Part shown: positions 1-64,000 of the stretch, piece after piece | How the letters are laid out: the number at the start of each line of letters is the position of its first letter | Numbering within the stretch: the stretch's first letter is position 1 | Source of the DNA: Candidatus Bathyarchaeota archaeon | GTDB taxonomy: Archaea; Thermoproteota; Bathyarchaeia; Bathyarchaeales; Bathyarchaeaceae | Reading direction: 5' to 3' | DNA: 64,000 nt | NCBI GenBank assembly: GCA_963697165.1 | Contig: CAVOMX010000025.1 | Coordinates: 1-64,000, forward strand | Notes under the pieces: generated by a model | Databases searched by the model: none | The model's input: only the letters and a program-made list of their open reading frames with translations | Told to the model about the DNA's origin: nothing | Program-made: the position numbers and the translations under genes

Positions 1-60
1 GTTATTAGTCTCCTAATATTAACTGTGGCTATTTGGAGTTTTATTGTCCGAGTCCTATGA
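1..60 (+). CDS. 3' end of a probable membrane protein (partial, starts before the window)
   Basis: Frame 1 reads VISLLILTVAIWSFIVRVL then TGA at 58-60; hydrophobic helix. Confidence 0.4.
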   Translation, partial: VISLLILTVAIWSFIVRVL

Positions 61-124
61 CTTGGAATTTGAGTTTTTTGCTGAATGTTGGTGGGCAGTC
101 AACCAGAATTAGTTTTGCAATGTT

Positions 125-286
125 TTAGCGGACGACTTCCCGTTTCTTCCATCGCAGATTCTTGCCTCTGCATTTCCTGCACTTGACTGCAGCAGAAGAG
201 TTTCGCACTCCACAATCTCGACAAATTTTCATGTAGAGTCTATGCTTCTGAGCAAGAGTTTTCTTGAAAGGATCCATTATAGGCAA
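125..286 (-). CDS. rpl40e: 50S ribosomal protein eL40 (L40e)
   Basis: Not in the ORF track. Manual translation MPIMDPFKKTLAQKHRLYMKICRDCGVRNSSAAVKCRKCRGKNLRWKKREVVR; CxxC...CRKC...LRxK zinc motif of archaeal eL40. TTG start at 286 (in-frame ATG at 295 also possible). Confidence 0.93.
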   Translation of the reverse strand: MPIMDPFKKTLAQKHRLYMKICRDCGVRNSSAAVKCRKCRGKNLRWKKREVVR

Positions 287-534
287 ATCAGACATTCTCC
301 GTTAGCTAAAGCTTAGTAACGTTTCAAACCACCTCTAACCTAAATATGTTTTCCCTTCCCCCGAAGCCCAAACAGCAACGTCGCTTTGCGTTTCGCACAA
401 GTTTTGATAAACTGCCTGCTCTTTTTGGGAGAAGCGATTCTCCGCTCGCAATGCTTTATGTTTTATGCAAAGATTTACCACAACGTATTTATTGCGCTGC
501 CAAAAAGCTTAGCAAGTTCACGAACATAAAAAAC

Positions 535-742
535 GAAGGAGCGAGGCGGAAGCTGGCAGAAACCAGTTCTGTTCTGGTTGAGAAAGCCAGTAGTGAACTA
601 TGTGCTGGTTGGCATATCTCTTTTCCACGACGGAACAAGAAGTCTCCGTTGCGGAATGAGGTAGAACAATCAGCAGGTCGGTTGGCGGGCTTTGAAGAAG
701 GTGCCGCACCATCGAGTGGCATTACGCCGAAATAACCTTTTG
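535..742 (+). ncRNA. Candidate structured non-coding RNA, three consecutive hairpins, family unknown
   Basis: Stems 552-557/586-591, 561-566/574-579, 603-611/667-675, 615-620/658-663, 623-634/645-656, 682-687/725-730, 700-707/716-723; many G-U pairs on the + strand; T-run at 738-741. Confidence 0.45.
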
Positions 743-817
743 GCTAATGTCCAAAAAGACGCAAGTTTAAAAGGCTCCGCCGCTAACTCCTTTATTTCAG
801 GGAGGACAAAAGAAGCA

Positions 818-1324
818 GTGAAAACGGAACTATGCAATTTCTGCTTGAAAAGCGGAATATTGTGCTCAAAATGTCAAGGAAAACTTGAGTCGGGAGCTGT
901 AAGTGAGGTAGATTTCACTATAGCCCGCTTGCTTTTGTCTTTGGAAGAACAGTATCCTTCTCTTCAAGATGTACATTTCCACAAGGCTGTGGAGGCTGAT
1001 AGGATTCTCGCCATTCTCGTCGATAAGGGTGATGTTCCGCGTCTTTTAAGCCATGGCGGAAAAATTGTTAAGGCTCTAGGCGAAAAGACAGAAAAAATTA
1101 TTCGTGTTCTGGAATATGGAGTGACTGAACGAAAGTTCCTAGAAGATCTCTTTGTTCCGTTGAGTATTCTGACGATAAACAAGATTTGGTTGCCTGATGG
1201 AACAACTGAAACAAGAGTTATCTTGAATCGGGGACGACGAAAAAGAATACCGAACGTCAAAGCTTCTAGAGAACTCGCCGAAAAACTTCGGGGAATGACT
1301 CTCCGAGTAGAATTCGCTCAATAA
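818..1324 (+). CDS. Archaeal NusA-like KH-domain transcription factor with N-terminal Cys cluster
   Basis: GTG at 818 gives MKTELCNFCLKSGILCSKCQ; KH-like LLSHGGKIVKAL; INKIWLPDGT motif; upstream of aspS. The ORF-track start at 692 is probably too long. Confidence 0.8.
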   Translation: MKTELCNFCLKSGILCSKCQGKLESGAVSEVDFTIARLLLSLEEQYPSLQDVHFHKAVEADRILAILVDKGDVPRLLSHGGKIVKALGEKTEKIIRVLEYGVTERKFLEDLFVPLSILTINKIWLPDGTTETRVILNRGRRKRIPNVKASRELAEKLRGMTLRVEFAQ

Positions 1325-1339
1325 CTGCCGGGGTTTCCA

Positions 1340-2659
1340 ATGGAACTTGACAAGATGGGCGACTGGCGAAGAAGCCATTACTCTGCTGATATCGGTCCTG
1401 AATTGGATGGACAGGAAGTCTTGGTTTTCGGCTGGGTTCAGGAGATTCGCGACTTAGGTGGTTTACGTTTTCTGATACTGCAAGACAAGACTGGACAGTT
1501 GCAGATTACTATTCATCGGCACAAAGTTGCAGCTGAGGTAGTGGAGAAGGCTGAGTCGCTGCAGAAACAATATAGCATCGGCGTTAAGGGAATCGTTAAG
1601 AAGATGGGGAAAGCTCCCAGAGGAGCAGAAATTATTCCCAACGAAATGCGAATATTTAGCGTATCACAGCAGCCGTTGCCCCTCGACATAACCGGACGAA
1701 CCAAGGCAGAGATTGATGTGCGCCTTGACGCCCGAGTATTGGATTTGAGGAGAGAAGAAAATCAGGCTATCTTCAGGGTTCAGCATGCCGCTCTTGAGGC
1801 TACTCGAGGCTTCTTGTCAAAACGTGGATTCATGGAAGTATTCACTCCCAGAATCATCGTTTCCGCAACTGAAGGCGGTTCTGCCCTGTTTCCGGTTGTA
1901 TACTTTACGCGAGAAGCTTTTCTGGCTCAGAGTCCCCAGCTCTACAAGGAGCAACTGATTCTGGATTTTGAGCAAGTCTTTGAGATTGGTCCATTCTTTA
2001 GAGCTGAGGAATCTCATACTCGTCGTCACCTGAGCGAATTTATTTCTGTGGACATCGAGCAGGCTTTTGCAACTGCAGAAGATGTCATGAAGGTTCTAGA
2101 AGAACTAATTCATTATGTCTGTGAGACTGTGGCTGCTAACTGTGAACGGGAACTTGAGCTTCTAGGTCACAAGATTGTGGTTCCTGAGGTTCCCTTCAAG
2201 CGTTTAACTTACAGTAAGCTTTTGGAGGAGTTAGAGGCAGAGAAGATTCATGTTCCTTGGGGGGAGGACATTCCCACCACCGCTTATAGGGTTCTTGGGA
2301 AGCTTCATCCATACTACTATTTCATTACTGACTGGCCAACCAAGGCTAAGGCATTTTACATCCAACCGAATGACGACAAGCCAGAACTGAGCGAAGGCTT
2401 CGATTTGATGTGGCACTGGGTAGAACTCTCTTCAGGCGGAGCACGTATCCACGACAAAGAACTGCTGATGAAACGGCTCGCTGAGCAGGGACTAAGCACA
2501 GAATCCTTCAAGACGCACCTGCAAGCATTCGATTACGGTATGCCACCCCACGCGGGATGGGGCCTAGGCCTAGCAAGACTAATCATGGTTCTTACTGGAG
2601 TAAAGAACATACGAGAAGTAGTGCTATTCCCACGAGACCAACTCAGACTAACACCCTAA
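1340..2659 (+). CDS. aspS: Aspartate--tRNA(Asp/Asn) ligase
   Basis: OB-fold GWVQEIRDLGG, LAQSPQLYK, FRAE motif 2, YGMPPHAGWGLG motif 3. Confidence 0.97.
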   Translation: MELDKMGDWRRSHYSADIGPELDGQEVLVFGWVQEIRDLGGLRFLILQDKTGQLQITIHRHKVAAEVVEKAESLQKQYSIGVKGIVKKMGKAPRGAEIIPNEMRIFSVSQQPLPLDITGRTKAEIDVRLDARVLDLRREENQAIFRVQHAALEATRGFLSKRGFMEVFTPRIIVSATEGGSALFPVVYFTREAFLAQSPQLYKEQLILDFEQVFEIGPFFRAEESHTRRHLSEFISVDIEQAFATAEDVMKVLEELIHYVCETVAANCERELELLGHKIVVPEVPFKRLTYSKLLEELEAEKIHVPWGEDIPTTAYRVLGKLHPYYYFITDWPTKAKAFYIQPNDDKPELSEGFDLMWHWVELSSGGARIHDKELLMKRLAEQGLSTESFKTHLQAFDYGMPPHAGWGLGLARLIMVLTGVKNIREVVLFPRDQLRLTP

Positions 2660-2667
2660 ATTTGTGG

Positions 2668-4038
2668 CTAGTACCCTGCCGCTATCAAGTCTTGGGGCTT
2701 CATGAACTCTCGGAGAACGACTGTTGCATAACTGCCTCTGTTCAATGTGAAACCAAGCTTCATTATATGCTTGCCCGTGTTCTCTTTGTCCTCAGATATT
2801 TCTTCCATGACCAGATTCCAGACTGGATTTAGTATTGCTCTCACTCTGCCTTCTGCGGTTGCTTCGGGCATGAACGGAATTTTGAACGTTTCTGGAGACA
2901 CGTTTTCTTCTTCAAGAATCGCCTGCTCAATTTCTCCCTGTATTCCCTTGGATATCGGCTGATCTGGACCCACAAGCGGAGCAGCAACACACATTTTATG
3001 TTCCTTAACTGCGGCAGTCATTGCCTGAATGTTCTGGCTGGTAGTCTGATCCCATTCTTCTGTTGGTATTCCATGTTCGTCAAGTTTATTCATGTAGTCG
3101 CCGACCTGTGGCTCATCTAGGGCGATGCCTCTTCGCATTCGTTCACTAAGAAACCTGTTGAAAAGATACGACTGATATGCTTGAACAAAGAGTTTACGGA
3201 GCCTCCGAGGTAACTCCCTGAATGCGCCCACAAAATCTGTTGGACACTTAACTAGGTGACCGAGCATGAAACGTTCATACCTCAAAAATCTCGGGAAATG
3301 TTCAAGTGCATCCACAAAATCCATGGTGTCTTGCAGTTGTTGTCTAGCCTCCCTTGCTTCGGGGTGTTCGTGTATGCTGGGTTCTGCAAGGAAAGCGAGC
3401 GCCGCCCTCTCTGGGTCTCCTCTTGTTAGGTATTTGCCTACCAAATGGGTGTTGGGTCGGATGGTACCAAAACGTTGGTGCCCAAAATAGTTGGGAACCC
3501 CTCCAATTTTCTCCATTTCTTCTTTGACGTTTTTTGTTCGCTCCTCGATAACTGAAACTGGATGGTCAATTCCTCTTACTGTTATGTGGAACCTGTTTCC
3601 TTTGATAAGCTGAGAATACATTCTTTCTCTGGAAAAACGCTGCGGATACACTGTTATGTCTTTTATTTGCAGATCCAAAACCTTGTTTGGCGACACATTC
3701 TGCAGGCTTATATGCTGCGCAGTGAGTGCTTTCGTGTCCTTTATTCCCGCAAACCTGATGCGCTTCTGGCTTATTCGCAGCCTTTCTGCAACCTGCTCTA
3801 ACCGCCAAAAAAGTGTCCCATCTTCGTTTAACCAACACACAGATGAGATATTGTCCCTCGCCAGCAGCTCTCCCAAGCCTCAACAGGCGCCGATATTTCA
3901 GCCAAGTGAGCCATCAATCAGTAGTTCCTCGACCACAAAATCGTCTAGCAGTTGACGAATTTTTCCGTCAATCCCCTGAGACTGGGTGGCGTAAGTTTCG
4001 ATGCCTAATTCTTTTTCGAGTTGTGGAACCTGCAACAA
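2668..4038 (-). CDS. truD: tRNA pseudouridine(13) synthase TruD, frameshifted near the 5' end
   Basis: DFVVEE (3898-4116 frame), LVKRRWDT (3566-3883 frame), AGIKDTKALTAQ, GNRFHITVR, PNYFGHQRFG, GSYATVVLRE (2668-3876 frame); at least two shifts between about 3800 and 3905. Confidence 0.9.
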
Positions 4039-4046
4039 TGGTAGCC

Positions 4047-4433
4047 TCAGAGTAGACTTAGGTTTCCTGTTATGGCGTCCACCTTGTTGGCGGGAGCCGG
4101 ACCTATTCCTAGACATGTTGTGGTGTTTGGCGGGATTTCAGTTAAGCCCCTGTCAACAATCAATGCTGCAGGTAGCTTTGCGTTTCTGGCTTTTCTTTCA
4201 AGTTCACAAATCTCCTGTTCAGACTTTGCTTTAACTGCAATTTTGCATTGCCCCTCCATAATCCATGGCGTCCACCATTCGGGACGGTTTTTTCGTGCAT
4301 ACTCTGATGCGGAAACAGCAGCGTGTCCAGCCTGAGCAGCTATCTTACCTTTGCTCATTTTGATGTCGGTTCTTACAACGATAACCATCTTATACGAGAA
4401 ATCCGATGAATCAACTGAAATTCTTCCCGTCAT
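4047..4433 (-). CDS. pth2: Peptidyl-tRNA hydrolase Pth2
   Basis: MSKGKIAAQAGHAA, GQCKIAVK, DRGLTEIPPNTTTCLGIGP. Confidence 0.96.
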   Translation of the reverse strand: MTGRISVDSSDFSYKMVIVVRTDIKMSKGKIAAQAGHAAVSASEYARKNRPEWWTPWIMEGQCKIAVKAKSEQEICELERKARNAKLPAALIVDRGLTEIPPNTTTCLGIGPAPANKVDAITGNLSLL

Positions 4434-4548
4434 GTTTCTTTAGCCTCAACGTTACCTACTGTGTTTCTTTCCTCCTCTAAAACACTTTCATGCCCTAAGT
4501 AGACAAAGTCAATTTCGAAACTAAAATTAAATGCTTTAGAGACGAGAC

Positions 4549-5769
4549 TTAGTGTTTTGTTGACGATGTTAGCCACGAATAGAGGAAATAGCTGATTATT
4601 ACAAGTGTTCCCGGATACTTTATCATTGGAATAAGGGACCTGCCCTGGAAGTCGAGGTCTCCAGACCTTTTCAAGTACATCATCTATTCCTAGTCTGTTG
4701 CACAAACCGATTATTTTTTCTGTTCTGTTGTCGGAGAGGCTGTTTAGCATTCTTCGCATCTGAAGCATAGCCGATAAATCAAAACCCACTAGTCGCTTCC
4801 ATCGACGCTGATAACTCTGACAGAAAAGCTTCAGAAAAGTTGCTGTTCTTAACTGCTTCGTAGGCGACTTCCCCTGCTGCCCTAGCACATGCTAGCCCAA
4901 AGATGACGCCTCCTCCTGTTGTCGGTTTTACTTGGGAAGCCGCGTCTCCCACCACAAGAAAGCCGTCGGAATACGTTTTGGGGATTGGACCCGCCAACGG
5001 TATAGGATGAAGAGAAATCTTGTTGACTTGGCTGTTTCTTAGTTTCTTTGATGCCACGGGATGTTTCTCCATGAACCTGCGCAGATAGTCTCGGGGATCA
5101 CCCGTTCTAGTCGCTAAGCCAACCTTTGCTGTACCATCCCTTCTTGGGATTATCCAAGCGAAAAAGTCTGGAGCAATTTTTCTTCCCAGATACACCTCAA
5201 CCATGTCCTCATCAACATGTTCTAGCCCATCAACTTCTGCTTGGATTCCCCGCACCATCATAGACGCCCTCAGACACTCTAATTTCGTCTTCTTCAGAAC
5301 TGCTGATGAGCAGCCCTCAGCATCTATGACAACATTCGCTTCCAACAGCTTCTCTCCCTTTAGGGCAACTCCCTTCACACAGCCTGAATCAAAAAGCAGA
5401 GACTTCACCCTTGAATTGAAACGGTACTCTACTCCAGCCTTTACAGCAAGTTCAGCAAGGTGCTTGTCGAAGAGCTTTCTGTCAATAACATATGTTACTG
5501 GACATCTGCGCTTCAACACGAACTCTTTGCCTGACGGCGAATAGAAAACGGCTCCTCTAATCTCGTTTTCAATAGCACCTTGTGGTAAGTGTTATTCCTA
5601 ATCGTTTAAGACTGGAGATGTTTAGGTGACCTGCACAGTGATTCGGCGCCCCTATCTCTTCATGATCTTCACAAACCACGACCTCCGCGCCTAGCTTGGC
5701 AGCTGTATATGCCGCGTATGAACCGCAGGGACCTCCTCCGACCACAACAATGTCAGGTTTTTTGTTCAC
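4549..5769 (-). CDS. Geranylgeranyl reductase family FAD-dependent oxidoreductase, frameshifted
   Basis: VVVGGGPCG (5569-5769), IDAEG, FAWIIP, VGDAASQVKPTTGGG (4779-5519), C-terminus continues in two more frames ending GDLDFQGRSL...STKH stop at 4549; three shifts. Confidence 0.85.
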
Positions 5770-5881
5770 GTCTCTTCCTCTTTTTGGTTAGCATCTGATT
5801 TTACTATATTACTGGAAACGTTTTAAAAGATAGCATATATAAGAGGGCATTGTATTATCCAGAATTCCTTGAGGTGTTGCT

Positions 5882-6067
5882 GTGAGCGAGAGAGTAAACA
5901 TCGTTATGCCCAAGTGCATGTCATGTAACCGAATTATTCCTCCGGGCGAAGACTCGACAAAAACTAATTGCCCTAACTGCGGAGAAATTCTCATCTGGCG
6001 TTGCGCTAAATGCAGACAATTCGGAAGAAATTACCGTTGTCCTAAATGCGGATTTACTGGACCGTAG
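5882..6067 (+). CDS. Zinc-finger RNA-binding protein (DUF1610 / HVO_2753-like)
   Basis: Four CxxC pairs ending YRCPKCGFTGP. Confidence 0.9.
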   Translation: MSERVNIVMPKCMSCNRIIPPGEDSTKTNCPNCGEILIWRCAKCRQFGRNYRCPKCGFTGP

Positions 6068-6115
6068 GGGACATTTACCAGACCTTTTTTGTTGGTCTTC
6101 AAATATGCTCTAGAG

Positions 6116-6220
6116 TTATTTGCGTTTCCTAAAGAGCATTACGTCTTGTGGCGTTGTGCAGATATATTCGAATCCAGCTTCCACAAGTTCTTTGGCTTCC
6201 TTTGTTGTTTTTGCTGTTGA
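6116..6220 (-). pseudogene. C-terminal remnant resembling a Bathyarchaeia-type tyrosine integrase tail
   Basis: Reads STAKTTKEAKELVEAGFEYICTTPQDVMLFRKRK then stop, preceded by an in-frame TAA; no catalytic domain present. Family assignment is from recall of the EAGFEY...FRKRK tail. Confidence 0.6.
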
Positions 6221-6836
6221 TTAGCGAGTCGATTTCAGCGAATTTTTTCTGTTTGCCAATGTTTTGAATGCGAGTTAATCGCCTGATTACTAATTGTTTG
6301 CATTCTGACTGCTTCACTTTGATTCCTCCACGGGTTAGCCTACTAGACTAGAAGAAACTATAAAACTGAGGTTTGTACGACTTCAAAGCTAGGAGAGAGC
6401 AGTGAAACTGAAGTGAACCGATGGATTTGGCATCGCAGGCTGATAAATAAATCTAAAAGAAACTAGCAAACCCAAACAGGAATGAGTTAAAAACTATGGA
6501 GCATCTAGATTTGATTTCAAGTATCTTTAGTCATAGTAGATCGATTTCCTGTTTTGTTAATACATTTAAATTTAAACTATTACAAAGAATTTTGCAAACA
6601 AATGAATTGAGAATTGATCGGTTTAACATTTTTAGATAAATTCATCGTTTGCTTTTGAACTGTAAATATGTTTTTTGTATATCTTTAGATGTTATAAATT
6701 TGTTAATACAACCTATAAGATTTTTCTTAATAACTTACTTCAATTCAAGTAAGGGAAAGAAGTGAAGCGCCTTCAAGTAATCACAGTTGACTAGATAATT
6801 ACAACTTTCCATATTACCAATAGTTCGAGGGAGTTT

Positions 6837-7073
6837 ATGAAAAAGTCAAATAATAAAGGTTTAATGCGTCGGATAATTTCTGTAGTTATGTTGCCCTTAT
6901 TTATTCTTTTTTGGATGACCGGGTGGATCTTATTCTGGATTGACTCACAAAAAACAGTTCCAATAAACACACAAAAAAACCAAATAATACTTCAAAAAAC
7001 AACGCTAACCGCTAAACCTGAACTAGAACCTATTCGACCCCAAATATTGGCCTCGATTAACGAAGATTTCTAA
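6837..7073 (+). CDS. Small hypothetical membrane protein
   Basis: One hydrophobic segment IISVVMLPLFILFWMTGWILFW; GAGG RBS-like sequence upstream. Confidence 0.6.
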   Translation: MKKSNNKGLMRRIISVVMLPLFILFWMTGWILFWIDSQKTVPINTQKNQIILQKTTLTAKPELEPIRPQILASINEDF

Positions 7074-7098
7074 TAAATATAAATAATAATACCATTTT

Positions 7099-7800
7099 AT
7101 GGAGATCATAGTAAGTTGCGTTTTTTCCCTCTCACAGTTGTTGAATCAACCTTTAATGAAGAGGAGGGAATAGCACCCACAATCTGTGAATTAAAAGAGG
7201 TTCTAAATTATGCCCGAATGATTTGGTGGATCGCAAAAGGTGGGATAGAACAATAGAAATAGCTAGAGCTTTGGGGACCGAAGTTCTTATTCAAAAAGGA
7301 ATAGGTAAAGGAAGCACTATTTCTCAAGGTTTGGACAATCTTAATTGAGCCGCAGTATATGTAGCATTTACTGATGCAGACTACACTTATCCTGCGATAC
7401 ATCTTAAGGAAATGATTAAGGTTATTGATCAAAATCCGAAATTTGAAATGGTATTAGGAAACCGTTGTAGTGAAAGTTATGAACTGGAATCTGTTAAAAA
7501 TCAGTTTTACCTTGGAAATCGGATCGTGGCGTTTGTTCAAAGAATATTAAATGTAGTAAAATTGAATGATTTCTTAAATGGACTTGGAATCATAAGATGT
7601 GAATTATTGAAAGGTTGGAAACCTAAGTCATTGGGATTCGACATTGAAGTAGAATTGAATTATCACATTAAACGTAAAGGATACGAGATTGTTGAAGTGC
7701 CAATTAAATATCGAGCTAGATTAGGACAAAAAAGTTAGGTTTTAGACATGGTCTGGAAATATTGAAGAGAATAATTACGGAAATTAGCTATTGAGATTAG
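7099..7800 (+). pseudogene. Glycosyltransferase family 2 (DPM1-like) pseudogene
   Basis: Fragments TFNEEEGIAPTI, VAFTDADYTYP, MVLGNR, GFDIEVELN, EVPIKYRARLG spread over several frames with stops. Confidence 0.8.
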
Positions 7801-8253
7801 GAACCCAAAAATCCTGATCTTAAGTATATTCAATATTTTTCCGTTAATCTTATGAACATAAAGCTTCTAAAGATAGTCTAGGTATTATAGGAATCAAAAC
7901 AAAAATCGATCCCGAATTTTTCTCCACAAATGACTGAAGCTTTTTTTAATTGCCGAAGCCGAATTTTTTTAAAAGAATATAATATAAAAAAATTGGTATT
8001 GGTATAAATTACAGTCGGGACACGGTAACCCCGAGGCTACGGCTCTAAACTCCAATATATAGGTGTCTTCAAAAATTGTTAAAGGTCAGTCCACAAATTG
8101 TCCTAATTGCATGTCAAAACTGGCAAATTGTAAACGTTAATTGTGGTTATCAGCATTTTGTTCATCTCTCATTTACAACGTCTACGTGATTTGCCTGTTT
8201 TCTTTTTCCTGGACTGAAAAAACTTTTAACTCTCGTAATACCCCAATGGCTTA

Positions 8254-11136
8254 ATGAAATCTCTAAGGCAACTCGAGGAAAAGTGGAGAAAAGCATGGGA
8301 TAAAGCCAAAATATTCGAGGCTGACCCAGACCTGACAAGAAAAAAATTTTTCATAACATTTCCATTCTCATACATGAACGGTCCCCTCCACGTGGGGCAC
8401 GGCTTCACAGCCACCCGCGTCGACTCCTACGCCCGATTCAAAAGAATGCAAGGTTATAACGTCCTGTTTCCGTGGGCATGGCACTGGACCGGCGAAACAA
8501 TAGCAGGCGCAAGCGAGAGGGTAAAAAATGGGGACGAAACACTGATACGTGCATTCAGAGAAATGGATGGGGTTTCAGAAGAGAACCTCAAAAAGTTTGT
8601 TGACCCGGTTTTCATGGCATCATATTATACCGATGACAGTCGAGAATCCGTGAAACGAATCGGCTTTTCTGTAGACTGGAGACGAGAATTTCACACAACC
8701 TCGCTGTATCCAACCTTCAGCAAGTTTGTCGAATGGCAATGTGAACGGCTACGCGAAAAGGGCTACATCATAAAAGGCACATATCCTGTGGTGTGGTGCC
8801 CCCACGATCAAAGCCCAACCGGAGACCATGACAGACAAATAGGAGAAGGCGTAGTAGCAGAAGATTATACGCTCATCAAATACAGAATGGACGATGCCTA
8901 TCTTCCATCCGCCACCTTCAGGCCAGAAACCATCTATGGCATAACAAACATCTGGATAAACCCCGATGCGGACTATGTCAAAGCAAAAGTCAACAGCGAA
9001 AACTGGATAATAAGCAAAACAGCCGCAAACAAACTCAAAGAGCAACTAAAAAAAGTCGAAATCTTAGACACCTTCAAGGGCAAAGAAATAATCGGAAAAC
9101 AGTTCACTAGCCCACTAAACGCCAGAAAAATGCTGATATTGCCCGGATGGTTCGTGAGCCCAGACAACGCAACAGGAGTAGTCTACAGTGTTCCAGCCCA
9201 TGCGCCCTTCGACTGGCTAGCACTAAGAGACCTACAAAACAATCCTGAACTGCTAAAAGAATTTAGCATCGACCCAGAAGCGGTCAAGAAGATACAAGCA
9301 ATCTCGCTAATCAAGGTGGAGGGCTTTGGAGAATACCCCGCCATTGAACTTGTCGACCAGATGGGCATCAAAGACCAGCATGACCCAAAGGCTGAAGAAG
9401 CAACAAAAATGCTATACAAAAAAGAGTTCCATGGCGGCGTACTAAAGGAAATATGCAAAGAATATTCCGGAAAACAAGTCAACAAAATTAAGGACCTGCT
9501 TATCCGAGACTTCAAGAAACAGGGCATAGCAGATTCCATGTATGACCTGCCCGAACCGGTGGTCTGCAGATGTATGACACCCTGCGCAGTTAAGCTTCTT
9601 GAAGAGCAATGGTTCATAAAATACTCGGACCCATCATGGAAACAAAAAACCAAGGAGGCACTAAATCAAGCCACCATTTATCCCGAATCAGCTAGACAAT
9701 GGTTCCTCAACATTATTGACTGGCTCAAAGAGTGGCCATGCGCAAGAAAAAGCGGCTTAGGAACGTCCCTTCCATGGAGCCCCGGATGGATTGTTGAAAC
9801 CCTAACAGACTCAACAGTGTACATGGCATTCTACACGATAAACAACCACCTGAAACAACACAACATAAATGGGGAACAGCTGAATCCCGAAGTCTTCGAC
9901 TACATCTTCTATGGGAGAGGAATCCCCGAAACAGTTGCTAAACAGTCAGGTATTGAAGTTCCAATCTTGAATGAGATGAGAAACGAGTTCATCTACTGGT
10001 ATCCCGTTGACCTAAGAATTTCAGCAAAAGAGCTGGTTTCCAATCACCTGACGTTCTTCCTTTTCCAGCATACAGCACTTTTTCCTGACAATCTCCCCAA
10101 GGGAATTGGCGTAAACGGCATGCTAAGTATTGAGGGAAAGAAGATGTCAAAATCTAAGGGCAACTTCATAACTCTCAAAGATGCCCTCAATCATTTTGGA
10201 GCAGATGCGACACGCTGCGCCCTACTCTTAGGCGGAGAAGGAATGAATGACCCCGACTGGAGAGAAGGCACTGTTGGGGACGTTAAAAGCAAACTTCGCG
10301 GTTTACAGACTCTAATAGACAACATAATCGAAAACGCGAAAGAACCAGAAACGGGGGATCTGGAAGAGTGGCTGATTAGCGTATTACAGCACAAAATCAG
10401 AATGGTTACAGAAAACATGGACGCACTGAAGACCAGAACCGCCCTAGAACATGCGCTATTCGAAGTCTGGAATGATTTCCGATGGTACTTCAGAAGAAAA
10501 GAAAAATTCGACTCAAAAGTTCTAAGGGAAGCATTGGAAACGTGGACTCGGCTTCTGGCTCCTTTTGCGCCCTACATGTGCGAAGAAATCTGGAGCAAAC
10601 TAAACAAACAAGGCTTTGCTTCAATTGCAAAATGGCCAGTTTATGACCAAAACAAAGTCAACCTTCAAGCAGAAGAGACAGAAAAACTGATCAAAAACGT
10701 GTTGGAAGACACCTCAAACATTCTCAGAGCAACAAAGATGGTACCTAAAGAAATCTACTACTACACTGCTGCACCATGGAAATGGACGGCATATCTGACT
10801 GCACTCAAAAAAACAGCATCCGGCACACTAGCCATAAGCGAGTTGATGAAGGAACTGATGGCTGACTCAGAAATGAAACAGGTGGCTGGAAAGGTCGCCA
10901 AATTTGTCCGCGGAATCACAGAAGAAATCAATCGGATGCCTGAAGACATGAAGCAGATGCAACTGCAGATTGGAGTCTTAGATGAAACAGGTTTGCTAAA
11001 AAAAGCAGCGGTGTTCTTCGAAAAAGAATTCAACGTGAAAGTTCGCGCTTACAGGGAGGACGATCAGAAACTTCATGACCCGCAGAAGAAGGCTGAGTCG
11101 GCTAAACCGTACCGTCCCGCAATTTACATTGTATAA
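8254..11136 (+). CDS. leuS: Leucine--tRNA ligase (archaeal type)
   Basis: YMNGPLHVGH (HIGH), KMSKSKGN, editing domain, C-terminal RPAIYI. Confidence 0.97.
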   Translation: MKSLRQLEEKWRKAWDKAKIFEADPDLTRKKFFITFPFSYMNGPLHVGHGFTATRVDSYARFKRMQGYNVLFPWAWHWTGETIAGASERVKNGDETLIRAFREMDGVSEENLKKFVDPVFMASYYTDDSRESVKRIGFSVDWRREFHTTSLYPTFSKFVEWQCERLREKGYIIKGTYPVVWCPHDQSPTGDHDRQIGEGVVAEDYTLIKYRMDDAYLPSATFRPETIYGITNIWINPDADYVKAKVNSENWIISKTAANKLKEQLKKVEILDTFKGKEIIGKQFTSPLNARKMLILPGWFVSPDNATGVVYSVPAHAPFDWLALRDLQNNPELLKEFSIDPEAVKKIQAISLIKVEGFGEYPAIELVDQMGIKDQHDPKAEEATKMLYKKEFHGGVLKEICKEYSGKQVNKIKDLLIRDFKKQGIADSMYDLPEPVVCRCMTPCAVKLLEEQWFIKYSDPSWKQKTKEALNQATIYPESARQWFLNIIDWLKEWPCARKSGLGTSLPWSPGWIVETLTDSTVYMAFYTINNHLKQHNINGEQLNPEVFDYIFYGRGIPETVAKQSGIEVPILNEMRNEFIYWYPVDLRISAKELVSNHLTFFLFQHTALFPDNLPKGIGVNGMLSIEGKKMSKSKGNFITLKDALNHFGADATRCALLLGGEGMNDPDWREGTVGDVKSKLRGLQTLIDNIIENAKEPETGDLEEWLISVLQHKIRMVTENMDALKTRTALEHALFEVWNDFRWYFRRKEKFDSKVLREALETWTRLLAPFAPYMCEEIWSKLNKQGFASIAKWPVYDQNKVNLQAEETEKLIKNVLEDTSNILRATKMVPKEIYYYTAAPWKWTAYLTALKKTASGTLAISELMKELMADSEMKQVAGKVAKFVRGITEEINRMPEDMKQMQLQIGVLDETGLLKKAAVFFEKEFNVKVRAYREDDQKLHDPQKKAESAKPYRPAIYIV

Positions 11137-11206
11137 ACTAGAAGTCAAGACACTGGTTGAATGAAAGATTATATCTAGGCAATTAATAGACTATGACGGT
11201 TAAAAA

Positions 11207-11302
11207 GGGCCCGTGGCCTAGACAGGATAAGGCGTCGGCCTTCTAATCTCCAAAGAAGAAGAAAGCCGAAGATCCGGGGTTCAAATCCCCGCGGGTCCGC
11301 CA
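11207..11302 (+). tRNA. tRNA-Arg(TCT) with an 18-nt canonical 37/38 intron (11246-11263)
   Basis: GGGCCCG/CGGGTCC acceptor, TCGGC/GCCGA anticodon stem, TTCAAAT T-loop, encoded CCA; BHB helix CTTC/GAAG. Confidence 0.95.
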
Positions 11303-11510
11303 CCTCCCAGTTCCGAAGAGCTTGATTAGTTGAAGTTTGGCTGTTTGGTTGCTTGAGTTAATGTGAAAGCCTCAAACAGGCTTTTGGCGGTGGCGGAGAT
11401 TTTAAGCTGTTTGTGTAGTTATACGGAAATTATAAATCTGCCCAAGTTAAAATAGGTAGCTTGCACATGCATTATTTGATTTGTTGATGTGCATAGAAAA
11501 GTGATATCGT

Positions 11511-12254
11511 ATGAATACACACGCAGAGGACCTGAAACTTCGTTTAATGACAATTGAGCTACTTCGAACAGCCAAGAAGGAGTACACTTACCGAGAGTTA
11601 TCTGCAAAAACCGATCTGCCTGTCACGGTTTTAAGCAGGTATGCTAAGGGTCATGTTTTGCCAAACGCTGAACGCGCTAAAGAACTTTGGGAAGTTTTGA
11701 CTAAACTTGTTGGTTTGAAGACTGAACTTCGCAAAAAAATAAAGTTTAACTCTGCGGGATACTTCAACAACACCTGGATTATAGGTGACAATAATATACT
11801 TCAGCAGGCAGCCCAGCATGCGCTTGCAACTTTCGCTGGGGGGCGCGTGACTAAAGTTTTGACTGCTGCTGTTGATGGAATACCTTTGGGGACCATGGTT
11901 GCGAATGCCTTGGGTGTTGATTTGTTGATTGCGAAACGAAACAAGGAGGTTGGGGTTCCAGCTTTTCTTGAGGAAACTTACGTTCTGAGTGGTTCGGGCG
12001 TTACCATGACGTTGTATCTGCCGAAGGATGCGTTGAAGCGTAGGGACAGCGTGCTTATTGTGGATGATATGATAAAGTCGGGTGAGACTCAGGCTGCGTT
12101 GGTTAACTTTGCCAAGAAGGCTAGGGCGGAGGTTTCTGGGGTTTACTCTCTTATTGCGGTTGGGGAGGATTGGCGACAGAACTTGAAGCTTCCTAAGGGA
12201 AGCCCAATTGAGGTTGTAATAAAAATCAACAACAAAGATAATATCAAAGCATAA
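11511..12254 (+). CDS. HTH plus phosphoribosyltransferase protein (PurR-like regulator / APRT-like)
   Basis: N-terminal HTH YTYRELSAKTDLPVTVLSRY; PRPP-binding VLIVDDMIKSGET. Confidence 0.85.
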   Translation: MNTHAEDLKLRLMTIELLRTAKKEYTYRELSAKTDLPVTVLSRYAKGHVLPNAERAKELWEVLTKLVGLKTELRKKIKFNSAGYFNNTWIIGDNNILQQAAQHALATFAGGRVTKVLTAAVDGIPLGTMVANALGVDLLIAKRNKEVGVPAFLEETYVLSGSGVTMTLYLPKDALKRRDSVLIVDDMIKSGETQAALVNFAKKARAEVSGVYSLIAVGEDWRQNLKLPKGSPIEVVIKINNKDNIKA

Positions 12255-12555
12255 ATGGCTAATGCGATTCTTAATGTCGAATCGTGTGGGGAGACTCTGG
12301 GAAGTGCAGGTAGGGAAAAAATGAAAACCCTCCACGTCGTTGCCGATGGTGGACGCTTCCCAAAATTGCTCTAGAATTCTGAAATCTTCCCAACTATTAA
12401 GTTGGATGTTTACATTTGAACACAGTGTCTTGCAGCGTATGCACGTAATTGTGGGTTATGCCACAGAGTGGTTTTGTTGGTTTGAAACTTTTATCTTTGT
12501 AGAAAACGTATTATCAAGGCAAATGCAAAATACACGTGAAGGCGGGTGTTGACAC

Positions 12556-13575
12556 GTGCGAACCATAGAATGGAAAGATGGCACAGTAGTTATTATTGAT
12601 CAAACAAAGTTGCCCAATGAGACTGTTTGGGTAAAGATAGCTGACTATAAGGCTATGGCTTCTGCGATTAAGGATATGAAGCTGCGGGGCGCTCCCCTTA
12701 TTGGCGTAGCGGCTGCGTATGGTCTGGCTCTAACTGCTTTTCACTCAAAATCTAAAACAAGAGAGGAGTTGCAAAAGGAACTGGAAGAGTCGACTGAGGT
12801 GCTACGTAAGACCCGTCCAACTGCCGTGAATTTGTTCTGGGCAATCGACAGGATAATGAAGAAGGCTCGAGACACGGCTGGAAGCAAGGAAGCTTTGGCG
12901 GAGGCTGTGGTGACTGAGGCACAGAAGATGGCGGATGAAGACGTGGAAACCAACAGAAAAATGGGAAAGCATGGAGCCGAACTCATAAAAGATGGTGATG
13001 TGGTTCTTACACACTGTAATGCAGGCAGTTTGGCTACTGTCGATTATGGCACAGCCCTTGGAGTAGTACGAGCAGCTATTGAAGAGGGAAAAAACGTTAA
13101 GGTTATCGCGTGTGAAACCAGACCGCGGCTTCAAGGGGCTAGATTAACCTGTTATGAGTTGATGCGGGACAATATCCCTGTGACGTTGATTAGCGATACT
13201 ATGGTTGGCTATGTTATGTCGAGGGGCATGGTGGATAAGGTTGTGGTTGGCGCGGACAGGATAGTCAGGGACGCTGTTCTAAACAAGATTGGAACCTATA
13301 ATGTTGCGGTTTTGGCGTTTGAGCATGGGATTCCATTCTTTGTGGCGGCTCCCATGTCAACGATGGATCAGTCTCGCACTTCCGAGGATGCAATTATCGA
13401 AGAAAGAAGTTCACAAGAGGTTACGAATGTAGGTTCCGAGAGGATAGCTCCCGAAGGCGTTAAGGTGTTGAATCCTGCTTTTGACATAACGCCGTTAGAG
13501 TATGTTGATGCGGTCATAACCGAGCAAGGAATTCTTGTTCCAGAGGTTCACCTGAAACAAAAAAGAAAGGATTAA
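12556..13575 (+). CDS. mtnA: S-methyl-5-thioribose-1-phosphate isomerase (eIF-2B alpha family)
   Basis: IDQTKLP, RGAPLIG, RPTAVNL, LTHCNAGSLAT, ETRPRLQG, NPAFDITP. Confidence 0.92.
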   Translation: MRTIEWKDGTVVIIDQTKLPNETVWVKIADYKAMASAIKDMKLRGAPLIGVAAAYGLALTAFHSKSKTREELQKELEESTEVLRKTRPTAVNLFWAIDRIMKKARDTAGSKEALAEAVVTEAQKMADEDVETNRKMGKHGAELIKDGDVVLTHCNAGSLATVDYGTALGVVRAAIEEGKNVKVIACETRPRLQGARLTCYELMRDNIPVTLISDTMVGYVMSRGMVDKVVVGADRIVRDAVLNKIGTYNVAVLAFEHGIPFFVAAPMSTMDQSRTSEDAIIEERSSQEVTNVGSERIAPEGVKVLNPAFDITPLEYVDAVITEQGILVPEVHLKQKRKD

Positions 13576-13780
13576 AGCAGACGCTCTCCTGCTGACCTAA
13601 TGAAAGCCAACTGGTTTTTGGAGAGAAACAAACGTTGGGCAAAGTAAAATGCAACCAAAAACACTGCATGAACAACCGTGACGGACAATGCCAATCACTA
13701 ATAAAAAATTGGTTCCGAGTCTGCAGATTCAAACGAAAACTCAAACAAGGACAGGCACAAGAAACCAAATAAATGAAGCA

Positions 13781-14296
13781 CTAAAAACTGTTTGATCTAG
13801 TTTTTTTCCAGACTAGAATTAATCTGATTATGTAGATTATTGCTGCTCCGAGGAAACTCGATATGCAGAAAATGTATGAGTCTAATCCAGCGGAAATTCC
13901 AGTAGTCAAGAGGGGATTATATGTTGAGGGATAGAATGGCTGGATGTCTGTGTAAATCCGCGAATCAAGCAGTATGTGAATGTAGATGCCAGATAAGGCA
14001 CCAACTAAGACCCTCTTGAATGACATCTTTTGGTCTAGCCTAAAAAAAGACAGCAAAGGAGACAGCTTGTCTCTTATTTGGCACATCACCAGAGCAAGAG
14101 GTAACGCCACCAATGTTCCACCTAGAAAGGAATGAAAGAATCCATGCAGTGGATAGTCCAAGTTTAAGGCTAGAACCAGAAACGGTTCCACATCAACAAT
14201 GACGCTGGCGACAAGAAACGTTGGAAAATCAATGAAACCAAGAAACAATAGACCAAGAAATAGTGCAGGACCAAGATGATATGGCGTGAAAGGCAT
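13781..14296 (-). CDS. Membrane-bound metal-dependent hydrolase-like protein
   Basis: MPFTPYH, D.EP, LHGFFHS, HILLD motifs with several TM helices. Confidence 0.75.
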   Translation of the reverse strand: MPFTPYHLGPALFLGLLFLGFIDFPTFLVASVIVDVEPFLVLALNLDYPLHGFFHSFLGGTLVALPLALVMCQIRDKLSPLLSFFRLDQKMSFKRVLVGALSGIYIHILLDSRIYTDIQPFYPSTYNPLLTTGISAGLDSYIFCISSFLGAAIIYIIRLILVWKKTRSNSF

Positions 14297-14353
14297 ATTT
14301 GCGTATTATTTCTAGCATGAAACTTAGCTTTTGTCGTCTTTACCTGTTCCGTG

Positions 14354-15871
14354 TTATTTTGTTCTGTTTCTGCTTTTTAGTAGGCTTTTGTTTATGCCGT
14401 CTATCATTGCTTCGACGCTTGCCATGACTATGTCTTCGTTGACTGCCCGTGAGGAAACCACGTTTCCGTCTTTGTCTTCAACTTTGATGATTACTTCTCC
14501 GATGGCGTCTGAGCCTCCAGTCGTAGCCTCAATGCGGTACTCCTTTAGCTTAACATTCACTAGCGGAGATGTTAGTTTCTGGACTGCCTTGATTGCAGCG
14601 TCAACAGGTCCAAAACCAGTCTCCGAAGCCAAATACTCTTTTCCATCCAGCACAAGCCTGACCGAAGCTGTTGGAATAACGCCTATTCCAGTAACAACCG
14701 AGAAGCCAGTCAAGTCAACAATCCGTTTCTCCTTGACAACCTTCCCCATCACAGCCCTTGCAATAGCGAGCATGTCAGCGTCTGTCACGGTTTTGCCTTT
14801 GTCGCCCAGCTCCTTGACTGTTTTAACGATTTCTCCAAGCTGCTCTTTAGTCGGATGCAAACCAGACTCTTCTAACTCTGCCCGTATTCCGCTGGCGCCT
14901 GCCAGTTTTCCGGCAACAAGTTTTCGTTTTCTTCCAACAAACTCGGGTCGGATAGGCTCAAAGGTTGAGGGCGCCACCGTAACTCCACGGGTATGAATAC
15001 CTGACTCGTGAGAGAATGCGTTCTCGCCTACGATTGCCTTGTTAGCCTGTATCTGCATGCCAGTTATCTTGGCGACCAGCCGCGAAGTTTCATAAAGCTG
15101 CGCGTGATTAATGTTTGTCTTCTTGTTGTAAATCAAATTGAGGGCAACAGCAACCTCCTCAAGCGCAGCGTTTCCTGCTCTCTCTCCTAAACCGTTAACT
15201 GCAACGTGAATCTGGGAAGCTCCCGCTTCAACTCCAGCTAAAGAGTTGGCAACCGCCATCCCAAAATCGTTGTGGCAGTGCACGCTTATGGGAATCTTGA
15301 CCACACTCTTGACATCACGGATTAGCTGCTGCATTGTTGTGGGAATCATAATCCCAACTGTGTCAGGAATGTTTATTCTGTCGGCTCCAGCCTCTTCTGC
15401 CGCCTTGCATATCTGCTTCAGAAAGTTTCTGTCTGTTCTTGAGGCATCCATCGGAGAATACTCGCAGACTAAACCGTAACTTTTGATGTACTCAATAGAA
15501 TCTATGGAACTTGCCAGAACCTGCTCTGGAGTCATGTTCACCGCATACTTCATCTGAACCTCAGAGGTCGAAATGAAAGTGTGAATTACATCAACATCAC
15601 AGGCGACGGCAACATCAATGTCCTTCCGTTTGGTTCGAGCCAAAGCACAAATCTCAGAAGATAATCCTGCCTTAGAAATCTCCTTAGCAGCCCTCTGCTC
15701 ACCCTCAGAACTGATCGGATAACCAGCCTCGATAGTGTCAACGCCCACCTTGTCAAGCTGCAGGGCAATCTCAAGCTTCTCCTCAGTAGTTAAAGAGACG
15801 CCGGGAGTCTGCTCCCCATCCCTCAATGTTGTATCGAAGATGCGTATGTAATCTCCACTTTTTGTTTCCAT
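14354..15871 (-). CDS. leuA: 2-isopropylmalate synthase (citramalate synthase not excluded)
   Basis: DTTLRDGEQ, HCHNDFG, GLGERAGNA, C-terminal regulatory domain; last gene of the leuCDBA operon. Confidence 0.9.
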   Translation of the reverse strand: METKSGDYIRIFDTTLRDGEQTPGVSLTTEEKLEIALQLDKVGVDTIEAGYPISSEGEQRAAKEISKAGLSSEICALARTKRKDIDVAVACDVDVIHTFISTSEVQMKYAVNMTPEQVLASSIDSIEYIKSYGLVCEYSPMDASRTDRNFLKQICKAAEEAGADRINIPDTVGIMIPTTMQQLIRDVKSVVKIPISVHCHNDFGMAVANSLAGVEAGASQIHVAVNGLGERAGNAALEEVAVALNLIYNKKTNINHAQLYETSRLVAKITGMQIQANKAIVGENAFSHESGIHTRGVTVAPSTFEPIRPEFVGRKRKLVAGKLAGASGIRAELEESGLHPTKEQLGEIVKTVKELGDKGKTVTDADMLAIARAVMGKVVKEKRIVDLTGFSVVTGIGVIPTASVRLVLDGKEYLASETGFGPVDAAIKAVQKLTSPLVNVKLKEYRIEATTGGSDAIGEVIIKVEDKDGNVVSSRAVNEDIVMASVEAMIDGINKSLLKSRNRTK

Positions 15872-15893
15872 GTTTCCCCCTTCCCAATGTATC

Positions 15894-16937
15894 CTATCTT
15901 TTACTTTTCAGAATCTCCTTAGCCATGGCCTGCGCCATCTCTAATGTCGTGGCATTGCCGCCAAAGTCAGGAATAGTTATGCCCTTACGCAACGTTTCTG
16001 CAACAGCATCCTCTATAGCCTGAGCCGCCCTGAAACATTCCTTGTCATCATACTTTTCGCCCAGCCAATCAAACATCATCCTCGCCGACAAAATCATCGA
16101 ACAAGGATTAGCAGTCTGTTTTCCTGCCCTGTTAGGCGCTGAACCATGAATAGGCTCAAACAACGCAAAATCGTCGCCAATATTTGCTCCCGGAGCCATC
16201 CCCAAGCCGCCAATAAGCTGCGCTGCCTCATCAGATAGAATGTCGCCAAACATGTTCGGAGTAACAAAAACATCAAACGTTTCCGGCTCCTTAATCAACC
16301 GCATCGACGCAGCATCAACATACAACTCATCAAAGGCAATGTCCGGATACTGCTTAGCAACCTCTCTACACGTCCTCGCGAAGAGCCCACAAGTCAGCTT
16401 CATAACGTTAGCCTTATGAATCGCTGTGACACGTTTCTTTCCGTTTCTTTTTCTGGCGGTTTCGAAAGCTTTCTTTGCTATTCTCTCGCTGTTTTTCTTT
16501 GTTATGACCCGTATGCAGAAGGCTGTGTCTTCCATCTCGAATTCTATGCCCCTGTAAACGTCCTCTGTGTTTTCTCTAACGAAAATCATGTCGATGTCAG
16601 GCTTCAAGCTGGGAATCGGAGGATACGTCTTGATTGGACGGATGTTGGCGTAAAGGTCAAACATAATTCTCAGTTTAACTATAACATCAGCGGCTGTTTC
16701 TCCTACTGGCCCCTTCATGCACACATGAGAGTTTCTGATTATTTCGATGGTTTCCTCTGGAAGCGCTACTCCAGTCTTTTCATAGCATGCGTCGCCAGCC
16801 TCAACTTTAACTATATCCAAGCTGAGGTCAAACTTTTGTTGAACCGCATCCAAAATTTCTAGGGTAGCCTCTGATAATTCGGGTCCTATCCCGTCCCCTG
16901 GAATTAAAGATATTTTGTATTTACTCATTGGTTTCAA
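15894..16937 (-). CDS. leuB: 3-isopropylmalate dehydrogenase
   Basis: PGDGIGPE, NMFGDILSD, FEPIHGSAP. Confidence 0.9.
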   Translation of the reverse strand: MKPMSKYKISLIPGDGIGPELSEATLEILDAVQQKFDLSLDIVKVEAGDACYEKTGVALPEETIEIIRNSHVCMKGPVGETAADVIVKLRIMFDLYANIRPIKTYPPIPSLKPDIDMIFVRENTEDVYRGIEFEMEDTAFCIRVITKKNSERIAKKAFETARKRNGKKRVTAIHKANVMKLTCGLFARTCREVAKQYPDIAFDELYVDAASMRLIKEPETFDVFVTPNMFGDILSDEAAQLIGGLGMAPGANIGDDFALFEPIHGSAPNRAGKQTANPCSMILSARMMFDWLGEKYDDKECFRAAQAIEDAVAETLRKGITIPDFGGNATTLEMAQAMAKEILKSKR

Positions 16938-17427
16938 ATCTCCTTTTCAGATGTTCAATTAATCCGCCATCATCAAGAACTTCCATGATAAACTCTGGAA
17001 GCTGCGTTGCCTGCAATACAGAGCCGCTTGTTTTATCCTCAACTTTGCCCGTCTGCAGATTCACCGCCAACTCATCTCCCTCGTTAACCTTGCCTGAAAC
17101 TCCAACGCACACCAAAACAGGCAAGCCTATGGTTATGGCGTTCCTGTAGAATATACGCGCAAAGGATTCAGCAAGTACACATTTGACTCCAGCAAACTTC
17201 AATGCGATAGGCGCCTGTTCCCTGCTTGAGCCGCAACCAAAATTTTTGCCGCCAACAACAATTACTCCGCTGGCTGCTTTTTCTGGAAACTGTGGGTCTA
17301 AGCCTTCCATGGCATGTTTTGCCAACTCGTTTGAGTCTGTGTGAACCAAGTATGGTCCGGGCAGAATCACGTCTGTGTCTACGTTGTTTCCAAACTTGAT
17401 TACTTTTCCACGTATCGTCAACTTCAT
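16921..17427 (-). CDS. leuD: 3-isopropylmalate dehydratase small subunit
   Basis: DTDVILP, NFGCGSSREQA, SFARIFYRN. Confidence 0.93.
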   Translation of the reverse strand: MKLTIRGKVIKFGNNVDTDVILPGPYLVHTDSNELAKHAMEGLDPQFPEKAASGVIVVGGKNFGCGSSREQAPIALKFAGVKCVLAESFARIFYRNAITIGLPVLVCVGVSGKVNEGDELAVNLQTGKVEDKTSGSVLQATQLPEFIMEVLDDGGLIEHLKRRFETNE

Positions 17428-18689
17428 TTCACCTTCATACTTTTTCGGGGGTCAGTGATTTTTCCTGTAATGGCTGACGCTGCAACTGTCTCGGGAGAAG
17501 CCAAATACACGAAAGATTTGGTGCTTCCCATTCTGCCAACAAAGTTTCTGTTTGACGTGCTGATACACACCTCACCCTCCGCCAGAATACCCATGTGCCC
17601 GCCTAAGCATGGACCACAATTTGGGTTACCTACTGTGGCGCCAGATTCCATGAACGTTTTGATCAGCCCCTCGTTTAAGGCGTTCAAGTATATTTCTTGG
17701 GACGCCGGAATCACAACCAACCGAATTCCCCTAGCAATCTTTTTGCCTTTCAATATTTGGGCAGCAGACCTCAAATCTTCTAATCGCCCATTAGTACAGG
17801 AGCCTATGAACGCCTGATTTACCGGCACATCCTCTACCGCGGATACTGGTTTAACGTTGTCGACTGAGTGAGGAACCGCAACTTGAGGCTCCAAATCCGA
17901 AACATCCACGTCAACAACCTTTTCGTATGCTGCGTCTGCGTCGCTTTTTACGGGATTAAATGGCTTGTCGGTTCTGGCGTTAACGTAATCTAACGTTTTT
18001 TGGTCAGGCTCGATAATGCCCGCTTTGGCTCCCATCTCCACAGCCATGTTAGCTAACACCATTCTGCCATCAATACTCATGTCTCGTATTGTGGAGCCGC
18101 CAAACTCCAGTCCCTTATAGATTGCGCCATCAGCACCAATCTTGCCAACAATATTCAACGTCAAGTCTTTTGCTGTCACCAAATTCTGGAATTTGCCAGT
18201 CACATCTACCTTGATGACCTCAGGCACCCTAAACCACAACTTGCCAGTTGCGAAAACTGCAGCCAACTCTGTTGAACCAATTCCTGTTGCAAAGGCACCG
18301 AACGCTCCGTAAGTGCATGTGTGAGAATCTGAGCCAACAATCACTTCTCCCGGTCGAACATAACCTCTCTCAGGCATTACCTGATGACAGACTCCGCCCC
18401 TGCCTACATCATAGAAGTTTGTGATACTTTGTTCTTCAGCAAAGTTTCGTACAATCTTGTGTAAGCCTGCTGATATCACCGAGCTGGCTGGAACCAAGTG
18501 GTCTAGTATGATGACTACTTTGTTGTTGTCCCATACTTTTTTGGCTCCAATCTCTCGAAATGATTTGATGGCTAAAGGACCCGTTAAATCGTGGGTCATT
18601 GCAACATCAATATTGGCTTCCACTATCTCTCCTGAATAGACTTGCTGTTTTTCTGAAGCTCTAGCTAAGATTTTTTCTATAATGTTCAT
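17424..18689 (-). CDS. leuC: 3-isopropylmalate dehydratase large subunit
   Basis: DSHTCTYGA, IGSCTNGR, CGPCLG, NRNFVGRMG. Confidence 0.94.
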   Translation of the reverse strand: MNIIEKILARASEKQQVYSGEIVEANIDVAMTHDLTGPLAIKSFREIGAKKVWDNNKVVIILDHLVPASSVISAGLHKIVRNFAEEQSITNFYDVGRGGVCHQVMPERGYVRPGEVIVGSDSHTCTYGAFGAFATGIGSTELAAVFATGKLWFRVPEVIKVDVTGKFQNLVTAKDLTLNIVGKIGADGAIYKGLEFGGSTIRDMSIDGRMVLANMAVEMGAKAGIIEPDQKTLDYVNARTDKPFNPVKSDADAAYEKVVDVDVSDLEPQVAVPHSVDNVKPVSAVEDVPVNQAFIGSCTNGRLEDLRSAAQILKGKKIARGIRLVVIPASQEIYLNALNEGLIKTFMESGATVGNPNCGPCLGGHMGILAEGEVCISTSNRNFVGRMGSTKSFVYLASPETVAASAITGKITDPRKSMKVK

Positions 18690-18966
18690 GATACGTCACC
18701 TTCAATCTGATTTTTCCATATAAATATATCCACTACGCAGTATCCTGAGGACTCAGGTTCGGATAAGATGAAAATGTTTGTACAAGAGGCTGTGCTAACA
18801 AAGCTTGGATTAATTGAGCGAAATGCTTTATCGACGGAGGAAACGATCCCTCATTTTTATAGCCTCTAAAAGGTCAGTATGCGGGCAATCTTAAAAATCT
18901 TTAGGCGTAGGTGATGAAGTTAACAATTGAAGTGATTAGTTACAAAATACTGTGCTTAGGTTCAGT

Positions 18967-19746
18967 CTATCCCATGATTTTTGAGGACAGATCATCGGTT
19001 AAAGAAATTATCCATGCTTCATTCGATATTGGACTAACTGGAGAGCCATATTGTTTCTCTTTATGGTGACTGGCAATAATATGTAATAGTGGATCAACTT
19101 CACTGCATTGAATATATTTAGACGCTATTTTCACTCCATTGATTATGTGATCCTGTTCTGAGATAGTAGAGCAAACGGCAATTCCGCCCTCAACAAGCTT
19201 GTAACAATTAATTTTACCGATATCATGCAGTATTGAACCAGCGATTATCAGGTCACTGTTTACATTAATATCATCATTAAAGGTGTTTATTATTCCAAAA
19301 GCTAAATCAATGATTTGAATTGTGTGTTCGAGTAGCCCATGTTTGTATGCATGATGGTGACGTTTTGCTGCTGGGCATTCGTAATAAAATGGGTTCTCCT
19401 GAAGAACTGTCTGAATACATTTTTTCAGTTCTGTATTTTCTATTTTTTCAACAAAATTTGCCAATTTAGCCCTTAATTCAGCTTCAGATAGGGACGGCTG
19501 AGTTTTTAATTCTCTATTGGATAATTTTTTTATTCCTTCAGTTCCGATATACCAATATTTAGGCTTACTATCACCTTGAAACATTAACGAGTATAAGTCT
19601 CTAAGTTCCTTTTTTAAAACAGGCAAATTATTCAGACGATACATCACCTCTTCAACCAGAATAATTTCATCGTCTCGTTTTTCAAAATGAAGACCATGCT
19701 TGGAAAGTCGCCCATTCAATTTTGTTAAATTGGCTTCAAGAAACAA
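18967..19746 (-). CDS. HD-domain phosphohydrolase, YhaM/Cbf1-like
   Basis: PAAKRHHHAY.HGLLEHT, LHDIGK, SHH..YGSP; lacks the N-terminal OB-fold; AT-rich. Confidence 0.8.
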   Translation of the reverse strand: MFLEANLTKLNGRLSKHGLHFEKRDDEIILVEEVMYRLNNLPVLKKELRDLYSLMFQGDSKPKYWYIGTEGIKKLSNRELKTQPSLSEAELRAKLANFVEKIENTELKKCIQTVLQENPFYYECPAAKRHHHAYKHGLLEHTIQIIDLAFGIINTFNDDINVNSDLIIAGSILHDIGKINCYKLVEGGIAVCSTISEQDHIINGVKIASKYIQCSEVDPLLHIIASHHKEKQYGSPVSPISNEAWIISLTDDLSSKIMG

Positions 19747-19944
19747 CGCAATTCACAACGTAGTAAATCATGGAATGCAGTTTATGCTTTTCTGTTACAG
19801 TTTTTGTCAAGTTGGTGGTTGACAATACAAATTTAAGTTTAACAACCGAAGACTTTACAGAACCGTAAATCGAAAACAATATTAGCGGCAGTTTTTCAAT
19901 TCTTTTCGAACAGACTGAAAAGGTAGCATCTAGAACGTGATTTT

Positions 19945-20472
19945 ATGGATCAAGATAATTCCAAGGAACCTCAAGAGCAGATACAAGATTTAGAGGAACG
20001 CCTAGTGCAGGAACAAGAGAAGACACAAGAGTACTTGAGACAACTAAAGTATCTGCAGGCAGACTTTGAAAATTATCGGAAACGAAAAGAAAGAGAAACG
20101 AACGAGTTGACTGATCACAGCAACGAGAAACTGGTTGCGGAGCTCCTGTGTTTCGTTGACGACTTGGAGAGGGCTATTAATTCTGGAAAAGAGACATCTG
20201 ATGCGTCGGCTCTTTTGAAGGGGATCGAAATGATTCACAAAAACTTAACTCGCATGCTAGAGAAAGAGGGGCTAGAATGTATTGATGCTGTGGGTAAGGT
20301 TTTTGATCCAAAGTTTCATGAGATAGTATGTAAGATACCCCGAGGCGATTGTGAAGAGTGCTTAGTTCTTGAGGAAGTGCGAAGAGGATTTGTATTTAAA
20401 GGGCGGGTTCTTAGACCCTGCATGGTTAACGTTTCATGCATAATAGATGAAGAGGCGAAGAATAATGAGTAA
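19945..20472 (+). CDS. grpE: Nucleotide exchange factor GrpE
   Basis: [24 protein letters not shown]. Confidence 0.95.
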
Positions 20473-22333
20473 AAACGAAAAAAGAGAAAAAATTTTAGGA
20501 ATAGACCTTGGAACAACCAACTCGGCTGCGGCTATCATGGAAGCTGGCAGACCCGTAACCATACCTAGCGCGGAAGGACCAACTATTGCGGGTAAAATGT
20601 TCCCGTCAGTAGTAGCTTTCACCAAAGAAGGACAGCTGCTTGTTGGAGACCCAGCAAGACGGCAAGCAGTCACAAACGCGGAAGGCTCCATCTTTGAGAT
20701 AAAACGCAAAATGGGAACAAACGAGAAAGTATCAATCCGCGGAAAAGAGTATACTCCGCAGCAGATTTCGGCGTTTATTCTGCAAAAAATAAAGCGGGAT
20801 GCAGAAACTTTTCTGGGCGAAAAAATCAAAAAGTGTGTAATTACTGTTCCTGCTCACTTTAATGACAACCAGAGGCAGGCTACTAAAGATGCGGGAGAGA
20901 TTGCGGGATTTGAGGTTTCCAGGATACTTAATGAGCCAACAGCCGCCTCTCTAGCATATGGGCTAGACAAGCTTGAAAACGAAATGAAAATTCTTGTTTT
21001 CAGCTTCGGCGGAGGAACCAACGACACCACAATCATGGATTTTGGCACAGGCGTCTTTGAAGTATTAGCAACAAGCGGCGATACCCAGCTTGGCGGAACG
21101 GACGTGGACAAGGCTGTAGTCAATTATCTTTTGAACGAATTCAAAGCTAAAGAGAACATCAACCTTAGCGGCGACCCAATGGCGCTGCGCAGACTAAAAG
21201 AGGCAGCTGAGAACGCGAAGATAGAACTTTCCACCCTTTTGAATACAGACATAAATCTTCCTTTCATATCCTCTGACTCAGCCGGACCCAAACACTTGCA
21301 CGTCACGCTTACCCGCGCTAAGCTTGAGCAGTTAGCAATGCCAATCGTTGAGAGGATCAGAGACCCAATACTAAGAACACTAAAAGACACAAAACTTGAA
21401 CCAAAAGACATCGACAAAATCATCTTGATTGGCGGACAAACCAGAATGCCACTTGTCAAAAAGTTTGTGGAAGATTTGCTGGGCAAACAGGCAGAACGCG
21501 GAGTTGACCCGATGGAGTGTGTTGCTGTAGGCGCGGCGATTCAAGGCGGCGTTTTAGCTGGCGACGTAACGGATCTGCTGCTGTTGGATGTTACGCCGCT
21601 CTCTTTGGGTGTTGAAACTTTAGGAGCGGTCTTCACAAAGATTATAGAACGCAACACAACCATTCCAACAAAGAAAAGCCAGATATTCTCAACAGCCGCG
21701 GACTTCCAGACTGCTGTTACAATCAACGTTTTACAGGGAGAACGGGCAATGGCGTCAGACAACATTTCATTAGGAATGTTCAACTTGACAGGAATTCCCG
21801 GTGCTCCACGGGGCGTTCCTCAGATTGAGGTGTCCTTTGATATTGACGCTGATGGAATACTGAATGTTTCTGCTAAGGATTTGGCTACTGGAAAGGAGCA
21901 GAAGATCACGATTACGGCTTCAACGAAGTTGTCTGAAAGCGAGAAGGAACGTATGATGAAAGAGTCCGAGAATTTTGCTGAGGAGGACAAGAAACGGAAG
22001 GAGGAAGTTGAGGTGCGTAACAATGCTGATTCTCTTCTTTACACTTCTGAAAAGACAAAAACGGATTTGGGTGACAAACTCAGCAAAGATCAGACGCAGA
22101 AGATAGATGATGCAGCAGCTAAACTACGAGAGGCAATAAATGGCAGCGACATTGAAAAGATCAAAGCCGAGAATGAGGCGTTTTCGAAGGTTCTGCAAGA
22201 GGTTGGAACAGTTATTTATCAGCAAGCGGCAGCAGCGGCTCAGGCGGCGGCTCAAAAACCTGAAGACAGCAGCAGTGAATCTGACAAGAAAGTTGTTGAT
22301 GCTGAATACGAAGACGTCAAAGACGAGAAATAA
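20465..22333 (+). CDS. dnaK: Chaperone DnaK (Hsp70)
   Basis: [34 protein letters not shown] at 20465 overlapping the grpE end. Confidence 0.97.
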
Positions 22334-22366
22334 CAGTGAAGGGTGCTTCTTTAGGCTGATTACCAA

Positions 22367-23449
22367 ATGACCAAAAAGCGAGATTACTACGAAGTTCTAA
22401 GTGTTTCCAAAGATGCGTCTAAAGAGGATGTCAAAAAAGCCTATCGGAAGCTTGCTTTGAAGTATCATCCGGACAGAAACAAGGCTCCGGAGGCTGAATC
22501 CCAGTTCAAGGAACTGTCTGAAGCCTACGCCGTGTTATCTGATGACGAAAAACGAGGCCAATACGACCAATATGGTCACGCAGGAATAAATGGCAGATAC
22601 ACTGCAGAGGACATCTTCAGGGGAGCAGACTTCGAGTCAATCTTCCGTGGTGCAGGCTTTGGTTTTGAAGACATCTTCGACGCATTATTTGGAGGAAGAG
22701 GCAATCGAAGAAACAGCCGAAAAGGGGCAGACCTCAGATACGATCTAAAAATAACCTTGGAAGATGTCGCGTTTGGACTAAAAAAAGAGGTGGAGATGCC
22801 CGGCTTTGAGTCATGCAGCACATGTGGCGGCAGTGGAGCTAAAATGGGAGCGGATTCCAAAAAATGTCCAGAATGCGATGGACAAGGTGAAATTAAGATC
22901 GTTAGAAGTTTTGGTTTTATGAGGTTTGCAGAAGTTCAATTGTGCCCAAGATGTCGCGGTAAAGGTATACCTGCCGAAAACATCTGTAACAGTTGCAAGG
23001 GTGCAGGTGCAGTGCAGAGTCTACGCAAAATCATGATAAACATTCCTGCGGGAGTTGAAGAGGGATTCAGCCTCAGGCTTGCTCAAGAGGGAGCGCCCAG
23101 TAATACTACGGGTCAAAGAGGCGACCTCTATGTTGTTTTGTATATTAAGCCCCATAAACTTTTTGTTAGAAGAGGAGGCCACATCTATTACCAAAAAAAA
23201 GTTGGCTTTCCTCAACTGGCGTTAGGAGCTAAAATTTCTGTGCCAACATTATATGGCGAAACAAAGTTGAAGATACCTGCGGGAACCCAAACTGGAACAC
23301 TGTTCAAGTTACGAAATAAGGGATTGCCTCATTTTCATGGATTTGGAAAGGGAGACCAGTTTGTTGAAGTTACTGCGGAAACGCCAACAAAACTATCACG
23401 AAAACAGAAAAAGCTCTTTGAAGAGTTGACTGAGGAGCCTAAAGATTAG
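22367..23449 (+). CDS. dnaJ: Chaperone DnaJ
   Basis: HPD J-domain, G/F region, four CxxCxGxG repeats. Confidence 0.96.
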
Positions 23450-23651
23450 GTTCTGCGTGTTTTTTGGTTTACTAAAGATTAAAATCCTTAAAAATGTAGT
23501 AGAGTCAATTTTAAATAGTATGTATAAATTATACATAATTATAATATTTACGTATTGATTGAAATATCTATAGACAAATGATCAATGAAAATGATGGTTC
23601 ATTTCCTGTGTTTGAGACTTTTCAGTCCTCCTTTATGTCTTAAGCTAATTA

Positions 23652-23672
23652 CTCCCCACAAAAAAAGGGGAG
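23652..23672. terminator. Hairpin/T-tract between convergent dnaJ and the surface-protein gene
   Basis: CTCCCC-ACAAAAAAA-GGGGAG inverted repeat; T7 tract on the - strand just after the stop at 23686. Confidence 0.4.
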
Positions 23673-23685
23673 GGAAAATTGTGGT

Positions 23686-26372
23686 TTATTTTCGCTTTCT
23701 GAGTGCCCAGAAGCTGACTGCGCCGATGATGCTTGCTACTGCAACGGCTGCAATAATGGCTACTTCGGTGGTGATCAAAGGTGTTTCAGGCGTTGGCTCT
23801 GGTGTCGAAGGTGATGGTTCAGGTGTAGGTTCAGGCGTAGGTTGGTGTTGGTTGAGGTGTAGGTTCAGGCGTAGGCTCTGGCGTAGGTTCAGGCGTAGGT
23901 TCAGGCGTAGGCTCTGGCGTGGGCGTAGGTTCAGGTGTAGGCTCAGGTTCTATTGGTCCACTTGGTGTTGAAGCTGGACCAATCACTACAGCGGTCGTAG
24001 CAGCTGAACTTCCATACGAGTTGTCACCCGCAAAAGAGGCAATAATTTCGTACGTACCCTCTTCTGGAGCTATCCACGCATGATTGAAGGCACCATAATA
24101 TCCATTGCTTGTAACTGTCCCAATGTCTATTACTGAACCGTCTTCATCGATAGCTGTCAAGGTCACTGGAACACCGGTGATAATTCCATCACCTTTTACT
24201 CCAGCTTTTGGCTGCTGCATGTATAAGTACTCCATTTGCAATGTCATCGAATCCGCAGATACACATGGTGTGCCTGGCTGACCAGGAGACTGATCCAAAC
24301 ACTGTACCTTCTATCATCAGTGCTGTTCCCTTTGGTACGCTAGTCTTTGGTGCCGAAACAGTTGTAGTACTTTCACCCTTGCCAAAAACGTACATGTAGC
24401 CGTCATACGCGTTGGATATTGTAAGGTATCCGTCGGCTATAGCACCTTGGAATACGACGAGCACCATTGCCTAATCCAGTCTGACGTGCTGAATACATCC
24501 ATATTCCTTCACCTGTAGTGACGTTAATGGCGTGAATCTTCGAACCTCGTTTTATGGGTTGATCGGGCGAGTGCTCAGCATTAAATGCATAGAGTTTCCC
24601 GTCAGCAATCATCATAGGACTGTGCCAAGTGTGCACTGTTTGGCCATCAGAACCAGTAAAGGGAGTTTCATAGGGGAATTGCGCGTCAAACTCGTATGTC
24701 CATACTATTGTTCCGTCAGTCCAGTTAAGAGCAACAACAGCGTCGGGTTGACCTGAAATTATCATGCCGCCGTATGATGTTGAACCATAAGTTCCGAAAG
24801 TTCCCCATGGCCAAGTTGATGTCTCACTTACCCATAGCTTTTGTCCTGTAGTAGTATCCCAGCAATGCCAATGTCCGTCATTGTATCGTACAGCGAATTT
24901 TCCGTGGTCGGCAATTGAAGGGGTTCCTGAAGTGCCAAAAAGTGTATCAGTTTCGATGTCAACCAGAGTTTCACCTGTTATCAGACTTGCAGTCCTTATG
25001 CGACCAGCTTCACCTCTAACAGCGATGCCGGCTTCGTAATCTTGTGACCATATAACCTACTCCATGGGAAGCTAACGTTGCTTATTACCGTAAATTCGTA
25101 ATTGATTTGAAACACGCTAAGTCGTATTGCAGCTATGGTCCACTTGACCAAACTGTAGTTACCGCCGCCAAGGTTCTGCACGGTCAAGAAGAGACGATCT
25201 GAGATGTATTCACCTGAGGTTAACGGAGCAATCGAAATATTCTGGTAAACCGCCCCAGTCCATGGGTTATATTTTATCATCCTGCCGTTGCCTGTATACC
25301 CGAGAAAAACATCTGCAAAATAGGGTTCTGCCCCAACAACTTCTGCAGAGCCAGGGTCATACCAAATGAAAGTCGGTAGTTGAGTCGCCTGGTTTTTTTC
25401 CCAATACACTTCTCCGGTTCGCAGGTCGTAGCATTGCCAAACGGTAGTAGGTTGTCCATCAACGTATTTTACAATGTCCTGATAACATCTTCCAGCGAAG
25501 ATAATGTCGGGATGGCCGTTAATCAATTTATTTCCTTCCCAGAAACTTTGATATCCCATTGTACCTCCTACGAGACCACCCAAGGCAAATTGTCGTCTCC
25601 ATACTACGTGGGCAGTGTTTGGTCCTTGAACATACGGAACGAAACCATAACGATTTTGGGCGTATGCATTTGTGTTAGCTGGCCAGTAAGGCGGAGGACC
25701 CCCTCCCACTATACCAGTGGCAGGATAGTTTCCTAGAATTGGCCACCACTCTCGGTGTTCAGGCGAAACGGGTCGTGTCCAATAATCGGTTGGCAGTGGA
25801 GACTCAGGCCATGAGTAAACTATGTCTTCTTGAACCTCAAGCTCGTATGGTCCATCAGAACTTGGCATATAGTAACGGTTGTCTGCTTGGTTTGAACCTG
25901 TTGAATTTGTTACTATGTAACCATTATAGTATCTTCCTGCCGGGAAATACATCCCCAGAAAGTTAAACTGTAATGTCCAAGTACCGACCTGATCAACAAC
26001 ATACTCAAACCATGCTGTTGAGTCAGATATGTAGGAATCCACTGTAATGATATCTATGGTTCCGTCGGGTTTAGTGATTGTTACACTATGTGCTTGAATA
26101 AACTTTTGGCTGGCAGAAAGCACTTCAGTTTGTATCCACATGTTAACTAAAATTGGCTGTCCGACTCCTACGGGATCTGGCCTAAAGCTAAGGTATGAAA
26201 TTGTTTCAATTAATCTATCAGGTGTCACTCCTATCGGTATTGGTCCAGCAACGGGTTGTTCATCAGCAATTTGAGCCTGCACTGTATTGTTCGTCATTAG
26301 CATAAAAGTAGATAATGTCAAAATTACCATAATAATTATTGCAGTCATTTTAGTTTTGTTTATTGTTTTCAT
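23686..26372 (-). CDS. Secreted PQQ-like beta-propeller cell-surface protein with Pro/Thr linker and C-terminal TM anchor; about four frameshifts
   Basis: Signal peptide; propeller motifs CYDLRTGEVYW, CWDTTTGQKLW, AINVTTGEGIW; PEPT repeats; anchor ITTEVAIIAAVAVASIIGAVSFWALRKRK; shifts near 25050, 24455, 24298 and 23845. Confidence 0.82.
23787..23952 (-). repeat. 12-bp tandem repeat encoding a (PEPT)n linker
   Basis: Repeated GGTTCAGGCGTA / GGCTCTGGCGTA units on the + strand. Confidence 0.9.
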
Positions 26373-26596
26373 TAGTTTTTTTCCTCATTTTAGGAGATTG
26401 ACTTTCTGGCGTCTACTTTAAGTAATTTTGCTAATACCGTGAATAACAATCGGTAATTTATTAAAAGGAAATAAAAAAAGAGCTAAGTCGTTTTCTGAGA
26501 TGTAAACGATTGAAAAGGATATAGTTCTAGTTTTCGTGTGGGCTGTCTATTTTGAAATAAATTTCTGCGTGCGCTCGTTTTATTAATAACTATCTT

Positions 26597-26824
26597 TTAA
26601 TTTACGACACGTAGTGTCAGAGTAGATAATATATGTTTCAATATTCGGATGTTTAGAATAGTGGTCTTAAGCTCTTCAGTAGTTACAGCTTTAACTTCTG
26701 CGATAATATCGTAAACTCCATAAACCATGTAAGCATCTTTAACTCCCTGAATTTCTCTAATCTTTTCTAGGACTGCTTCCATTTTATCGGGCACAGTATT
26801 AATCATCACATAAGCTACTGACAT
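26597..26824 (-). CDS. Stand-alone Lrp/AsnC ligand-binding domain protein
   Basis: AYVMIN, YMVYGVYDIIAEV, STLTL; no HTH. Confidence 0.88.
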   Translation of the reverse strand: MSVAYVMINTVPDKMEAVLEKIREIQGVKDAYMVYGVYDIIAEVKAVTTEELKTTILNIRILKHILSTLTLRVVN

Positions 26825-26876
26825 AACATTTCCCAAAATCAATATTGTTTGAAGCTACTTAAAAAGTAGCAAAAAC

Positions 26877-27014
26877 TCATCTTCTATCTTTTTGCCTTTG
26901 TAATCTGTCAAGCTTCTGCTGTTTACGTTTCATCTCACGATTTTTCTTCGTACTAGGTTGAGCTTTCTCTTTTCCCCCTTTTTCTCCTCCTCTCAACTGC
27001 CTGTCTTTTCCCAA
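26877..27014 (-). CDS. Small very basic hypothetical protein (45 aa)
   Basis: Not in the ORF track. TTG start after GAGGTG; MGKDRQLRGGEKGGKEKAQPSTKKNREMKRKQQKLDRLQRQKDRR. Confidence 0.6.
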   Translation of the reverse strand: MGKDRQLRGGEKGGKEKAQPSTKKNREMKRKQQKLDRLQRQKDRR

Positions 27015-27199
27015 ATGCGCCACCTCAGTCAATCAAGTATTTGCTCATTAAATTATCCTTAAGAATATAGTGAGATATTTCTAGAAATATTTTTTGTTGG
27101 CGCAAACTATTCAATAAGATAGGCGCGTATAAGATGTTTAAATTATTAGTTGGCTAAAGATTAAAATCTTAAGACATTATGATAAGCTGATAGTAAGTA

Positions 27200-27781
27200 T
27201 TGAGGGTTTTAGAATTGGACAAATCGGAACTTGAGGTAGAGAAGAGCCCAGAAATTGAAATGCCTATCGGCGCTTCTCTGAAAGAAACAGAGGTCACTGT
27301 CTCTTCACAGGAGGGAATAGAAGAATTTTCGTCAAAAGGCTACGGCATCACTGAAGACAACAAGCTGCGCCTCACGTTCCATGAAACCCTGTTTCTTCTC
27401 GGCAAAGGAGCCATAGAAGTCAAAGACGAAAAAACAGGAAAGAAACTGATTTTTCAGGAACTACTCAAACGTTTCCAGTCCGTTGATAAAGACGCCTGGG
27501 TCAGATATCTTATTTACCGGGACCTGAGGAGCCGCGGATACGTGGCACGGGAAGGCTTCGGTCTGGGAATCGATTTTCGAGTCTATGAGCGTGGAGATTA
27601 CGGCAAAGGAACTGCCAAGCACCTCATTTTTGGCATACAGGAGGGGCAGCCTGTCTCCGTGGAGAAGCTGGCAAGAACTCAGCAGTATGTTCAGAACTTG
27701 AAGAAAAACTTGATTCTTGCGGTTATAAACCGTAGAGGCGAAATCGTTTACTATTCTCTTTCAGAGCTTAACCTAAAATAG
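27200..27781 (+). CDS. endA: tRNA-intron endonuclease subunit, probably the structural (non-catalytic) beta subunit
   Basis: YLIYRDLRSRGY...DFRVYERG fold motif; expected catalytic Tyr (GxKYG becomes GFGLG) and His positions are not conserved. Confidence 0.85.
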   Translation: MRVLELDKSELEVEKSPEIEMPIGASLKETEVTVSSQEGIEEFSSKGYGITEDNKLRLTFHETLFLLGKGAIEVKDEKTGKKLIFQELLKRFQSVDKDAWVRYLIYRDLRSRGYVAREGFGLGIDFRVYERGDYGKGTAKHLIFGIQEGQPVSVEKLARTQQYVQNLKKNLILAVINRRGEIVYYSLSELNLK

Positions 27782-27799
27782 CATGTTGGTGAGGGTGTA

Positions 27800-29092
27800 G
27801 TGTTCAAGACTGTTCGCGGAATGAGAGACCTTTTGCCCGTAGACGCTGAGAGAATGCGGCATGTCGAGCAGGTTTCTAGGACAATTTCTAAGTTGTATGG
27901 CTATGAGGAGATAATTACTCCAGTTTTGGAATCGTATGAGCTTTTGGCGGCTAAAACCAGCGAAGAAATCCGTGAACGAATGTACACCTTCAAGGACTTG
28001 GGGGACAGAAAGGTGGCTATGCGTCCAGAATTCACAGCATCTGTTGCCCGCTTGGTGGTTAACAAACTGAAAAATGAGCCGAAACCCATGCGGCTCTTTA
28101 GTGTAGGAAGTCTCTACCGCTACGACGAGCCACAGTATGGCAGGTTCAGAGAGTTTTGGCAATCAAACTACGAACTTTTCGGCTCAGAAAGACCAGAAGC
28201 AGACGCAGAAATCCTGATTCTCACAAACAATATTCTCAAGAAGCTGGGACTAAAGAATTATTGCTTCAAGATTGGGCACACAGGAATCCTCAGGGGAATA
28301 TTGACTCAGGAGGGACTGGATGACGAAAAACAGAATAGTGTCAGGCAGCTGCTGGACAAGAAACTTTGGGCTGACGCTCTTGAGGTTGCGCGTGAAGCAG
28401 GAGTTTCACAAAATGGTTTAGTGACTCTGGAGAGTCTCTTTGAAACAAAAGGTGAAGACATCTTTCAGGTCCTATCACAAATCAGAGACCGCATTCAAGG
28501 GTATGCGAGTGCTCTTGCTGCTGTAGATAATCTCTGGAGAATACTTGAGCTAATAAAAGACAGTGGAGAAGAACTAGAGGTAGTAGTGGAAGCGGGTTTC
28601 GCTAGGGGACTAGAATACTATACTGGAATGATTTTTGAGTCGTATGTTCCGGGGATCGATATTGCCTTAGGCGGAGGAGGACGCTACGACAAGCTGATTG
28701 AGCTCTTTGGAGGTGAACCTATTTCTGCAGTGGGAGTTGCCCAAGGAATCGACCGAATCGTTTTGGCGCTAACGAAACAGAATGTTGCCCAAGAAACAGC
28801 AAACGAGAATAGTGTTGCGGTCATCTCTGTAAAGGATGACTGTATGGCAAAGGTGCTGGAACTTTCTGCTACGCTTAGGAACTTGGGGTTACATGTGGAA
28901 GTTGCGGTTATGGGACGTTCCATCTCAAGGGCTTTAACTGATGCCAACAGAAGGGGCGTCGCCTACGCGGTTATTGTTGGTCCCAATGAGCTTAAGGAAG
29001 AGAAAGTGGTTCTGCGGGAGATGAAGAAGAGCACGCAACGAACTGTTCCAATCAGCGGTCTAGCTCAAGAGATTTTGGCGGGCTCGTCGTAG
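27800..29092 (+). CDS. hisS: Histidine--tRNA ligase
   Basis: RGMRD, RPEFTAS, YRYDEPQYGRFREF, RGLEYYTG, GGGRYD. Confidence 0.97.
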   Translation: MFKTVRGMRDLLPVDAERMRHVEQVSRTISKLYGYEEIITPVLESYELLAAKTSEEIRERMYTFKDLGDRKVAMRPEFTASVARLVVNKLKNEPKPMRLFSVGSLYRYDEPQYGRFREFWQSNYELFGSERPEADAEILILTNNILKKLGLKNYCFKIGHTGILRGILTQEGLDDEKQNSVRQLLDKKLWADALEVAREAGVSQNGLVTLESLFETKGEDIFQVLSQIRDRIQGYASALAAVDNLWRILELIKDSGEELEVVVEAGFARGLEYYTGMIFESYVPGIDIALGGGGRYDKLIELFGGEPISAVGVAQGIDRIVLALTKQNVAQETANENSVAVISVKDDCMAKVLELSATLRNLGLHVEVAVMGRSISRALTDANRRGVAYAVIVGPNELKEEKVVLREMKKSTQRTVPISGLAQEILAGSS

Positions 29093-30149
29093 TTTGGTCT
29101 TGCCTGTTTTTGCCTCTCTCTTTGATGGCTCTGGTTAGTTTAAGGGTACCTAAGGTTGTTATTGTTAGCCAGCCTAAAATTCCGAGAATGAGACTGAATA
29201 GAGTTACTGCGGTGGCGAAGGATGCTAATGTGGGGTATAATTCTGATAGTAAACTGAAGGTGTTGGTGTAGGCGTTGAAGAACCAGTGCATGATTATTGA
29301 TGCTTGGGCGCCGTAGAGCAGGTAACTTAAGCCTATAGCTAGTCCCGCGATTGTAGCGGAGGTGATTTTTCCGATTTCCCAACTGACTCCGGGGTTGAAG
29401 TGAGCCAAACCGAAGATTACTGATGTTAAAATGAGTGTGCCCCACTCGCCTATACTGATTCCTCTTTTTATTCCATGCTCGTTAACCGTTTTGGCCCCAA
29501 CAATTCTTTTGGCGCTGTCAGGAAACAGGAATGACACAAAAAGCAGTTTTACAGAAAACTGTGTTGTATTCTTTTTGATTATTAACAGGTAAATGAGTAG
29601 GAAGGCTCCGATTGGAATGATTCTGAAAACCACTTCTTCAACCACGGCAGCGTATGATAGGTCTAGGAAGTCCCAGAAGGGTTCTCCTGGCAAAGGGGAT
29701 GTTCCTGTTGGGATTCCTCCTGCTTCTTGGAGGCTTTGTAGGGATATTACAGCGAGTAATGTCATGCTGTTTAGGATGGGCATAGCAAAGAGGCAACTGT
29801 TGAAAAGTTTTCCTATGGGTCGAACAGTACTTTCTTTGATTACTTTGTGGAAGTTTTCTCTGAATTTCCAAGCTGCAACGAAGCACAGAGTGAAGGTGCT
29901 CCAGAGAACAAAAAAGAGTATGCCTATGCTTAGTCCTATTGGAACGAATATGGTTTGGTTGAAGAACCATACGGGCAGAGCTGACAGGCGAAGGATGCTG
30001 GTGCTTAGTCCTTCTGGAGTGAAATAGAACAATGCTGGCCCCAACACGATTGCGAGGAGATACAGGAAAACCGTGAAGATCACTGTGATTACGAGAAACA
30101 GTTTGGCAAACATTTTCAATGCTTCTGACATCATTGGCGGCTGCTCCAC
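29052..30149 (-). CDS. CPBP (CAAX/Abi) family intramembrane metalloprotease
   Basis: EEVVFR, FGLAH, HWFFN motifs; multiple TM helices. Confidence 0.88.
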   Translation of the reverse strand: MEQPPMMSEALKMFAKLFLVITVIFTVFLYLLAIVLGPALFYFTPEGLSTSILRLSALPVWFFNQTIFVPIGLSIGILFFVLWSTFTLCFVAAWKFRENFHKVIKESTVRPIGKLFNSCLFAMPILNSMTLLAVISLQSLQEAGGIPTGTSPLPGEPFWDFLDLSYAAVVEEVVFRIIPIGAFLLIYLLIIKKNTTQFSVKLLFVSFLFPDSAKRIVGAKTVNEHGIKRGISIGEWGTLILTSVIFGLAHFNPGVSWEIGKITSATIAGLAIGLSYLLYGAQASIIMHWFFNAYTNTFSLLSELYPTLASFATAVTLFSLILGILGWLTITTLGTLKLTRAIKERGKNRQDQTTTSPPKSLELDR

Positions 30150-30561
30150 GCGCGTATATTAAACAGCTAAACAGTAATTAACTTATTCAAACAGTCCAGA
30201 GAATCAAACGGAACTATTTCAGAACATCAAGGAAGGAATTCAAATTTCTTAATTCTGGTCTTGCACTTAAAAAGCTAGATAATCAGGCAGTTTTCCACAA
30301 CATTAGGCCGATGAGGCAAATTCATCCGAACAAACATACACAAACAACAAAACACAAACAGAAGACTCGCTCCACCCAAACCAACCCCAAAAATAGAACA
30401 CCAACAAAAGAAGGCGAAAGTGGCTGGAGACACGCCAAACAACTCTAAACCATTCTTCAACAAAACCAAGTTCTCCAACATCTTCTTCCAAACAGAACTA
30501 ATTTTCATTCATACCACACAAAAAACAATTCTCAACCAACCACCAAAAAGCCAGTTATGGA

Positions 30562-30707
30562 TGGCGGGCGGGACGGGACTCGAACCCGTGACCCCGAGCT
30601 CACTCCCTTTTCCCGGTTAGGAGGCTTACACCGACATTTTAGGTCGTTCGTGCCCTATCCAAGCTAGGCTTCGGTAGAAAGCTGAAATGCGCTCTCTATA
30701 CCCGCCC
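30562..30707 (-). tRNA. tRNA-Arg(CCT) with three introns (9/10: 30670-30698; 29/30: 30626-30647; 37/38: 30601-30617)
   Basis: Removing the three inserts gives a fully paired 78-nt cloverleaf GGGCGGG UA GCCU AGCUUGGAUA GGGC A CGAGC CU CCU AA GCUCG GGGUC ACGGG UUCGAGU CCCGU CCCGCCC G CCA; each junction folds as a BHB. Confidence 0.9.
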
Positions 30708-30918
30708 AGTGTTTTCCCGCCAAACTATGTCTTACATATTGACTTTTATAACCATAACGCCAAAAGAAAAGCAGCAAAAACAACCATCGAGTTACGTTGT
30801 GGCTCCAAAAACAAAACAAATTCACTCAAAAGAGGAAACGCCAACGACTAGAGAATGCGTAACTATCTCTCTTGTCGGGTAACATTTATGTCGAAGTTGC
30901 GGTGTGAATATGGAGGTG

Positions 30919-31036
30919 GCGGGGGTACCCGAGCCAGGTCTAATTAGCGGGTCAAATAGATCCCCTAGGAAAAGGGGGAGGACTTAAGATCCTCTGGCGC
31001 AGGCCTCCACGGGTTCAAATCCCGTCCCCCGCACCA
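30919..31036 (+). tRNA. tRNA-Leu(TAA) with a ~30-nt D-arm intron (about 30944-30973)
   Basis: GCGGGGG/CCCCCGC acceptor, GAGGA CT TAA GA TCCTC anticodon arm, long variable arm, A73, CCA; the insert forms hairpin TAGCGGGTC/GATCCCCTA. Confidence 0.92.
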
Positions 31037-31269
31037 GCGGATTTCTTGGCTAATGGTATTTTTTGATAAAAATTTTAGTCAAATAACCTTAATTGTCTAC
31101 ATTTCCTATTCTGAACTGATTAAGCATGGATATTGATTTTTCTCTCCATAAAATTTTAAAGGATTCAACCAGACGAGAGATTCTCTTACGTTTCGTCTGA
31201 AGTGCCCCGCTAACTTGCATGGAACGTATGGACCTCAAAAAAATCAAGAACACTGGCAGATTATGAGAG

Positions 31270-31346
31270 TGGCGCCGCCGGAAGGACTCGAACCTTCGAC
31301 CCACGAGTTAACAGCCCGTTGCTCTACCGAACTGAGCTACGGCGGC
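31270..31346 (-). tRNA. tRNA-Asn(GTT)
   Basis: GCCGCCG acceptor, ACGGG CT GTT AA CTCGT, TTCGAGT, encoded CCA. Confidence 0.96.
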
Positions 31347-31508
31347 TCAATCAACAAATTGAGTGATGACGCTATTCTGAGAATTTGTGGCGCTATTTAA
31401 GTTTAATCGACCAAACAGCAGCCTAGCCAATTCACAGTCCAGAATAACAAGGAATCGAGTATAGAATAGAATAAATTCTGCCCCGAAAAATACAGTTACA
31501 GAGCATAG

Positions 31509-31793
31509 ATGAAAGTCGAAGTTAAGTTTTTCACTTCTCTGCGGGAAATAACAGGCAAGAAAGTGGACGAAATCCAGCTGCAGAACACAGTCACCGTCAA
31601 TGAACTTGTTACGTTGCTCTCTGAAAAATACGGCAAAAACTTCAGAGAATACATCTACAACAAGAAGGGAGACGTGCAGGAATTCCTCTCATTTCTCGTA
31701 AACGGCAAAAACATAAACATCATGCAAGGATTCGACACAAAACTACAAGAAGGCAATGTTGTTGCGATTCTTCCTCCAATAGGCGGAGGCTAA
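31509..31793 (+). CDS. MoaD/ThiS family ubiquitin-like protein (SAMP-like)
   Basis: VKFFTSLREITG...VAILPPIGGG with C-terminal diglycine. Confidence 0.92.
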   Translation: MKVEVKFFTSLREITGKKVDEIQLQNTVTVNELVTLLSEKYGKNFREYIYNKKGDVQEFLSFLVNGKNINIMQGFDTKLQEGNVVAILPPIGGG

Positions 31794-31795
31794 CT

Positions 31796-33082
31796 TCACG
31801 CTATTTCGGCTTCAAGATATGTAGAGAAGACATTAACAACCCGAACCTGAACAAACCTGCCCAACAAACGCTCACGGGTCTTAACTACAACAGGCTTGTA
31901 AGCAAAGTTTCTTCCCATCCAAGACTCACCTTTACCTTTCTCATCAAACAAAACTGTTCCCTGCCAGCCCAGCCACGCCCTGTTCTTCTCAAAAGAAATC
32001 CGCTTAGACAATTCTGCCAGCTCCCTACTCCTTCGGTTCAGCTCTCTTGGAGGAATGGGAAGCAGCTTCTCTGCGGGAGTACGCGGTCTAGAAAAGAATT
32101 TTGACACATTAACAATGTCAGGCTTAATCTCAGCTATAAGCCTCTTTGTCTGGTCAAAAGCTTCTTTGCTCTCTCCGGGAAAACCGCAAATAACATCCGT
32201 CGAAAGTGTTAACCTTGGAATCTCTTCCCTGAAAATCTGAACAACATTCGTGAACTCCTCTACAGTGTAACGCCGATTCATTAGCCTAAGAACCTTATCG
32301 TCGCCGCTTTGGACAGGCAGATGTAGAAACTTGAAAACCTTCTTGCATTTGTATGCTTCAACGAGTTCATCAAGCATACCCAACACATGATCAGGATTCA
32401 TCATCCCTAAACGAACAAAAAAGTCGCCTTCAACATCACAGACTCTCCCCAACAAATCCACAAGGCTACTGCCGATGTCTTTCCCGTAACATGCCGTATC
32501 CTGAGAAGTCAACCAAAACTCCTTAACTCCAGAAACCAAATCCCGCCTCACCCGCTCAACAATTTCGTGAACAGGATTACTTCTCAGATGTCCCCTAGCA
32601 AAATGAACACAACAATAAGAACAGTCGCCTAAACAGCCATAATTGATTGGAACAACGCTTACAAGAGGATTAACAGGAACCCGTGGAAGATACAAATCAG
32701 AACTTGAAGTGGCTCCCAAAGAAATAACATTCTCTCCAGCAGCCACATGACCCAAAACGTCAACGATTTTGGCGCCCGGCGCTGGACCCGTTATCCCATC
32801 AAACTCGACCTCGTTCTCTAAGCGCTCAAAATTTATCACAGGCAAACAACCCGTCACTATTAGTCGCTTGTCTTTTGGCGCCTTTCGTAAAATGTCTACG
32901 ATACGGTTTTCTGTTTGAGATTTAACCGCGCACGTGTTGTAAACCAAGAATTCTGCGTCTTTAGGATTCTTAACGACCTCAAATCCAGCCTCTGAAAGAC
33001 ATCCTGCTATGACTTCCCCATCCGCAAGATTTGCTGAACACCCGAAACTCTTAATGTAAACCCGTTTAGACTTTTCAACCAT
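31796..33082 (-). CDS. tRNA t6A37 methylthiotransferase (archaeal MiaB-like / e-MtaB)
   Basis: UPF0004 (GCSAN, NTCAVK, TGC), radical SAM CLGDCSYC, HLPVQSG, TRAM domain. Confidence 0.92.
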   Translation of the reverse strand: MVEKSKRVYIKSFGCSANLADGEVIAGCLSEAGFEVVKNPKDAEFLVYNTCAVKSQTENRIVDILRKAPKDKRLIVTGCLPVINFERLENEVEFDGITGPAPGAKIVDVLGHVAAGENVISLGATSSSDLYLPRVPVNPLVSVVPINYGCLGDCSYCCVHFARGHLRSNPVHEIVERVRRDLVSGVKEFWLTSQDTACYGKDIGSSLVDLLGRVCDVEGDFFVRLGMMNPDHVLGMLDELVEAYKCKKVFKFLHLPVQSGDDKVLRLMNRRYTVEEFTNVVQIFREEIPRLTLSTDVICGFPGESKEAFDQTKRLIAEIKPDIVNVSKFFSRPRTPAEKLLPIPPRELNRRSRELAELSKRISFEKNRAWLGWQGTVLFDEKGKGESWMGRNFAYKPVVVKTRERLLGRFVQVRVVNVFSTYLEAEIA

Positions 33083-33342
33083 AAAGTTTCAGCTCAAGTG
33101 TTACAGCCAAACGGTTACAGAATGCGTAATATTACTTATACGGTTTTAATGGTACGAGAGAAACATAAAGATTCTGTGGAGTGGCTTTTTTACATGAAGG
33201 GGCACACAGCAGCCAAAAACTTTGGCAAAAGCTTATAAAGTATTGTATGTTCATGTTTGAATCATATTTGTTTCTTAACATTAAGGCATATAAGATGCAA
33301 ACAGTCAGTTCTTAGTTAATCGACCCAACGGAGAGAATAAAA

Positions 33343-33498
33343 ATGAAAATGATTACACTACACTTGCCTGAGCCATACATTCAGGCACTAGATAATCTAG
33401 TTGACGAAAAATATTATCCAAACAGAGCCGAGGCAATCCGCACAGCGGTTAGAGATCTCCTCAGCATAGAGGCTTGGGGAAGAAGCAGAAATGGTTAG
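33343..33498 (+). CDS. Ribbon-helix-helix regulator, CdrS-like
   Basis: Not in the ORF track. MKMITLHLPEPYIQALDNLVDEKYYPNRAEAIRTAVRDLLSIEAWGRSRNG; PNR.EAIR.AVRDL signature. Confidence 0.88.
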   Translation: MKMITLHLPEPYIQALDNLVDEKYYPNRAEAIRTAVRDLLSIEAWGRSRNG

Positions 33499-33682
33499 AA
33501 ACATAGAAAAACTAATCAAACTCGAGTGCCCAAGGGAAATTTCAGAAATGAAAATAGACACAGCAGAAGTCTTTCCCACAAACCCCAAACTAGACCTCAT
33601 GGACATGGAACCCTGCGCAGAACAAGGAATCACGGTCCACGTCAACTTAGGTCTAGACCAGCTCGAAGAACAGGAAGAATAA
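33491..33682 (+). CDS. Small acidic hypothetical protein translationally coupled to the RHH gene
   Basis: ATG overlaps the RHH 3' end; 63 aa ending NLGLDQLEEQEE. Confidence 0.6.
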   Translation: MVRNIEKLIKLECPREISEMKIDTAEVFPTNPKLDLMDMEPCAEQGITVHVNLGLDQLEEQEE

Positions 33683-33702
33683 ACTCTTCCATCCCAAATT
33701 TC

Positions 33703-34338
33703 TCAAATTTTCCTTTTCAAACCTAATGCCGTTCTTTCAAGCCTAATTTTCCAAGGTATCCCACGTCCTCTAGGAACCACAGCACCCCGTTTTATAGCAT
33801 CAACAATTTCGTCAACATCAGAATCAGCCTCAACAACAGTGTAGGCTGACCCAATTTCAGGAGCATAATGCGAATCGCTCCCACCAGTCTGCGGAAGACC
33901 TAAACCATCAGCAAACCTTTTGCTAAAATACGTCAAAACAGAAAAAGGAACAGAAGACGCATTCATCACCTCAACAGCATCATAAGAACTTACACTTCTG
34001 CTAGGCGGCGACTTATAGAATGCAGTAGGATGAGGAGCCACAGCGATTCCCCCAACGTCATGAATTCTTTGGATAGTCTCTTCAATGCCCAGTTTTGCGG
34101 GTATCGAAGTGGTTACGTTAATCCCGAGAAGATGACCATCCAAGGTGGATACTTCTATTCCGGGAACTATGAGTAGGTCACGTGTTTTTAGTTTGAGGGC
34201 GCCTTTGACGGTGTTGTGGTCTGTGACTGCAACTCCATCCAGTCCCCGCTTCTTAGCGAAGACAACAACTTCCTTGAGAGTTATAGAAGAGTCACAAGAA
34301 TAGCATGTGTGGACGTGAAAGTCTATTTTAAGCCCCAA
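33703..34338 (-). CDS. PHP-domain metallohydrolase
   Basis: DFHVHT, AVTDHN, GIEVST, PHP, GGSDSH. Confidence 0.92.
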   Translation of the reverse strand: MGLKIDFHVHTCYSCDSSITLKEVVVFAKKRGLDGVAVTDHNTVKGALKLKTRDLLIVPGIEVSTLDGHLLGINVTTSIPAKLGIEETIQRIHDVGGIAVAPHPTAFYKSPPSRSVSSYDAVEVMNASSVPFSVLTYFSKRFADGLGLPQTGGSDSHYAPEIGSAYTVVEADSDVDEIVDAIKRGAVVPRGRGIPWKIRLERTALGLKRKI

Positions 34339-34362
34339 AAGCTTCCCTTCATATCGCCCATT

Positions 34363-36048
34363 CTATACTTTAGACTTTTGCAGTTTAGTCCTCGCTTTAT
34401 CCAGATTTGCCTGAAGCGTCTCTTCATTACCCTCTATTTTGCTGAACAGAGGCTTCGCCTTGCTTATCTTGTGGTCTGGAGGAAGCTCTTTTTCGGTTTC
34501 GTTCCACGTTTGCTCATGAACAGACCCGTCCAGATTGAGGAGCATCCAGAGCTTCTCTGCCGTGAAGGGAATGAAGGGCTCCATAATTATCGCCAACTGT
34601 TTCACGATTTGGGCAGCAACATAGAGGGTGTTTGCTGACTCTTGGCGGTCGGTCTTCATGGTTTTCCATGGCTCCTTCTCGTTGAAGTATCTGTTGCCCA
34701 AGTGGCTTAGGCTTATGGCGTAACGTAGAGCTTCCTGCAGTTTGAAGATTTCCAGCCTTTCTGCAGTTTTGTCCACAATTTCTTTAGCTTCTTTTAGAAC
34801 CGCCTCGTCTTTTTCGTCGAGGTTGCTTGGCTGCGGCACTGTGCTGCCGAATTGTTTGTTTATGAAGGTTAATGTTCTGTGTATGAAGTTGCCGAGGGTG
34901 TCGTTTAGGTCGGAGTTCACTTTTTCGATGAGTGTTGTCCATGAAAAGTTGGTGTCTTTAACTTCAGGCCTTATGGACATAAGGGAGTATCTCCAGTAGT
35001 CTGCCGGAAAGAGTTCTAGTGCCTCGTCTATCCAGATTCCTATTCTTCGGCTCTTGGAGAATGCTTGACCATCAAACATCAGAAACTCTGTGGAGTGGAC
35101 CGTCCAAGGCAGATTATAGGGTTCGTGGGTAGCCAACAGCAAAGCAGGCAAGATAATAGTGTGAAATGGAATGTTGTCTTTCCCAATGAAGTAAAGCGTT
35201 TTCGCTTCTTTGTCGAACCAGTATTCCTTCCACCGCTCTTCCTGCCCCAACCTCTTGAAGTACTGGATAGTGGCTGAAATGTATCCCAGAACGGCTTCAA
35301 CCCACACATAGATTGTCTTATCCTCAGATCCCGGAAAAGGCGACTGAATTCCCCATTTGTTGTCTCGTGTGACTGGTCTAGGTTTTAGTCCTTCTTTTAG
35401 AATGTTCAAAGTGAAGTTCCGCGCATTATCAGGCAAATTTTCGTTATTCTGAATATAGTCCCGAAGCTTTTCAGTTAACTTTGGCAAATCAAAATACCAA
35501 TGCTTCCGTGTCTCAACAATTGGCGCAGAATTGCATATTGCACAGCGAGGCTCCAAAAGATTTGTGGGCTCAAGAAGGTTCCCACAGGCGTCACACTGAT
35601 CTCCCCGAGCACCAGCGTCTCCGCAGCGGGGGCAAATTCCCTCCACGAACCTGTCAGGCAGGAACCGATCACACTTTGGACAGTAAAGCTGCTCGGTTTC
35701 TTGTGTGAAAATATAGCCGTTCTCGTAGATTTTCAGCAAAAAGTCGTGTACAAATTCTTTGTGCACAGGATTTTCTGTGCGTGTATAGTTGCTAAATGCT
35801 ATGCCCCACCGTTCAAAGAGGCTCGCGATTTGTGCATGGTTCCGGTCTGTCAACTGTTTTGGAGGAATATTCAATCGAAAAGCCTCTATCTCGATGGGAG
35901 TCCCATGCTCATCGGAGCCAGTTACGTACACAACATCTTCTCCCTTTAGCCGATAATAGCGGGCTACAACATCGGCTGAAAGAATTGAGCTTACAATATT
36001 TCCTAGATGCGGCACATAATTGATGTAAGGCCACGCCGAGGTAACCAA
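34363..36048 (-). CDS. metG: Methionine--tRNA ligase (no C-terminal tRNA-binding domain)
   Basis: SAWPYINYVPHLGN, GSDEHG, zinc knuckles, FSKS; the true start may lie about four codons upstream. Confidence 0.96.
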   Translation of the reverse strand: MVTSAWPYINYVPHLGNIVSSILSADVVARYYRLKGEDVVYVTGSDEHGTPIEIEAFRLNIPPKQLTDRNHAQIASLFERWGIAFSNYTRTENPVHKEFVHDFLLKIYENGYIFTQETEQLYCPKCDRFLPDRFVEGICPRCGDAGARGDQCDACGNLLEPTNLLEPRCAICNSAPIVETRKHWYFDLPKLTEKLRDYIQNNENLPDNARNFTLNILKEGLKPRPVTRDNKWGIQSPFPGSEDKTIYVWVEAVLGYISATIQYFKRLGQEERWKEYWFDKEAKTLYFIGKDNIPFHTIILPALLLATHEPYNLPWTVHSTEFLMFDGQAFSKSRRIGIWIDEALELFPADYWRYSLMSIRPEVKDTNFSWTTLIEKVNSDLNDTLGNFIHRTLTFINKQFGSTVPQPSNLDEKDEAVLKEAKEIVDKTAERLEIFKLQEALRYAISLSHLGNRYFNEKEPWKTMKTDRQESANTLYVAAQIVKQLAIIMEPFIPFTAEKLWMLLNLDGSVHEQTWNETEKELPPDHKISKAKPLFSKIEGNEETLQANLDKARTKLQKSKV

Positions 36049-36320
36049 AAACTTAGTGAACGCAACACACCTCCAAAAATGTTTTCAAGCACAACAATTT
36101 CTTTATGAAGATAATGTACTTAAAGACAACGGAAACAAAAACAGACACAGCAAACAAAGAAACGGTTAGTAAAAAGCTTGAGTGTAAGAAAAAATGGGAC
36201 ACAACAACGAGTTTACTTTTAATTTCTTGGGAATAAACTGAATTTTGGATCGATAATAACAGAATAAAATCAGGTTCTAGAGTTTGGTGGGCTTCTTGCG
36301 AAAATATATAAAAAAGGGAG

Positions 36321-36629
36321 TTAGGGTGTTTCTGCTTCACCCACTGGCTCTTTTCCGGTTCCAAGGAATCCACGATTCGATGCAAAGTAGACGTTTACTG
36401 GTTTTTCGTTTCGTAGAACGTCTATTACGTTTTCGAACATTGTTGAGGGGAGATGCATTCTTATGATTTCGCCTGAAGTATAGTCGTTTTCGAATGTCAT
36501 TCCGGGGTCATTGAATCTCACGTAGGCGACGACTTTGTTGTTATTGTAGAGAGTTATTTGTGCTCTGTTTGTTTGATATCCTGTTGGGCTTCCGTAGAAG
36601 AGAACATGGTATCCGGTAACGTTTACCAT
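36321..36629 (-). CDS. Hypothetical protein (102 aa)
   Basis: AGGTGA RBS-like sequence; globular-looking sequence with DVLRNEKPV...EPVGE; function unknown. Confidence 0.75.
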   Translation of the reverse strand: MVNVTGYHVLFYGSPTGYQTNRAQITLYNNNKVVAYVRFNDPGMTFENDYTSGEIIRMHLPSTMFENVIDVLRNEKPVNVYFASNRGFLGTGKEPVGEAETP

Positions 36630-36891
36630 TCATTTCACCTAATCCGTATCTTGAATATTGATTCTTAATAAACATTATCGTTTCTGAGGGCTACACAAAT
36701 ACACATCAAACAAGGCGCCGAAAAATGCACGCAAAGCAGATTTGCGAGTTTCATCCTGTTTACAATATTGAATAAAAAGGTATCCCGCAAAAATCCAGAG
36801 TTGGATCAGTGTGTCCAATAACGGTAACCTGAGTCTCGAAACTTGTCAGTCTTGCCGCTAAGGATAGAATGGAAAACTAACGCGCAAAATA

Positions 36892-36915
36892 GTGCGAGGG
36901 TTGGGATTCGAACCC
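36892..36915 (-). other. Isolated tRNA 3' fragment (T-loop plus acceptor strand, Leu-like); possible att scar
   Basis: Reverse complement GGGTTCGAATCCCAACCCTCGCAC with no 5' half. Confidence 0.65.
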
Positions 36916-37116
36916 TCTGACGTGGAGATGCACCTAATTCCCTCTTTTTTATCACAAAACTCAAAGTAAATCAAGTCCCCATTTTGGTGATTTCATAATA
37001 CGCCCAAAATTGAATGGTTTGTAATGGCACGTATCTAGCATATTTTTTACGGAAAACTCTTCAATCAAGACAATCCAATAATGGGAAGAGGAAAACGCTA
37101 ATGGTGACTGACGGAA

Positions 37117-38370
37117 ATGATACGGAGCATGGAACCAAACAGTTTGGTTGTCTTTGATGTTGAAGGAATTCTGATACCAAAGAACCGTTATCTCCTCTTT
37201 GAGATATCAAGAATACTTGGATTTTTGGGTTTCATACGAATTATTACATTAGGATTCCTTTACGAAACTGGGCTATTACATCTAGAATCTGCCATGAAAA
37301 GAATATTTATGATGTTCAAAGGACTTAGCGCAAAAGAATTCTTTCAAATTCACAAAAAAATACCTCTGACGCCAGGAACTGAAGAAGTTTTCAAAAGATT
37401 AAACAAGAACGGGTATAGGACAGCATTGATTAGTTCAGGTCTTCCCACACAAGTTGTAAAAGATTTTGCCACCAGACTGCAGGCTGACTACGCATATGGT
37501 CTAGAACTGGAAATAATTGATGAACGTTTGACTGGAGCCATAGGAGGCGACGTGATTAAACAGGGAGGCAAGGCAGTAGTACTGAAAAGAATCCTCGAAA
37601 AAGAAAAATTAACCCCCAAAGAGTGCGTCATGGTTGCTGATGACCGAAACAACATTTCAATGTTTCCTTTATGCAAATTGAGGATAGGCTACAATCCCGA
37701 TTTTGTTTTAACCGCAAAATCCGACTTTGTCACAAGAGGCGCACTGACAGAAATTTTGCCTCCAATAACAGGAGAAAACTCGCCAGCGTCTCCAGTGGGC
37801 ATAACAAAAAGTCGAGGCCTAAGAGAAGCAATCCACACGGGCAGTTTTCTGTTAATATTTGTTTGCATATACATTCTCGGAAATGTTTTGGTCGCTTCGT
37901 TGATACTTCTTGTAACCGTCCTTTACACAGCATCTGAGATTGCCAGAGTACGCGAAATCAACATTCCCATACTGTCATTGATAACTTGGAATGCAGCAAA
38001 CAAAACTGAACTCTACGAATTTGCGACAGCTCCAATCCATTTTGCTTTAGGTATAGCGATTTCTCTTCTCGTCTTTCCAGCGCCTATATGTTACGTAGCA
38101 ATCACAGTGCTCACTTTAGGCGATGGTTGTGCTCACATTTTTGGAATGAAGTTTGGAAGAACCCGCCTGCCATTCAACAAAGGAAAGAATTTGGAAGGAA
38201 CAATCTGCGGTTTTCTGTTTGCCTTTTTTGGAGCAACGATTTTTGTTGACCCAACCAGAGCTTTTATTGTAGCCGCCGTTGGAATGCTAATTGAAAGCCT
38301 CCCGCTACCCATAAACGATAACATAACCCTGCCCATAGCCGCTGGACTAATGCTTAACCTAATTTCGTAA
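37117..38370 (+). CDS. HAD (SerB-like) phosphatase fused to a dolichol/phytol kinase-like (CTP_transf_1/SEC59) membrane domain
   Basis: FDVEG, ISSG, K, VADDRNN HAD motifs; REAIH, LGDGCAHIFG, KNLEG, NDNITLP kinase motifs. Confidence 0.85.
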   Translation: MIRSMEPNSLVVFDVEGILIPKNRYLLFEISRILGFLGFIRIITLGFLYETGLLHLESAMKRIFMMFKGLSAKEFFQIHKKIPLTPGTEEVFKRLNKNGYRTALISSGLPTQVVKDFATRLQADYAYGLELEIIDERLTGAIGGDVIKQGGKAVVLKRILEKEKLTPKECVMVADDRNNISMFPLCKLRIGYNPDFVLTAKSDFVTRGALTEILPPITGENSPASPVGITKSRGLREAIHTGSFLLIFVCIYILGNVLVASLILLVTVLYTASEIARVREINIPILSLITWNAANKTELYEFATAPIHFALGIAISLLVFPAPICYVAITVLTLGDGCAHIFGMKFGRTRLPFNKGKNLEGTICGFLFAFFGATIFVDPTRAFIVAAVGMLIESLPLPINDNITLPIAAGLMLNLIS

Positions 38371-38479
38371 TGCAAAACTGGTAGTTACGATACAATTAAA
38401 AGATTGCAGGTTATCATATAATATCGATTCGGCAAATTGATAGCCCGCAACAGAATTGATTTAATGGAGTTTTCTCTGC

Positions 38480-39085
38480 TTGGCAGAATCGGATAAAATT
38501 GAGTATAGACCCATCTCTGTTCGTGAAGCTCTCACAGAAATGAAAGATGTTTCAGAGATTATGATAGACTTAGCGTATTCAGCAGCCCTTTTCAATAGCA
38601 ACGAACTCGCAGAAGAGGTTATGGAACTCGAAAAAAGGGTAGATTACCTAGATTACATCATAGACATGAACGTCATGCTGGCAGTCAGAGACGCGGAAGA
38701 CGCAGAACACCTCACCGCGGTGACGACCGTAGCCGCAGCCACCAACAAAATTTCAGACGCAGCCGCTGACATAGCAGCCATTGTTCTAAAAAATATTGGA
38801 ATCCACCCCATAGTCCGAAAAGCATTTGAACAAGTTGAAGAACGGCTAGCACGAGCAATAGTCAAACCGGACTCAATATTAGTCAACAAGAAACTTGGAA
38901 AGTTAGAATTAGCTGCAAAGATAGGAGTTGACGTGATAGCTATTCGAAGGCAAAAAGAATGGATCATAGACCCCAGAGACGAAGAAAAGATTGTAAAAGA
39001 CGACGTTTTAATTGCCAGAGGAGCACCTCATGGCGTTGACGAACTAAAAGTTCTAGCATCAGGTAAACAAAAAGAGATGGAATGA
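38480..39085 (+). CDS. PhoU-like plus TrkA_C (RCK_C) domain protein
   Basis: EMKDVSEIMIDLAYSA; GVDVIAIRR...DVLIARG. Confidence 0.88.
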   Translation: MAESDKIEYRPISVREALTEMKDVSEIMIDLAYSAALFNSNELAEEVMELEKRVDYLDYIIDMNVMLAVRDAEDAEHLTAVTTVAAATNKISDAAADIAAIVLKNIGIHPIVRKAFEQVEERLARAIVKPDSILVNKKLGKLELAAKIGVDVIAIRRQKEWIIDPRDEEKIVKDDVLIARGAPHGVDELKVLASGKQKEME

Positions 39086-39097
39086 GGAAAAAAGTCA

Positions 39098-39700
39098 GTG
39101 ACTATAACGGAAGAACATTTCAAAAAAATTGTTGAAAAACTCGTGCTTCTAAAAGACACCTCTGAAATCATGATAGACCTCGCATACTCTTCGCTCCTTC
39201 TCAACAGTCAAGCATTAGCCGAAGAAGTTGCAGCCCTAGAAAATTACATGGACAACCTCCACACAGAATTTGAACTCCTAATTTTGTCTAGCGGTTTTAC
39301 GCCAAAAGAATCCAAAGACTTCCTTGGGCTAATACGATTAGGAGTAGTCATAGAAAAAATAGCAGACGCAGCCATGGAAATCGCCTACGTCGTACTAAGA
39401 GGACTGGAACCCCATCCGATACTGAGGCTTGTAATAGAGGAAGCGGAAGAAACAGTGACAAAGGTTACCGTTTCAGCGGTCTCCACGTTAGTAGGAAAGA
39501 CAATTAGAGAAGCCCAACTTCAAGAGGAGACTGGAATGGGGGTTCTAGTTATCAGAAGAGGCACCTGTTGGTTGCGACCCCGCCCCGACACAGTGATTTG
39601 GTCAAGCGACATTTTGATTGCCGCAGGTTACGCCGAAGGAGAAGAAGACTTTAAGGCCTTAGCGTCAGGCAATAAACAACAATCTGAGGAAGAGTCTTAG
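39098..39700 (+). CDS. PhoU-like plus TrkA_C domain protein (tandem paralog)
   Basis: LKDTSEIMIDLAYSS; ETGMGVLVIRRG. Confidence 0.88.
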   Translation: MTITEEHFKKIVEKLVLLKDTSEIMIDLAYSSLLLNSQALAEEVAALENYMDNLHTEFELLILSSGFTPKESKDFLGLIRLGVVIEKIADAAMEIAYVVLRGLEPHPILRLVIEEAEETVTKVTVSAVSTLVGKTIREAQLQEETGMGVLVIRRGTCWLRPRPDTVIWSSDILIAAGYAEGEEDFKALASGNKQQSEEES

Positions 39701-39716
39701 AGACATATTCGAGTTT

Positions 39717-40949
39717 TCAGACAATAAGAGCCAATGCAATAATAACAGCGGCTGTTGTCATTGTGTCTGCTAAGGAGCTTTCGATTGGAATTACAAAATT
39801 ATCTGGGTTCCAGCCGCGCCTGAAAGTGAAGATTGCCACAGAATAGGCAATAACGATCATAATAGAGACAGAAAGGGCATTTGTTGTTAAGAGTTGGATA
39901 ATAAATATTGCTAGGTCCCCTAACTTTGCTGTACCACTGATAAACGAAGACAACATCGCATAGATTACAAACATTATAACCGATGCTGACCATGCTCCGC
40001 CTATCTCGTTTATGTGCTGCTTTATGGATGAAAATGAGGGCTTGATTAAACCCAACGCAAGTTTTGTAGTGGCTGTTGAACCGATTATCGAGCCTACTCC
40101 TCCAATAGTTGCAATAATGGCGGGGTAAACAGCGTATATCGCTTTTCCACTAGCGATTCCAGTTATCCTGTTTAACAAAGAACCAGTAACGTTAACAATT
40201 ACAGTAACAAACAACAAAGTCAAAAGAAACTCTTTAATTATTCCAACAAAATTTGTGTCACCAACATTTTTTGCCAAAATGTAAGCCACAAAACAGATGA
40301 AAAATATGTCCAGCATCCAAATCAAATATCGCCCAAAGGAACCAAACAAGAAAAATAGAGCCAAACTGAAGACGTAGCAACTGGTGTTAATAATATCGGA
40401 CACTGGAGAAGTCACAGGATACACAACAACATCCGGATCCAGCCCTCGCCTAAATGAAAACACTGAAAAAATCATCGTTAAAGGTGAAACAAACACCACA
40501 GACAAAGCCATTGTAGCAATAATCACTGCAAGTAACGGAATAAAATCGATTACAGCGGCATTCCAAAGAAACACGCCAAAAACCCAAGTTCCAACTCCCA
40601 CACTGACGCCGCTTACAAGAGCCAATGTAACAATCACACGGAGAATGGTTTGAAAATCTTTAGTGTTTTTTGTCAAAACTGGTTTGATGGTTCCCAAGTG
40701 CAATCCAGTTCCCAAATGCCCACTAAAAAGACCCCCAACAGCACCTCTAACGCTCAGAATACCCGGAAACAGAAACAGCGCCCATGGAGCCTCATCGATA
40801 GATAAAACACCAAAATATAGAACAAGCAGGGTTCCAGTTAGTAACCCAATTAAATCAAACGATAAAGACAGTATAGACTGACCGAGACTGTTTTTCAGCT
40901 TCTTTTTGGACAGAGCTCCGCCTATGTTGGTCTTCGTCATCGCTGTCAC
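39717..40949 (-). CDS. MgtE integral-membrane-type divalent cation transporter (duplicated domain)
   Basis: GLDPDVVVYP and GWNPDNFVIP...AD motifs; typical partner of the PhoU/TrkA_C pair. Confidence 0.85.
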   Translation of the reverse strand: MTAMTKTNIGGALSKKKLKNSLGQSILSLSFDLIGLLTGTLLVLYFGVLSIDEAPWALFLFPGILSVRGAVGGLFSGHLGTGLHLGTIKPVLTKNTKDFQTILRVIVTLALVSGVSVGVGTWVFGVFLWNAAVIDFIPLLAVIIATMALSVVFVSPLTMIFSVFSFRRGLDPDVVVYPVTSPVSDIINTSCYVFSLALFFLFGSFGRYLIWMLDIFFICFVAYILAKNVGDTNFVGIIKEFLLTLLFVTVIVNVTGSLLNRITGIASGKAIYAVYPAIIATIGGVGSIIGSTATTKLALGLIKPSFSSIKQHINEIGGAWSASVIMFVIYAMLSSFISGTAKLGDLAIFIIQLLTTNALSVSIMIVIAYSVAIFTFRRGWNPDNFVIPIESSLADTMTTAAVIIALALIV

Positions 40950-41304
40950 TTCCGTCCATCCAGCTTAGCCTCCCAGTTCTTGAATGTGAACCCTCTGCAG
41001 TGGCATGGAGCGTACAGCTGAGCATGTAGAGTTCTTGACCCATTACTGGATCGGCACTCCCACGTAACATTAACACAGCTTTATGTCGCTCCTATTACAA
41101 AATAGACTTAACAATAGCCCTTAAAGGCTTTTTGTACAATCTTTCAGCACAATATACCTTATAACAAAAACAAAAGAATGAGTGAGAAAAAGGGGAAATT
41201 AGAGGAGTCCCTGAGCACCAACAATTGTTACGTTTATAGTCTCCGTTAACTCAGTCTTCAATGGCCATTAGCAAAAAAAGAAAAAGTGGGTAGATGTACA
41301 GACA

Positions 41305-42219
41305 CTATGGTTTTGTCAAGCTGAGACTCTTCATCAAGTCCCGTTTTCTGTTCCGAACAGTAACCTCAGTTACGTTTGCAGCTTTGGCAAGCTGGGCCTG
41401 GGTCACCTTTGTTTTCAACATTTTTGCTGAAAGGTAAAGTATTGCAGCCGCTAATCCCGAAGGATCCTTTCCGGTGGTAGCGTATTTCCTCTTAGCCTCT
41501 CTTAGCAGGTTGATTGCTAATCCCTCAACATCGCTGGAGACTTTAGCTTTCTCAGCTACCTTTGTTATGTAGTCTGTTGGATCGTCTATGGGCATCCTCA
41601 TATCCAAGTTTCTAACTATCACACTGTAGGATCGGGCAATCTCCTTTCCGCTCCACTGGCTGGCTTCCGCAATCTCTTTCAAAGTCCTAGGAACCTTAGT
41701 GAACCTAACTGCAGCGTATAAGGCTCCAGCCACCATACCTCCAATGCTTCTTCCCCGAACCAATCCTTCGTTCAAAGTTTTCCTGTAGATTATCGCTGCC
41801 ATGTCGTGAACTGAGGAGGGCATATGAAGCACGTCACAGAGGCGTTGGAGTTCACTCATAGCTAGCATTAGATTTCTGCTTTGTGAAGCGTGAACTTTTG
41901 AGCGTGTCTGCCATCTTCTAAGGCGCCACATTTGCTGTTTGACTTTTGGTGAAAGCGGGCGACCAAGAGCGTCCTTTTCCACTCGGATGACAGTGGACAA
42001 ACCTTTATCGTAGTGGGAATAGTCAGTCGGGCTGCCTGCTCGTGCTCTGGAGTCTCTTTCTTGGGGAGTGAATGCTCTCCATTCAGCTTCCTGGCTTTGA
42101 ATGTTCTCTTCGACGACTAAACCGCAACGACTGCAGACATATTCTCCCATCTCTGAATCTAGCACCAGATTGGTGCTCCCACATTCTGGGCATCTAACTG
42201 TTACAATCTGCTTTGTCAC
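41305..42219 (-). CDS. tfb: Transcription initiation factor B (TFB)
   Basis: CPECG...CSRCG zinc ribbon, EWRAF, cyclin repeats, VTEVTVRNR. Confidence 0.95.
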   Translation of the reverse strand: MTKQIVTVRCPECGSTNLVLDSEMGEYVCSRCGLVVEENIQSQEAEWRAFTPQERDSRARAGSPTDYSHYDKGLSTVIRVEKDALGRPLSPKVKQQMWRLRRWQTRSKVHASQSRNLMLAMSELQRLCDVLHMPSSVHDMAAIIYRKTLNEGLVRGRSIGGMVAGALYAAVRFTKVPRTLKEIAEASQWSGKEIARSYSVIVRNLDMRMPIDDPTDYITKVAEKAKVSSDVEGLAINLLREAKRKYATTGKDPSGLAAAILYLSAKMLKTKVTQAQLAKAANVTEVTVRNRKRDLMKSLSLTKP

Positions 42220-42848
42220 TTTTCATTACCCCTTTTATGTGACTAAATATACTGTAGTGCAAGCAATATTTAAATATGACGTATGTCATATTTCATCTCT
42301 CCGACCTTCTAAACAAAAATAGCCCAACAACACGATTAGAAAACAACAAAATTCAACACTAAGCTCATCTCCTGGTTGCCCATTTAATTCTAGTTTCTGT
42401 GGAATCAGAAAATTCACTCGAAGATCATGGAGACCTAAATCAGTTGAGAATGTTATTCTGGAATTGGAGCATCTACAGTTGAGGGTTATGAGCAGTTTTA
42501 GGATTGGTGCATCCCTACAAAATATAATTCGGTTTTTCTCAATTAATTGAAACCTTGAGTCCAGCAACCAGATGAGACTAATAATTAAAAGCTGATAAGT
42601 AAAATAGTAGGTTCAGCAAGCTCAACAGAGTAAAATCTAAGATTTTCTTAATAAAGGAAAAAAAGTCTGGGGGTTAAAATTTAACACCCTAAACGTTTAC
42701 TCTGGATCGTTGGTTCTTTTAGCTGTTTTTTTGGAAACCGTGGATACCGTTGATTTAGCTGTCTTTTGTGAAAATAAGCATAAGAATAAATTAAATTAGC
42801 ACATAAGTTAATATCAGGAAATAGTAGATTCACTGAATGTTTCTATAG

Positions 42849-43844
42849 TTGGGGAATAAGTTCATGTCACAGGAGAACGAAAGCGCCAGAAAAGAAATTG
42901 AAATACTGAGAATTTTGAGCGAATTCGAGGATCCCGTGGGTTCAACATTACTCAAACGAGAGTTGAGAAAAAGAGGCTTTCTTCTCAGCGAAAGAACTGT
43001 AAGATATCACCTCCAGTTGTTGGAGGCAAAAGGTTTCGTGCTGGGGCATGATCGAAGAGGAAGAACAATAACCCAACATGGTCTTGAAGAATTGAGCAGA
43101 TCTCTTGCTACCCAAAGGCTCGGTTTCACCACAACCCGTTTCATGTCCTTAGCCTATTCGGCAACATATGACCCTGTCTTAGACTCGGGAACAGTTGTCG
43201 GAAATGTATCAATACTTGACAATAGCCTTCAGCATAAAACGATGGATACAATGAAGGCGCTCCAGAGCATGAATCTCTTGTCAGCACCATATATCAAGAT
43301 ACTAAACGAGAAAGAAGAATACTGCGACATTTCTGTTCCTAAGGATAAATTTGCTCTTTTCACAGTCTGCAACTTGACTTTAGACAGCATCCTAATCCAC
43401 TCTGGAATTCCTCTGTTTTTCAAGTATGGCGGTCTTGTTCAAGTAGTAAACCGCAAGCCCATCAGGTTTGTGGAAATAATCTCCTATGAAGGAACAACCA
43501 TACCTCCACTGGAAGTCTTTGTCTACAGGAAAATGACTTCTATCTCAAGAATACTGAAAACAGGTTCAGGCATGATATTGGCGACGTTGAGGGAAATACC
43601 TTCTGAAGCAAGAGATAGAACAGTGAAGATTCTTGAGAGCCAACAGAAAAAGGGTTGGGGAGGAGTATTGGTTGTAGGAGAACCCAACGAGCCAGTTCTT
43701 GGAGTACCAGTGGGCATGGACAGATTCGGCATATGCATGGTTGGCGGCATCGTCCCAGGAGCCGCCATGGTAGAGGAAGGAGAACAAATTGTCACTTTCG
43801 CTCGGCACTGCTTCATTCCAATCGAAGAGATGACCCGAATCTAA
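42849..43844 (+). CDS. NrpR-family regulator (wHTH plus a single DUF128/NRD domain)
   Basis: EILRIL...ERTVRYHL, ISYEGTTIPPLEVF. Confidence 0.88.
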   Translation: MGNKFMSQENESARKEIEILRILSEFEDPVGSTLLKRELRKRGFLLSERTVRYHLQLLEAKGFVLGHDRRGRTITQHGLEELSRSLATQRLGFTTTRFMSLAYSATYDPVLDSGTVVGNVSILDNSLQHKTMDTMKALQSMNLLSAPYIKILNEKEEYCDISVPKDKFALFTVCNLTLDSILIHSGIPLFFKYGGLVQVVNRKPIRFVEIISYEGTTIPPLEVFVYRKMTSISRILKTGSGMILATLREIPSEARDRTVKILESQQKKGWGGVLVVGEPNEPVLGVPVGMDRFGICMVGGIVPGAAMVEEGEQIVTFARHCFIPIEEMTRI

Positions 43845-43956
43845 ACAACAAACAATTCTTTAAGTCAGAATACGGTAAGCATCGTTTTTGGGTTGCTCCA
43901 AAGAAGACTTTAAAAGATGCACATCTTCAGTAAAGGACATGATGAAGGGGTAGCAC

Positions 43957-45501
43957 ATGAAACATGACGCGATTTTGGTGTTAGACTTCGGTGGACAATA
44001 CTGTAATCTTATAGCCAGAAGAATAAGAGAACACAAAGTATACTCCGAAATAGTGCCTTGCGACATAGCTCCTGAAGAAATCGAAGAACTAAACAAGACC
44101 ATGAATATTAAGGGGTTAATCCTGTCTGGAGGTCCATGGAGCGTTTACGAAAAGGATGCTCCAAAATTTGATTCACAAATACTAAAGATGGGCATTCCAA
44201 TACTTGGGTTGTGTTATGGACATCAGATGATAGCTTATTTTTCCAACGGAAAAGTGAAGCCCGGCACAAAGAAGGAATATGGAATAGCATACGTCACCGT
44301 CGATAAGCCTGTGGGCGTCCTCAAAGAACTTGACCAAAAAGAGAAAGTTTGGATGAGCCATGGGGACACAGTTTACGAGCTTCCTGAAGACTACGAGATG
44401 CTGGCTTATACAGAAAGCTGTCCAATCGCGGCTTTTCGACACGAAACGAAGCAGATATACGGGCTTCAGTGGCACCCAGAGGTGGTTCACACCGAAAACG
44501 GTATGAAAATGCTCAGAAACTTCATCTTTGAGGTTTGCAGGTGTGAAGCAAACTGGAGACCCGAGTCGCTAATCGATAAGGCAGTTCAAGAAATAAGAGA
44601 GACCGTCGGTGAAGGAACTGCCATAATCGGCTTGAGTGGAGGCATAGACTCTAGTGTCGCCACATTTATGGCGGCTAAAGCTATTGGAGAACGGCTTTTG
44701 GCGATTTATGTTGACCACGGTTTCATGCGTTTAGGTGAAACAGAATACGTTGAAAGCACTTTCAAGAAACTTGGGATCAACATTGTTGCAATTCATGCTC
44801 AGGAACGTTTTCTAAAGAGGCTTGAGGGAGTAATTGATCCTGAGAAGAAACGAAAAATTATTGGAGAAGAATTCATCAGGGTCTTTGAGGAAGCAGCGAA
44901 GAAGATTGCGGCAGATTATTTTATACAGGGAACAATTTACCCAGATAGAATCGAGTCTGGTTTCAGGAAGCATTCGGACACGATAAAGACCCACCATAAC
45001 GTGGGAGGCTTACCCGAAGACATAGAGTTCAAGGCTATCATTGAGCCCCTGTGTGACCTATACAAAGATGAGGTTAGAGAAGTTGCAAAAATTATGGGCT
45101 TGCCAGACGAACTGGTTCATAGGCAGCCGTTTCCGGGTCCTGGTTTGGCTGTGAGAATCATCGGTGAATTGACAAAAGAAAAGACAGAGATTGTAAGGAA
45201 AGCGGACAAAATTGTTACAGACGAAATCGGAAAAGTTGGGCTTGGAGACTGTTTGTGGCAATATTTTGCGGTTTTAACGAATACGAAGAGTACGGGAGTG
45301 AAGGGTGATTCTAGAGCTTACGGTTTTACTGTTGCTGTTAGGATTGTTGAAAGCAAGGAAGCTATGACTGCGGGTTTTGCAAGGATTCCCTATGATGTGT
45401 TGGAGAGAATATCAACGAGGATAACTAACGAGTTGCCTCAGGTAACGCGGGTTGTGTATGACATAACGCATAAGCCGCCAGCAACAATAGAATGGGAATA
45501 A
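43957..45501 (+). CDS. guaA: GMP synthase (glutamine-hydrolysing), fused GATase plus synthetase
   Basis: DFGGQY, GLCYGHQ, QWHPE, SGGIDSS, KPPATIEWE. Confidence 0.97.
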   Translation: MKHDAILVLDFGGQYCNLIARRIREHKVYSEIVPCDIAPEEIEELNKTMNIKGLILSGGPWSVYEKDAPKFDSQILKMGIPILGLCYGHQMIAYFSNGKVKPGTKKEYGIAYVTVDKPVGVLKELDQKEKVWMSHGDTVYELPEDYEMLAYTESCPIAAFRHETKQIYGLQWHPEVVHTENGMKMLRNFIFEVCRCEANWRPESLIDKAVQEIRETVGEGTAIIGLSGGIDSSVATFMAAKAIGERLLAIYVDHGFMRLGETEYVESTFKKLGINIVAIHAQERFLKRLEGVIDPEKKRKIIGEEFIRVFEEAAKKIAADYFIQGTIYPDRIESGFRKHSDTIKTHHNVGGLPEDIEFKAIIEPLCDLYKDEVREVAKIMGLPDELVHRQPFPGPGLAVRIIGELTKEKTEIVRKADKIVTDEIGKVGLGDCLWQYFAVLTNTKSTGVKGDSRAYGFTVAVRIVESKEAMTAGFARIPYDVLERISTRITNELPQVTRVVYDITHKPPATIEWE

Positions 45502-45598
45502 ACGAACAATCTTAAGCAATCTCAAAGGTTTCAGAAATCTTTGGTGTTGCGAAAGTTATTATTGAAAAACGGCAAAGATGTAAATGGGGTAGATTTGC

Positions 45599-46081
45599 AT
45601 GGAACTTGAGACAGTTAAAGTTGAGATGCCCGAGAACTGCAACGTAATCTTGGGCACGGCTCATTTCATCAAAACCGTTGAAGATATTTACGAAGCGTTA
45701 GTCAACGCTGTTCCGGGAATCAAATTTGGGATAGGATTCTGCGAAGCCTCTGGACCATGTTTAGTCAGATCAGAGGGAAATGACAAAGAACTAAAAAACT
45801 TAGCAGCAACTCATGCTTTGAAGTTGGGATGTGGTCACTCGTTTATTGTCTTTCTAAAAAACGCTTACCCCATCAATGTCCTATACAAAATCAAGCAGGT
45901 GCATGAAGTCTGCACTATCCACGCTGCAACGGCTAACCCATTAGAGGTGATAGTTGCTGAGACCGAGCAAGGCAGAGGAATATTGGGTGTCGTTGACGGC
46001 TTCAAAATCAAGGGAATTGAAACCGAAAAAGATGTTAAAGAGAGAAAGGAGTTTCTCAGAAGAATCGGCTACAAACTATAA
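45599..46081 (+). CDS. Adenosine-specific kinase family (DUF355)
   Basis: [33 protein letters not shown]. Confidence 0.9.
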
Positions 46082-46504
46082 AATCGACACATTCGACAGT
46101 GTATAATATTTTTCAGTGAAACTTAAATTATCAATTGAAAAGAAATTTTTTGCAGCATTATATTATATTCAATATTATATCAGCTTTTTTTGCAGTGTAT
46201 TTGAACGAAAATTAGACATTAAAAGTGCCGTGGTGTTTAATATTTGTGGATATAGAGTTTTCAATCAATTCATGATACAGTGGCGATATCTACTGATTTG
46301 TGACATTTAAGATCTGATATCTTCCATTTTAATTGCAAGACCGTTAGTAATATAAATTAACATAGAGATTTTTTCTAGATTTTCATTATAACGACAGGAT
46401 CTAATGTTAATTTTTAGGTAGAGAGCTTATTATTTGTCCATATTGTCTAAAAGGTTCCCAGATTACGGGTCAAGTTTTATATTTGAATAACTCGAATTAG
46501 ACTT

Positions 46505-47068
46505 TTGGGGATTTTTAAATTGTCTGATCAAAGGTCTGTTTTTTGGTATGAATTGGTTGGGATGGTTTTTATAATTGTTCTTGGAAGTCTACTTCATTTT
46601 ATTTTTGAATGGTCTGGGAATCAACCAATCGTTGGTGTGTTTTCTGCTGTTAATGAAAGTGTATGGGAGCATCTGAAACTGGGTTTTTGGCCTGCTTTAC
46701 TCTTTACAATTTTTGAATACCGATACTTGAATAAAAAAACCAACAACTTCTTTTTGGCAAAGACAGTTGGAATTTACATGATAATAATTGTGATTCCAAT
46801 AATCTTCTACTCTTATACATTCTTTACCGGAGAAAGTATATTTGTAATAGATATTCTTAGTTTCTTTTTTGCTGTAGTAATTGGACAACTGGTTAGCTAT
46901 AAACTCTTGACTTTCAAAAAATTATCGAAGAATCTAAACATGATATGTATTGGCGCTCTCGTAATATTAGGACTTGCGTTTGTGATTTTCACCTTTTATC
47001 CACCTCAGATCCAAATCTTCCAAGATCCAATAACCGGAGAGTACGGAATAATAAATCACTCACATTAA
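46505..47068 (+). CDS. Membrane protein, DUF6512-like
   Basis: GSLLHFIFEWSG, VNESVWEHLKL, FTFYPP.IFQDP. Confidence 0.75.
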   Translation: MGIFKLSDQRSVFWYELVGMVFIIVLGSLLHFIFEWSGNQPIVGVFSAVNESVWEHLKLGFWPALLFTIFEYRYLNKKTNNFFLAKTVGIYMIIIVIPIIFYSYTFFTGESIFVIDILSFFFAVVIGQLVSYKLLTFKKLSKNLNMICIGALVILGLAFVIFTFYPPQIQIFQDPITGEYGIINHSH

Positions 47069-47082
47069 TTTCTTGAAAAACA

Positions 47083-47415
47083 CTATTCTATTGATTGAGA
47101 ATATCTGCTTTTACATTTTGAACAGCGATTAACAAGCTCGTTAACATTCTTTTCTCTATCTATTGCCCCAAGCTCTTCTACAAATTTCCATTTCTCATTA
47201 ACTTTGGAGCAGTGATTATAGCCTCTTCGTTTCATCTCTTCAACAAGATCCGCATGACGGGAATACAAATTATGTACTTCAAGCAAACCTTTCTGTAAAT
47301 ATCCTTTGACTGATTTATTACGATTAATTGTCCCTATAAACATGTGAATTTCCACATGCTCGCCAAGAAGATGTTGCCTACACATAATTCTTGGATTTAC
47401 CATCCACATTCTCAT
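47083..47415 (-). CDS. Pyrimidine-dimer DNA glycosylase / T4 endonuclease V family protein
   Basis: MRMW...P...RQHLLGEH.E.H and RHADLVEEMKRRGYNH motifs. Confidence 0.8.
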   Translation of the reverse strand: MRMWMVNPRIMCRQHLLGEHVEIHMFIGTINRNKSVKGYLQKGLLEVHNLYSRHADLVEEMKRRGYNHCSKVNEKWKFVEELGAIDREKNVNELVNRCSKCKSRYSQSIE

Positions 47416-47686
47416 ACCATAATAAATGCGAAAATGGAAGTTTAAGCCTATCCACAACAATCAACTAATCATCATTTATTTTCAAAGTTGGAAATATTTG
47501 GATTCGATGATTAAATTTTAACCTTCTCTCTCTTATTCAAACTCATTCAAACACGCACGTTCCCGCATTCCCTCTCCCCCACACCACTAACTGTCTGACT
47601 GACTGAGAGACTGACGGACAGACAGACTCCCCCTATATAGAATCATTATAAAAAAGATTATACACAAAACAAATAACCATTAACTT

Positions 47687-48375
47687 ATGCAAAATGTTGA
47701 TGAGTTTATTCAGAAGAATGTTGAAAAATCTTTTCAACCGCAAATGTATGAAATTGCAAACGAGTTATGGGATTTGTTAGTAGTCTTGGATAAAAAAGGC
47801 TACGTTAGGAAGAAATTATATCAGAATGTCGAAGAAAAAAGAGAGACATATATTTCCGTAGGAAAAAATTGCGATAAAATTCTTTCAGCCCTGAACAAAT
47901 TTTGTGACTTGTATCGTGATGAGGATAAAAAGAAAAAAATTTCTTGATTTTATGAGAGAATACGAGTTCACTGACCCCGACCTAAGACATTTATTTCTTG
48001 TTCAACTAATTTTTGATTTATTACTCATCTCAGATATCTTTTAAGAATCTTCTTATTTTTGTATTAAAAAAATTTTCACCAAAAACAACCCTAGGGACGC
48101 TTTTCACAAAACTTGAAAAAATAACAAATGAAACTGGAGCATCTCAGAAGATTGCTAAAAGAATTGATGTTGATTTAAGGAATTCACTAGCTCATTTCAC
48201 ATTCAAAGCTTCAGAAGCAACAATTTATTCATATAACCCTGCCAAGAAAGATAATTACTGGATTCTAAAAGAGACAAAAATACAACCTTCTGATTTGATT
48301 GAGAAAATTCGTAATCAGAGTTTAATACGAGGCATTCTTTTTTCTGTAATAGTCGATTGGTATGGATTGCACTAA
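47687..48375 (+). pseudogene. Split hypothetical gene (two ORFs)
   Basis: ORFs 47687-47947 and 48013-48375 joined by a coding-like spacer; TLGTL and LRNSLAH (RxxxxH) motifs; AT-rich. Confidence 0.45.
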
Positions 48376-48741
48376 AAACCAGGTAATTCAAAAGGTGATT
48401 TACAAGTAGCACTTCTTAACATATCTAATTCACTTTAAATGTAAGCAATTCTTGGATTCCATTCTTTCCTTTCGTTTCTTAGAAACTAAGCTAACAACAG
48501 AGCTTCTTCACTGATTAGAGTATCGAGGGTTTGTCGTTTTCCATGTTTTATTCTTGGAATCTCAACTTTTTGATTAAAGAGATTTGTTAACCCCTCAGCT
48601 AAACTGTCAGTTTCATATTAGCAGAGATGTATTCTTTTACCCATCTACAAATGCATCATAAAATCTGTCAAAACAACAAAATCCTTCTTAAGCAATTTTC
48701 GACATCTTATTTTGCGCCACTAAAAATAATAACAACAGATT

Positions 48742-49245
48742 TTATTCGATTTTTTCAAATTGTTGTTTTGGCGCCCCACAAATCGGGCACCTTTCTGGTG
48801 CTGAAGCTTCGACGGTGTTTCCACAAACTTTGCAAACATAATAGTCTATGTCAATTACTTCTTTTTCATGCTCTAGTGATTCAATAGCTTTAGAAAAAAG
48901 ACCAGCATGGATCTTCTCAACCTTATTTGCAACATCAAAACTCCAGACGGCCTTCTTATTTCCCTCTTGTTTGGCAACTTCAATGTACTTGGGGTACATT
49001 TCATCAAACTCAAAAGTTTCTCCAGAAACAGCAGTCTTCAAATTCTCAACCGTAGATTTTGTTTTCCCAATTATGTCCAAATGATTCAAAGCATGCACAG
49101 TTTCTGCAAACGCAGCTGCTCTGAAAAGCTTAGCAACTTGTGGCATCCCTTCCTTTTCAGCTTTCTTGGCAAACGCCAAATATGTTCTATTAGCTTGGGA
49201 TTCTCCAGAAAATGCATCTTTCAGATTTTCAGCAGTTTTATTCAT
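48742..49245 (-). CDS. Rubrerythrin
   Basis: GESQANRTY, ETVHA, EKIH, C-terminal CKVCG...CPICG. Confidence 0.95.
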   Translation of the reverse strand: MNKTAENLKDAFSGESQANRTYLAFAKKAEKEGMPQVAKLFRAAAFAETVHALNHLDIIGKTKSTVENLKTAVSGETFEFDEMYPKYIEVAKQEGNKKAVWSFDVANKVEKIHAGLFSKAIESLEHEKEVIDIDYYVCKVCGNTVEASAPERCPICGAPKQQFEKIE

Positions 49246-49581
49246 CTCAAAACCACACATTACAAATAAAAAATAGAACTTATTTATTAACAATTCTGGA
49301 ACAAACATTCCGCCCATCCACACATAGGCTGTGAGTATGGTTGCGAATATGGATATAACATATTTGGACGAAAAAAGAGGGAAAAAGTGGAATGTTGAAA
49401 ACGTAGCATTATATAAGCTAGATTAAAGTGGACAAATGTTGAGTTGATTCATATAAATATTAATTATGTATAAAGTTCAGATCATTACTAGAGTAAAAGA
49501 ATATGGGAAATTGGTAATATTTATATGTCAAGAAAAACAAGGAAAGAGTAGGATTTGTTTGAACATTAAATTAAGAGGTGA

Positions 49582-51738
<2,157 letters not shown>

Positions 51739-51982
51739 ACACAGCAAAAACAGCACTAACCCAAACCCCACCCCTTCTTTCTACAGGCTACAAGCAAGCA
51801 AACTAGACGCTGACAAAGTGGTTGGATGCAAGACTGGAGAGGTTGTTGCTGACGTACAAAGGGAAGATATTCTCCCCCAGTGAACTCCCTTTTGATTGAT
51901 TTTTTTATATCCGTAGCACTGTTTGTGAATAAATATAATTAATACATTAGCAGTTTCAGAAAGTATTGAAGGTGAGACTTGA

Positions 51983-52141
51983 TTGAAGAAATGGGAATGT
52001 ATACAGGTTAACCACCACAGCAGTGTTGGAAAAGTAATCGAGGAATTCCAAAGTAGAGGCTGGAGCCTTCACACATATTCTGCTGCTCAATTACGTGGGT
52101 CAGAGATTAACCACTACTTACTATTCGAAAGAGACCAATAA
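51983..52141 (+). CDS. Small DUF4177-like protein (52 aa)
   Basis: Not in the ORF track. AGGTGA RBS, TTG start; MKKWECIQVNHHSSVGKVIEEFQSRGWSLHTYSAAQLRGSEINHYLLFERDQ. Confidence 0.65.
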   Translation: MKKWECIQVNHHSSVGKVIEEFQSRGWSLHTYSAAQLRGSEINHYLLFERDQ

Positions 52142-52250
52142 ATAATATTTTTACCAAAAGTGTGACAGCGACACCCGCTACCCGTGCAGTCCCCTTACAT
52201 AATCTATTATAGATAAGGCTGTAAAACAGTTTGATGGTTTGGTGTAGGAC

Positions 52251-53534
52251 TTGAGTGTTGTTGCTGATCTTCACATTCACAGCAAATATAGTCGTGCTAC
52301 AAGCCAGAACATGGACATAACAGAGATTACCCGTTATGCAAAAATAAAAGGACTAAAACTTGTGGGCACAGGAGACTTCACCCACCCAAGATGGTTTAAC
52401 GAATTATCTGAAGAACTAACAGAAGTTGCGGGCTCCAGTCTTTATTGCTCTAAGAAGCATCCAGAATCGCCTATTCGTTACATGATAACCGCCGAAGTAT
52501 GTACCATCTTTAAAGTTGAGGAAAAATCCAAAAAAATACACCACATCATCTTTACCCCTAGCCTCGAAACAGCCACACAAATAAATGACAGACTGAAACG
52601 CTACGGTGACCTTGGCGTGGATGGTAGACCATTCTTGGATATGACTGCGTCGCAGCTTGTGGAGGAGGTGATAGGGGTTTCGGATGAGAATGAGGTTGTG
52701 CCTGCTCATGTTTGGACTCCGTGGTTTAGTCTTTTTGGCGCGTTTAGCGGCTTTGATAAGGTAGAAGACTGCTACGAAGATATGACTAAGCACATTCATG
52801 CATTAGAGACCGGACTTTCTTCTGATCCGCCTATGAACTGGAGACTAAGCAACCTAGACAAATTCACTTTAATTTCTAACAGTGATTGCCACAGCCACTG
52901 GCCATGGAGAATCGGAAGAGAAGCAAACGTCTTCGAACTGGAACAGTTCACTTATATGGAAGTGGTTGATGCAATACGCAAAAAAGACCCTAAACGCTTC
53001 AAATACACGATAGAAACCAACCCCGCATACGGCAAATACCATTGGACAGGACACAGAAACTGCAACATCTCACTACCGCCCCAAGAAGCCATAAAATATG
53101 GAAACCGTTGCCCAAAATGCGGCAGAAAGCTCACCAGAGGAGTAGAACAGCGAATCGAAGAATTAGCAGACCGCCCCGCCGACTACACACCCGAAAACGG
53201 GATAGGCTACAAACGGCTACTGCCACTCTCCGAAATCATAACTGCAGTTCTGGGAGTCAGCTATCAAGGCGCCAAAAAAGTTTGGAACATCTACAACCCA
53301 CTAATAGAAAAGTTTGGTGACGAATACACGGTGCTCATTGATGCACCCCAAAAAGAAATGGCTCAAATCGTTGACACAAAAATTGCAGAAGCCATCATTC
53401 GGGTCAGAGAAGAAAAAGCCAAAGTAATACCCGGATACGACGGCGTGTATGGACAACTTGCAATCTTTGATGAAGAACAAGAAAATATGGCTCCGCAGAA
53501 GCCACAACAAAAAAGCATGTCCGACTTTATATAA
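52251..53534 (+). CDS. Endonuclease Q family (PHP-like) DNA repair enzyme
   Basis: ADLHIHSKYSRAT, GTGDFTHP, ETGLSSD, NSDCHS, GKYH, CPKCG, PGYDGVYG. Confidence 0.92.
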   Translation: MSVVADLHIHSKYSRATSQNMDITEITRYAKIKGLKLVGTGDFTHPRWFNELSEELTEVAGSSLYCSKKHPESPIRYMITAEVCTIFKVEEKSKKIHHIIFTPSLETATQINDRLKRYGDLGVDGRPFLDMTASQLVEEVIGVSDENEVVPAHVWTPWFSLFGAFSGFDKVEDCYEDMTKHIHALETGLSSDPPMNWRLSNLDKFTLISNSDCHSHWPWRIGREANVFELEQFTYMEVVDAIRKKDPKRFKYTIETNPAYGKYHWTGHRNCNISLPPQEAIKYGNRCPKCGRKLTRGVEQRIEELADRPADYTPENGIGYKRLLPLSEIITAVLGVSYQGAKKVWNIYNPLIEKFGDEYTVLIDAPQKEMAQIVDTKIAEAIIRVREEKAKVIPGYDGVYGQLAIFDEEQENMAPQKPQQKSMSDFI

Positions 53535-53608
53535 AAGGCTAGTTTGCTAACAGTTTTAAGACTCGACATAAATCTTAATCGACATACAAAGATGTGGAAT
53601 GATGCGTT

Positions 53609-54991
53609 TTGAAGGACACGCTCTCAAAGATTGTTGGTTACGGTCAAAGTTTAGGCGCCGAATATGTTGAGGTTCGAGCGCAAAGTCTTTTCAAGACTCT
53701 TTTGACAACCAAAGACGGCATCGTTGAAGGAGCAAAAGAAGGAAAGGAATGCGGCGCTGGGGTCAGAGTTTTGGTGAACGGCGCTTGGGGTTTTGTGTCT
53801 CTTGGAAATCTACAAGCCATACTGTTAACTGAAGCTGTTGAAGACGCAGTTAAGTTAGCAAAAGCAGCCAGTTTTAGATTAAAAAATCCTGTGAAGCTTG
53901 CTGAAGCAAAAACTGTGGAAGACTGGATATCTGCTAAGCCGAAAAAAGATCCGCAGGATGTTTCTATGGAACAAAAGATTGGAGACGTTTTGGCGATGGA
54001 TAAAACAGTTTTTGGTTGTGACAATCGAATAAAAAGTTGCACAATCAACTACTTGGATGTTACAGGAAAAAGCTACTTCGTCAACAGTGACGGAACATGT
54101 ATAGAACAGGACAAATTGTATGTTTGGTCGCGGATTCTTGCGTCAGCAAAACAGGGCAGCATTTTTGCTTCTGCACGAGAGGAGATAGGTTCCACGTCGG
54201 GTTACGAAATTTTTGATTTGGCAACGCCAGAAAAGGTAGGTACAATGGTTGCTAAACGTGTGGTTGAGCAACTGAAGGCTAAGACACCGAAGGGCGGAGG
54301 TTTTCCAGCGATTATTGGTCCAAACGTTGTGGGCGTTTTTATTCACGAAGCGATGGGACATTTAGCAGAAGCTGATTTGATGTTGTCTGGTTCTGTGCTT
54401 TATGATAAACTTGGAAAACAGATTGCGTCAGAAGCAGTTACGGTTTATGACGACGGCACAGTTGACGGCGCATTTGGGTCCTTCAAATACGATGATGAGG
54501 GAGTTCGGACACAAAAGACGGCGTTAATCGAAAAAGGAAAACTTGTTGGTCTAATGCATAGCAGAGAAACTGCCGCTAAACTTAACATGGAACCTACAGG
54601 AAATGCCAGAGCAGAAGATTTTCGTTATGAGCCGATTATCAGAATGAGAAACACGTACCTTGCAGCGGGCGACAGAACATTTGAGGAATTAATTGAAGAC
54701 ATAGATTTTGGGTATTACCTCAAAAGTTTTCGGGGCGGACAAGCAAACTTGGATGGAACATTTCAGGTGGGTATACAAGAAGCTTACGAGATTGTTAAAG
54801 GTCAGCTCGGAGATGCCGTTAGAAGCGCGTCCATAAGCGGTAATACGCTTGAAACTTTGTACAGGGTAGACGCGGTTGGTAAAGATTTTGAGTTGTGGCC
54901 TGGAAGATGCGGCAAGGGACAGACAGCATTCATCTGTGATGGTGGACCACACATACGGGTAGAAGAGGTGGTTATTGGTGGCGGCTCCTAA
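53609..54991 (+). CDS. tldD: TldD metalloprotease
   Basis: HEAMGHLAEAD, YDDEG, RMRNT, CGKGQ. Confidence 0.93.
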   Translation: MKDTLSKIVGYGQSLGAEYVEVRAQSLFKTLLTTKDGIVEGAKEGKECGAGVRVLVNGAWGFVSLGNLQAILLTEAVEDAVKLAKAASFRLKNPVKLAEAKTVEDWISAKPKKDPQDVSMEQKIGDVLAMDKTVFGCDNRIKSCTINYLDVTGKSYFVNSDGTCIEQDKLYVWSRILASAKQGSIFASAREEIGSTSGYEIFDLATPEKVGTMVAKRVVEQLKAKTPKGGGFPAIIGPNVVGVFIHEAMGHLAEADLMLSGSVLYDKLGKQIASEAVTVYDDGTVDGAFGSFKYDDEGVRTQKTALIEKGKLVGLMHSRETAAKLNMEPTGNARAEDFRYEPIIRMRNTYLAAGDRTFEELIEDIDFGYYLKSFRGGQANLDGTFQVGIQEAYEIVKGQLGDAVRSASISGNTLETLYRVDAVGKDFELWPGRCGKGQTAFICDGGPHIRVEEVVIGGGS

Positions 54992-56354
54992 AGATTCAGA
55001 ATTGATAGATTTTGGCAAAAAAGCAGTCAACGTAGCCATAAGAAGAGGCGCTCAGGAAGCTGAAGCATTTTTGAGTAGGGCATCAAGCATTTCGATAGAC
55101 ATTGAAAGGGGACAAATTGTTAGAAGCACCAAAAGTACTGATCAGGGGTTGGGAGTTAGGGCAGTTTATGGGAAAGCAGTTGGATTTTCTTATGTTAATA
55201 CGTTAACGGATAGGGACATAGAAGAGGCTGCGGCAAGAGCGTTACGGGCTGCTAAAGCGAGCAGAGCGGATACGGATTGGGTGAGTTTTGCTGGCTCCAA
55301 AAAGTTTGGTAAAACAAAAGACACCTATGACAAAAGAGCGGCTGATGCGTCTTCGGATGAGTTAGTTGAGATGGCAGCTGACTTGTTGGGTGCGGTTGAG
55401 GCGTATGATAGACGGGTTTTGGCTGTTGATGGTGGAGTTGGAACTTCAGTTTTCCATAAGGTTGTTGTTAACTCTCATGGAGTTGAAGCTTACGACTTGG
55501 GCACTGCAGTCGGATGTTCCATGGAGACGATAGCAAGGGATGGAGGTGATGTGACTCCGGCGTGTTTTGAATTAAATGTAGAAAGAATCTACAAAATAGA
55601 CCCTGATACTGTTGGAACTGAGGCTGCAAGGCAGGCTGTTTCTGCGCTTAAAGCCAAAAAGGTTGAGTCTGGAGTGTTTCCGGTGATTTTTACTCAGGCT
55701 GCGTTTAGTTCTCTGCTATATTATACAGTGATAAACGCTGTCAAAGCTGATTATGTTCAGAGGGAAAGATCTGCGTTTAAGGACAAAATTGGAGAAAAAG
55801 TTGCCTCAGAGCTTGTATCGGTATATGATGATGGACTTCTTGAGGGCGGTCTCTTAACAAGCAAATTTGATGGCGAAGGCGTTCCATGCCAAAAAACGTC
55901 AGTTATCGAAAAAGGTGTCCTGAAGAATTTTTTGTATGACAATTACACGGCAAACAAGGCTGGAGTTGAAAGCACCGGAAACGCATCACGCTCAGGGCTT
56001 GCATCTTACGCTTCCACGCCAGCTCTTGAGGCCAGCAACTTTGTGTTTACAAAAGGAAACAAAACGGCTGAGGAGCTTGTAGCCGAGGTTGATGAGGGTT
56101 TTATAGTGTATGGTGTTCAGGGGGCGCATAGTAGTAATCCGGAGAGTGGAGAGTTTTCTGTTGTGGCTACTCCTGCATGGAAGATTGAAAAAGGGTCTGT
56201 GGCGTATGCTGTGCGTGAGGTTATGTTGACGGGCGTTTTCTTTGATGTTTTAAGGAACGTTTCGGCACTTGGCAGTAACGTCAGGAAAATGGGGCAGCTG
56301 GTTGCGCCATGGATCAGAGTAGAAAACGTCAAAGCCGTTGGAAAGCTGCTTTAG
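54975..56354 (+). CDS. pmbA: TldE/PmbA
   Basis: FDGEG, STGNASR, SGEFS; coupled to tldD. Confidence 0.92.
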   Translation: MVAAPKDSELIDFGKKAVNVAIRRGAQEAEAFLSRASSISIDIERGQIVRSTKSTDQGLGVRAVYGKAVGFSYVNTLTDRDIEEAAARALRAAKASRADTDWVSFAGSKKFGKTKDTYDKRAADASSDELVEMAADLLGAVEAYDRRVLAVDGGVGTSVFHKVVVNSHGVEAYDLGTAVGCSMETIARDGGDVTPACFELNVERIYKIDPDTVGTEAARQAVSALKAKKVESGVFPVIFTQAAFSSLLYYTVINAVKADYVQRERSAFKDKIGEKVASELVSVYDDGLLEGGLLTSKFDGEGVPCQKTSVIEKGVLKNFLYDNYTANKAGVESTGNASRSGLASYASTPALEASNFVFTKGNKTAEELVAEVDEGFIVYGVQGAHSSNPESGEFSVVATPAWKIEKGSVAYAVREVMLTGVFFDVLRNVSALGSNVRKMGQLVAPWIRVENVKAVGKLL

Positions 56355-56473
56355 AAAATGTGAACTTATTAATAGACAAAAAAATATTGCGTCGAAAGTG
56401 TATACAGTGGATACAAAAGCATCAACAGAAAATATAAAACCTGTTAGATAGCATACTTGAATGTAAGCACAGA

Positions 56474-57117
56474 CTATTTTCATCATGAATATAGCCATTT
56501 CAATGTCTGCTATACTGAAGGGGTATCCTTCGGAGTTTAGATAGTCTCGGATTATTTCTAGGGTCCAGATTAACTTTTGATAATTTTTTGTCCATCCAGA
56601 GTCTGAGCAGGGGTCTCCTGGTCTTGCACGTCCGGCTGGGCATTTGATGACTGGTTTTTCAGTAAATTGCAGAGTCTTTAGAGCGTGTCCAACGTTACTA
56701 TCGTAGATACAAAATCTTTCTTGATCGAAGAGTCCAATAATTTTGGATGCTCGAGATATTCCAACACCCTTTATGTTTAAGAGTTCCTCAACTGCATCAG
56801 ATATTTTGCCTTTATCAACAAAATCGAATACCCTTCTAGTAATCTCCAAAACTTTATCTTCGTCACGTAAAGGAAACGGAGGAAAACCGCCCCAAGACAT
56901 GATCATATCAAGAGTTTCAAGACCAACGCCACCAGAATTTTGAATCCGAGACAAAACGATGGCTTGAGAATACTTGGTTACGTTCCACGAGACATGCTTT
57001 AGGCTCTTTATCGTTCCATGAATAGTTCTTTCTACCTTCAATAAGACGTGATTTGTTTTCTTTGACCCAATCTAAAATAACTTGTCCGTATTTTCTTAAA
57101 AATAGGTCTTTATCCAT
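56474..57117 (-). CDS. Helix-hairpin-helix DNA glycosylase-like (OGG-like) protein with two apparent +1 A-run frameshifts
   Basis: IMSWGG, IKGVGISRASKI, FCIYDSNVG, DIEMAIFM; removing one A near 57008 and one near 56478 gives one ORF from 57117 to TAG at 56474. Confidence 0.65.
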
Positions 57118-57157
57118 AAGTGCCCCCTCTTTTGTAGATCACTTATTCAATGTTTTG

Positions 57158-57245
57158 TGGCGCGGGGTGCGGGATTTGAACCCGCGTGGCCCTACGGACC
57201 ACAGACTTAGCAGGCCTGCTCCCTACCAGGCTAGGAGAACCCCGC
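57158..57245 (-). tRNA. tRNA-Ser(GCT)
   Basis: GCGGGGT/ACCCCGC acceptor, CAGGC CT GCT AA GTCTG, long variable arm, G73, CCA. Confidence 0.96.
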
Positions 57246-57349
57246 AAAGGTCACTCTACTCCAATTTTCTCTAGTTCAAGACTCGGGAGTTTACCTTCCT
57301 ACAATTATACTCAGCATCTATTTTTGTCTTTTTGTGGGTTGACTACGCT
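57225..57349. repeat. Direct repeat copy A (tRNA-Ser 5' 21 nt plus upstream DNA)
   Basis: First 38 nt identical to 62888-62925; remainder similar with scattered differences. Confidence 0.92.
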
Positions 57350-57616
57350 CAAAAGGTAAAGCAACAAAAAAGACTTGTATCTTATATCATGTAATTCATA
57401 ATTTTTTGGAACAAGTTAATGCGCCCGCTAGAGTTTTTTTTCATTTCGTATCCCAATAAATTCTCACGAATAATTTGGGTTTGGAATTTGAGTAAATGGC
57501 AAAATATGGGAAACCAATTTAGAAACTCGTTTTGAATGCAGCTCACAAATTAAATAAGGAAATATTTAGATGTTAAAAAAAGTGGTCGGGATCAAACCTT
57601 GCGCGTGCGTTTATGA

Positions 57617-58027
57617 CTAATACGATATTAGAGGAAGAGTAATTTTTTGTTTTAAATTATTAGCTATTATTGTGTATTCGATATGAATGTATATTGTGGG
57701 ATCTTTGGAATTGGGTTTAGCCTCTATTTTAGCATGAATATTATCAATCCGTTTTTCCCATGTACTAAGAGATTTTTCTATGAGAAGTGAAAATTTTTAC
57801 CAATTCTGGCTCGTTTCGAATATAATAGATGTTAGATAGACATGTACGGGAGAGTCGAGGTAAGGGCTACGTAATCCTAAAATGAGTTGGATAGAATCAA
57901 TTATGTTTTTATAGTGTGCATTAAATCCTCCATCAACTTCATACGTTCTTCCAGGGAAATCGAGTCTTTCTCTGTAGGAGAGAACGGATAAACGAGAGGA
58001 AGAACAAAGGAGAAAATACGTAGACAC
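57617..58027 (-). pseudogene. gp25/GPW baseplate-wedge-like gene with an in-frame stop
   Basis: IIDSIQLILG...SIIFE...[TAA 57797-57799]...IEKSLSTWEKRI...IYIHIEYTI resembles the gp25 pattern ESIRIIL...LIFE...WEPRI...IEY.I. Confidence 0.6.
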
Positions 58028-58110
58028 GCGCGGATTGCCATTATGCGTTAGTCTTATTCTAGTTATTTTCCAAGTCCAACTTCGATTCTTATAAGAGTTC
58101 CATGATTAAA

Positions 58111-61100
58111 CTAATAATCACGTATCTTTGTCAATAATCGTGCTTTTAATTCATTTTTTTCATATCCTCTAATTTCCAATGTGAGAATTCCTTTGGAATG
58201 AGTTTCTTTCGGCATCTTTATTTTAATTTCTTTTGACTCATTTTGAACATCTACAGATTCAATTGGTCTATTTTCAATGAAAAAGTCAAGGCGTGATAGA
58301 TTTTCAGTGGTAACTACACCAATGATACTATAATTAACAATTTTCTTAAATTCAAAAGAAATTTCATGAACTAGCTTAGACGAAAGTATCTCTCCAGCTT
58401 TGTTTATTAAATCTTTATTACCGTTCAACAAATCGTCATCAGTCATTTGATAAAAAACATCTGGAGTAACTCCGAAATCTTCCAATGGAATAGTTGAATT
58501 TTTTCCAACTCTTAGCATCCTTCTTGCAGCAACTGTCATATTTGCCCCTTTGGGTAGAGAAAAGAATTGGGAGCTTGATGAGTTCGGAGATGTCTTTCCA
58601 GAATCTTTCATTAAGAGAAGAAGTAGATCATGACTCCACACATTTGCTCCTCCGGCTCCTGTATTTTTGTTTACCCCAATTATTGTCCCAATATTGTGAT
58701 CTTTGAATCCAGCCGCAAACATATCAGCCGCACTGTAAGTTAATCCATTCGTGATAAGAACTACAGGACCATAATATTTTTGACCAATATTATTACATGA
58801 GGTGAGAGACGTAATCGGAAATCCTCTGGAGTATGTAGCGCCCGTTTCTATAGCTTGATGTATCGAATCTTTCCAAGGTTTCAAATCGAAATCATCCCAT
58901 AGGTTTGAGGGGCTATTCTTTTCACATATCTCGAGCATTAATCTTGTATTAAGAAATTGAACCTTCTCTGGATTAATGGTATTAGGAGTCAATGTTTGTA
59001 ATAACCGTTCAGCAGCCATTATCAGACCTCCACCATTATCACGAATATCAATAATAAGCCCCTTTTTTGGAAGTGAAGAAAGTAGCTGGATAAACTCTTT
59101 TACGAATTTTTCACTATCATCTACTTTAAAGGTAAATATTCTTATATATGCAAAATCCCCAGCATCAGTTTTCGCCTTTTTGGCTCGGAATACCGATGGC
59201 ATGTCCGTTGGGATTTCTCCTCCTCTTACTGGAGCCCGATCAATATTCTTTTGCGCAATGTTCCTTTCAAGTTTAACAGCGTCTGGAGCGATCATCAACT
59301 TTTTTACTTCTTGAATCGCAAATGAGTGAAGATCCAGACCAAGCGCGGTTGCTTCGCCAACATTAGACTTAGGAGTTGTTGTAATGAATGCTGTTGGAGG
59401 CGCGAATACAAGCCATTTTTGGATTAATTGAAATTCTTTTTCATTAGAGCGATAATTGAAAGTTACCCATTCTTCATCTGGAGGAAATGAATTAATTAAT
59501 GGACGAATAGTTAGAGCATTGATTCCCCTTGCTCTTCGTGCAGCAGGATTACCTCCTCCTTGTTTTTCAGAATTTAATTCAATTGCACGTTTGATTGGAA
59601 TTCCATTCCAATGAGTGATTTCGACACCTTTTTTAAACGTCTTTGGACCGAATCCTTCCATTTTGTAAGAAACGATATATTTTGGATTTTTTTCTCCCGA
59701 ATTATCTTTTATGAAACATTCCTCAATAATGAATGGCATGAAGGCAATTTTTCCCTTAAATGGATGGGGCAGAAGGTAATTTGTATGAAGATCTCTGGTA
59801 GATTTAAAAATATCAATCATTTCTTTATGGAATTCAATTTCACAAGGTAATTCTTCTATTGTTGTCCTTTCAAGCTTGTATTGCAATAATTTTAAGCGTT
59901 GTATGGGATCAATTGCATACATCGCTTTTTTATGAGGTAGATGAACATAAACTTGTTCAAGTAGAACAAGTGCTTGATTAACTATATCTAGACGTTCGGA
60001 GCACTTCAAATATCCTTCTGAACTTAAGAAGGTAGATAATTCAGAGGTGGTATCAAAAAGTTCTTCTTGATATTCATCTTTGAAAGTAATGCTTTCAGGA
60101 AGAATGGGTTTTACTCCGTATATTGAGGGTAACCTTTTTCTTAGAAAGTCGGGGAGATTTACTTGATTTGCAATTTTTTTGAAATATTGTTTATCATCGA
60201 CAACTGCCAAAGGATCAAGTTCTACTACTACATCTTTTAAAAGTGTTGGATAATCTACTGCTTCATAAAAACTTGGAAAACCAGTTTCATTTCCTTCATA
60301 AGGTATATGTGGCCTAATGAATTCGGTTGCTAGTTCATCTTGTTCCAATGATAAAAACCAATAAGGTTTCATCGTTAAGCCTGATGTTGCGCGATTCCAT
60401 CCAGAATCAGGTTGTTCAAGATCAGTAGCCAATTCACCTAATCGTGATAATCCGTCTTGAAGGCGATCGACGGCTTCACTCAATTTTAAAGTTAAAGAGA
60501 TTGGATTGTTATTTTTAGTTTCAAGGTTTAATAATCGAAAAGAATTTTTAATCTTAAGAATTTCGGTATTTAACTTAAAATTATCCATTAGCCGTTTTTG
60601 ACCATATCGAGGAATACCATCTATTACCACAAAAGTAATTGAAGTTTCTCGTGCATCTATAAGTCCTTGATATGGTGGCCCTTTCTGTCCATTGATTACA
60701 ACCAAATCTGCAATTTTTCCCTTTTCTATTGTTCCAATATGTTTATCCCACTTCAGAATTTTTGCAGCATTTCGTGTAACCATTGAAACTAATTCTTTTT
60801 TTGTGAAAGGTTCATCTAATTCATTGTTGATTAAGTGAGCTATTTTCAATTCACATAAAAGATTCTTGCTTCCTGTCGGAGACCAATCTGAACCTAAAGC
60901 GATGAGTAACCCGGAGTCTTTCGCACATCTTATCCTAGCAGTTTGTCCATATAGTAAATAGTTACTCAATGGAGACCATACTATGGAAGCTTCATATTTC
61001 TTCAGTATATCAAAATCTTCAGCTTCAAGTGCTACGCAATGAATTCCAGACAATGCATCTGTAATTGCCCACTTTTCCTCAGAGATCTGAAGAGCAAAAA

Positions 61101-61768
61101 AATGAGCCCGCGATCTTTCATCCACACCTTCACTAAGATGCAACAGCTTGCATCCCTTACTTTCTTCTAGTTGATCCAAGAAAGTTTCTGCTTCTCTTGC
61201 TGCTACATCAGCAATTCTTGTACCTGCATTTGGTAAATCTTCATTATCAGTGGCTTCAACATTACGTACTAACCCTTTAAATCTGGTCTTAGTTCCTGCT
61301 ACCGCATCTGCAAGCGTTATCCCCTGAGAAGTTGTTACACCTGAAATAAGACATTTACATTCAACATATCTAATAATTGCTTCAATATATTTAATTGACC
61401 TTCCCAGCACATACATAGGTCCTCTAATTAATCGCGTTTTATCGCGATGACCTTGCCACTGCCCACGGTTCTTGAATGTTTTAGGAACATTCCATAGTGG
61501 TAAAATGTTATAACATAAATGATTGTGAAGTTCAATTAATCCAGGATAAATTGTACCACCTGTACGAATTACCTGGATTTCTTCGAATCCTTGAGGAGGA
61601 GTTTCGTTTGAAGGTTTTACATCCACAATTTTTTCTTTTTCAATGTATATTGTCCCTTTGTCTAATACTTCAAAATCATCATTCATCGTGACGATTTTTC
61701 CTTGAATTGCATATTTCGGTTTGTTTTGTAAGTCGATTTTATTTTTTGGCGAATTGTTTTCCCCCCAT
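58111..61768 (-). CDS. Deaminase-type amidohydrolase fused to an S41 (tricorn/CPAF-like) serine protease
   Basis: PGLIELHNH, HLSEG, IHC, LGSDW (amidohydrolase); RDLHTNY, DIRDNGGG, TYSAADMFAAG, TGAGG (S41). ORF intact 61686-58111; the natural start is probably ATG at 61768, offset by an extra G in a G6 run. Confidence 0.85.
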
Positions 61769-61908
61769 TATTTTTTTAAAACGAATTCTATTACAGTTAC
61801 TTCATGTTTTTTAAAAACTATAAAATTTTCCCTAGTTATGGTTAATCCGCTACTCTTGAATACCTAAATCTTGTAATTAAATTTAAAAATAACTTACCTG
61901 AAATTACT

Positions 61909-62859
61909 ATGGGGGATAATATGGGTTCTTCTTTTAAAAAATTATTAATAAATAAATACCTGAGTAAATCTATTGACGAAATTTTAAATTCATCATCAGC
62001 GGCTCTCCGAGGACTTAGTGAGACTGACGCCAGCGAGTTAGAAAATTCAATCGACATCACTACTATAAGGGATATGGCGAATAACGAATTTTTTATTCAT
62101 GCAAAGGCTTTACTTTCGGCATCTGGTACACCCAACTACGATCCGGGTCCTCCACCAGATTGGACTGATTTCTTTGAATCCGTACCTAATTACATGTCCC
62201 ATTGGCCAAAAAGAATTCGATGGGAATTCGGACCAATTTTTTACAGAGGAAGACTTGATGGTACTGCAAGAGTAATTGTGATTGGTCAAGATCCGTCCAC
62301 TGATGAAGCACTTGCGCGTCGTGTTTTTGTTGGAGGTTCAGGACAACGCGTTCAAGGGCTCCTTAAAAAACTAGGTATCAGTTCTTCTTACATTATGATT
62401 AACACATTCGTATTTAGCATCTACGGACAATTTGATGCTGAAATGAAGACTATTTCCAAGAATTCTCTAGTTTTGAATTACAGAAATGAATATTTGGACA
62501 GACTAATCGAACAAAATAACATCGAAGCAATCATCGCTATTGGTGCAGCAGCTCGTCACGCCATTGAGAATTGGTCTATCCCACAAGGATTGCACGTTTC
62601 AAATTTAGTCCATCCCTCAGCACCACCAAACATGGTAACTGCCGATTGGAACAAAGATCTCTCAATTTTGCTTAATAAAATTGAACCAGACTTAAACGAA
62701 GTTCAAGATAATAGACCCTATGGTCAAAATTGGGCACCCGGAGACCGGGTCCCAATTCCTAGAAGAGATTTACCGTTTGGAATACCTGAATTCTTAGGTA
62801 CTGGTGGGACTAGAAGTCGTAGAGACACTCCAAAAAAAATTGTTTGGGAAGCACCATAA
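61909..62859 (+). CDS. Uracil-DNA glycosylase superfamily protein with an extra N-terminal domain
   Basis: Motif A IGQDP, FVGGSG, YIMINT, motif B HPS; contains no cysteine, so no 4Fe-4S cluster. Confidence 0.82.
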   Translation: MGDNMGSSFKKLLINKYLSKSIDEILNSSSAALRGLSETDASELENSIDITTIRDMANNEFFIHAKALLSASGTPNYDPGPPPDWTDFFESVPNYMSHWPKRIRWEFGPIFYRGRLDGTARVIVIGQDPSTDEALARRVFVGGSGQRVQGLLKKLGISSSYIMINTFVFSIYGQFDAEMKTISKNSLVLNYRNEYLDRLIEQNNIEAIIAIGAAARHAIENWSIPQGLHVSNLVHPSAPPNMVTADWNKDLSILLNKIEPDLNEVQDNRPYGQNWAPGDRVPIPRRDLPFGIPEFLGTGGTRSRRDTPKKIVWEAP

Positions 62860-62887
62860 AATCAATTATTTAACAAAGGTAACTATA

Positions 62888-63012
62888 ACCAGGCTAGGAG
62901 AACCCCGCAAAGGTCACTCTACTCCGATTTTCTCTATTTCTCAGACTCGAGAGTTTACCTTTTTACCACTATGCTCATCATCTATTTTTGTCTTTTGTGG
63001 ATTGACAAAGCT
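62888..63012. repeat. Direct repeat copy B (truncated tRNA-Ser 5' end plus upstream DNA)
   Basis: ACCAGGCTAGGAGAACCCCGCAAAGGTCACTCTACTCC identical to 57225-57262. Confidence 0.92.
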
Positions 63013-63068
63013 AAAGATTATGCATAGATGTGCGAGAATAGATTTTTCGGGGGCAATTTATAAACAAC

Positions 63069-63245
63069 TTAAATTACCTCAAGAGCTCCATCGTTTATTG
63101 AGACACAAGATGGGGTGAGCTTCACACTTGCTGCACCATTACTCAATTCAATGTTACCTATATTCATAATGATCTTCAAGCCAGTTACGCTTTCAATAGT
63201 GATTTCACCTGTACCCAGTATGGCTTTGATTGTTATTTTGGCAAA
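63069..63245 (-). pseudogene. C-terminal fragment of a contractile-system spike (gpV/gp5/VgrG-like)
   Basis: GEITIESVTGLKIIMNIGNIELSNGAASVKLTPSCVSINDGALEVI resembles the beta-helix end of eCIS spike proteins; N-terminal domains are missing. Confidence 0.65.
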
Positions 63246-63299
63246 ATTTGTTTTGATATGATGCACACTAATAAATGAGAGGGATAGCAAAGATTCAGT

Positions 63300-64000
63300 C
63301 TAATTACCAGCTATCTGTTGGATCTTTATTATAATAAATTCCGCTGGTTTCAGAGGTGCAAATCCTATGATGATATTAACAATACCTCGATCGATGTCAT
63401 ATTGTGTAGTAGTCTCTTTATCGCATTTCACAAAATATGCTTCTTTGGGGGCGGTACCTTGAAATGCACCTTGTATAAACATTTCGTGCATAAACTTACC
63501 TACATTAAGACGAATTTGTGACCAGAGCGGTTCATCATTCGGTTCAAACACAACCCACTGAGTTCCTCGATAAAGGCTTTCTTCGATATAAAGGGCCACT
63601 CGACGAACAGAGAGGTATTTCCATTGGTCAGCCAGTCTATCTGCTCCTCTCATTGTGCGTGCACCCCAAACTACTGGTCCGATTACAGGCATGATTCGCA
63701 GACAGTTGATGCCTAACTGATTTAACTTACCGTTTTCTTTATCTGTCAATTGGTTACTTAACCCGGATATTCCTATCAAGGTTGCTTTATCACCCGCCGG
63801 AGATTTCCAGACACCACGTTCAATATCCGTTCGTGTAATCACACCTGCAACCGCACCGCAGGGCACAAAATCCCGAATTATATTATTACTTTCAGGATCG
63901 TTTGCTTTGATTCGAGGGAAATATATTGCAGCGTTTTTGTGTCTTTTTGGTTGGAAACCTGGACTATCTATTCCAATATTAGGATCCATTGGTTTAGCTT
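63300..64000 (-). CDS. Contractile tail sheath protein, eCIS (Afp/PVC-like) type; runs off the window
   Basis: GVWKSPAG, LNQLGINCLR, VWGART, WKYLSVRR, VFEPND, GAFQG, AYFVKCD, APLKPAEF. Confidence 0.93.
   Translation of the reverse strand, partial: AKPMDPNIGIDSPGFQPKRHKNAAIYFPRIKANDPESNNIIRDFVPCGAVAGVITRTDIERGVWKSPAGDKATLIGISGLSNQLTDKENGKLNQLGINCLRIMPVIGPVVWGARTMRGADRLADQWKYLSVRRVALYIEESLYRGTQWVVFEPNDEPLWSQIRLNVGKFMHEMFIQGAFQGTAPKEAYFVKCDKETTTQYDIDRGIVNIIIGFAPLKPAEFIIIKIQQIAGN

Follow-up and report, generated by a model that had tools for sequence, protein, structure and literature searches.

Can a tRNA precursor be spliced at a site whose splice motif is built from the acceptor stem itself? 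The question is raised by a tRNA-Arg(CCT) gene in the 64,000-nucleotide stretch of Candidatus Bathyarchaeota DNA that was analysed here (hereafter the window). The gene lies on the minus strand (30707-30562) and comprises four exons and three introns, the first of which is located at position 9/10 of the tRNA.

Gene structure, orthologues and host machinery

Exon 1 covers tRNA nucleotides 1-9 (30699..30707) and is delimited by the spliced cloverleaf and the orthologues. Intron 1 at position 9/10 is 29 nt long (30670..30698). Exon 2 (nucleotides 10-29, 30648..30669) contains the D arm, and intron 2 at position 29/30 is 22 nt long (30626..30647). Exon 3 (nucleotides 30-37, 30618..30625) carries the anticodon CCT. 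It is followed by intron 3 at the canonical position 37/38 (17 nt, 30601..30617) and by exon 4 (nucleotides 38-76, 30562..30600) with a genome-encoded CCA. All these features are on the minus strand, and exons 2 and 4 follow from the spliced cloverleaf.

The initial annotation, which gave no strand, had proposed a tRNA-Arg(CCT) with introns at these three positions and a perfect cloverleaf after excision of 29, 22, and 17 nt. ARAGORN recognizes the spliced 78-nt product as tRNA-Arg(CCT) and finds complete pairing in each of the four stems, which, together with the intron-free orthologues, bears out both claims. A Phe identity obtained with ARAGORN at a low threshold was a misreading of the same gene. 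As the four exons are colinear on one strand, with neither separate nor reversed halves, the gene is not a split or permuted tRNA gene.

The locus was found in 23 of the 24 genomes of the same genus and in several others; second matches in the same-genus genomes were 31-nt T-arm matches only. The orthologues L027, L029, and L030 are intron-free and differ from the spliced product at a few positions, and ARAGORN calls L027 as tRNA-Arg(cct). L028 has the 9/10 intron alone, as does L068 when read by eye, and L062 and L065 have the 9/10 and 29/30 introns. The alignment of orthologues, proposed as a check in the initial annotation, thus delimits each intron exactly. Among the parsed Arg(CCT) genes, 27 have all three introns, two have 9/10 and 29/30, one has 9/10 only, one has 29/30 and 37/38, three have 37/38 only, and 11 have none; three more genes were unparsed. 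In L024 (genome G001), the 9/10 intron is precisely absent, and its two remaining introns have nearly the same sequence as in L012. This comparison suggests a recent precise loss of the 9/10 intron. Across the orthologues, the exons are nearly invariant and the intron loops drift, while the intron stems stay paired through compensatory changes.

A second Arg(CCT) gene, which the initial annotation had regarded as a possible refutation, was not found in the source genome (G000, 81% complete). A single-intron Arg(CCT) call by ARAGORN on contig C11 proved on inspection to have no tRNA arms and is missing from the T-arm census. The anticodon-arm motif has four further matches in G000, all of them away from tRNA loci. 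A DNA-type contig from the sequencing run X3 matches 30510-30736 with a single difference, which is located outside the gene. In contigs from four sequencing runs, no joint matched a splice junction, although such contigs alone are uninformative on splicing; the single contig of an RNA run across the gene is unspliced and continues into the promoter. We consider the three-intron gene almost certainly real.

Genes related to tRNA processing were identified in the host. A beta-like subunit of the splicing endonuclease, which has neither the catalytic Tyr nor the catalytic His, is encoded in the window (27200..27781, plus strand). A catalytic EndA alpha subunit with Y115, H130, and K161 is encoded on contig C15 (L031:1228-1785). 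Its loop K39-P40-K41 falls on the CSL in an alignment with the solved enzyme 3p1z; CSL residues of a solved crenarchaeal-type EndA are described in the accessible part of PMC12397907. With these two EndA genes, G000 is predicted to form an (alpha-beta)2 enzyme with CSL. An archaeal RNase P RNA is present in the source genome. The rtcB gene (G000:C12:146531-147843, L267) is spread over three reading frames by two frameshifts in the assembly, and an ORF at window 24996-26372 ends abruptly; both may be assembly indel errors.

Further tRNA features were noted in the source genome. At window 27200-33082, a tRNA cluster lies among the genes of the beta-like EndA subunit, a histidyl-tRNA synthetase, a ThiS/Urm1-like protein, and an archaeal-type t6A37 methylthiotransferase. 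A tRNA-Leu(TAA) gene with a D-loop intron of about 30 nt (window 30919-31036, plus strand) is divergent from the Arg gene; it was missed in one ARAGORN run and misread as Pyl in another. By eye, we also recognized a multi-intron Ser(GGA) gene with an intron early in the D loop (G000:C10 near 31231-31372, plus strand) and a multi-intron Tyr(GTA) gene (G000:C25 near 87992-88146, minus strand). Contigs C12 and C14 of G000 carry near-identical copies of Ala(GGC), Val(GAC), Val(CAC), and Phe(GAA) with the same leaders, which reflect duplication or assembly redundancy.

Occurrence of 9/10 introns and their splice motif

A search of all GTDB species with the Arg-type 9/10 pattern gave 41 stretches, 40 from Bathyarchaeota, Bathyarchaeia, or Ca. 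Bathyarchaeum and one from a Thermoproteota archaeon. The named Ca. Bathyarchaeum records have a three-intron layout identical to that of this gene. The Thermoproteales context given in the initial annotation has to be corrected, as the host belongs to the Bathyarchaeia. Within the 401 genomes of the class, the Arg pattern matched in 34 genomes, with 0 control matches there and 8 in others. The same pattern also uncovered 9/10 introns in tRNA-Arg(CCG); three of its matches (L049, L066, and L067) could not be completed to a tRNA.

A pattern for acceptor stems starting with GGGCC matched 95 of the 401 class genomes in 115 rows, of which 70 loci were examined (30 given and 40 picked before the leaders were visible). 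Of these, 61 are tRNA genes interrupted at 9/10; they encode Lys(CTT), Lys(TTT), and a tRNA with the anticodon CAT, which we take to be probably Ile2 from its start sequence. Seven loci were left out as they are not 9/10 tRNA genes, one because a contig end cuts the leader (L165), and one because of masked bases (L194); L165 and L194 each have a GGCGGG leader. In 251 genomes of the phylum, carriers outside the class occur only in family f57 (3/3 genomes, five Lys genes), and nine matches outside f57 are not 9/10 introns. These results apply to search patterns that fix the first nine bases, with the Arg pattern alone used beyond the phylum.

The collection contains 112 distinct 9/10 genes (31 Arg(CCT), 15 Arg(CCG), 32 Lys(CTT), 15 Lys(TTT), and 19 CAT) from 13 families of the Bathyarchaeia and from f57. 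They are related and hence do not represent 112 independent events, and gene conversion between tRNAs with identical 5' ends is possible. The initial annotation had considered 9/10 not commonly reported. This agrees with the literature searched, but the site is not a one-off, as it recurs in five tRNA species. Among the Lys genes, L146-L166, L182-L183, L253-L254, and L264-L265 include members with extra introns, one of them near the border of anticodon stem and variable loop, and L182 and L183 apparently have four introns each. L196-L198 represent a single genome with 9/10 introns in three tRNAs.

Every helix and bulge previously described for the splice motifs (BHBs) of the three introns was found in the sequence. 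The 9/10 BHB has a central helix of 3 pairs with a G7.A mismatch, an inner helix of 7 bp, and an outer helix of 5 bp, which is extended by the leader nucleotides -2 and -1 (30708..30709, minus strand). The 29/30 BHB has a central helix of 4 bp, an inner helix of 4 bp with compensatory changes, and an outer helix of 3 bp. The central helix of the 37/38 BHB also has 4 bp, and its inner part is poorly paired. Thus, the 29/30 and 37/38 introns have the 4-bp central helix of the canonical hBHBh' form, which the 9/10 intron of this gene lacks. The latter has two 3-nt bulges, three central pairs, and flanking helices, and since position 7 is G.A in 31/31 Arg(CCT) genes, we assign it to the relaxed BHB class.

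Compensatory changes across orthologues affect the central and inner helices of the 9/10 BHB. In the 112 distinct genes, central-helix position 4 is C-G in all 112; position 5 is G-C in 44, G.U in 2, C-G in 63, and mismatched in 3; position 6 is G-C in 43, G.U in 3, and C-G in 66. Position 7 is paired in 75/112 (G-C in 74, G.U in 1) and G.A in 37. The intron strand reads ACCG or CCCG opposite the exon sequence CGGG, and CGGG opposite CCCG (58/61). As the intron strand tracks exon nucleotides 4-7 and the changes are two-sided, the register is fixed at 9/10.

The 9/10 BHB uses acceptor-stem nucleotides 1-7 and D-stem nucleotides 11-15. Hence, the acceptor stem has to open, and the competition between the first BHB and the acceptor stem that the initial annotation had pointed out stands. 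It had also stated that exon 3 is needed by both adjoining BHBs and that splicing is therefore ordered. The 29/30 and 37/38 BHBs do share C31, C32, and U33, which makes them mutually exclusive and implies splicing one at a time, but the sequence fixes no order. The 9/10 and 29/30 BHBs both open the D stem; they have no nucleotide in common and are thus able to coexist.

A leader strand complementary to the 3' acceptor strand

The leader of the gene contains the strand GGCGGG (nucleotides -14 to -9, 30716..30721, minus strand), a putative placeholder at the predicted transcription start. It was absent from the initial annotation and was found in this analysis. The strand is complementary to tRNA nucleotides 70-75 or 66-71, and the pairing extends to 7 bp, up to nucleotide 76, if U-15 (30722) is transcribed. 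An attachment duplication of an integrative element was considered and rejected: the repeat is 6-10 nt long and lies 0-10 nt from +1 within the leader, with nothing inserted between the copies.

A TATA-like box, the putative promoter (30746..30751, minus strand), starts 44 nt ahead of tRNA +1; its distance to the leader element downstream is 30 nt. In 30 of the 31 Arg(CCT) 9/10 genes, a TATA-like match is found 29-33 nt from the element (exactly 30 nt in 23) and starts 42-45 nt ahead of +1; these spacings were taken from the Arg(CCT) rows only, with L223 left out. A similar box lies 29-37 nt ahead of +1 in 13/16 intron-free orthologues other than L024. The spacing from promoter to element is nearly fixed, and that from element to +1 is variable. 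Judged by archaeal promoter spacing, the box places the element where the start site usually is, so the element likely forms the 5' end of the transcript. The f35/g127 Arg(CCG) genes have, as read by eye, a single clear TATA-like box about 90-95 nt upstream, and hence the element there is not bound to the start site. The leaders of these genes (L033-L041) seem to be about 65 nt long, with possible hairpins upstream of the element.

The element accompanies the intron. In all of the first 45 Arg genes with a 9/10 intron, GGCGG occurs within 30 nt and six or more Watson-Crick pairs to nucleotides 66-76 are possible; among 27 genes without the intron, this holds for one only (L024). Of 40 intron-free rows read by eye, L024 was again the only one with the element. 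In a shuffle test, the 25-nt leader was paired with the 3' end of its own gene and compared with 100 shuffles; 56 intron-free genes with shared 5' ends, which are part of 160 matches, served as controls. Pairing to the gene's own nucleotides 66-76 exceeded 95% of the shuffles in 108/112 intron genes versus 5/56 intron-free genes. With a cut-off of -11 kcal/mol, which was set post hoc, the numbers are 110/112 versus 6/56, the latter including L024 and L071. Median duplex energies of the leaders are -16.4 and -19.3 kcal/mol in intron genes versus -2.2 and -5.0 kcal/mol in intron-free genes.

Leader and splice helix vary together with the acceptor and discriminator sequence. All 19 genes with the anticodon CAT, which have A73, carry a leader of the type GGG(C/U)(C/U)C, and GGCGG occurs in none of them (0/19). 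GGCGG is present in 28/32 Lys(CTT) genes, 31 of which have G73. Here, the element is the complement of nucleotides 71-75 and no copy of exon 1, which begins with GGGCCCG. The pairing register covers nucleotides 70-76 in the source genus and in most Lys(CTT) genes; in many genes, it covers 66-72/73 and leaves the CCA free.

Several single cases were observed. The Lys(CTT) gene L196 (G064:C3:11000-11290) has a 9/10 intron and no acceptor-directed element; its leader instead contains a 10-nt complement of nucleotides 23-32, i.e., of the 3' strand of the D stem and the 5' strand of the anticodon stem, and may solve the same folding problem in a second way. L024 has kept the element (8 bp) although its 9/10 intron is missing; provided that L024 is functional, maturation thus appears to be possible in the presence of the element. 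The intron-free Lys(CTT) gene L071 (G034) has GGGCGG in its leader (-15.2 kcal/mol), either as a chance match or as a relic of a lost intron. The leaders of the Ser(GGA) and Tyr(GTA) genes contain no acceptor-directed element and pair over at most 3 bp.

Folding energies were computed with ViennaRNA and refer to secondary structure only. Constrained energies were used since the unconstrained pair probabilities did not give the BHB the status of a main fold. Forcing the 9/10 BHB over the acceptor stem costs a median of +8.9 kcal/mol with an overwritten element and -1.2 kcal/mol with an intact one, and the predicted cost falls with the element in 45/45 Arg genes. Part of this gain is trivial, as help is expected from any complementary strand. 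Even with the element, the exact BHB is not the MFE structure and lies a median of 5.4 kcal/mol above it, with a median pair probability of 0.005. In the MFE of the window gene, the leader is placed on nucleotides 70-75 and exon 1 on the intron and a D-stem strand, one step off the BHB register.

After splicing and with the arms enforced, the native fold differs from the displaced fold by a median of -0.7 kcal/mol (range -8.3 to +4.2, n = 23); for the window gene, the two folds are computed to be 0.1 kcal/mol apart. When intron 1 alone is removed and folding is unconstrained, native acceptor pairing is almost nil in the model. The release step thus likely depends on tertiary folding and RNase P, which are outside the folding model.

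Proposed role of the leader and relation to known systems

The gene structure, its conservation and covariation, and the association of intron and leader were observed, and the folding energies were computed. The start site, the cleavage at the three sites, the sequence of steps, and the pairing of the leader in vivo are inferred. In the reading that we prefer, with a probability of roughly two in three, the leader strand holds the 3' acceptor strand and thereby lets the 9/10 BHB form. The gene would be functional: a two-subunit CSL-type EndA would cut its three BHB introns, and the exons would be ligated to give tRNA-Arg(CCT). The 5' end of its transcript would be a short strand complementary to the 3' acceptor strand. 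Placed on nucleotides 66-76, it would free exon 1 for the BHB and keep the true RNase P site unformed, so that splicing would precede RNase P trimming. EndA and ligase would then remove intron 1. From that point, exon 1 and the placeholder would be nearly even competitors for the 3' strand, and exon 1 would displace the leader; tertiary folding and the irreversible RNase P cleavage at +1 would fix the mature fold.

The leader might instead act mainly as a timer which blocks RNase P or 3' maturation until intron 1 is gone, with EndA capturing the BHB unaided. The strand would cover the discriminator and CCA and displace exon 1, the register spans nucleotides 70-76 in the source genus and in most Lys(CTT) genes, and pairing of a leader with RCCA inhibits bacterial RNase P according to the accessible part of PMC9433436. 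In Methanopyrus, as far as the available text of PMC3695527 describes, the ends are trimmed before splicing, which here would remove the outer-helix nucleotides -1 and -2. However, the register in many genes leaves the CCA free, and the BHB is computed to be about 9 kcal/mol costlier without the element. We therefore regard a timer as the main role as unlikely; the two roles overlap and are non-exclusive. More improbable is that the leader element has no role in splicing and was inherited together with the intron, either as a neutral relic left by a tandem duplication of the 5' end or simply as a G-rich start-site sequence. An exact 10-nt tandem copy in the leaders of L034 and L036, the position of the element at the predicted start site in Arg(CCT) genes, its presence in L024 without the intron, and the commonly G-rich leaders of M. 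kandleri (available text of PMC3695527) are in line with this reading. Against it, the element has been conserved across 14 families, while the spacer next to it varies in length and sequence. The element is mostly missing from intron-free genes, switches with base 73, complements nucleotides 71-75 in Lys(CTT) genes instead of copying exon 1, and by eye lies away from the start site in the f35/g127 Arg(CCG) genes.

Cleavage of the first intron in another register (8/9 or the MFE-shifted helix), or by a route other than EndA, is very improbable. The window intron has A at both ends, so 8/9 would yield the identical product here, and the MFE does contain a shifted pairing. In many orthologues, however, 8/9 fails, as exon 1 ends in A and the last intron base is A, C, T, or G, and the central-helix covariation is compatible with nucleotides 4-7 only. 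tRNA-Arg(TCT) can read AGG by wobble, and such a gene is present in the window (11207-11302, plus strand) with an 18-nt canonical intron. The Arg(CCT) gene could then be an unspliced pseudogene, spliced RNA being unseen in the run contigs and the genome being 81% complete. We give this very little credence: the exons are almost invariant while intron loops drift and intron stems compensate, the promoter is conserved, and G000 yielded no other Arg(CCT) gene.

Multi-intron tRNA genes as such are known. In the accessible text of PMC4090602, tRNA genes of the Thermoproteales contain as many as three BHB introns each, also at non-canonical sites, and positions 29/30 and 3/4 are known; this confirms the statement of the initial annotation that 29/30 is a known site. 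The window gene resembles them, within the parts of these sources available, in its short BHB introns, in having three per gene, in the sites 29/30 and 37/38, in an (alpha-beta)2-type EndA with a CSL loop, and in close-set introns that are removed successively (also 10.1101/614032). In contrast, the host belongs to the Bathyarchaeia, position 9/10 is absent from the list in the text of PMC4090602 (figure excluded), which ends with "etc.", and a leader strand pairing with the 3' acceptor is not mentioned in that text. A further published multi-intron tRNA system is similar in that there are several introns per gene, many of them non-canonical, and annotators systematically miss them; the main text of that paper does not contain the words "leader" and "Bathyarch". 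An Asgard preprint mentions, in the part available, a few introns in "acceptor stem and junctions."

In split and permuted tRNAs (Nanoarchaeum, Caldivirga, Thermofilum, and Cyanidioschyzon; accessible text of PMC3218864 and PMC4033280), pairing of the leader also sets up the EndA substrate. There, leader and trailer pair together and form the BHB that is cut, whereas the window gene is a single contiguous locus; its leader element is no part of the BHB, is complementary to the body of the mature tRNA, and is presumably removed by RNase P. Bacterial pairing of the leader with the 3' RCCA is similar in that a leader on the tRNA 3' end can slow RNase P (PMC9433436, text in part). In that text, however, nucleotides -1 and -2 extend an intact acceptor stem, with no link to splicing, whereas 6-11 bp displace the acceptor 5' strand in our case. 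The order proposed here is the reverse of that in Methanopyrus, where the available text of PMC3695527 has end trimming first. Triple-intron tRNA genes and position 29/30 are thus already known. The accessible texts of the literature searched, figures excluded and the string "9/10" being unsearchable, gave no 9/10 site, no leader that pairs with the 3' acceptor and permits splicing, and no study of tRNA introns in Bathyarchaeia. We lean slightly towards an undescribed cis-acting RNA device in Bathyarchaeia and one neighbouring lineage, in which a leader placeholder swaps into the acceptor stem, makes the forbidden 9/10 site usable and common, and reverses the order of trimming then splicing. 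The leader strand tracks acceptor and discriminator in five tRNA species, and the device may have more than one origin.

Standard annotation may miss this gene, as suspected initially, and both ARAGORN and Rfam do. Of ten loci submitted to ARAGORN, one served as an intron-free control; eight of the others went undetected, and the ninth was called in a shortened 74-nt form. As 9/10 genes are missed or misread by ARAGORN, the tRNA sets of these genomes may look incomplete when they are complete.

The persistence of tRNA introns is thought to hinge on whether the surrounding tRNA permits BHB formation. A 9/10 intron must dismantle the acceptor stem, yet such introns are common among Bathyarchaeia, for which the leader strand provides an explanation that can be tested. 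If the proposed role is true, precursor leaders would act as built-in folding helpers that order splicing and RNase P cleavage. This suggests a route to new intron sites, by which a short duplication or a complementary strand in the leader would open a position to splicing.

Follow-up and report, generated by a model that had tools for sequence, protein, structure and literature searches.

Two long enzyme genes, one encoding an amidohydrolase fused to an S41 protease and the other a UDG-like protein, lie between pieces of a contractile tail in the stretch of 64,000 nucleotides from a Candidatus Bathyarchaeota archaeon that was analysed here (the window; the contig, C25, continues past it). A sequence-only reading of the window had taken the arrangement for a contractile injection locus and the enzymes for cargo of an extracellular contractile injection system (eCIS). 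The question is thus whether the enzymes belong to such a machine, how they came to lie where they are, and what they might do together. Taken as a whole, the locus is probably best explained by a tandem island at a tRNA-Ser gene, carrying a module of a deaminase and a glycosylase for single-stranded DNA with a protease output, independent of any eCIS.

Table 1. Features of the window and of the adjoining part of contig C25
Feature	Position	Strand	Remarks
tRNA-Ser(GCT), whole gene	57158..57245	-	ARAGORN
att copy 1	57225..57352	-	tRNA 5' end (21-24 bp) and element-side arm of ~107 bp
gp25-like (baseplate wedge) remnant	57617..58027	-	internal TAA; PF04965
Amidohydrolase-S41 fusion, 1191 aa	58111..61686	-	PF01979 and PF03572 in one ORF
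Amidohydrolase domain of the fusion	residues 1-530		H54, H56, H183, E186, H216, D267
Predicted CPAF-fold S41 protease domain of the fusion	residues ~545-1105		candidates H634, S985, E1069; followed by a C-terminal beta domain
Conserved N-terminal amidohydrolase strand	61687..61768	-	shares the frame of the ORF but not that of the upstream ATG (61768)
UDG, putative BdiUng/Blr0248-family uracil/xanthine DNA glycosylase	61909..62859	+	PF03167
att copy 2	62888..63015	-	arm, 21-bp tRNA 5' core and element-type bases; junction of the two units
eCIS spike C-terminal stub (baseplate V/VgrG-related)	63069..63260	-	begins just past the sheath stop
Contractile sheath, 522 aa, intact	63300..64868 (3' part, 63300..64000, in the window; start outside)	-	PF04984 41.3 bits, PF17482 44.4 bits
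HTH protein, GH13 alpha-amylase, B12 radical SAM enzyme, 85-aa ORF	64966-69789 (outside the window)		
Tyrosine integrase, 433 aa	70269-71570 (outside the window)	-	PF00589 58.6 bits
att copy 3	71637..71660 (outside the window)		displaced 5' fragment of tRNA-Ser, now behind the gene's native upstream region and adjoining tRNA-Val

Tail-gene remnants without an injection machine

Order and strands of the genes are as had been read before, and the tail genes are indeed of the eCIS type. The sheath is 58% and 54% identical to the sheaths of complete eCIS clusters in two genomes of the same archaeal order (G172 and G102, respectively), and over 44 residues the spike stub has 27 (61%, E 2e-11) in common with the C-terminal end of the VgrG-related baseplate V protein of the G102 cluster. 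The spike and the gp25-like gene are broken, as had also been recognized, the one reduced to its C-terminal end and the other interrupted by an internal stop that no contig from four runs appeared to cover. The gp25 label is a moderately firm one, since no gp25 relative with E<=0.001 was found among 1.84 billion representatives; the remnant scores 28.8 bits with PF04965 (cut-off 27.2), covering positions 36-95 of the 96 in the profile only, and matches phrog_261 with E 7e-5. The sole return among the representatives was a TPR protein, a match that was judged compositional. Two open reading frames listed by the ORF finder, 62804-63118 and 63069-63290, were not accepted as genes.

This likeness to Afp/PVC-type eCIS, the G102 and G172 clusters included, ends with the sheath and the spike. 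Searches of the host genome, which is 81% complete, gave no tube gene (gp19), no baseplate J, no TIGR02243 wedge gene and no gene with DUF4157, an eCIS core domain, whereas the same searches found the tube in 4 of 4 relatives, matched baseplate J in control genomes and the wedge gene in relatives, and gave 7 and 4 DUF4157 matches in G102 and G172. The profile of the Pvc16 cap matched nothing in the genome, but it matched no control genome either. An Afp15-type ATPase is not among the ORFs of the island, and past position 64000 the contig holds HTH, alpha-amylase, B12 radical SAM and integrase genes and no tube or baseplate genes. The claim of a contractile injection locus is therefore not supported; a working one is absent here, with a sheath present and a broken spike and gp25. 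An ordinary provirus was rejected as well, as the long ORFs of the island are otherwise assigned and the only PF03237 match of the genome is on another contig (C9), so that the earlier statement that there is no terminase holds for the island. A literature search for contractile injection in Bathyarchaeia gave no publication; G102 and G172 show that complete eCIS clusters do occur in this archaeal order.

A probable tandem island in the tRNA-Ser(GCT) gene

The locus has three features beyond those of the sequence-only reading: the tRNA-Ser(GCT) gene, a 128-bp repeat that consists of the tRNA 5' end and the DNA upstream of it (att copies 1 and 2, 87.6% identity), and a 24-bp third copy (24/24 identical). 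The tRNA gene is now preceded by island DNA, and its native upstream region is found from contig position 71661 on. The island, 14.4 kb in length (57225-71660), sits in the 5' end of the tRNA gene, and its internal att copy, located between the spike stub and the enzyme genes, divides it into unit B (57246-62887), which carries the enzyme genes and the broken gp25-like gene but no integrase, and unit A (62912-71636), which carries the sheath, the spike stub and the integrase. Marks of a tRNA-targeted island that are found here are the tRNA, a displaced end fragment, an integrase inside and an empty site in relatives. The site is empty in all five genus mates that were fetched and in 15 of the 17 matching genomes of the same genus (24 searched); of the other two, one is cut by a contig end and the other, G148, has at the same att an integrase that is 83% identical to the one here. 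Both flanks are syntenic with genus mates, and GC contents are 35.6% and 38.0% in the units versus 40.7% and 44.2% in the flanks. The full att arm was not found in 59 genomes of the same family, with partial matches of 44-45 bp in two. It is very likely that foreign DNA was inserted into the 5' end of tRNA-Ser(GCT) by a tyrosine integrase and that the site was used twice, which resulted in the tandem of units A and B; the order of events at the tRNA site is one that we infer.

Islands of this orientation are rare: 159 of 3919 Islander islands target tRNA 5' ends (PMC4383910), and CalSub-E1 at tRNA-Ser (PMC6563490) and the pTN3 type (PMC8371274) are on record. Such islands share with the present one the displaced 5' fragment, the tRNA restored behind element DNA and the tandem reuse of the site, whereas here the integrase gene is not split by att and a second unit has both arms and no integrase. 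A rare 5'-targeting integrase would here stack cargo at tRNA-Ser.

Pieces of tail genes are found at the end of each unit, which could also mean that a single eCIS island decayed, with the enzymes placed between its spike and gp25 as passengers of an eCIS-carrying element and with att copy 2 as an internal duplication. The order of spike, then gp25, around the enzymes is the usual one in eCIS, which counts against independence of the enzymes, and eCIS islands at tRNA genes are on record (PMC8213781). Such a history is nevertheless improbable, as the spike stub is of the G102/G172 type, whereas the gp25 remnant has no tblastn match at E 0.5 to the gp25 of that type, and as the bases after the core in att copy 2 are element-type, as in att copy 3 and at the junctions in G148 and G350, which is the pattern of a true tandem junction. 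With a tandem of two units, unit A would owe its sheath and spike stub to an eCIS cluster that was otherwise deleted.

The sequence comes from a single metagenome assembly, and the junctions are spanned by no contig among those compared, so that a chimera assembled around the repeated tRNA end has to be considered too. It is hardly credible, with repeats that differ by 12%, flanks that are both syntenic with genus mates and, in run X1, stretches almost identical to parts of the two units and the flank. An excised, circular or joined form with a joint across the att sites was not seen among the sparse contigs from the four runs; an isolated low-depth joint in run X2 was disregarded.

The enzymes

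Pfam bears out both enzyme genes as they had been read, and the ORFs are long, but for the fusion the claim that they are intact has to be qualified at the 5' end. The codons for the conserved first amidohydrolase strand, YAIQGKIVT (Y.LEGRVVT in relatives), precede the ATG at 61686 in the same frame, but the nearest ATG further upstream, at 61768, is followed by a G run and is out of frame. A frameshift or a slip of the assembly may be the cause, or the start may be unusual.

The fusion was modelled by AlphaFold with a pLDDT of 90.4 and a pTM of 0.87, and with this model Foldseek returned CPAF at the top (E 2e-22), followed by AtzA and Vcz-type deaminases. PF03572 is matched with 72.6 bits, S985 is kept in 120 of 120 fusions, and the catalytic residues including the protease triad, the candidates for which were assigned by motif and not by superposition, are conserved in 119-120 of 120. 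The model suggests that the S41 half has a CPAF fold with an intact triad, the counterpart of which in CPAF of Chlamydia trachomatis (PDB 3DOR, S41 family) is His105-Ser499-Glu558 (PMC8787135). With 16% identity, 77.5 bits against a cut-off of 250 for the CPAF equivalog NF033424, no visible signal peptide and a fused amidohydrolase, however, the protein is CPAF-like and not CPAF.

The amidohydrolase half shares its fold and the metal and catalytic set HxH, HxxE, His and Asp with TRZ/ATZ-type nucleobase deaminases (AtzA, 4V1X; the isocytosine deaminase Vcz, 7WW2; guanine and MTA/SAH deaminases), but lies far below every NCBIfam cut-off, including those of the named equivalogs for guanine, 8-oxoguanine and MTA/SAH (best 71 versus 375 bits). 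In 7WW2 and 3HPA, a Gln that presumably recognizes guanine-type substrates stands five residues past the first His, where the present enzyme has Tyr, and guanine deamination as the specific activity was rejected as unsupported on both grounds. Some relatives of the amidohydrolase have starts that resemble signal peptides.

The UDG, which probably starts at its second Met and then has 312 residues, belongs by its sequence to the BdiUng/Blr0248 family (PDB 5gn2, E 1e-38), and in Foldseek it superimposes on BdiUng with an rmsd of 2.0 Å over 267 columns (E 7e-24, TM 0.82 by target). With BdiUng of Bradyrhizobium diazoefficiens (Blr0248, 5GN2) it has in common the fold, motif A (GQDP, here GQDPS), the catalytic Asp and His (D128 and H235, each kept in 38 of 38), the pocket residues Met and Asn (M163, N165) and a small residue that replaces Tyr at the position that widens specificity (PMC5449639). 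It differs in its Ser for Ala59, its archaeal host and an additional N-terminal helical domain of 70 residues, which occurs also as a stand-alone hypothetical protein. Some relatives look exported, being lipoprotein-type tandem UDGs, and some of the exported ones have ComEA-type HhH repeats.

A recurrent pair of UDG and amidohydrolase

Relatives of the two enzymes accompany each other in many genomes. Of 80 metagenome loci, most of them short and several near duplicates, 45 have an amidohydrolase next to the UDG (S41 in 23); among the 19 loci that extend over more than 1.8 kb to each side, the number is 15. Conversely, of 15 genome loci that encode this amidohydrolase, six of them from one genus, 14 also have the UDG, including 8 of the 9 with a fusion. 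The two can be a single protein, as 11 natural fusions occur in both orders among 44 longer relatives (10 UDG-amidohydrolase, one amidohydrolase-UDG), and a separate S41 gene directly follows the amidohydrolase in L150, L154, L156, L164 and L212. A sample of 401 genomes of the phylum has the UDG in 17 and the partner in 10 of these (9 of 16 without the centre genome); in the other 7 of the 17, the amidohydrolase is absent from the DNA that was fetched, which counts against a pairing.

Genes for a sheath, baseplate, spike or gp25 are found in none of the 80 UDG loci (profile searches over 184 loci, with eCIS profiles built on 1-16 seed sequences, by which distant eCIS types can be missed). The exceptions are a lone tube-domain gene next to the pair in L213, which the profile screen caught and a tblastn screen missed, and two DUF4157 ORFs in the UDG locus L159; a tube homologue lies elsewhere in 4 of 17 pair-bearing genomes. 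That the fusion is an injected eCIS effector with the UDG as its partner or immunity protein would fit their proximity to tail genes here, the complete clusters in the same order, the tube gene in L213 and the fact that CPAF is a secreted protease in Chlamydia. It is very improbable and largely refuted, as the injection machine was not found in this genome, the tail genes are missing from the UDG loci, the fusion was not found in G102 or G172 and has no DUF4157 domain, and the main text of two eCIS surveys, the supplements of which could list these families, mentions neither amidohydrolase nor glycosylase. The pair is widespread, uncharacterized and independent of eCIS, which leaves the assignment as eCIS cargo unsupported and removes a false effector candidate. 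A literature search found no publication on a pairing of UDG and amidohydrolase, with or without S41, nor one that ties it to anti-phage defence.

Possible functions

It is quite possible that a deaminase and a glycosylase for single-stranded DNA act here together with a protease output, the purpose being probably defence or conflict. The metal-dependent amidohydrolase would deaminate a base that bears an amino substituent, its substrate being most likely the free base, the nucleoside or the nucleotide, and the BdiUng-family enzyme would remove the corresponding non-canonical base from single-stranded DNA, be it of the uracil, 5-hydroxymethyluracil or xanthine type. Output would then fall to the fused protease, cytoplasmic and CPAF-like, whose activity would be switched by the hydrolase domain or by the ligand of that domain. 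Such a fusion suggests an output beyond repair, and routine repair would be a less likely purpose than a role in conflict, such as defence against invading DNA.

Against defence speak the neighbours, of which 94 were scanned and which are mostly metabolic or regulatory, with one PemK toxin, a few transposases and no restriction genes. PADLOC 2.0, a library from 2023, gave no family for either enzyme at E 0.01, searches of 72,556 plasmids and 50,697 phages returned no match for either, and in viral contigs the fusion had no match and the UDG five weak ones of 41-44 residues, which were disregarded. The pair may instead do housekeeping, with the glycosylase freeing a damaged or modified base from single-stranded DNA and the amidohydrolase converting it for repair or salvage, while the protease is a passenger or serves turnover of the complex, the architecture of the locus being unchanged. 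The neighbours and the lack of PADLOC, plasmid and phage matches agree with this, as do the exported relatives, some with HhH repeats, and the closest amidohydrolase structures, which act on small heterocycles. It is still rather unlikely, since it leaves the conserved protease triad and the separate S41 genes behind the amidohydrolase unexplained and fits poorly with the patchy spread and with the failure of BdiUng to replace Ung in E. coli (PMC5449639). The exported-looking relatives for their part make extracellular DNA processing a better fit than defence.

Going further, one may speculate, with clear doubt, that a non-canonical base is made or detected by deaminase and glycosylase and that a protease is activated in this way, either the fused CPAF-like one or a caspase, CHAT, C25 or M8 protease encoded nearby. 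This would be a new class of immune or conflict systems in bacteria and archaea, present here as an integrase-less cassette that can be stacked at the tRNA 5' end by the integrase of the neighbouring unit. The anti-phage glycosylases Brig1 and Brig2 (10.1101/2025.10.29.685425) likewise belong to the UDG superfamily, are carried by mobile DNA and could remove non-canonical bases, but they act alone, on hypermodified bases, and the part of the main text available describes them without a hydrolase or protease partner. The main text on BdiUng, in its available part, likewise names neither an amidohydrolase nor an operon (PMC5449639). The structure of BdiUng has been solved, yet the enzyme has no known physiological role, and a constant, sometimes fused partner of the deaminase type makes such a role testable; the window provides an archaeal, island-borne example of this pair.

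Tail-gene remnants at the enzyme locus

The gene order given in the sequence-only reading is borne out: an amidohydrolase and an S41 protease domain both lie within a single ORF, a UDG-superfamily gene is encoded on the other strand, and the two are accompanied by tail-like genes. That these genes form an extracellular contractile injection system (eCIS) locus was not confirmed. As the contig (182.5 kb) runs past the window, its first 64 kb, the sheath gene could be completed (522 aa), and it is followed by an HTH gene, genes for an alpha-amylase and a B12 radical SAM enzyme, the latter accompanied by an 85-aa ORF, and a tyrosine integrase gene, and then by host genes, recognised by their sequences and synteny. 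Searches of the source genome (81% complete) yielded no gene for the tube, baseplate J, TIGR02243 or DUF4157; in four relatives, the tube search was positive in all, and TIGR02243 (above the cut-off) and DUF4157 were detected in two each. The sheath gene is directly adjoined by the tail end of a spike gene, a stub with 61% identity to the last 44 residues of the VgrG-related baseplate V protein of a related eCIS cluster (genome G102), from which we infer that a deletion took out everything in between. The gp25-like remnant is barely over the Pfam cut-off, covers the C-terminal 60 profile positions and contains a TAA; as none of the 1.84 billion representatives searched is a gp25 relative of it, it is old, divergent, or both. 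There is thus no working eCIS locus at this site.

Features of the island and its surroundings (contig CAVOMX010000025.1)
Feature	Position (strand)	Length	GC	Content
HhH-motif gene	56250-57117			two overlapping frames
tRNA-Ser(GCT)	57158-57245
Island	57225-71660
Unit B	57246-62887	5.6 kb	35.6%	UDG, fusion, gp25 remnant; no integrase
Amidohydrolase-S41 fusion	58111-61686 (-)
UDG	61909-62859 (+)
UDG N-terminal part	61921-62130	70 residues
Middle copy of tRNA-Ser 5' end	62888
Unit A	62912-71636	8.7 kb	38.0%	integrase, sheath, spike stub
Sheath	63300-64868	522 aa
Unit A cargo	64966-69789 (L001:8967-13790)			HTH gene, GH13 alpha-amylase, B12 radical SAM gene
Further copy of tRNA-Ser 5' end	71637-71660

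Complete-looking eCIS clusters occur in the same archaeal order (L092 in G102:C51 and L093 in G172:C191), each with sheath, tube, baseplate and several DUF4157 genes; a spike gene was seen in the G102 cluster, PAAR-like and gp25 genes in that of G172. The sheath of the window is 54% and 58% identical to those of G102 and G172, respectively. Bathyarchaeota sheath homologues are mentioned in PMC9230969, and our literature search returned no paper combining 'Bathyarchaeia' and 'contractile injection'. Short stand-alone sheath genes lie amid unrelated genes in two further genomes (L094:17936-19090 in G232, L096:11604-12686 in G193), in which tube genes are encoded far from the sheath, and neither a baseplate over the cut-off nor DUF4157 was found.

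An island at tRNA-Ser(GCT)

The sequence-only reading had overlooked that the enzymes are part of an island at tRNA-Ser(GCT). The 5' end of this tRNA gene is repeated between the two units, together with about 107 bp of common upstream DNA (87.6% over 128 bp), and again 66 bp from the integrase start. In genus mates, tRNA-Ser lies immediately beside tRNA-Val, and its upstream sequence is that found here from 71661 onwards; this empty arrangement is present in all five genus mates fetched and in 15 of 17 matching genomes (24 searched), with one more interrupted by a contig end. In G148, the last of these 17 genomes, an integrase with 83% identity lies behind the same tRNA fragment, and related integrases of G350 and G311 are likewise found beside a tRNA-Ser-like 5' fragment. 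The middle copy is flanked by the element arm and, on its opposite side, by element-type bases, the pattern that two insertions in tandem should leave where they meet. Such an island is of a rare but already known type: targeting of tRNA 5' ends has been found for 159 of 3919 Islander islands (PMC4383910), CalSub-E1 is an element at tRNA-Ser (PMC6563490), and pTN3-type elements, tandem arrays and integrase-less elements have been described (PMC8371274).

Some further observations were made around the island. The 85-aa ORF ahead of the radical SAM gene could encode a modified-peptide precursor, and the radical SAM frame itself stays open upstream of its first ATG. The HhH-motif gene just outside the island is one ORF of 224-230 aa in genus mates. 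In two other genera (L256 in G794, L257 in G136), the DNA ahead of a tRNA-Ser-like 5' end looks like the island arm and unlike the native upstream region of the source genus. A separate provirus-like region with a terminase-like ORF and small virus-like genes is present on another contig of the source genome (G000:C9:3874-22000).

The fusion and the UDG

All components of the module belong to known families. The fusion family is large (1332 matches among 8000 scored candidates), and the best 120 of these, the protein of the window and 119 relatives, align over nearly the full length with 45-56% identity. All of these best 120 retain the metal and catalytic residues H54, H56, H183, E186, H216 and D267, together with H634 and S985 of the protease; E1069 is retained by 119. 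The confidently predicted structure (pLDDT 90.4, pTM 0.87) is most similar to CPAF, the chlamydial S41-family protease, followed by AtzA- and Vcz-type hydrolases. As no NCBIfam cut-off was reached among the 25 families listed, the fusion can be assigned neither to CPAF nor to any deaminase of named activity. The enzyme ORFs had been regarded as intact, but the 5' end of the fusion may reflect a frameshift, an assembly slip or an unusual start: the first conserved amidohydrolase strand is encoded in frame ahead of the ATG at 61686, and the next ATG in the upstream direction (61768, followed by a G run) is in another frame. In two other loci (L193:1362-2932, L207:4916-6578), the amidohydrolase gene is likewise spread over more than one frame, due to either errors or recurring frameshifts.

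The UDG is a relative of BdiUng (Blr0248 of Bradyrhizobium diazoefficiens; E 1e-38, structural rmsd 2.0 A), with catalytic Asp, catalytic His and pocket Asn invariant in all 38 aligned sequences. BdiUng acts preferentially on ssDNA and removes uracil, 5-hydroxymethyluracil and xanthine; it fails to complement an ung deficiency (PMC5449639). The N-terminal part of the UDG resembles stand-alone unannotated proteins of 69-75 aa, which come mostly from bacteria (atlas score 0.92; phrog_36017). Other members of the BdiUng family are tandem proteins with lipoprotein-type leaders (P0242-P0259); ComEA-type HhH repeats are present in some of them, and two are from Myxococcales-labelled records. Amidohydrolase partners with signal-peptide-like leaders were found in L167, L173 and L177. 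Searches of close kin were negative for both enzymes: none of 59 family genomes yielded the UDG, and none of 300 class genomes, G102 and G172 among them, the fusion.

Gene neighbourhoods and possible function

Most of the 79 genome loci gathered with the fusion alignment contain stand-alone S41 genes. The amidohydrolase is present in 15 of them, 14 of which (six from one genus) also encode the UDG, and the UDG accompanies 8 of 9 fusions. Of 273 metagenome UDG loci, the 80 best were examined: the amidohydrolase occurs in 45, an S41 protease in 23 and both in 20; with more than 1.8 kb on both sides, the amidohydrolase is found in 15 of 19 loci, several being near duplicates. An even draw of 401 genomes was made from the phylum to which a Kribbella genome belongs; the UDG occurs in 17 of them, 10 with the partner (9 of 16 when the central Kribbella genome is left out) and 7 with no amidohydrolase in the surrounding DNA examined. 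The 44 longer UDG relatives include 32 tandem UDGs, 10 UDG-amidohydrolase fusions and one amidohydrolase-UDG fusion, and as the fusion thus exists in both orders, the two enzymes likely act in one common pathway. We found neither this pairing nor the protease fusion in the published literature searched.

An association of the pair with eCIS loci, which had been proposed with the enzymes as cargo, could not be substantiated. Across 184 loci, profile searches detected a sheath, baseplate, spike or gp25 gene in just two, L061 and L065, where these genes lie beside stand-alone S41 genes and the pair is absent. A 311-aa tube-domain (gp19) gene directly upstream of the pair in L213 (1017-1952; no sheath or baseplate), two DUF4157 ORFs near the UDG in L159, and a tube homologue elsewhere in 4 of 17 pair-bearing genomes would agree with an eCIS link, but that the enzymes are eCIS effectors is quite improbable. 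Two eCIS surveys (PMC8213781, PMC11297309) make no mention of amidohydrolases or glycosylases in their main texts.

The substrates of TIM-barrel amidohydrolases of this kind are small heterocycles, and therefore the likeliest chemistry would be that a base, nucleoside or nucleotide is deaminated. The matched glycosylase may then take such bases out of ssDNA, and the protease may serve as output arm, as it is intact, has no signal peptide here and is fused or encoded by the next gene, and as other loci have a caspase, CHAT, C25 or M8 protease next to the pair. A role of pair and protease in defence or conflict is tentatively favoured because the spread is patchy, the genes are carried on an island, BdiUng fails in repair, and Brig1/Brig2 set a precedent (10.1101/2025.10.29.685425). 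Housekeeping in salvage or repair is only slightly less probable: PADLOC has no match for the enzymes, neighbours are mostly metabolic among the 94 scanned, no copies were found in the plasmids or phages searched, and exported relatives exist.

Follow-up and report, generated by a model that had tools for sequence, protein, structure and literature searches.

The window analyzed here is the whole 64,000-nucleotide stretch from the archaeal contig, and it contains two long open reading frames arranged head-to-head: 58111-61686 on the minus strand (1191 aa) and 61909-62859 on the plus strand (316 aa). Both genes are real. The two-gene pair proposed in the preliminary description is borne out by both reading frames and by Pfam matches to all three of its domains, namely Amidohydro_1 at residues 45-353 (E 5.5e-20) and Peptidase_S41 at residues 845-1014 (E 3.7e-20) in the first protein, and UDG at residues 117-247 (E 3.3e-10) in the second. 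We refer to these as the amidohydrolase (AH), S41 and uracil-DNA glycosylase (UDG) domains.

The gene pair fills a mobile segment at tRNA-Ser

AH-S41 and UDG are the sole two long genes of a 5.66-kb att-bounded segment. The integration target is a tRNA-Ser(GCT) gene (57158-57245, minus strand), whose 5' end plus approximately 105 bp forms the left direct repeat (57225-57352, plus strand), while the right, att-like direct repeat (62888-63015, plus strand) lies 28 bp past the UDG stop. These 128-bp repeats share 87.6% identity at a spacing of 5663, and a third att copy with a 24-bp core (contig position 71637-71660) adjoins an integrase-like gene that we named by eye and that sits in the next segment. 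The gap between tRNA-Ser and tRNA-Val is 95-98 bp in 14 of 15 congeneric loci versus 14.5 kb here. With att repeats from the tRNA end, an empty site in relatives and an integrase-like ORF nearby, the locus has the hallmarks of a tRNA-integrated element, and the pair was inserted here as a mobile segment; tRNA was the only RNA element found between 54000 and 64000. As an att-bounded pair of genes, the segment illustrates the smallest unit that can be transferred.

The next att-bounded segment carries as cargo a lone tail-sheath gene, the 3' part of which lies at 63300-64000 (minus strand), outside the module. We rejected the idea that the pair is contractile-injection-system cargo, given that the sheath is in a separate att segment. 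No tube gene match was found in the genome, where the control was also matchless. The portion of PMC8213781 available to us names no amidohydrolase or glycosylase as such cargo, and DUF6519 was near 3 loci only. A viral origin was likewise rejected, neither protein having a relative in viral contigs.

A deaminase-type amidohydrolase is fused to a CPAF-like protease

The minus-strand gene encodes a fusion protein of 1191 aa, counted from the first in-frame ATG, for which the AF2 model has a pLDDT of 90.4 and a pTM of 0.87. Its AH domain (60427-61686, minus strand; residues 1-420) carries the complete HxH, HxxE, H, D site that had been noticed earlier, with H54, H56, H183, E186, H216 and D267 invariant in 120/120 homologues, and this site together with the fold places it in the deaminase-type amidohydrolase superfamily. 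The best structural match is 4dzh (Z 27.5, rmsd 2.9, 367 aligned), and MTA/adenosine, isocytosine/8-oxoguanine, triazine and guanine deaminases all match the AH model at Z 22-27. When compared by NCBIfam cut-off with the named deaminases (guanine, MTA/SAH, 8-oxoguanine, 5'-deoxyadenosine and HutI), AH fell far under all equivalogs, the best being guanine deaminase with 71 bits versus 375, and neither structural nor profile matches resolve a single substrate. A family-specific C-terminal extension and a low-confidence linker follow (60052-60426, minus strand; residues 421-545); the extension is also kept in stand-alone AH homologues, and the linker has a pLDDT below 50 at residues 452-460 only. 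The AH family is large: 624 clusters (50% identity, E up to 1e-30), some of which may belong to neighboring families.

The CPAF-like S41 protease with its PDZ-like domain (58366-60012, minus strand; residues 559-1107) is followed by a C-terminal all-beta domain (58114-58365, minus strand; residues 1108-1191), delimited by the secondary structure of the AF2 model. We found that the S41 domain matches CPAF 3dor with a Foldseek E of 2.2e-22 (Z 24.0, rmsd 4.2, 450 aligned) and that PF17816 is matched in homologues; the CPAF equivalog NF033424 gave an E of 8.5e-22 but 77.5 bits against a cut-off of 250. The His (RDLH) and Ser (TYSAAD) positions said to be retained are indeed so, with H634 and S985 invariant in 120/120 aligned homologues and E1069 kept in 119/120, and a CPAF-like fold with His, Ser and Glu at the catalytic positions makes the domain a member of this group. 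By analogy with CPAF, we take these three residues to have the corresponding roles. By a hydrophobicity proxy, none of the 120 AH-S41 homologues carries a signal peptide.

At least 8 residues precede the position of the window Met1 in 115/119 homologues. Compared with these homologues, the stretch upstream of Met1 (61687-61768, minus strand) stays open in frame and encodes the matching first strand, with the ATG at 61768 lying one base off across a G6 run (61761-61766). Since this ATG is out of frame and the homologues are longer, the window copy of AH-S41 may lack its true start, being N-terminally short or frameshifted. A 151-bp contig of run X2 spans the G6 region gap-free, weakly, at a depth of 2.3 with 17 letters on one side.

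The partner glycosylase belongs to the BdiUng family

Homologues of the plus-strand gene begin at the ATG at 61921, which gives a UDG of 312 aa (61921-62859, plus strand; alternative ATG 61909) with an N-terminal helical extension. Against 5gn2, phmmer gave an E of 9.8e-39 (next match E 0.06) and the fold aligned at Z 31.4 (rmsd 1.7, 238 aligned; next Z 14.9). The pocket comprises Q123, D124, P125, S126, E129, M159, N161 and H231. Based on motif A (GQDP plus a small residue), the equivalents of E62, M92, N94 and H168, and the lack of Fe-S cysteines, we identify the protein from its sequence as a BdiUng (Blr0248)-family uracil-DNA glycosylase. The GQDP and HPS motifs, the zero Cys count and the N-terminal extension of approximately 70 aa relative to the 5gn2 family are thus all as first described; the extension is possibly HhH-like, a weak lead (0.82-0.84). 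On the other hand, the comparison with Brig1 holds at the superfamily level only, the BdiUng family having been left unnamed at that stage, and no Brig entry was among the 50 structural matches listed for the window UDG.

BdiUng excises U, hmU and xanthine, and not inosine, from ssDNA, resists Ugi, and neither complements E. coli ung nor repairs chromosomal U:G there (PMC5449639). Dimer formation is another trait of the family. The available main text of that report describes no partner gene and has no 'operon' or 'upstream' passage. An enzyme that has been solved and assayed, with no housekeeping repair and no role known, is now given a recurring partner.

The three domains are linked, fused and re-paired across genomes

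A BdiUng-type UDG lies within 2.5 kb at 22/26 AH-S41 (AH-containing) genome loci, compared to 0/42 stand-alone, fully flanked S41 loci. When 400 Actinomycetota genomes were drawn evenly, such a UDG was adjacent or fused at 9 of 17 AH loci, and the 54 long UDG hits included 19 UDG-AH, 1 AH-UDG and 1 S41-UDG fusions. AH is also found beside, or fused to, other UDG-type domains: a family-1-like GQDPY UDG (L162, Pfam E 0.008), two further UDG-type partners (L016, Pfam UDG E 3.9e-9; P0342, E 1.1e-6), and one that is UDG-like by motif only (L165/P0380). Where S41 is missing, a caspase (L204), S8 (L165, L205, L206) or M36 (L158) protease sometimes stands nearby. Quick trees of AH and UDG (56 pairs) did not co-diverge (Mantel rho 0.055, p 0.16), so the pairing appears to have been re-made rather than merely inherited. 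The AH family is an unnamed one that recruits glycosylases and proteases repeatedly. Across phyla, the domains occur in linkage, as fusions and in new pairings, contrary to the possibility raised at the outset that they would not be linked elsewhere.

The linkage has exceptions. AH and UDG occur with no protease shown at L202, L217 and L218; no UDG lies beside AH in a clade of 7 actinobacterial and 4 plasmid AHs; 8 of 12 well-flanked short-form UDGs are without AH or S41; and the UDG loci L219 and L220 have no AH within their short flanks. No BdiUng match was found on plasmids, and when 6253 ORFs from 160 loci were clustered, no conserved partner genes emerged beyond the three domains.

The head-to-head order stands for the window but not as a general rule, since only 3 of the 77 loci in a quick AH tree are divergent (the window, L202 and L214), the other linked loci being co-directional or fused. 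This rarity would fit an accidental or decaying assembly whose two genes do not act together in this archaeon, as would the seemingly frameshifted AH-S41 start and the fact that the closest AH relatives of the window (L002, L004) have a tandem UDG while the window UDG is closest to other lineages. We regard such an assembly as very improbable: both catalytic sets are intact across 4.5 kb with no stop, the two genes alone fill the att-bounded segment, and the domains pair elsewhere too.

Genomic context and competing roles

The enrichment in defense islands suggested for testing at the outset was not seen in the loci covered. Neighbor proteins matched PADLOC in 8/138 cases, all with generic domains (no control set), module GC in other genomes differed from the flanks by a median of +0.005 (2 lower and 10 higher of 32), and the module was near a tRNA in 2/32 loci only. 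PADLOC 2.0 (2023), a library older than the 2024-26 systems, had no component model for either protein at E up to 1. Known ternary or EACC1 conflict systems were considered and set aside, 'amidohydrolase' being absent from the available main text of PMC7159879. Conflict-type contexts do occur, with KAP NTPase fusions, TIR/nSTAND1, TIR and trypsin-TPR neighbors, and AbiH, DptH, HsdR and HNH beside plasmid AHs. Most neighbors of the module are housekeeping genes, and its GC is host-like.

These neighbors and this GC are compatible with the main rival, damaged-base scavenging, which we consider rather unlikely. Here, bases that are damaged or modified would be stripped from fragments of nucleic acid or taken from the nucleotide pool and deaminated by the pair, for salvage of nitrogen and bases or for detoxification, and the protease would be accessory or act on attached peptides, e.g., DNA-protein cross-links. 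The closest AH folds are salvage deaminases, and fusions of AH to a HAD-like domain at its N-terminus also occur (weak Pfam matches in 3 proteins; of 23 representatives extended at the N-terminus, many look similar). Hydrophobic N-termini on 17/54 long UDGs, some with HhH repeats and two named Myxococcales, mean that an extracellular DNA substrate would fit. However, the loci have neither a transporter nor a nucleobase riboswitch nor a catabolic gene downstream in common, and the recurrent protease partners are left unexplained. In 38 loci no shared riboswitch preceded the module, and the only RNA matches were unrelated Moco, SAM and tRNA ones. The range is also very patchy, with relatives in 0/300 other genomes of the same class, 0/400 Pseudomonadota and 1/300 Chloroflexota. 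This patchiness and the failure of BdiUng to complement E. coli ung make an ordinary housekeeping role, the other outcome foreseen in the preliminary description, unlikely.

Near-obligate pairing of AH-S41 with UDG is also what one might expect if AH were a protease-activated toxic deaminase and UDG shielded the producer by removing lesions, for which Bacillus subtilis, where EndoV gives such protection against the YwqJ deaminase toxin, offers a precedent in the available part of PMC13648612. By our analysis this arrangement is improbable: single-chain UDG-AH fusions would be odd for a toxin and antidote, the 120 AH-S41 homologues have no signal peptide by the proxy and no common secretion genes, AH stands alone in some clades, and BdiUng is without chromosomal U:G repair in E. 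coli.

UDG could instead be a sensor that removes bases of the uracil or hmU type from phage ssDNA, the freed base, abasic DNA or bound UDG then turning on the protease and AH, which would drain a nucleotide and halt the cell. Phage base substitutions include uracil/hmU-type chemistry matching the BdiUng substrates. Those substrates (PMC5449639) fit this role, UDG-fold defense enzymes exist (10.1101/2025.10.29.685425, in the part available), and in tandem UDGs the second motif A is degenerate (ADQx in 12/16). We give a sensor little probability, as the window-type single UDG has a full catalytic site and no defense-island signal was seen in the loci covered.

A proposed deaminate-and-excise module

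Altogether, the first reading of this locus is partly supported, and we tentatively favor, at somewhat under an even chance, the explanation that the pair is one copy of a mobile AH-UDG module, usually with a protease, that likely acts on ssDNA as a protease-gated deaminate-and-excise conflict system. AH would act on ssDNA, short oligonucleotides or nucleotides, deaminating an amino-base of the kind represented by cytosine, 5-substituted cytosine or guanine; the BdiUng-type UDG would then remove uracil, hmU or xanthine from ssDNA, and the resulting abasic sites would fragment or block foreign DNA. In the weakest step, the cytoplasmic CPAF-like protease may be a zymogen switch that, once activated by a trigger, frees or unlocks AH at the linker. 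We infer protease gating, toxicity and any defense phenotype. Against this explanation, the characterized structural neighbors of AH use free bases, nucleosides and small heterocycles, none of them DNA; there is no PADLOC model, and other genomes show no GC dip at the module and few tRNA-near loci; AH clades lacking UDG, UDGs lacking AH/S41 and AH+UDG loci lacking a protease exist; and the window copy is possibly truncated.

Comparison with known systems

We found no published account of this module in the literature. AH shares the TIM barrel plus beta-sandwich and the HxH/HxxE/H/D site with deaminase-type amidohydrolases (MTA/adenosine, 4dzh and 4gbd; isocytosine/8-oxoguanine, 7ww2; guanine deaminase; AtzA), but with 17-21% identity, its own invariant aromatics (Y59, W65, W77, W237, Y246 and W268), 120 extra C-terminal residues and a fusion to protease or UDG. 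CPAF-type S41 (3dor) is the best structural match to the protease over 450 residues, with the His, Ser and Glu positions kept, whereas the S41 domain has 16-18% identity, is under the NF033424 cut-off, lacks a signal peptide and is fused to AH. CPAF is a zymogen activated by processing. The window UDG resembles BdiUng/Blr0248 (5gn2; PMC5449639) in fold, motif A, pocket E/N/H and absence of Fe-S cysteines at 35% identity, and differs from it in the added N-terminal residues and in having F136 where BdiUng has L69.

As reported in the available part of 10.1101/2025.10.29.685425, Brig1, Brig2 and Dag1/2 are also UDG-superfamily enzymes, comparable to the one on the mobile AT-rich segment here, but they are single glycosylases enriched in defense loci, an enrichment not seen for the present module; that part has 0 occurrences of a hydrolase, peptidase or protease partner. 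The YwqJ-YwqK-EndoV locus of B. subtilis (PMC13648612, in the part available) likewise encodes a deaminase with an enzyme acting on the deaminated base, although the deaminase there is a secreted toxin of the LXG type, accompanied by its immunity protein and endonuclease V; the folds differ and there is no protease. Deamination is an antiviral step in RADAR RdrB, AvcD/dCTP deaminase and APOBEC with UNG as well, while the present proteins are without a PADLOC match. RdrB is an amidohydrolase-fold enzyme, and we know of none among RADAR, AvcD/dCTP deaminase and APOBEC-UNG that pairs with a dedicated UDG and protease. It is unlikely, yet conceivable, that the module is the prokaryotic equivalent of immunity by APOBEC and UNG, assembled from other folds, with an ssDNA-deaminating AH, a dedicated glycosylase that converts the products to abasic sites and an exchangeable protease switch in a self-contained two-gene cassette moving between bacteria and archaea. 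If true, AH would be the first deaminase with a TIM barrel to act on DNA, a new chemistry for the fold and a possible base-editing lead, and the orphan BdiUng family would gain a biological role.

Results

The fusion and the glycosylase

We found two head-to-head ORFs: a minus-strand ORF at 58111-61686 encoding a 1191-aa protein with Pfam matches to Amidohydro_1 and Peptidase_S41 (AH-S41), and a plus-strand ORF at 61909/61921-62859 encoding a Pfam UDG of 316/312 aa, depending on which alternative start is used. The motifs named in the preliminary description were present in both proteins, and the six AH site residues were invariant in 120/120 aligned sequences, as were His and Ser of the protease. 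The fusion is widespread (1332 matches among 8000 scored candidates), with 120 listed homologues sharing 45-56% identity across at least 90% of their length, none of which has a hydrophobic N-terminus. At the start of the AH-S41 gene, the upstream ATG is offset from the reading frame by one base, and a protein begun at the first in-frame ATG lacks a strand found in 115/119 homologues; one thin contig is the sole read support there. Judged by gene content, the host is archaeal; it may be Bathyarchaeia-like.

The model of the fusion was confident (pLDDT 90.4, pTM 0.87). Residues 1-420 resemble deaminase-type amidohydrolases (Z 22-27.5), with no one substrate class standing out and no NCBIfam cut-off reached, and residues 559-1107 best match the protease CPAF (E 2.2e-22; structural Z 24.0). 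The best sequence match of the UDG was Bradyrhizobium Blr0248/BdiUng (5gn2; E 9.8e-39), which it matches structurally with Z 31.4 and rmsd 1.7 over 238 residues, keeping the pocket residues. In the BdiUng study (PMC5449639), the enzyme acted on ssDNA, removing uracil, 5-hydroxymethyluracil and xanthine but leaving inosine in place; it was not inhibited by Ugi and failed to complement an E. coli ung mutant.

Insertion at tRNA-Ser

A tRNA-Ser gene lies at 57158-57245. A second copy of its 5' end, extended by ~105 bases, is found at 62888-63015 (87.6% identity over 128 bp), and a third att copy, a 24-bp core, adjoins an integrase-like gene at contig position 71637-71660. AH-S41 and UDG are the only ORFs >80 aa in the first att segment, whose GC is 0.357 versus 0.414 for the genome. 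The distance from tRNA-Ser to tRNA-Val is 14.5 kb in the host; it is 95-98 bp in 14 of the 15 congeneric loci examined (from 20 with a match) and 1.1 kb in one. Neither gene was found in 300 other genomes of the host's class, and the nearest AH relatives in a quick tree come from Chloroflexota records. The window contributes an archaeal, att-bounded, two-gene minimal unit of the module.

The att array is tandem, running from window 57225-63015 on to contig 71660, with two segments that share a 128-bp arm at their starts. On the second (62910-71660) lie HTH, amylase-like, radical SAM-like and integrase-like genes, assigned by eye, and an orphan contractile tail-sheath gene (window 63300-64000, on to contig 64868; 522 aa); no other tail genes were seen in this segment. 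Just outside the tRNA, a minus-strand ORF of uncertain start (56250-57041) weakly matches an HhH motif (Pfam E 0.008; MutY-like E 0.03) and could encode an HhH-type glycosylase. A ~50-bp dispersed repeat (contig 71866-71916) has many copies in the host genome, including window position 1-21.

Linkage in other genomes

The preliminary description called for a co-occurrence check, and AH, S41 and UDG proved to be linked or fused elsewhere. Protease motifs picked out 565 genome loci, of which 80 were kept. An AH was present in 26 of the 80, and a BdiUng-type gene lay within 2.5 kb in 22 of these 26. In the others, L016 has an other-clade UDG directly upstream, L001 and L046 are close to contig ends, and L050 has a BdiUng-type gene ~5.5 kb off. 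The 54 loci without an AH had a BdiUng-type gene in 0/42 fully flanked and 3/12 short-flanked cases. When loci were found by UDG in metagenomes (80 of 109 used, near-duplicates included), AH or S41 adjoined in 47/80; with at least 1 kb on each side (33 loci), linkage held for 19/21 N-extended and 4/12 short UDGs. Of 400 evenly drawn Actinomycetota genomes, 17 carried AH; the UDG was adjacent or fused in nine, two were cut by contig ends and six were stand-alone. We consider it very improbable that the pair has no joint function.

The 54 long UDG matches comprised 19 UDG-AH fusions, one AH-UDG, one S41-UDG (possibly an artefact), 30 tandem UDGs and three others. Other UDG-type domains pair with AH at L162, L016 and P0342, and by motif only at L165 and P0380. 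Since UDG-linked loci are scattered over the quick AH tree, including its deepest branches, in four gene orders, and AH distances show no correlation with those of UDG, the pairing has been re-made repeatedly. A caspase, S8 or M36 protease adjoins five S41-less loci, and three others, well-resolved or short, show no protease. The core of the module is AH plus UDG, with a frequent, exchangeable protease.

A Variovorax plasmid operon (L162:7926-13576) encodes S41, a cytochrome P460-like protein, AH and a family-1-like UDG, a version of the module in which the UDG is of another clade and one gene is added. An Azospirillum plasmid (L165:5440-11948; also P0380, P0385 and P0432) has a nucleosidase-like gene, named by eye, followed by an AH fused to a UDG-like domain of 450 aa and, after this, by genes for S8 proteases. 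A Mesorhizobium plasmid (L168:5340-17194) encodes an S8-S41 double protease, with PLD-like and M20 hydrolase genes downstream of it. One AH clade (P0373, P0384, P0387, P0391, P0410 and others) has an N-terminal HAD-like domain by weak Pfam matches, hinting at nucleotide substrates. BdiUng homologues without AH at L140, L148 and L157 share another 220-aa neighbour (cluster 146), which resembles DUF2278/YukJ.

Discussion

Since the UDG targets already deaminated bases, AH would most naturally act first, with excision following, and what BdiUng is known to excise suggests deamination of C-, hmC- or G-type bases rather than A to I. Tandem BdiUng-like proteins (P0243-P0260, two named Myxococcales), with hydrophobic N-termini and HhH repeats in some, are apparently exported glycosylases. 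Poisoning of the dNTP pool, which we initially favoured, gave way on this account to ssDNA or oligonucleotides as the favoured AH substrate. The same exported proteins raise the standing of a rival in which the enzymes scavenge or sanitise bases, which we regard as somewhat unlikely. The protease may act as a switch, given its co-occurrence, the low-confidence linker in the fusion model and the biology of CPAF.

We tentatively read the module as a conflict system. AH is fused to a KAP NTPase in P0318, P0341, P0362 and P0395, the last with a further domain that we take to resemble MoxR-vWA system proteins. TIR, STAND, trypsin and caspase genes neighbour module loci, and plasmid AHs sit among AbiH, DptH, HsdR and HNH genes, so that some contexts look like conflict loci. 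A toxin paired with its repair enzyme, or a UDG serving as sensor, are both improbable versions of the pairing.

PADLOC, a defence check proposed earlier, gave no match for either window protein, and its matches in 8/138 neighbour proteins (140 picked, two antisense ORFs dropped) were all generic domains, a figure without a control set. Module copies in other genomes are not GC-poor and seldom near tRNAs, and no viral copies were found. The module was not found in 400 Pseudomonadota genomes and was found in 1/300 Chloroflexota genomes. These results count against a classical defence system.

None of the literature matches listed (titles and abstract starts, mostly open literature) described the module; the reading also covered 10.1101/2025.10.29.685425, PMC7159879, PMC8213781, PMC12707154 and PMC13648612. 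Altogether, the module is a real, conserved, undescribed multi-domain system made of known folds.
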